DNA of 63,459 nucleotides, counting the filler, from Octopus bimaculoides (lineage: Eukaryota), in the NCBI RefSeq assembly GCF_001194135.2. It is 5 parts of 4 records of this genome, joined end to end, with 100 filler letters (N's around TTAATTAATTAA, not from the genome) between each part and the next. Parts side by side here need not be neighbours in the genome. Positions count along the whole stretch, not along the records: positions 41,445 to 45,856 come from NW_026331999.1; 4 more parts are not named here. One strand, written 5' to 3'. Positions within the stretch are counted from its first letter, which is position 1. Every line of letters starts with the position of its first letter. The position numbers and the translations under genes were made by a program. Of the stretch, positions 1 to 63,459 are shown piece by piece. The notes under the pieces were generated by a model. That model was not told the origin of the DNA. It did not search any database and saw only the letters and a program-made list of their open reading frames with translations.

Positions 1-11566: not shown

Positions 11567-13319
11567 ATTTTATATACATACATACATATGATTTCCGCTC
11601 AATTTCCTTCTTCACGTACACACATATGCACATACACACGCAATATTTAAGCAATATTTTTTCATTTTTAACTGTGCAGTCTTCTATTTTTTTCTCAAAT
11701 TATTGACGTCATTTCTTTCCAAATCGATCTCTTCACGCTTCATTAACATGATTTCTTGTCAATGTACAAACCCCTCTAAATAATAAATCATTTTGAAATC
11801 ACTTTTATTTATAACTTTTTTTAGTAGTTTCAGAATTTATTTCTTTTTCGTTTATATTTTATTATTTTATGGAAAGTTTAACTACATCCTTATATCTTAT
11901 TCGAGTGTCTAGCCCGTCTTCTTGTACCGTTAACCTGCTGTGGGTCAAATTTTTTGTCTTTGTAACCGAGTTTTGTACCTTTCTTGAACATGCCAAATCA
12001 TTGGCAGTTTCGCTCCGATGCTAGGCAGCTTGGTGTTCTGTAGGACAGGGGTCGGAAAACTTCTTATATCATTGACCCTTTCAAAGAATAGTAAATAATC
12101 AATAATAGTTCCTCATCAGTGGTGGCTCGTAGGTAAAATTTGTTGGGGTGCTGCTTCAGAAAACTTTTAGCCGTTGCTTTAATATTGTGTAAAAGGAGAC
12201 AAATATATAAAATGAAAATATATGCATAAACTTGATCGGTTCGTGTTTTATCCACTGCTGAGTAGTGTGTTTAATTTGTTCACTGAACAGCGTCGCGAAT
12301 TCCCCCTTATATTTCAAAAATGCTCCCTGAATCAAAAAATAAGGGGGAAAAATCTGCCCAATTTTTCAAATCTTAGCAGCAATACTGTAGTTAGAAGCAG
12401 GATAATAATCTAAATCTACACTTTATCACATTCAAAAATATAAACACGTTTTTAAGAACACACGCAGAGTCAAAAAGAAACGTTACCTTTCACTAGCACA
12501 CCAAGGTCGGCACAGCGTAAACGACAGTGCTCTCTCTCCCTAGCGTGCAGCTTCCTATCTCGGGCATGAAAGCTCACAGTTCTATACAAGGATTTTTGTA
12601 TTTTTTTCATAAACTAGGGGATGGCTACTGACATTAAGCTTAAGGATTATATAATGTACAAGTACAAAGAAAGAATTAAAGAAAAAAGAACCTATTGTAT
12701 TGAATGTTATCGATAATATCGTGTGGAAATAGGGGGTGCTGCAGTTTCNNNNNNNNNNNNNNNNNNNNNNNNNNNNNNNNNNNNNNNNNNNNTTAATTAA
12801 TTAANNNNNNNNNNNNNNNNNNNNNNNNNNNNNNNNNNNNNNNNNNNNTATATATATATTTATACATTCATACATACATATATATATGTATGTATGTATG
12901 CATATATATACATATATACATCCATAATTTACTTACATTTATTTATTTGTGTGATGAGTGTGATTCTCTGTGTGTATTCCTAAATACGTGCACATATCTT
13001 TCAGTCATGATTTTTATGTGCCAATGAATATGTATCAACATTTACTTAAAAGTATTTTTGTGTTGATATATTTTTTATAAGCTGTACATGTGTATATCTT
13101 TTACTGTACACGTGTTATAAAACATACAGAAATGGTGCCGTAGCTAAGAAATCTTCTTCACAACCTCTTATTTGCGGGTTTGATTTAAATTTGTTAAAAC
13201 CCTTACAGATAGTTCCTCAACATTGCTTCAGTTCAAGAACACAATCCAATAAGAAATATAAGCAAAATAACTCAGATGGTCAGTTCCAGTTGTGTTTATA
13301 TTAAATTGTTGTTTGTTGC

Positions 13320-13703
13320 TGTTGTTGGCATTCCGTCGCTTACGACGTCGAGGGTTCCAGTTGATCGGATCAATGCAACAGCCTGCTCGTGAAATTAACG
13401 TGCATGTGGCTGAGCACTCCACAGACACGTGTATCCTTAACATAGTTCTCGGGGATATTCAGCGTGACACAGTGTGACAAGGCTGACCCTTTGAATTACA
13501 GGCACAACAGAAACAGGAAGTAAGAGTGTGAGAAAGCTGTGGTGAAAGAGTACAGCAGGGTTCGCCACCATCCCCTGCTGGAGCCTCGTGGAGCTTTAGG
13601 TGTTTTCGCTCAATAAATACTCACAACGCCCGGTCTGGGAATCGAAACCATGATCTTATGACCGCGAGTCCGCTGCCCTAAGCACTGGGCCATTGCGCCT
13701 CCA
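13320..13703 (-). mobile_element. tRNA-derived SINE
   Basis: Head ggaggcgcaaTGGCCCAGTGCTTAG (A box)...GGTTTCGATTCC (B box) and a simple-repeat tail. Confidence 0.8.
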
Positions 13704-14402
13704 CTTTTATTAAATAGAAGTGAATTAAAAGCAATGTTATCCATTGGAAATCTAATTGTTTGTCACTGAGAGCTCGTTTGTGACTGCTTCTCTCTGATAT
13801 TTAATACATGTTAGTTAGTCAAACTGAGAGGTTAATGACAGATTGTTAGTCACTGATTCTAAAGTGATGACTCTACTAAGTGTTTCTTATTATATTTGAA
13901 GTTATTTGATATTTTTGCTGACCCCACATTCAATGAAGCAAGAAACCTTGATTAGCAATAAATTAATGAATTATTACCTTTTAATAATTATATATGATAT
14001 ATATCCACCATCTTTCCAACAACAAACTTGGGCACCTTTTTGAATTCCAAATGTCAAACACACATGGACATGCTTACAAAATCAAAAAAACAACAGAACA
14101 CTCATGACTTTCAGAAACATTTTTATCACACTTGTGATTTTAAATGTAAATGCATGTTTATGTATTTATGTGTATATGTAAAGACAACTAGTCCATTAGA
14201 AAAATGCTGTTCAAGATAGAAGCAGTATAAGAACCAAAAGGGTAGTGTTTATCCCTACTTTAACGTGGGTGTACTACAAGAGATGATGATACTGCTGTTT
14301 TAACCCAAGGAAGACATCTCCTCCAGTTAGTTTATTCAGAGCATTTTTGCACTCAATATTTATTGCAAACAGGAGAAAACTCTTGCCACCCTAGCTCCAA
14401 GA

Positions 14403-14450
14403 CCACTAGACCACGTGATTTTGATCTTATTGGATCTCTTTGGTGGTAGG
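14403..14450 (-). ncRNA. Decayed hammerhead motif (left arm of palindrome)
   Basis: Minus strand CUACCA-CCAAAGA-GAUC caauaa GAUC-AAAA-UCACGUG-GUC-UAGUGG. The core is mutated, but stem II, the CACGUG palindrome and the GUC triplet are retained. Confidence 0.55.
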
Positions 14451-14586
14451 CACTTATTTGCCAGGCATAGCAGTAGTCTAATCTTGCTTGCAATAGACAG
14501 AAAATACAATGTCATACAATCAATGTTTGTATTTTCTATATATTGCAAATCATGTTAGACTACTTCCATTCCTGGCAAACGAGTGC

Positions 14587-14633
14587 CTACCACTGAAGAG
14601 ATCCAATCAGATTGAAATCACATGATCTGTTGA
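14587..14633 (+). ncRNA. Type I hammerhead ribozyme motif (right arm of palindrome), partly decayed
   Basis: CUACCA-CUGAAGA-GAUC caauca GAUU-GAAA-UCACAUGAU-C-UGUUGA: intact core, 4-bp stem II, near-palindromic stem III, AUC triplet. Confidence 0.65.
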
Positions 14634-14742
14634 TCTTGGAGTGAGGGTGGAGCCTGGTGCAGCCTTCTGGTTCGCCAGTCCTCAGTCAAATCGTCCAACA
14701 AATGTTAACATGGAAGGCACACCTTAAACAATGATGATGATG

Positions 14743-14790
<48 letters not shown>

Positions 14791-14807
14791 ATACACATAT
14801 ATATATT

Positions 14808-14873
<66 letters not shown>

Positions 14874-14959
14874 TACACACATATATATACATATATATCA
14901 TTATTATTACTATTATATGTACGTATGCCTATTATAAAATTGTATCTGTTTAAAACATA

Positions 14960-15650
14960 TATGTCATATGACTTCAAGAAGTTAAGAATACCTTCCTTGG
15001 TAGAAAATCAGCTAACATCCTTATGTGGTAATGGAACATACCAAACCCAGAAAATTAATATTGAGGCTCTAACACAAGACACATATTGGAAGTTTTACCT
15101 TACATGTATGTACCCATTATTCTGAAATTAATAAGACCTGCAACATTATATTTCAAAACATACTAATGGCTGAAAATGGACTCCAGGGTGAACCAAATTG
15201 TTCAAGCACATACCTTTATGAGAAACAAAGTTAACCCAAATTAATCAATGAAATGTGAACAAAGGCCAAATTTCAAGCAAAATCAATGGAACCAAAAACA
15301 AAATATGTAGACTATCCAGTTGTGGTATATGTTTCAAATGAGTGCAGGTAATCAATATACAAAGATATAATTACCTGTACATTTGTTAACCCAAATGATG
15401 CTTAACATGGTCAGAATATAAAGAGAAGTACATAGGGAAAACTGTGATAACCTTAAGACAACACATGGCAGCATAAACCACAAGTTCAAATGCCAGGGGA
15501 TAGACAGTTAGAACTCAGTGAACATATAGATACATGCACCAGTAAGAAACTACCAAATTTTGCAGTCTTCCCCTTATAGCAATTTGCTAATAACATATCA
15601 CAGCAGCAATGCTTCAGCAAAAAAGTAGCATTCATAACGGAATACTTCTT
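14960..15650 (+). mobile_element. Decayed Penelope GIY-YIG region
   Basis: Fragments RLSSCGICF, ITCTF, EKYIGKTVITLRQHM, SEHIDTC across frameshifts and stops. Confidence 0.65.
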
Positions 15651-16049
15651 AACCACTATCAGCAAAAAAGGTTACTGGTACTAAAGTTACTGTTGCTGTT
15701 GTAGCTGCTGTTACTACTATTACTGCTGCTGATGCTACTACTGCTGCTACTACTACTACTGCTATGGCCACTACATCTACAGCTATTATTTTCATCACTA
15801 TTGATAAATTCTACTGCTTAAGCTGTTATTGATGCTTCTACTTGGAAGGTTAATAGAGTCGTTTCTGCTACAACTAATGCAATCTACCATACGATTTTTC
15901 TACAATTGCAAATCTCTTCTTGATATCAACATGGCCAGTAAGGAACAACGGGCAGCTGCCACTGCTAAAATTGATACAACTACCTTGACTCCACAGCCAT
16001 CAGAAGGAGACCAACAACTACTGTCTTATTAATTTTGTATGAAAAAATA

Positions 16050-18300
16050 AATGTAAAATGTGCTTTGGATACTACTATCGTAAAAGATTAATTAAATTTA
16101 ATTCAATTCATTTTCCACTTTTATGTTGAAACCAGTAACATATTTCAATAAAAATGTAAATTTTACCTCTTTTATTCATGATAAATTTATCAAAATATAC
16201 AACTATATGTTGATAATGCACAGTGTCTAATATATGTCAATATATGTGAAGGTTACAATGATTACAGGCTGGTCTGTGGTTCTGGTCACTCAATTCTTCT
16301 GCTCATAAAACACTTCAGCCCAATGGAAACAAGCAGAATAGACTAAAGATGCTGTTTAGAGTGTCATTAATTATGGAGGTGTATTTCTTGAAATTATCAA
16401 GGAAACATTTGGGTATGTGTCAGAAAGTCAAAATTAGTTTAGTGTTTTTGTTATTAGTTAAGGTTGCTATAGAGTAGTGGATAATATAGTGTTTCTTTGT
16501 AAGACAGAAATTGTAGCACTTTGATCAATTCATAGATTTGTTGTTGTTGCTGGTGGTCTCCCCTTTTACATTTCAATTTCAGTTCCACATTGACATTTCT
16601 GTGATGTTTTCCAGGTTACAATAATGAAACAACCTGTTGTGCTGGTGTTGGCAACTTTTGAAGAAGTGATCCATAAGTCCTATGTAATTTGTTGATATCT
16701 TGTTGGTGGAAACATCACCATGGAATGTATTATATTTTCTTGACATTTGCCTTTAAGGATAAAAGATCTATATTGAAAATTGGATTCTTTCATTTTATAT
16801 TTGGTTGTAATATTTTATGTCTTTTGATAGCACTAGACATGTTCTTGCATTTGTAGCAACCTTTGTTAACATTGCTTTTGTTATTCAGCTTATGACATTT
16901 ACGGCCATTTAAAATTGTTTTCTATTTTGAGAGAAGAAATTGTCTAGGTTTCACTGCTGTCATTGGTGAGTACTTTATTGTTTCAGTATTAGTTATAGGT
17001 AGATCTATATGACCTTTGTGAAGATGGATTCATTGAAAGATAATAAACATGTCCTTATGGTGATCCTAATTGATATATATTTGATGGCACTCAATGAATT
17101 GGATATAGATAGACAATAGCATACTATTGAGGATTCTGGAGTGACTTAGATGATGTGGATCTAGTTTTAAGTGTGATATCCAGGAACGTTTATTCCTAAA
17201 AGTTTTACCTTCACTGTTACTCTCAATATGAAATACATCTGTACAGAGATGACGGCTTGTAGTTTCAAATCACATGAACAGAACACAAACTTGCGAATGA
17301 AAAGGTTTCTATATTCAACAAATTTCATCTGAGGTGATGGGTGAGGTGAACCATATAACAGTAAACGTTCTGACTGTTATACTTAAACTAAACTATAAGT
17401 GTTGAAGTTGATGCAGTTCAGGTTTACTATGAACTTCAGGAAGCCAACAACAGAGAAACAAAAACGCAAACAGAAATGGTTTTCAGTTAGTAATAATTTT
17501 GTATAGAAAGGGCTGTGAAACATTTTCCCTGGAATCTTAGAGATAAAATTCAGCAAATGTAACGGGATGAAAATTTTTGGATTTATATGGAATAGGTTGT
17601 GAGCATATACAGCTAGTTGGTTCAGAAGCGTAAAGACAGTTGTCATAGTGATAAAATAGGAAGAACCATACATTTGTAAATCAATGGTTGCAGTGTTTTT
17701 GTCAATGTACTCATGAAAAACAGTAGAAATTTCAAGATGTTTCTTCATTGATACTTCATTGTGTTTACAATTGAAACACACATAGGTTTGGCTCCTCTCA
17801 GACACTCACACTCTCATATGAGAACACACTGTAATAATTCAATCCAAATTCACTTGTTCTAACAATGTAAATATATTTTATTATCAGGTTCAGCTCTGAA
17901 GTGTTCAATTTAAAAATAAATCGATTTCCATTACCAACAAAATATACAAGCAGAGGACCAAATGCCTTGCAGTATTTGTTCTAGCTCTTTGCATTCTGAG
18001 TTAAAAATCCCAACAAAATCAACTTTTACTTTTCACCCCTTCAGGCTCAATAACGATGCAGTCCAATGTAATAGATTTGCAGAATTGTTAGAGTATTGTA
18101 AGAGATTTATTATGGAATTTACTGTGAATCTTTGCATTCTGGGTTCTTTGATAGCTAGTGTTATCTATTGTCCAGTTTAACCACATTGTCTGGTCCTTAG
18201 GTACTGTCAGCAAAGTTAATTCTATTGCAACATTCTCCCTTCCTATTGTTAGTTACAGAGATCTTGGAAACTAAAAGGTTACATATACTGCCATTCCTTC
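16050..18300 (-). pseudogene. Heavily decayed coding-like region, possibly an Academ-type DNA transposase relic
   Basis: A 140-aa open stretch plus frameshifted fragments (MVHLTHHLR*NLLNI..., FETT...DVFHIESNSEGKTF, PITNTETI, IIVTF) loosely resembling motif order in Academ-like transposases. Recognition is weak. Confidence 0.3.
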
Positions 18301-18936
18301 TCTGACTAAATAGTAAAAATTAATCTTATACATTTCCTTAGTGTTTCTTTCATTACCATTTCAATAGGTGCAGCGAAGTTTATGCTTTTCTGAGAAAAAC
18401 AAGACTAAAAGCAAATACGTCCTATGTTGTCTCCCAAGATTCCTGACAAAATGAATATAAATATTAGCTGTTGCCTAATATCATCATTTATCACTATACA
18501 TATATGTTTTTGCTAGCCTTTTTTAATGCTCCATGCATGGAATATCTTGACACTTAACCTAAACAATAAACTTAATTTGCATGCCAAACTTATAGATGAT
18601 AAACTAGGCTTTGCATAATTTACATTAAAATAATCTAAACGATTTAGATGAGGCATCACCACTCAATACTTTGTATATATAATAAAGAAGATATTTTACA
18701 ACATAATTAAGCCAAAGAAAAATCAAAACACGCAAAAGAGATGTGAAAAGTGTAGGGGACCAGAAATAAAATGATTTTACAAACTGTCGCAAACTTTTAA
18801 AAATATTGAGCATCAATGCATGGGTGAAAAGACATGATTTCAAGTTTCATTGGTTTTCATATTTCTAATCACTATAATATAAATGCACTTTGTAAACCCA
18901 TTTCAACCAAATTATAAATATGCATTTTGTTATTTT

Positions 18937-19016
18937 ATAAATCAGGTTTTCTGAAGCACAAGTAAAGTCAGATTTGATTTTCTGACTTTACTTGTGCTTT
19001 AGAAAACCTGATTTAT
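18937..19016. repeat. Near-perfect 36-bp inverted repeat with 8-nt loop
   Basis: ataaatcaggttttctgaagcacaagtaaagtcaga-tttgattt-tctgactttacttgtgctttagaaaacctgatttat; one mismatch (G.U on the plus strand). Confidence 0.95.
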
Positions 19017-19029
19017 GTTATAAGATGCT

Positions 19030-20000
19030 CGGGCTGCCACCGAAACTACATAGGGTCCACAGGATTATCGCTTAAATGAAGATGCACTCTGCACTGACAG
19101 CAGATTGCATTCCCAGAATACAGAATGATACCCTTTAGTGAACATAATGAGAAATGCGCAAAGCAACTGCTACCACAATTTGTAATCTTTCCATTTTATC
19201 AAAAACCAAGGTAACGTTTATTCCTACATCAGGACAAACATTTTTGTAAATGGAACAAGATTAGAAATCATTGACACTTTTGTTTACCTTGGAAGTACAC
19301 TGTCAAAAGATGGTGGTCTTGATGCAGATATATGCTATCGAATAGGGAAGTGTTGCATTTGGAAAGCTTGAAAAGCGAGTAAGGGCAGAGAGAGGTATTT
19401 CCCTGCAGAAAGAAATCAGTGTTTAATAAATGTGTGTATTGACTGCACTTATTTATTTGAGTGAGATGTGGACCACTTACAGGTGTCATATGAAAATGCT
19501 GGAGAAATTTCATCAGAAGTGTCTCAGATGTATCTTGTAAATCAAGTGGGAATATTTCATACTAGATGCAGAATATTTCATACTACATGGCATATTGTAG
19601 CTGAATTGAATAATGTTATCTTGGCACAAATGAGATGGGCTGGACATGTTATTAGAATGAAAGATGGGCAACTGCCAAAGTGTCTTTTTTGTAGTGAGCT
19701 CAGCTCTGGTAAGTGACCACAAAATAAGGCATGGAAAAGGTATAATACTGTGTGAAGGAAAACCTGAAGAAACTAGATACGAACAGAAGTGATTGAGAAA
19801 TTGATGTTCTAGATTCGAACAAGTGTAGAGGTGCTGTTAGGATTGGCTGCAATGCTTGGGAGGGTCTGTCACAAAGGAACAAATGCAACTGAAATCAACA
19901 GAGAATATTGGATATGTATTATGCGTGATCGTGTTCTGTTGTCAAAAGCAGGATACACGAATCATATGAAGTCACATGAAAATTGAAATGCCCAGGTAAG
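19030..20000 (+). mobile_element. Decayed RTE-clade LINE, RT C-terminal part
   Basis: YLGSTLSKDG...AFGKLEKR, SEMWTTYR, QMRWAGHVIRMKDGQLPKCLFCSEL across frameshifts. Confidence 0.85.
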
Positions 20001-20309
20001 TAATAATCTTGAACACTAACTGCCTCTTATGACTTGTCTCATATGTCACAAAACTTATCTGGACTTGAAACACATATGCTAGTTTTCAAAAGCATTCCTT
20101 CAGAATAGAAGGGCAAAGGTAGAGAAGCAACTTGAATATTATCTGTTACTTGTATTTTAAACCCAGTCAATCAGCATTTCATCTTAAAAGTCATCTGTGG
20201 GCTCATCAACTGAGTGATTGTGCTGTGCGATGGGGTTATGGTGTGTGTATTGATGGGAAGGCTAGCATCTGTCAAGATGAAGCAATCATCGTGTGTATAT
20301 ATATGTGTT

Positions 20310-20342
<33 letters not shown>

Positions 20343-21241
20343 GTATATANNNNNNNNNNNNNNNNNNNNNNNNNNNNNNNNNNNNNNNNNNNNNNNNNNN
20401 NNNNNNNNNNNNNNNNNNNNNNNNNNNNNNNNNNNNNNNNNNNNNNNNNNNNNNNNNNNNNNNNNNNNNNNNNNNNNNNNNNNNNNNNNNNNNNNNNNNN
20501 NNNNNNNNNNNNNNNNNNNNNNNNNNNNNNNNNNNNNNNNNNNNNNNNNNNNNNNNNNNNNNNNNNNNNNNNNNNNNNNNNNNNNNNNNNNNNNNNNNNN
20601 NNNNNNNNNNNNNNNNNNNNNNNNNNNNNNNNNNNNNNNNNNNNNNNNNNNNNNNNNNNNNNNNNNNNNNNNNNNNNNNNNNNNNNNNNNNNNNNNNNNN
20701 NNNNNNNNNNNNNNNNNNNNNNNNNNNNNNNNNNNNNNNNNNNNNNNNNNNNNNNNNNNNNNNNNNNNNNNNNNNNNNNNNNNNNNNNNNNNNNNNNNNN
20801 NNNNNNNNNNNNNNNNNNNNNNNNNNNNNNNNNNNNNNNNNNNNNNNNNNNNNNNNNNNNNNNNNNNNNNNNNNNNNNNNNNNNNNNNNNNNNNNNNNNN
20901 NNNNNNNNNNNNNNNNNNGCCATCATTCATCTGAGAGTCCATTTACAGAATGTCCTCAAATTTCTATACAGCATATTTTGCCTTTTTTTCTTCAAGTATA
21001 TAAGCAACAATTTCATTCCTGAGCAACGCCGGGTGCCTCTGCTAGTACTACATACACACCACTCTCTCACTCTGTCTCACACACATACACACGCACACAT
21101 ACATCCAAAAATGATGGATGCATATGACAACACACCCCTTGACTCACTCACACTCTGTCTCTTACAAACACACACATACATAAATATATACAAACATATT
21201 TACAAAGACACACGTGCATATGCGCGCAAGCGCGTGTGTGT

Positions 21242-21292
<51 letters not shown>

Positions 21293-22849
21293 GAGTTGAA
21301 TGTGTGTGTCGACAATTATACGTACATACATAAATAGTCATACATTTCTTGTACGTATGTGTGAGTGTGCGTGTGAGAGAGAGAGAGAGAGAGTCACTGA
21401 AACATCTATCTGTCTGTCTGCATGTCTGTCTCTCTCTCTCTCTCTCACACACACACGTGCAGATATACACACAGAAAATATGTATGCATATGTATTTATG
21501 TATGTACGTAGACATCACAACACACCCCTTCACTCACACACATACAGAAACACACATGTGCGTGTCTGATTCACTACGAATACATAGAGCTGAACACGGC
21601 GTGTCAAAAAAAAATAATAGAAAATTTATTTACGGAAATTAACGAAGTGTGCGAGTTCGGAAGGAAATCAAACCTGGACTGTGTAAATGAGAGAGAGAGA
21701 AAGAACATTGCAAAGAATGAATGAGATGAACATGGAACGCCCAAAAATCGTATAAATAANNNNNNNNNNNNNNNNNNNNNNNNNNNNNNNNNNNNNNNNN
21801 NNNNNNNNNNNNNNNNNNNNNNNNNNNNNNNNNNNNNNNNNNNNNNNNNNNNNNNNNNNNNNNNNNNNNNNNNNNNNNNNNNNNNNNNNNNNNNNNNNNN
21901 NNNNNNNNNNNNNNNNNNNNNNNNNNNNNNNNNNNNNNNNNNNNNNNNNNNNNNNNNNNNNNNNNNNNNNNNNNNNNNNNNNNNNNNNNNNNNNNNNNNN
22001 NNNNNNNNNNNNNNNNNNNNNNNNNNNNNNNNNNNNNNNNNNNNNNNNNNNNNNNNNNNNNNNNNNNNNNNNNNNNNNNNNNNNNNNNNNNNNNNNNNNN
22101 NNNNNNNNNNNNNNNNNNNNNNNNNNNNNNNNNNNNNNNNNNNNNNNNNNNNNNNNNNNNNNNNNNNNNNNNNNNNNNNNNNNNNNNNNNNNNNNNNNNN
22201 NNNNNNNNNNNNNNNNNNNNNNNNNNNNNNNNNNNNNNNNNNNNNNNNNNNNNNNNNNNNNNNNNNNNNNNNNNNNNNNNNNNNNNNNNNNNNNNNNNNN
22301 NNNNNNNNNNNNNNNNNNNNNNNNNNNNNNNNNNNNNNNNNNNNNNNNNNNNNNNNNNNNNNNNNNNNNNNNNNNNNNNNNNNNNNNNNNNNNNNNNNNN
22401 NNNNNNNNNNNNNNNNNNNNNNNNNNNNNNNNNNNNNNNNNNNNNNNNNNNNNNNNNNNNNNNNNNNNNNNNNNNNNNNNNNNNNNNNNNNNNNNNNNNN
22501 NNNNNNNNNNNNNNNNNNNNNNNNNNNNNNNNNNNNNNNNNNNNNNNNNNNNNNNNNNNNNNNNNNNNNNNNNNNNNNNNNNNNNNNNNNNNNNNNNNNN
22601 NNNNNNNNNNNNNNNNNNNNNNNNNNNNNNNNNNNNNNNNNNNNNNNNNNNNNNNNNNNNNNNNNNNNNNNNNNNNTATATACACATGTATATATGTATA
22701 TGGATGTATGTATGCATGTATATGGATGTATGTAATATTTTTGGAAGGAGTTTCAAACAAATCTTCCCACGCTCCTTGCTCTTACTGAAGATGATTCAGA
22801 CTGGAAAAAGAAGTTTTGTGAGTGGTACTTGAAAAATGTATACAGGTGC

Positions 22850-23195
22850 AGATGTGTGGTAAGAAGCTTGTTTCCAAACCACATAGTTCTGGGTTCGTTT
22901 CCAGTGTGTGGCTCCTTGGGCAAGTCTCAGGCCAACCAAATTCTGGTGAGTGGATTTGGTAGGTGAAAAATAAAAGAAGTCTGTCAAATATGTGTATGTA
23001 TATATATATATATATATATATATGTTTGACTTTGTCAACCAGTGTTGGTGTATTTAAGGTCCTGTAACCTAGCAGTTCAGCAAAAAATATTGATATAAGT
23101 CTAGGCTCACAAGGAATAAGTCCTGGGGATTCTATGTTCAATTAAAAACCCTTCAAGGCAGTACTCCAGCATGGCTACCGTCAAATGACTGAAAC
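22850..23195 (+). mobile_element. SINE, same family as 1745-2330
   Basis: Diverged copy with head, body and tail. Confidence 0.7.
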
Positions 23196-24206
23196 CTGTA
23201 CAAAGAGCATGATATATAAACATATGACTAGCTACTTTTAGTTTCTTCCACATGCAAGGCTTTCATTAGTATATGGAATGATATTTTATATCATTGAGTA
23301 GAAATTATAAACTTAAAATTTTAAAGTTTTTCAAACGATGCCATGTGATTGTAAATTAAGCTCACCATTTCAAACTTTTTGGATCTCTGCAGCCTTTCAT
23401 ACATTCACAAAGAATAAATAATCTGTGAGGCACAAGTGCTGGCATGATTGTAATGAGAAAATGGTTTATATAATTCATAGAAAAATAAATGGTATGGAGC
23501 AAAACTAGAAAAACTAAGAAACTATTCAATAAAGATTTTAAAAAATTAAATTTTATAAACATGAATCTGTTTTATAAAATAATGAATGAAAACTACAATT
23601 TTAATTTAAAAATAGTAATGATTTTTTAGCTGGATTTTATTTTAAACAGATTTCTGTCACTGAATACAATGGTTAAAAATTTGCAATTCAGTTGTGGTTA
23701 GAAAACAAAAAGAAAAAGAAAGGAGAAAGAAAAAACGTAAACAGTAATTGTTGAAAAACATTGGTGAAGGACTGGAAAACACAATATATTTATTTATTCC
23801 AAGAATACGAATAAGATGCTTGGGAATATTGACAATGTAAACTTGGGGAAGAATATTAATAATATGAATGATTAAAATAAAGAGGGTAGTGAAGAAAAAA
23901 TGTTTTCCATCCTGCCCAGACTTTTAAATACTTTTGCTTCTTTTATTCTTGTGCTTGTTTCAGATTCTGAATTGCATCCAACTTGGGTAACACTTTGAAA
24001 GCTTCATTCGATCGAATCAGTCCCATTTCATACATGTAAAACTGGCACTTATTCCCTTTGTCCCCCTTCGCTGCAAAATTAAGCTACAAGGACGTAAACA
24101 AATCAATAATAATTGTTGAGTGATAACAGACAAATGCAAGCACAATCATATGCATACACGCATATACACCTGCCCCCCCCCCTACTCACATACAAAAATA
24201 ATAATA

Positions 24207-24298
<92 letters not shown>

Positions 24299-24959
24299 AA
24301 TAATAATAACAATCCTTTCTACAAGGTCTAACATTTTGGCAGGAGGGGAGTAGTCGATCAGATTGACTCCAGTGTTTATCAACAATGAAAAGTACTGTCA
24401 GCCTTGGTGGAATTTGAATTCAGAGCATAAAGGTGTACTAACAATTCTGTCAGCTTGTTGCCTCATTAATAATATTAATAATAATAATAATAATAATTAT
24501 AATAAAAGATCTGGAAATAGAGGTAACTCGAATGTGAAGCCTAAAAGCAGAAAGAAAAGATATGGAAATAGAGGTAACTCGAGTGTAGAGCCTAAAAACA
24601 AACAATTCTGATTATAGTAGATGCATTAGGTATGATAAAAATACATTCAGACAAATACGTAACAAAAACACCAGCACTTACAAGTATATATAAAATACAG
24701 AAAATTGTACTACTAGGCACTGCACACATCCTACTTAAAACACTTTCAATACAGTGAAAATAAGTGTACCACAAAAAACCACAGCACATACCCAGCAGAA
24801 AACACTTGACCAAGGTTCCATGTATTGTGACTGAACCCAAAACCACAGGGCTTCATGCTAAGCTTCTTTAGCATACAGCTATACATCTATACTTATCTAA
24901 GAAGACATTTCATAACCTCAAGGTTATTCATTGTATTGTTTGTTTGTTTTTTTTTACTG

Positions 24960-39173: not shown

Positions 39174-39860
39174 TATGCTATTATTATTTTTTATTGAAGC
39201 CAACACTTTTGTTAATTATATATTGTCTGGCCAACTTAGACTCGAGTCTAAGTTCTGTAGAAGTGTGAGAAACAGTTAACATTTGAGAGGGCGTGTTATA
39301 GGCTTTGTGCGAGGGCAAAATAAAAGAAATAATAGAATAAAAATAATAAAGACGTCAGTCGCTAAGGAGAAAAAGAGAGAAAAATAATAGAACCTGCAAA
39401 CGAAAGAGGAATGCGATATAAGGTGTTTATTATTCAACGATATTATGATTAAGTATTATTTCAAACTGAAATAATATTCAGTCTGTTCAAAAGCAAGCCA
39501 GCAATGGTCAATCAAGATATCATTATCAATAAAGTAATCACTAATATACGTATATGTTTTCTGTCTGCTTTTATATTCTCCTGTTCAGTGGTGGACTGTT
39601 ATTGTCTGCTGGTTTTGATGTTGTTTATACATTATACACCAGCAAATTAATAAATGTATCGAAGAGAAGAGAAATTATAGAAAACTCCCGTTTGATCCAC
39701 TACTACCAAGGGATGGTAGCGAAAACCTCAAAACACTACAACGTATGTGCCAGTACTTGCGATATATATATGTGTGTGTGTGTGTGTGTATGTATATATA
39801 TATATATATATATACATATATATATAAATATATAAATATATATATATACATACATATACA

Positions 39861-39891
<31 letters not shown>

Positions 39892-40599
39892 NNNNNNNNN
39901 NNNNNNNNNNNNNNNNNNNNNNNNNNNNNNNNNNNNNNNNNNNNNNNNNNNNNNNNNNNNNNNNNNNNNNNNNNNNNNNNNNNNNNNNNNNNNNNNNNNN
40001 NNNNNNNNNNNNNNNNNNNNNNNNNNNNNNNNNNNNNNNNNNNNNNNNNNNNNNNNNNNNNNNNNNNNNNNNNNNNNNNNNNNNNNNNNNNNNNNNNNNN
40101 NNNNNNNNNNNNNNNNNNNNNNNNNNNNNNNNNNNNNNNNNNNNNNNNNNNNNNNNNNNNNNNNNNNNNNNNNNNNNNNNNNNNNNNNNNNNNNNNNNNN
40201 NNNNNNNNNNNNNNNNNNNNNNNNNNNNNNNNNNNNNNNNNNNNNNNNNNNNNNNNNNNNNNNNNNNNNNNNNNNNNNNNNNNNNNNNNNNNNNNNNNNN
40301 NNNNNNNNNNNNNNNNNNNNNNNNNNNNNNNNNNNNNNNNNNNNNNNNNNNNNNNNNNNNNNNNNNNNNNNNNNNNNNNNNNNNNNNNNNNNNNNNNNNN
40401 NNNNNNNNNNNNNNNNNNNNNNNNNNNNNNNNNNNNNNNNNNNNNNNNNNNNNNNNNNNNNNNNNNNNNNTGTTTTGATGATATCAACAGTATCTGAGCG
40501 AATCGTGTTCGTGTTGTTTACTTGTTTTTGCATCGGATACAGTACTCCATTGTCAATTTTTATGCTTTAGGACAGCCAAATATTCCTGTCACAAATATG

Positions 40600-41070
40600 A
40601 TATAATGAAAGAGATTTTTGTATACAGTGCTCAGGTGCACTACAACTAAAAAAAAAAGGCAATCAGGTGTGCTGTTGGCGGATTTCAGGAAGCATGGAAG
40701 TTTTGAAGGATGTAGTGTCTCGACAGCTAATAACTGATGCGGGTAGTTTATTCCATGCTTCAGCAATTCTGAGCGTGAAAAAAATGTTTCCAAAAGTTAT
40801 GGGTGCTGTGTTGTTGTTGTTTTTGTTTTAATTTTATAAGCATATCTGCGAGTGTTTGTCACATGGAATTCAAAAAGGTGCCCAAGGTTGTTGCTGAAAA
40901 GATGGTGGATAATCTTGTGGGTGTCTCCCAGGTCAGTTGCCAGACGTCTGCGCTTCAATGTATCCATGCCCAGGGAAGTTAGACGTTCAGAGTATGGTAG
41001 ATGTTTGACGGCGGGAATTTGTTTTGTTGCACGTATATTGAAACGTATAAAACGCACTGACAGAAAATGG
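40600..41070 (-). mobile_element. CR1/L2-like LINE 3' fragment
   Basis: RATKQIPAVKHLPYSERLTSLGMDTLKRRRLATDL...KII, typical of the CR1 ORF2 C-terminus. Confidence 0.8.
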
Positions 41071-41313
41071 AACTGAACAGGAATAAATAAAAGTTCAACA
41101 TCTGGACAAACCGCCTAGTAAACTGATTGTTTTATAACGAAAGTTTGTCTCTTTTCTAATATTGTATAAAGACAAACTCACTCTGTGATCAAAACTCACT
41201 CTGTGATCAAAACTCACTGTAGTTGAATATGAGAACACGGAAAGGACAAATGTGCCCGAGACCAACTCTGTTATACTTAGATAGATTAAACTATCTTACG
41301 AGAAAAAAATTGC

Positions 41314-41344
<31 letters not shown>

Positions 41345-41514
41345 NNNNNNNNNNNNNNNNNNNNNNNNNNNNNNNNNNNNNNNNNNNNTTAATTAATTAA
41401 NNNNNNNNNNNNNNNNNNNNNNNNNNNNNNNNNNNNNNNNNNNNAGATATCTGATCTCGCTCTGTTTCAAGTAGGAACGCCACATCCCTTATGCGACTGT
41501 TACTGCTCTCTGCT

Positions 41515-41520
41515 TTTATT
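41515..41520 (-). promoter_or_regulatory. Candidate polyadenylation signal AATAAA
   Basis: Plus-strand tttatt about 380 nt downstream of the stop codon at 41898; motif match only. Confidence 0.3.
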
Positions 41521-41897
41521 GTTATTGTAGATCTGTCATTGAAAACCACTTTAATCAATCCAAGAACTACAAATGTCCAGTTTACCCTTCAAACCTATCC
41601 AAAGCAAATCACTGTTATAGCAGAAGTTCCAAGATGTGGTAGAAATCTGATACCATGGGGTGTTCAGATCCACCCAAGTTAAGGATCCCTCCCCTATAGG
41701 TACATGGGACTTTTTAAAATCGTATTTTTAACATTAATGTTTTCGTATTTTGTTATCGATTTTTCTGTTTTTCATTTCTTATAAATTTCTAGCCCTTAAT
41801 ATATAACTACATCCACTTGATCTGATCACTATCGATGGCCACTTGCAACAGTATTCATTGGCCATTACTAACTACTTTCTCTTGACCACTGACAGTA

Positions 41898-44800
41898 TCA
41901 GAGAATCCACCACACACCCAACATTATCACCATCAATGCCATACAACCCACCATGGACCAGAAGTTTTCTTCCTTTTCTAGAAATCTAGCAAAATCTTCA
42001 AGTCTTTTACCATTTATTCTCATTGTTCCAGCGAGAACACCAGCTACTTTACCAACTCTATTGGCCCCACTTTCAAGCTCCCCACCATTTTCTTCTATTT
42101 CATTCTTGTTATTTACCAGTCTAACACCAGCGTCTCTGACTTTACGACCCAGCTTTACCATCCTTTTACCATCCATTATCAATTCCCTACTACAAAATCT
42201 TCTTATGCTCCGACGAATCCATCCTACTATACCGCCCTTTTGTGGCTGTCCACCGCCTTCTCCTCTTATACTATCAAACAGTATCAGTACAACACCCAAC
42301 CTAGATAACACAGATGCATAAAACGACAAAACTACTCTACCGATCTTTCTTAATACTTTATCAACCCATTTGTCTGGAAAAACAATAAACCTCAATCCAT
42401 CCAAAATCCATCTAATTAGTATATAAAGCCATTTTTGTTTTCTTTTTAAACTATTAATGGCATCTTTCATCCATTTCACTGCAGCACCAAACAATTCCTT
42501 TAGTGTAGCAATACCTCTATTAACAATCAGGGAAAGCCATTCTACTGTGCTGGCAACCCATTGCACTATACTAAAAAGGAACCTTCCCAATGCAGTACAG
42601 GCAATCCATCCCACTATACTAGTAACCCATTCCACTACTTTACTAACAACTAATCTCATTGATCTAGAAACCAATCCCACAATGCCGCTAACAACAAATC
42701 CCAGTCCATAACCAATCCACTCCACTACACTATGAGCAACCCACACCACTACACTACCAATAATTCCAACTATACTACTACCAACCAAACCCGCTACACT
42801 ACCAATAATTCCAACTATACTACTGGTAACCAATCCCATTCCATTACCAATCCATTTTAATCCACTAATAACCCCTTCCATTAAACCGCTAACAAAACCT
42901 AGGTTGTAACGACACCTTCTTAATACGCTACTGAACCAATCCATTCCAAAGCTAAGCCATTCTAGTTTATTAGCAAGCCATGGCATTTTACTACCAGCCC
43001 ATCGCATGACACCATTAGCAACCTGTCGTACTTTATTAACAACCGTTTTCGCTCCATTTGCTAACTTACTTATTTCATTACCAAAGAATTCTAGTGCACT
43101 ACTACCAACCCATCCAACATATTTTAACCCTTTACCAGCCAATTCCATTCCACTACTAGCAACCCATCCAAGTCCATTAGCAACATCTTTTACTCCTTTG
43201 CCAGCGAATTCCATTGCACTACTAGCAGCCCATCCAAGTCCATTAGCAACATTTTTTATTCCATTAGCAGCATGTCCGAGTTTATCGGCAACAATCTTCG
43301 CTCCATTACTGGCCAATTGCACTCCACCATTAGCAGCCCGTCCAAGTCCATTAGCAACTTTTTTTAATCCCTCACTAGACAATTCCATTGCAGAACTAGC
43401 CATACATCCAAGTCCATTAGCAACATTTCTCACACCATTGCCAGCCAATTCCATTGAACCACTAGCAGCCCGTCCAAGTCCATTAGCAACATTTCTCACT
43501 CCATTGCCAGCCAATTCCATTGAACCACTAGCCACCCATCCAAGTCCATTAGCAACATTTCTCACTCCATTGCCAGCCAATTCCATTGAACCACTAGCAG
43601 CCCATTCAACTCCATTAGCAACATTTCTCACTCCATTGCCAGCCAATTCCATTGAACCACTAGCAGCCCGTCCAAGTCCATTAGCAACATTTCTCACTCC
43701 ATTGCCAGCCAATTCCATTGAACCACTAGNNNNNNNNNNNNNNNNNNNNNNNNNNNNNNNNNNNNNNNNNNNNNNNNNNNNNNNNNNNNNNNNNNNNNNN
43801 NNNNNNNNNNNNNNNNNNNNNNNNNNNNNNNNNNNNNNNNNNNNNNNNNNNNNNNNNNNNNNNNNNNNNNNNNNNNNNNNNNNNNNNNNNNNNNNNNNNN
43901 NNNNNNNNNNNNNNNNNNNNNNNNNNNNNNNNNNNNNNNNNNNNNNNNNNNNNNNNNNNNNNNNNNNNNNNNNNNNNNNNNNNNNNNNNNNNNNNNNNNN
44001 NNNNNNNNNNNNNNNNNNNNNNNNNNNNNNNNNNNNNNNNNNNNNNNNNNNNNNNNNNNNNNNNNNNNNNNNNNNNNNNNNNNNNNNNNNNNNNNNNNNN
44101 NNNNNNNNNNNNNNNNNNNNNNNNNNNNNNNNNNNNNNNNNNNNNNNNNNNNNNNNNNNNNNNNNNNNNNNNNNNNNNNNNNNNNNNNNNNNNNNNNNNN
44201 NNNNNNNNNNNNNNNNNNNNNNNNNNNNNNNNNNNNNNNNNNNNNNNNNNNNNNCCACTAGCAGCCCGTCCAAGTCCATTAGCAGCATTTCTCACTCCAT
44301 TACCAGCCAATTCGATTGAACCACTAGCAGCCCATCCAAGTCCATTAGCAGCATTTCTCACTCCATTACCAGCCAATTTCATTGAACCACCAGCAACCCG
44401 TCCAAATCCATTAGCAACATTTCTCACTCCATTACCAGTCAATTCCATTGAACCACCAGCAGCCCGTCCAAGTCCATTAGCAACATTTCTCACTCCATTA
44501 CCAGTCAATTCCATTGAACCACTAGCAGCCCGTCCGAGTCCATTAGCAACATTTCTTGCTCCATTACTCATCCATCCCATGACGTTATTACCAAACCATC
44601 GAAAACTACTATCTCTTCCCTCTACTTTACCTTGCCCTCTATCCACACTACAAATTCCTCCTTCTTCCCTAGTTTCTCTTCCCTTTGCCATACTATGACC
44701 ACCACCCACACTACCATCCCCTTCTTCTACCCTATTTTCCTCTTCTTCATCCCTACCTTCCTCGCCCTCTGCATTACCACCCCGTTTCTTTACTTTTTCA

Positions 44801-45573
44801 TGCTCTTCATCTACATTACTATCCCTCATCTCTAGCCTACCACCTGCTCCTTCTTTGCTAGCTTCCCCTCCCTCTACCCCACCACCATCTACCTCTAAGC
44901 TACCATCCCCTCCCTCTACATTATCATCTCCTCCCTCTACATTACCACAACCTCCCGATACAATAGAATGTGCTCCGTCTACCCTAGCAGCTTCTCCCAC
45001 TCTATTGTCACTCCTTCCCTCTTCAATTGCATCCACTCTAGGAAACCACCCACTCCTAATTCCTTCCGTCACACAAATCCTACCCTCTAATCCACATTGG
45101 GTATCCCACTTGCATGCAAAAGACAAGAACAGCGGATAATCATTCTGTAGCATGGAAGCCGCTTTGCATACTTTGTCTTGTTCAATAATTCTTCCTTCTA
45201 TCCTCTCACCAATATGGCTGTGCCATGCAATCGGTAATAGTTCCCATATGGACGTCGATAAAACACCTCCTACGTGATCACTCCCTACATGTACACTAGT
45301 AAACATTACTCCATGTATAAGAACTCTTCCTTTTGTTCCCTCACCAATACGTCTCCGCCATACAATAGGCAGACAATGATATTTAAGATCATTTGACTCT
45401 TCTGCCAATAACCATAACAGACCACTCCCTTCCCATTCTTCACCACTACCACCACGGCCATTGTCATCCTGTTCTCTACCACCATTCTCTCTTTCGTCAC
45501 TACTACCACCATATGCACCCAGTTCGATGCTGTCCATGTAAATATTTTCTTCAATGTATGTCACTGATGCCAC
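41898..45573 (-). CDS. Large terminal coding exon of an uncharacterised ~1,220-aa protein: N-terminal globular region, acidic Gly-rich linker, 22-aa amphipathic repeat array, hydrophobic block, C-terminal TM helix
   Basis: ORFs 43726-45573 and 41898-44288 are stop-free on either side of a 525-N gap and carry the same 66-bp repeat on both flanks. The equivalent ccactag positions (43723, 44255) are 532 bp apart, i.e. 8x66+4, so the frame offset is explained by gap-size error. The ORF begins exactly at a strong acceptor (minus strand ttctgttttgttacaatttttctacag|GTG). It ends ...FWSMVGCMALMVIMLGVWWIL-TGA. Confidence 0.85.
43080..44566 (-). repeat. Coding minisatellite, 66-bp unit (ANGLGRAASGSMELAGNGVRNV)
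   Basis: About 5 near-identical units are visible on each side of the gap, ~8 more are implied by gap length, and ~4-5 degenerate units follow toward 43080. Confidence 0.9.
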
Positions 45574-45600
45574 CTGTAGAAAAATTGTAACAAAACAGAA
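45574..45600 (-). promoter_or_regulatory. 3' splice acceptor with polypyrimidine tract for the large exon
   Basis: Minus strand ttctgttttgttacaatttttctacAG immediately precedes the first ORF codon (GTG, which the ORF track labels M). Confidence 0.75.
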
Positions 45601-46354
45601 ATAAGTAAATACATCAATCCACTAATGGAGTCTCTAAAAAAAAAGGAATATCCCTCAAGGCACACTTCAGTTCTTCAATGACGGGCAGGACAAAGTAGTT
45701 AGTGCAGTCTAAGATATCCTATGCCAAAAACCTATATTGATTTCTTCGACCAACGGCGGTGCTCCAGCATTGCCGCAGTCACATGACTGAAACATGTAAA
45801 GCAATAAAAATCTATGCCATTTTAATCTCGAGCAAGGCCGGGTATCTCTGCTAGTANNNNNNNNNNNNNNNNNNNNNNNNNNNNNNNNNNNNNNNNNNNN
45901 TTAATTAATTAANNNNNNNNNNNNNNNNNNNNNNNNNNNNNNNNNNNNNNNNNNNNATAATTCCACGATTTTTTCTCTTTAATTTTTTTTTTCGTAGGAC
46001 CCTTCACACACACACACACACGCACGCACGCACACTCACGCACGAACCTACACACGCACACGTGCGCACGCACACATATAGAACGCACGCGCGCACACAC
46101 ATTCACTCGCACGCGCACGCATATATATACACATATTTTTATAAATACACATACCGAAATGTATTCATAAAGCTGCGAGATGGTTATGCACACATTTATG
46201 AAGAGATAAATGCATATAAATATATATGTTAATGTATACATTAATAAATGCTTTCATATATATATATACACGAATACATACACAATGATAAATATATACA
46301 TAGAAATAAATAGTTATATACATATAACCTTATACATGTGTGTGCATGTGCGTG

Positions 46355-46660
46355 TGCGTGTCTGGTAAGGAGTTTTCTTTCCAACAACATAGTTCCGAGT
46401 TCAGTCCCAATACGCAGCACACTGGGAAAATGTCCTCTACTATAGCCTCGGGTCAATGAAAACCTTGCGACTATATTTAGTAGATGGAAAATGAAAGAAT
46501 ATGACATACATGTGAAGGATTAGGGTCAATGCGTATTGTCTTTGTGTTTGCTCCACACCTCCACTCGGAAACCGGTGTTGGTTTGTTTACCACCAACAGC
46601 CGAAAGATAGAATACCAAGCTTTACTTCGACCAATCCCTATCAAATCGGTACTCTAGATT
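46355..46660 (+). mobile_element. SINE, same family as 1745-2330
   Basis: agttccgagttcagtccc...gtcctctactatagcctcggg. Confidence 0.65.
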
Positions 46661-47146
46661 AACTGCAGTTAAATAATCGAATAGCTTAAAGATAAATGCT
46701 AAAATATTGATATATTTACAAGTGCGTCCAGAGACAGAAACAAAACTGAAAATATTCTCAAGAGGAGCATTCATGTAAAAGCAAATGCATATATGAACGT
46801 TCATCTGAATTTGTATGTATAGCTTATATATGAATCTCAAGCGTATTTATTTGTAAACTTGCACCATTATCCCCATATCAGCTCACCTGGATTTCCGGAA
46901 TCCTCTTATAGCCACTCCATACCCTGTTGATTTAATTCTCGATCAAGACTTCGGAGATGTACCAATTATTTGAACACTACTGCGTGCTTTCTATACTATG
47001 CATCTCTGATCTCACCAGCTGATTGATTCTCTCTCCCTGACTCTTTCTCTCCTTTTCTTTTATTTTGTATGCGTGTGTTTATACATACATACATACATAC
47101 ATACACACACACACATATATATATATATATGTATGTATGTATGTAT

Positions 47147-47194
<48 letters not shown>

Positions 47195-47451
47195 NNNNNN
47201 NNNNNNNNNNNNNNNNNNNNNNNNNNNNNNNNNNNNNNNNNNNNNNNNNNNNNNNNNNNNNNNNNNNNNNNNNNNNNNNNNNNNNNNNNNNNNNNNNNNN
47301 NNNNNNNNNNNNNNNNNNNNNNNNNNNNNNNNNNNNNNNNNNNNNNNNNNNNNNNNNNNNNNNNNNNNNNNNNNNNNNNNNNNNNNNNNNNNNNNNNNNN
47401 NNNNNNNNNNNNNNNNNNNNNNNNNNNNNNNNNNNNNNNNNNNNNNNNNNN

Positions 47452-47546
47452 NNTAAAGACTTTTTCAATTCCCGACGGTCATACTAATACATGTTTTGTT
47501 TTCTACACCACCTGTCTTCGTCTTTCGTTTTTTTTGTGAATTCTCC
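47452..47546 (+). mobile_element. Fragment of the same pLTR-like repeat as 3620-3830
   Basis: taaagactttttcaattcc...tactaatacat...acaccacctgtcttcgtc...gtgaattctccc aligns to the reverse complement of ~3625-3730. Confidence 0.6.
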
Positions 47547-47638
47547 CGATATATATATATATAGACACACAGTATATGTTTATTATTCTATTTCATTTTT
47601 TAATAATATCCTAAAATAATGTAGTAACAAGCACTTAC

Positions 47639-47701
47639 CAAAACTTTGACTTTCACGTAATACGAAGTTTTGTAGTAGATCTGATGTGTAAAATGCTTCA
47701 T
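47639..47701 (-). CDS. Candidate upstream coding exon of the repeat-protein gene (MKHFTHQIYYKTSYYVKVKVL)
   Basis: ATG at 47701, 21 open codons and a consensus donor TTG|GTAAGT at 47638. Phase 0 matches the phase-0 acceptor at 45573. Prediction only. Confidence 0.35.
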
Positions 47702-50157
47702 TGATTTCTATTCTACCCATTATGATGTTCGATGAAATTCAATCAATCGATCCACAAACTTAGGCAGTGCACACACAAAACTTGAAAGCAACACATACGC
47801 ACGCATGCAAGCACGTACACACACACAGACGCACGCACACACAAACGTACACACGAACACACAGAGAGGCATTTAAAGTAAAGTCTGGCTGTTTTTGTAA
47901 ATAGTCTCTATCTTCAGATATTTCTTAAACGTGAGATACGTGTGTGTTAGTTCATTTATACATGTGTCTATGGGTTCCTCTATATCTGTGTATATCCGTA
48001 TGTGTACCTATGTATGCGCATGTGTATTTGTGCGTGTGTTAGTGTGAGTGTGCGTGCCAGAGGAGGTAAAACACAACATTGTCTAGCACTGATTAGTTTT
48101 TTAAATTGTTATCATCAGTTGATGGAATCGTAGCTTAACAAGTCTATAAGAANNNNNNNNNNNNNNNNNNNNNNNNNNNNNNNNNNNNNNNNNNNNNNNN
48201 NNNNNNNNNNNNNNNNNNNNNNNNNNNNNNNNNNNNNNNNNNNNNNNNNNNNTATATAATATATATATAATAAAACGAATGGTTTACACGTGATAGCTTA
48301 CTGCTAAAGCACGATCACTTGCTCAGTGATCGTTATGTATATGGCAAATGAAAGACGGAAGATGGAATAACGTGTATTTATTATTAATCACGGCAATTGT
48401 TTCGACAAATTTAGTAACCATTCCTCATGGGTGGAACACTGAACAACTAGTTCAGGGACATTTGATGGTGTAGATGTATCTCGTCGGGTGATGAATAAAT
48501 ACAACTCGTTAAAATGACTGTTCCGCAATGTAACTTTCCGTTTTTTAGAAAGAAAAGCAGCCAGACAGAGGAAATACTTTCATTTATATAGAAGATCAAA
48601 AATAAAATTACAGATGGCAACAAGAGAAACGAACATGCAATCCAGCGAGAAAAGTATTTAAAATAACCGTTAACAGATATGAATGTATAAACGCCCTCGG
48701 GGAAACTGCATGGCGCGTGCACACTCGCTCATACAAGTATCCGGAAAAATGTGAGCATACGCACACGTGAGGTTTGGTGCACTCATGATCACAAAGCGAG
48801 GTAGCTATCTGCGTGGTGTTTATAAGAATGGCGAGGTTAAAAGTATACTTAAGTCATCCATACATTAAAATAAATTAAATTAAGTTAACGGTGACTCGAA
48901 ATTCATTCTCATTGCATTGTGCGAAAGTACATTTATATGCGTGTAGGCATCTCGAGAGTCGTTCAGAAATTCTATTAATCCACAAAATAGACAGGGATTC
49001 CTCGGAGCAGAGACGGCATCTCTTGAAAACTATATTCTATGCTTTAGCGTAACTTACTATAGACCAATTAATGCTGTAATTCATTTTACCCTACTTCAGT
49101 CGCCATACAAAATCTGCCAAAGATGTTGAATGTCTCTTATTGATTGTCTTAAAACTGGCAACATGGTTACGATAACGATTCTTAAATTAATCAGCCGTCT
49201 GCCCAATGTAAACATACGGCCCTACCCTTGTGTGCAGGGTACATTTATATACAAGATTTGTACTAACACAGAGATTCATCAAAGGACATTTTGATTTTTC
49301 TCTGCATGAGTATATATCGTATTTATTTGTATATAAAGCAGTCCTAATACAAGTTTAAACTCAGGAAGAACCCACTGCAAAACGCATCGCTAAATGCATG
49401 AGGAGGAAATGTTTACTATAAGAAACTTAATGTTTAAAAAGAATACTTAAATAATATTAAAGAATTCAGGAAATGTGAGAAGGTACTAGAGCGGGAACCT
49501 ATGCAACATTAGTATCAACTCCTATAAGAAATTATTACGTGAGAAATTGAATAAGAAAGACCGAAATATCACAGCATATTGTTTAAAATAGTAAAATAGT
49601 AAGAAGCTCGACGTACAAAATAGGACAAAACCATACTTATGAAAACGATCTAGAATTACAATGAAGGACCACAAACTAGACTTTACCATTATCCCATTAC
49701 CTGTCTGTGATAATCTGATATCAGTCGATTTTGTAAAACATTAATGACTGAATACTAAGTTGAAGTATATAGTGAAACTCGAACTTTGGTCGGGCGCAAC
49801 GAATGTTATTAACTGGTTTAAACATTAGATATATGGATAAGATGCAAGATGCTGAACGCTAACCTATAAGGGAAATGGATTTTCACTGTAAGATTTGTAA
49901 AAGCTACATTGAACTGAAACGATTGGTGCTGCCTAGATCATCTTAAAGAAGTTATAATCAACATGCCAGCCTCAAATTAACATGCCAGTTTCAAATTAAC
50001 ATGCCAGATTCAAGTTAACATGTCACCCGCATTGAAAAACAATACGTTTCATGAGCAATCTGTGAACTTATCAGCAAATAGATGGTTGGATTCAAGTATC
50101 ATAAGAGACATTGACATCAAACCTACATATATACATACGTCGTTCCCGCTCTCACTC

Positions 50158-50198
<41 letters not shown>

Positions 50199-51971
50199 TT
50201 TGCTATTTATGCATGCATGCATACAGACAGACGCGCGCGCGCGCCCACACACATACACATGCACATATAAGTATTAAATTGATTTGATTAGAATATTATT
50301 GTTACGTTCATTATTTATACTTCAGCAATTTATTGCGCAAATCTCAATACGAAATGTATTTCTCAAGAACTGATGCAAAACAATTTAAATAATTAAGTAC
50401 AGGCTATGTCGTACTCAAGACAGCGACCACATTGTTTTAACATTTTTGGTACCTTCTTTTAATTACGAGACAGATGATGTTCCCTTCAACTGAATTCTTA
50501 ATCAAAACTCTGTTTTAGAAAATATTTACAATATTTAGTGTGGTTTCCTATATTCCTTTGCTGCATCTTTGCTGCTCAGCCCCTACCTTCCTTTTTACTT
50601 TCTTCTGTCGCTCTTTCATTTTCTGTGTCTCTTTCTTTCTCTCGTCTTGGTATTTCTTCTTCTCCTGTTCGTGTGTTGCATGCTTCAGTCAACACACTTC
50701 CATATATAATCACTAATAGCCTAAAACTTTAGTAATCCTTGACTCTTAAGTTATATTTTCCACTATTTCAAATTTTACATTATAAGCGTTTATTTATTAA
50801 AATACCAGTTTAATTCACCTTCATGTATAACATCTATACAAAGCTGTATATCATAATAAATTTCTTAAACGTATCGAAAAGTGAGGACGTTAAATTTAGA
50901 ACACTAGTGTAAAATATTATATCCAATATTTACATATATTTTCCTATGTAGATCTGTGGATTTAAGTATTTTATCAAATGTTGAAGACATCGTTCATTTA
51001 TAGGACTTAGTACGCACTTCTCCGCATAGATGAACGATGTAATACACTATAGATATATTACTAACAGTAGATAAATTATTTATTATACTTTAGATGATGT
51101 TCGTTCGGTATTTATTGACTTTATGTTAGTGTTTTGTGGTTCCTGCCTTGTGATTCTGAATGGATGTCACTGCAACGTATCGTACATACTTCAACTAGTC
51201 TTATTCGCATACCATATAAAAGTAGGAAAAGTCAAAGATCTAATCTCCCGAAAACCGTAGGCTCCCACCGGGTTTCATTTTCTGACTCTATCAGGTTTAC
51301 TTTAGTTATGTCACTAATAATTTCGGTTTAGACACGTACTTGACCACTCCCAGTTGTTGCCGGTCACCAACAATCTGAGGTCTTTGAACGAAGAATCAAT
51401 AAATATATATTTCTAAAACATTCTCTTTAATCTTCCAGACAGTTTCATCATCACACTCTTTCAATTACTTCAGCAATAACTAATTTTATGCCAAATAGTG
51501 AACATTCTTGTCGCACCAGATCACGCACAAACAGTCGGTCGCACACACATATACACTATGAACTACAGCTAATAGAAATTTCGACGAATTTACATCAAGC
51601 AGAATTAGTTTACTTCTAGTATTTACAATTCAACGTTGGATAACATTTTCAAATATAATTTAATGATTATTGTCCTTCGTCTCTATTGACTGGCATATTT
51701 GTTTAAAAAAACTATTTATTTTGGAATTAAATGTCTCTAAGTGAGTCTTGGAAAAGTCTCCGTATTTGGACATTTAAATGAATAGTAAACTACGTAAACT
51801 ACATTTAATTTCCGAGAGAATTATGAGTAAACTTAATGTCGTCCATTGTACTAATGTTGCATGAGAGGCAGAGGAAATGATCTTTAAGTTGATTTAAAAG
51901 TTAGTTTACAATAACAATTTTACAAACGTATCAAACAAATATCAATAGTTAACCACTCACTCACGCATTGT

Positions 51972-52027
<56 letters not shown>

Positions 52028-52332
52028 TGTATACACACTTATATATATACATATATATATATATATGCATACTTACATACTTTCACGCACACGCACACAT
52101 ATGTATATATGTACGTAAATATATGTAGACATATATACATGGACGTGAAAGAAACTGTTCTTTTGCTTTTTTTCTGTTCTATGAATTACTGGTACTTATG
52201 TATGCAATAGACAGTCTTTACATATGTATATATCCTCATAAGTGTTTAAAATAAATGAATAGACATAATATAATGTCTGACAATTGATGTTTAATATTTC
52301 TGTATCCCCTCCATTTTCTTCTTGCCGTATAA

Positions 52333-52398
<66 letters not shown>

Positions 52399-63459: not shown

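What the first reader, a model, noticed from the sequence alone, without database searches (positions are those of the whole stretch)
41898..45573. Orphan ~1,220-aa tail-anchored protein built on a giant 22-mer (11/3) amphipathic helix array
Seen: one huge exon encoding roughly 18 near-identical plus 4-5 degenerate ANGLGRAASGSMELAGNGVRNV units. The small-residue motifs are spaced 7-8-7 (22 residues = 6 turns of 3.67). The array grades into W/F-punctuated helices, a Gly/Val/Ile-rich hydrophobic block (SSIVGIIGSV twice) and a terminal TM helix. Known: 11-mer/22-mer amphipathic repeats occur in exchangeable apolipoproteins, perilipins (PLIN4 has a giant G/A-rich helix), alpha-synuclein, group 3 LEA proteins and phage tape-measure proteins. 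Inference: a lineage-specific lipid-surface or membrane-remodelling protein (lipid-droplet coat, lipoprotein or Gly-zipper pore former) whose length is tuned by a coding VNTR. I do not recognise a homologue.
Basis: partly seen in the sequence, partly recalled or inferred. Interest (0 to 1): 0.82.

Follow-up and report, generated by a model that had tools for sequence, protein, structure and literature searches.

The report
Orphan membrane protein with giant amphipathic repeat
A real, long protein-coding exon with no detectable relatives encodes a Pro-free array of 22-residue units with the hydrophobic spacing of a very long lipid-hugging helix, followed by hydrophobic helices and a membrane anchor. 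Its function, its expression and about half of the claimed repeat units (hidden in an assembly gap) are unverified.

Summary
The minus-strand ORF 45573→41898 is real. Its non-repeat parts alone (328 and 367 codons) stay open with chance probabilities of about 5e-12 and 2e-14.

Taken at its nominal 525 N, the gap puts the two halves one base out of frame. However, both gap edges end in the same 7 nt of the 66-nt unit, so a gap of 66n−7 nt (521 nt for n=8) restores register and frame.

Only 9 near-identical and about 7–8 degenerate 22-aa units are actually read.

The unit's hydrophobicity has one dominant harmonic at 3.67 residues (0.0002 of shuffles). This matches α-type control repeats and not β-type ones. 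Degenerate units keep the same nine hydrophobic positions.

No Pfam family matched. No homologue appeared in three word-indexed searches, one exhaustive HMMER search or the contig scans. There was no self-hit either, so the source proteome is not in those libraries. AlphaFold2 was low-confidence and contradicted itself (β in one half, α in the other).

Best reading: a lineage-restricted membrane-anchored protein carrying a PLIN4/α-synuclein-like 3-11 amphipathic helix. This is convergence, not family membership. The function is inferred.

Also noticed: an acceptor-like site at the ORF's 5′ edge, and extreme C-depletion confined to the ORF.

The parts
41898..45573 (-). Whole open reading frame, interrupted by the gap. 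About 1,223 codons if the gap is 521 nt. The stop codon is at 41900–41898.
   Evidence: It is open over 439 + 609 read codons. P(open) for the non-repeat parts is 5e-12 and 2e-14.
45574..45605 (-). Splice-acceptor-like motif (ttatttctgttttgttacaatttttctacag|G) abutting the first codon of the ORF. An in-frame stop lies 17 codons upstream.
   Evidence: This is sequence reading only and has no transcript support.
45535..45537 (-). First in-frame ATG (MDSIELG…, residue 13 of the ORF). It would be the start codon if the gene has a single exon.
44974..45441 (-). N-terminal Cys/Trp-containing region (N-piece residues 45–200). It carries an internal 21-aa duplication (LPIxW…IGE…GR[VI]) and has no detectable relatives.
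   Evidence: Internal repeat at 43% identity, E=2e-5. No hit in the exhaustive HMMER search, Pfam or PDB sequences. AF2 pLDDT is below 50.
44590..44973 (-). Acidic Gly/Glu/Asp-rich low-complexity linker (N-piece residues 201–328, net charge −17). It contains 21-nt / 7-aa repeats (GNVEGGD-like).
44255..44589 (-). N-side part of the 22-aa (66-nt) repeat array: one half-degenerate unit and four near-identical units.
43730..44254 (.). Assembly gap of 525 N. Both edges share the heptamer CCACTAG in repeat register. A gap of 66n−7 nt keeps the frame; the nominal length does not.
43398..43729 (-). C-side part of the array: five near-identical 22-aa units (C-piece residues 1–110).
42954..43397 (-). 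Degenerate units (C-piece residues 111–258). They carry 8- and 4-residue deletions, K replacing R, and W/F appearing. The amphipathic pattern is retained.
   Evidence: Unit-HMM domains reach residue 258. The spectral peak is at 3.62, with 0/500 shuffles reaching it. Per-position table.
42276..42953 (-). W-heptad helices and the Gly/Val/Ile-rich hydrophobic block (C-piece residues 259–484). It includes the 45-nt tandem repeat at 42746–42851 that encodes GLVGSSIVGIIGSVA about 2.4 times. TM propensity is marginal.
   Evidence: ΔG sums +1.4 to +2.5.
41964..42275 (-). Basic/charged helical region (C-piece residues 485–588, net charge +7).
41901..41963 (-). C-terminal transmembrane helix FWSMVGCMALMVIMLGVWWIL, followed directly by the stop codon.
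   Evidence: KD 2.18. It is the only window with a negative insertion-energy sum, −1.3. AF2 draws helix 587–608.
41515..41555 (-). Candidate polyadenylation signals (ATTAAA ending at 41555, AATAAA ending at 41520), about 345–380 nt after the stop codon.

Best explanation
**Shown.** This is a genuine protein-coding exon, probably the large last exon of a gene whose 5′ end may lie outside the piece. It has no detectable relatives. Its product has four modules:
1. An N-terminal region of about 160 aa with no matches.
2. An acidic Gly/Glu linker of about 130 aa.
3. A Pro-free array of 22-residue units. 366 aa of it are read, and it would be about 540 aa if the gap holds about 8 units. Each unit is three xxxΦxxG heptads plus one residue (VRNVANG|LGRAASG|SMELAGNG), which equals six turns of a 3-11 helix.
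4. About 350 aa of W-studded hydrophobic helices, ending in a transmembrane helix at the very C-terminus.

**Inferred mechanism.** Module 4 holds the protein in a membrane. The array is probably disordered when free, because 36% of its residues are Gly or Asn. It folds into a very long 3-11 amphipathic helix that lies flat on a membrane or lipid-monolayer surface.
- Its non-polar face is about 165° wide and made of small residues (M, L, V, A, G, S).
- Its polar face is Asn/Arg/Glu with net charge +1 per unit.
- Binding would come from many weak contacts summed over length, the "Velcro" mode shown for PLIN4 and related to α-synuclein and ALPS motifs.
- Binding strength would therefore scale with unit number.

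The resemblance is physicochemical convergence, not homology.
For: **Coding**
- ORF statistics and the stop counts in the other frames.

**α-type amphipathicity**
- The 3.67-residue harmonic is 125 against less than 30 for the rest; 0.0002 of shuffles reach it.
- The spectral peak at 3.66 is identical to the ApoA-like 22-mer control P0001. The β-helix control peaks at 7.52 and the choline-binding control at 2.20.
- The nine hydrophobic positions (4, 6, 7, 11, 14, 15, 18, 21, 22) have i+3/i+4 spacing and all sit between 131° and 295° on the 3-11 wheel. They are kept in the degenerate units through class-conservative substitutions.
- The direction of the hydrophobic moment stays constant (about 205–228°) over six consecutive units.
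- There is no Pro in the array.
- AF2 draws one continuous helix (residues 2–115) through five units of the C piece.

**PLIN4-like numbers**
- This array: hydrophobic fraction 0.41, aromatic 0.02, charged 0.12, net +1 per consensus unit, μH 0.34–0.39.
- PLIN4: 0.35, 0.002, 0.15, +1 per 33-mer, μH 0.257, unfolded in solution (PMC5889406).
- PLIN4's polar amide residues matter for coat stability (PMC8064757). Here three Asn per unit sit on the polar face.

**Anchor**
- Only residues 589–609 have a negative insertion energy.
Against: - There is no transcript, peptide, orthologue or experimental evidence.
- AF2 on the N piece drew the same repeats as β strands with a 22-residue period at pLDDT 55–59. 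All AF2 confidences are low.
- The same a/d/e hydrophobic pattern fits a coiled coil. The only curated model that reaches its cut-off is the bacterial xxxLxxG heptad repeat TIGR03057.
- μH and hydrophobicity are higher than PLIN4's, so selectivity for lipid droplets is not implied.
- Deletions of 8 and 4 residues shift the hydrophobic stripe in the degenerate part.
- The N-terminus, and hence the topology (cytosolic or lumenal), is unknown.
- The gap could hide a stop codon or a frameshift.
Confidence: 0.4

Rival explanations
1. A self-associating α-helical rod. The xxxΦxxG heptads, with one extra residue every third heptad, would pack as a coiled coil, helical hairpin or bundle. This would form a long stalk or spacer projecting from the membrane anchor, like the heptad-repeat stalks of bacterial YhgE/Pip-type proteins or like tail-anchored golgins. 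It would not lie on a lipid surface.
For: - TIGR03057 (xxxLxxG heptad repeat) scores 23.7 bits against a cut-off of 18.6 on the C piece, and 17.0 on the N piece.
- P0006, an ABC-2/YhgE-like protein with QLADGA heptads, is among the six weak hits and shares AASG..[QE]LA.G motifs.
- Positions a/d/e of each heptad are V-V-A, L-A-A and (S/M)-L-A.
- AF2 draws very long helices in the C piece.
- W residues recur at exactly 7-residue spacing at residues 243–264.
Against: - The array is 36% Gly+Asn, so stable helices in solution are disfavoured (the propensity tables were not discriminating).
- The large hydrophobic residues spread over about 165° rather than forming a narrow a/d stripe.
- Few charged residues are available for interhelical salt bridges: 12% charged.
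- The TIGR03057 match is one short stretch of a low-information repeat model built on bacterial proteins.
Confidence: 0.22
2. A β-solenoid. Each 22-residue unit would be one coil of a parallel β-helix, with Gly/Asn turns at the 7-8-7 motifs and an Asn ladder. This would give a rigid fibre-like ectodomain.
For: - AF2 on the N piece gives strands with a 22-residue period at pLDDT 55–59.
- There are sub-threshold NosD/β-helix similarities: Pfam 14.3 bits against a cut-off of 23.6 and PDB 7o0y at E=1.1.
- P0003, a right-handed β-helix protein, is among the weak hits.
- Gly/Asn-rich turns are typical of solenoids.
Against: - Period-2 (β) power is negligible and the three-sided harmonic (7.33) is weak, at 16.8 against 125 for 3.67. 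The real β-helix control peaks at 7.52.
- The conserved hydrophobic spacing is i+3/i+4, not i+2.
- AF2 draws the same units as one long helix in the other piece.
- AF2 is documented to over-predict β-solenoids for near-perfect repeats (PMC11795689).
Confidence: 0.08
3. Not a working gene. It could be a young or decaying ORF that grew out of a G-rich, C-poor tandem repeat, or a scaffold join of two different repeat loci. It would be untranslated or without selected function.
For: - No homologue anywhere, and no self-hit in the protein libraries.
- Extreme C-depletion (about 9% C at all codon positions; 6% at four-fold sites) is confined to the ORF.
- Among the near-identical units most differences are non-synonymous: 124 against 29 codon differences summed over pairs.
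- The nominal gap breaks the frame.
- N-side and C-side units differ at a diagnostic synonymous site.
Against: - 695 non-repeat codons are open on a strand whose composition predicts a stop about every 13 codons.
- Degenerate units have diverged by up to about 50% yet keep every hydrophobic and polar position class.
- The non-repeat C-terminal 185 aa also show 3.76-residue periodicity, with 0/500 shuffles reaching it.
- The ORF ends in a clean TM helix and is followed by polyadenylation signals.
- The gap edges agree in repeat register.
Confidence: 0.12
4. A membrane-permeabilising or membrane-remodelling protein. The Gly-stripe helices (SSIVGIIGSVAGLVGSSIVGIIGSV, Gly every 3–4 residues) would act as a glycine-zipper oligomerisation or pore module, and the array would serve as a membrane-targeting arm.
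For: - Gly spacing of 3/4/3/5/3 along a 37-residue hydrophobic stretch that has been duplicated.
- Marginal insertion energies (+1.4 to +2.5), as expected for segments that insert only on assembly.
Against: - No similarity to any pore-former family.
- A permanent C-terminal TM anchor is unusual for a toxin.
- There is no evidence of secretion.
Confidence: 0.08

Closest known systems
Perilipin 4 (PLIN4) giant amphipathic helix (29 × 33-mer; PMC5889406, PMC8064757)
   Same: - A very long, near-perfect tandem array with 11-residue-based (3-11) periodicity and essentially no Pro.
- Rich in Gly and Val, with a weakly hydrophobic small-residue face.
- About 12–15% charged residues and net +1 per unit.
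- Amide residues on the polar face.
   Different: - No sequence or Pfam similarity to perilipins.
- The unit is 22 residues, not 33.
- The array is Asn/Ala/Arg-rich rather than Thr/Lys-rich.
- μH is higher (0.34–0.39 against 0.257).
- It is followed by hydrophobic helices and a TM anchor instead of a 4-helix bundle.
- An N-terminal unknown domain and an acidic linker are present.
Exchangeable apolipoproteins (ApoA-I/A-IV/E, Pfam PF01442) and apolipophorin-III
   Same: - A 22-residue amphipathic repeat with 3.67-residue periodicity.
- The best database hit (P0001) is a bacterial 22-mer array. It aligns without gaps with this one at 30–34% identity and itself resembles PF01442 below threshold.
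   Different: - This protein does not match PF01442 or PF07464 at E≤1.
- There is no Pro punctuation between units.
- Charge density is low.
- It is membrane-anchored rather than a soluble secreted protein.
xxxLxxG heptad-repeat proteins (NCBIfam TIGR03057; YhgE/Pip-type bacterial membrane proteins)
   Same: - The unit parses as three xxxΦxxG heptads.
- The model reaches its cut-off on one stretch.
- Local motifs AASG..[QE]LA.G are shared with P0006.
- The repeats are attached to membrane segments.
   Different: - Those proteins are bacterial, with pure heptads (peak 3.50 against 3.66 here).
- Identity is 25–31% over low-complexity repeats only.
- There is no similarity outside the repeats.
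α-Synuclein / ALPS-type lipid-packing sensor helices
   Same: - 11-residue-based amphipathic helix with small or hydroxylated/amide polar residues and few charges.
- The degenerate units add W/F on the non-polar face with an S/G polar face, which is ALPS-like.
   Different: - No KTKEGV motif and no Pfam synuclein match.
- The array is an order of magnitude longer and is covalently tied to a TM anchor.

Membership tests
Perilipin family (Pfam PF03036) | Sequence match to the PAT/perilipin domain model | tested here: not met
   No Pfam family at E≤1 for either piece.
Perilipin family (Pfam PF03036) | 11-mer-based amphipathic repeat region | tested here: met
   The 3.67-residue harmonic dominates. 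This is an analogous feature only.
Perilipin family (Pfam PF03036) | C-terminal four-helix bundle; localisation to lipid droplets | not testable with these tools
Exchangeable apolipoproteins (PF01442 / PF07464) | Match to the ApoA1/A4/E or ApoLp-III model | tested here: not met
   No hit at E≤1. Only the bacterial hit P0001 matches PF01442, and below the cut-off.
Exchangeable apolipoproteins (PF01442 / PF07464) | 22-mer helices punctuated by proline | tested here: not met
   There is no Pro in the 353 codons of repeat plus degenerate units.
Exchangeable apolipoproteins (PF01442 / PF07464) | Secreted (N-terminal signal peptide) | not testable with these tools
   The N-terminus may lie in an unseen upstream exon.
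Group 3 LEA proteins (PF02987) | Model match; highly charged hydrophilic 11-mers | tested here: not met
   No Pfam hit. Only 12% of residues are charged.
α-Synuclein (PF01387) | KTKEGV-type 11-mers / model match | tested here: not met
   No Pfam hit.
Phage tape-measure proteins | Match to PHROG tape-measure families | tested here: not met
   No PHROG family at E≤0.01. No relatives in viral contigs.
xxxLxxG heptad repeat (NCBIfam TIGR03057) | Score above the curated cut-off | tested here: inconclusive
   The C piece scores 23.7 against a cut-off of 18.6, from one short stretch (residues 220–240). The N piece scores 17.0, below the cut-off. This is a repeat-motif model and not evidence of common descent.
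Right-handed parallel β-helix (PF13229 / NosD PF05048) | Model match and β-type hydrophobic pattern | tested here: not met
   NosD scores 14.3 bits against a cut-off of 23.6. There is no period-2 or period-7.3 dominance.
Tail-anchored membrane proteins | Single TM helix within about 30 residues of the C-terminus | tested here: met
   Residues 589–609 are the last 21 residues, with KD 2.18 and a ΔG sum of −1.3.
Tail-anchored membrane proteins | No other TM segment and no signal peptide | tested here: inconclusive
   Three upstream segments are marginal, at +1.4 to +2.5 and KD ≥1.6. The N-terminus is uncertain.

The most novel reading that the evidence does not exclude
An independently evolved "giant amphipathic helix" protein, unrelated to perilipins. 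It would be permanently tethered by a C-terminal membrane anchor, and the length of its lipid-surface-coating arm would be set by a recently expanded 66-nt coding repeat. The whole exon may have been born from a C-depleted tandem repeat: the hydrophobic block shows faint echoes of the unit, and the compositional skew stops at the ORF borders.
Probability: 0.2. Interest if true: 0.7.

Novelty: new variant of a known kind. Interest (0 to 1): 0.45.

Why it matters
PLIN4 is so far the textbook case of a giant, near-perfectly repetitive 3-11 amphipathic helix that coats lipid surfaces through summed weak contacts. An unrelated protein with the same physical design but a 22-mer unit, an Asn/Arg polar face and a built-in membrane anchor would have two uses:
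- It would show that this solution evolved more than once.
- It would give a natural second system for testing how unit sequence, length and tethering determine which lipid surface such helices choose.

The ORF-limited C-depletion and the graded repeat decay also make it a possible example of a large protein arising from a tandem DNA repeat. All of this depends on showing that the gene is expressed and that the gap is in frame.

Tried and rejected
**Homology searches (all negative)**
- Word-indexed searches of 5.8 billion proteins with the N piece, the C piece and the non-repeat C-terminal 367 aa gave no hits. Each search hit the 8000-candidate ceiling, so these are weak negatives.
- The exhaustive HMMER search of the N piece against 1.84 billion representatives gave six weak hits, all confined to the repeats and all from unrelated prokaryotic repeat proteins. 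There was no hit to residues 1–320 and no self-hit.
- The exact-product look-up found nothing.
- Scans of metagenome contigs (protein and exact DNA), prokaryotic genome contigs and viral contigs found no relatives.
- PDB sequence searches gave nothing below E=0.025, and only repeat-versus-repeat noise.

**Family and feature scans**
- PHROGs gave no hit. NCBIfam gave only TIGR03057.
- Rfam found no RNA family.
- The inverted-repeat scan found no terminal repeats suggesting a transposon.
- Literature searches for the peptide motifs returned no papers. A general cephalopod / amphipathic-repeat search gave nothing relevant.

**Structure and propensity**
- Chou–Fasman and Pace–Scholtz propensities could not separate α from β controls.
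When it ran, it gave low-confidence and mutually contradictory models.
- Fold search was therefore not run, because the matches would be meaningless.

**Rejected readings**
- The plus-strand 437-aa ORF across the array (43006–44319) is not coding. It is open only inside the repeat.
- A mitochondrial origin was considered because of the strand skew. It was rejected because the ORF is open in the standard code, with all Trp encoded by TGG and no in-frame TGA, and because the skew is confined to the ORF.


Full report
**1. What is in the sequence**

The feature lies on the minus strand. The ORF listing and direct translation give two open pieces. The N-side piece runs 45573→44257 (439 codons). 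The C-side piece runs 43727→41901 (609 codons), with its stop at 41900–41898. They are separated by 525 N at 43730–44254.

The ORF is far beyond chance. The coding strand's base composition predicts a stop about every 13 codons. Even so, the 328 non-repeat N-side codons and the 367 non-repeat C-side codons are fully open (P≈5e-12 and 2e-14). The other two frames of the same strand carry 19–45 stops each, and both short flanks carry stops in every frame (shuffle control). The 437-aa plus-strand ORF (43006–44319) is open only inside the repeat and is a by-product of it.

**2. The gap, tested first**

With the gap at its nominal length the two pieces are one base out of frame. The N-side frame runs into TAG at 43728–43726. 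However, the low-coordinate edge ends …GAACCACTAG and the high-coordinate edge starts CCACTAGCAG…. The same heptamer therefore sits at both edges, in the same position of the 66-nt unit.

Any true gap of 66n−7 nt restores both the repeat register and the reading frame. For n=8 this is 521 nt, four bases from the estimate. N-side and C-side units differ at a diagnostic synonymous site (GGT against GGC at unit nucleotide 24). The two sides are therefore distinct parts of an array rather than one collapsed copy. Continuity is plausible but not demonstrated, and the gap could hold a stop codon.

**3. The repeat**

TRF finds a 66-nt period with 4.7 copies at 93% matches on the N side and 6.5 copies at 87% on the C side.
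- In protein terms, 9 near-identical units are read (4 + 5).
- There is also one half-degenerate leading unit and about 7 degenerate units, two of which carry 8-residue deletions and one a 4-residue deletion.
- A unit-HMM detects repeat-derived sequence at N332–439 and C1–258, 366 residues in all. Faint echoes occur at C276–303 and C331–360.

Among the near-identical units only 14 of 66 sites vary. The recurrent R/W difference at unit position 20 is CGG↔TGG, a CpG transition.

**4. Helix or strand?**

The Fourier spectrum of the consensus unit's hydrophobicity has one dominant harmonic, k=6 (3.67 residues), with power 125. Every other harmonic is below 30. Period 2.0 scores 1.4 and period 7.33 scores 16.8. 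Only 0.0002 of residue shuffles reach the k=6 value.

I calibrated the method on the database hits themselves:

| Sequence | Type | Spectral peak (residues) |
|---|---|---|
| This array | – | 3.66 |
| P0001, ApoA-like 22-mers | α control | 3.66 |
| P0006, heptad protein | α control | 3.50 |
| P0003, right-handed β-helix | β control | 7.52 |
| P0002, choline-binding repeats | β control | 2.20 |

Perfect repeats inflate shuffle statistics, so independent stretches matter. They show the same signal:
- Degenerate units peak at 3.62 (0/500 shuffles).
- The non-repeat hydrophobic block C300–484 peaks at 3.76 (0/500 shuffles).

Position by position, nine positions (4, 6, 7, 11, 14, 15, 18, 21, 22 in the register SGSMELAGNGVRNVANGLGRAA) are at least 80% hydrophobic across all 17 units. 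Their spacings are 2-1-4-3-1-3-3-1-4, the i+3/i+4 signature. All map between 131° and 295° on a 3-11 wheel. The polar positions change only within class, for example R→K and N→K/D/E.

The moment vector keeps the same direction (about 205–228°) through six consecutive units, then jumps where the 8- and 4-residue deletions occur. There is no proline in the 353 codons of array. The unit parses as VRNVANG|LGRAASG|SMELAGNG. That is three xxxΦxxG heptads plus one residue, which is why 22 residues make six turns.

**5. AlphaFold2**

No alignment could be built, so both pieces were folded as single sequences.
- The N piece (mean pLDDT 37) left the N-terminal region unresolved. It drew the repeats as β strands with a 22-residue period at pLDDT 55–59.
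- The C piece (mean pLDDT 46) was almost entirely helix, including one continuous helix (residues 2–115) through five units. Its pLDDT ranged from 35 to 64.

The same sequence therefore received opposite secondary structures. AF2's tendency to invent β-solenoids for near-perfect repeats is documented (PMC11795689). I treat AF2 as non-decisive and did not run fold searches on these models.

**6. The rest of the protein**

- N1–44 is Gly/Glu/Ser-rich.
- N45–200 contains 5 Cys and several Trp, plus an internal 21-aa duplication (YHCLPIVWRRRIGEGTKGRVL / WELLPIAWHSHIGERIEGRII; 43% identity, E=2e-5). It has a weak period-2 signal and no match anywhere.
- N201–328 is an acidic linker (net −17, 25% Gly, 18% Glu) with 7-aa repeats.
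- After the array come W residues at exact 7-residue spacing (C243–264).
- Next is a Gly/Val/Ile block containing a 45-nt tandem duplication that encodes GLVGSSIVGIIGSVA (42746–42851).
- More W-studded amphipathic helices follow, then a basic region (C485–588, net +7), then FWSMVGCMALMVIMLGVWWIL directly before the stop.

On a simple Hessa-type sum only that last segment is negative (−1.3). Segments C304–331, C368–388 and C466–484 are marginal (+1.4 to +2.5), and the repeat itself scores +13.7. A C-terminal anchor is therefore well supported. A strictly tail-anchored topology is not.

**7. Gene structure**

The first codon of the ORF abuts ttatttctgttttgttacaatttttctacag|G, a polypyrimidine tract followed by CAG. 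An in-frame stop lies 17 codons upstream. The first in-frame ATG is residue 13 (45537–45535).

Either the gene is single-exon and starts there, with no signal peptide, or this is a large terminal exon and the true N-terminus is outside the piece. ATTAAA and AATAAA signals lie 345–380 nt after the stop. Transcript data are needed to decide.

**8. Relatives**

- No Pfam family matched at E≤1, apart from a sub-threshold NosD match on the repeats.
- No PHROG matched, and there were no meaningful PDB sequence matches.
- Three word-indexed searches found nothing, but each saturated its 8000-candidate limit.
- The exhaustive HMMER search of the N piece against 1.84 billion representatives returned six weak hits (best 7e-11, about 30% identity). 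All lie in query residues 322–437, which is the repeat region.
- Those six hits are unrelated prokaryotic proteins with periods of about 22 or 7–11 residues:
  - a DUF937/OmpA protein with ApoA-like 22-mers;
  - two choline-binding-repeat proteins;
  - a right-handed β-helix protein;
  - a TSP3-repeat protein;
  - an ABC-2/YhgE-type heptad protein.
- The best hit aligns without gaps and in register (SGSINSVGDKVTEVTDGIGEKV against SGSMELAGNGVRNVANGLGRAA). This is convergence on the same 22-mer helical design.
- NCBIfam TIGR03057 (xxxLxxG heptad repeat) reaches its cut-off on one short stretch.
- Metagenome, prokaryotic-genome and viral contig scans found nothing.

There was no self-hit, so the source proteome is not in these libraries.

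**9. Mechanism**

*Shown:* the coding exon, the α-type amphipathic design conserved through divergence, the absence of Pro, and the C-terminal TM helix.

*Inferred:* the array behaves like the PLIN4 giant helix. The published PLIN4 values compare with this array as follows:

| Property | PLIN4 | This array |
|---|---|---|
| Repeat | 29 × 33-mer | 22-mer |
| Hydrophobic fraction | 0.35 | 0.41 |
| Aromatic fraction | 0.002 | 0.02 |
| Charged fraction | 0.15 | 0.12 |
| Net charge | +1 per 33-mer | +1 per consensus unit |
| μH | 0.257 | 0.34–0.39 |
| Other | unfolded in solution | 23% Gly, 14% Asn |

In PLIN4 the polar amide residues and the charge placement control coat stability. Here three Asn and two Arg per unit occupy the polar face.

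The most economical model is a membrane-tethered arm that is disordered when free. It would fold onto a bilayer or monolayer surface, with avidity proportional to unit number. The W/F-bearing degenerate units, which are ALPS-like, would give stronger local insertion next to the anchor.

The main rival is a self-associating helical rod built from the same heptads. β-solenoid, pore-former and non-functional-ORF readings are less likely but remain open.

**10. An oddity**

The coding strand has only about 9% C at every codon position and 6% at four-fold sites. The amino acids that need C in their codons (T, P, H, Q) make up 5.6% of the non-repeat residues. The plus-strand GC skew is −0.4 to −0.83 across the ORF but −0.07 to −0.2 in both flanks, and it changes at the ORF borders.

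Combined with the faint unit echoes in the hydrophobic block, this suggests that much of the exon descends from a C-poor tandem repeat. That remains unexplained and untested.

**11. Verdict**

The biophysical reading (a giant 11/3 amphipathic array) is supported by computation. Membership in any known family was tested and not met. Function, expression and polymorphism are untested.

This is a moderately interesting candidate for a convergent variant of the PLIN4-type design. It is not yet more than an in-silico prediction.

Noticed in passing
window 41850–45573 (ORF) versus flanks 41445–41850 and 45574–45856: Extreme strand asymmetry is confined to the ORF. The coding strand has about 9% C at all three codon positions and 6% at four-fold sites. 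The plus-strand GC skew is −0.4 to −0.83 inside the ORF against −0.07 to −0.2 in the flanks. T+P+H+Q make up only 5.6% of the non-repeat residues. The cause is unknown.
   Followed up: partly
window 45574–45605 (minus strand): A polypyrimidine tract followed by CAG|G sits exactly at the first codon of the ORF, with an in-frame stop 17 codons upstream. The ORF may be a terminal exon with its N-terminus outside the piece.
   Followed up: partly
window 43723–43729 and 44255–44261: Both gap edges end in the same heptamer, CCACTAG, in repeat register. The nominal 525 N is 4 nt longer than the nearest in-frame, in-register length of 521 nt.
   Followed up: yes
window 42746–42851: A 45-nt tandem repeat (2.4 copies, 85% matches) inside the hydrophobic block encodes GLVGSSIVGIIGSVA twice. 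It is a second, independent coding duplication.
   Followed up: partly
window 44830–44956: 21-nt / 42-nt tandem repeats in the acidic linker encode 7-aa units (GNVEGGD, DNVEGGD, GSLEVDG, GGVEGGE). They produce a spurious period-2.34 peak in the hydrophobicity spectrum.
   Followed up: partly
unit position 20 across the array (e.g. window 43540–43545, 44330–44335): The R/W alternation among otherwise near-identical units is CGG↔TGG, a CpG transition. W then becomes fixed in the degenerate units, so the "W-punctuated" look may have started as CpG decay.
   Followed up: partly
window 45190–45390 (N-piece residues 62–128): There is an internal 21-aa duplication in the N-terminal region (YHCLPIVWRRRIGEGTKGRVL / WELLPIAWHSHIGERIEGRII; 43% identity, E=2e-5). 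No known domain matches it.
   Followed up: partly
N piece residues 351–438 versus C piece residues 1–110: Single-sequence AlphaFold2 assigned β strands to the repeat in one job and one continuous α-helix to nearly identical units in the other, both at low pLDDT. This is a practical warning about using AF2 on this kind of array.
   Followed up: yes
P0001 residues 194–346 (bacterial DUF937/OmpA protein from the exhaustive search): A prokaryotic 22-mer array (SGSINSVGDKVTEVTDGIGEKV) aligns without gaps and in register with this eukaryote-like array at 30–34% identity. It has a sub-threshold match to Pfam Apolipoprotein A1/A4/E, so it looks like an independent instance of the same helical design.
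   Followed up: partly
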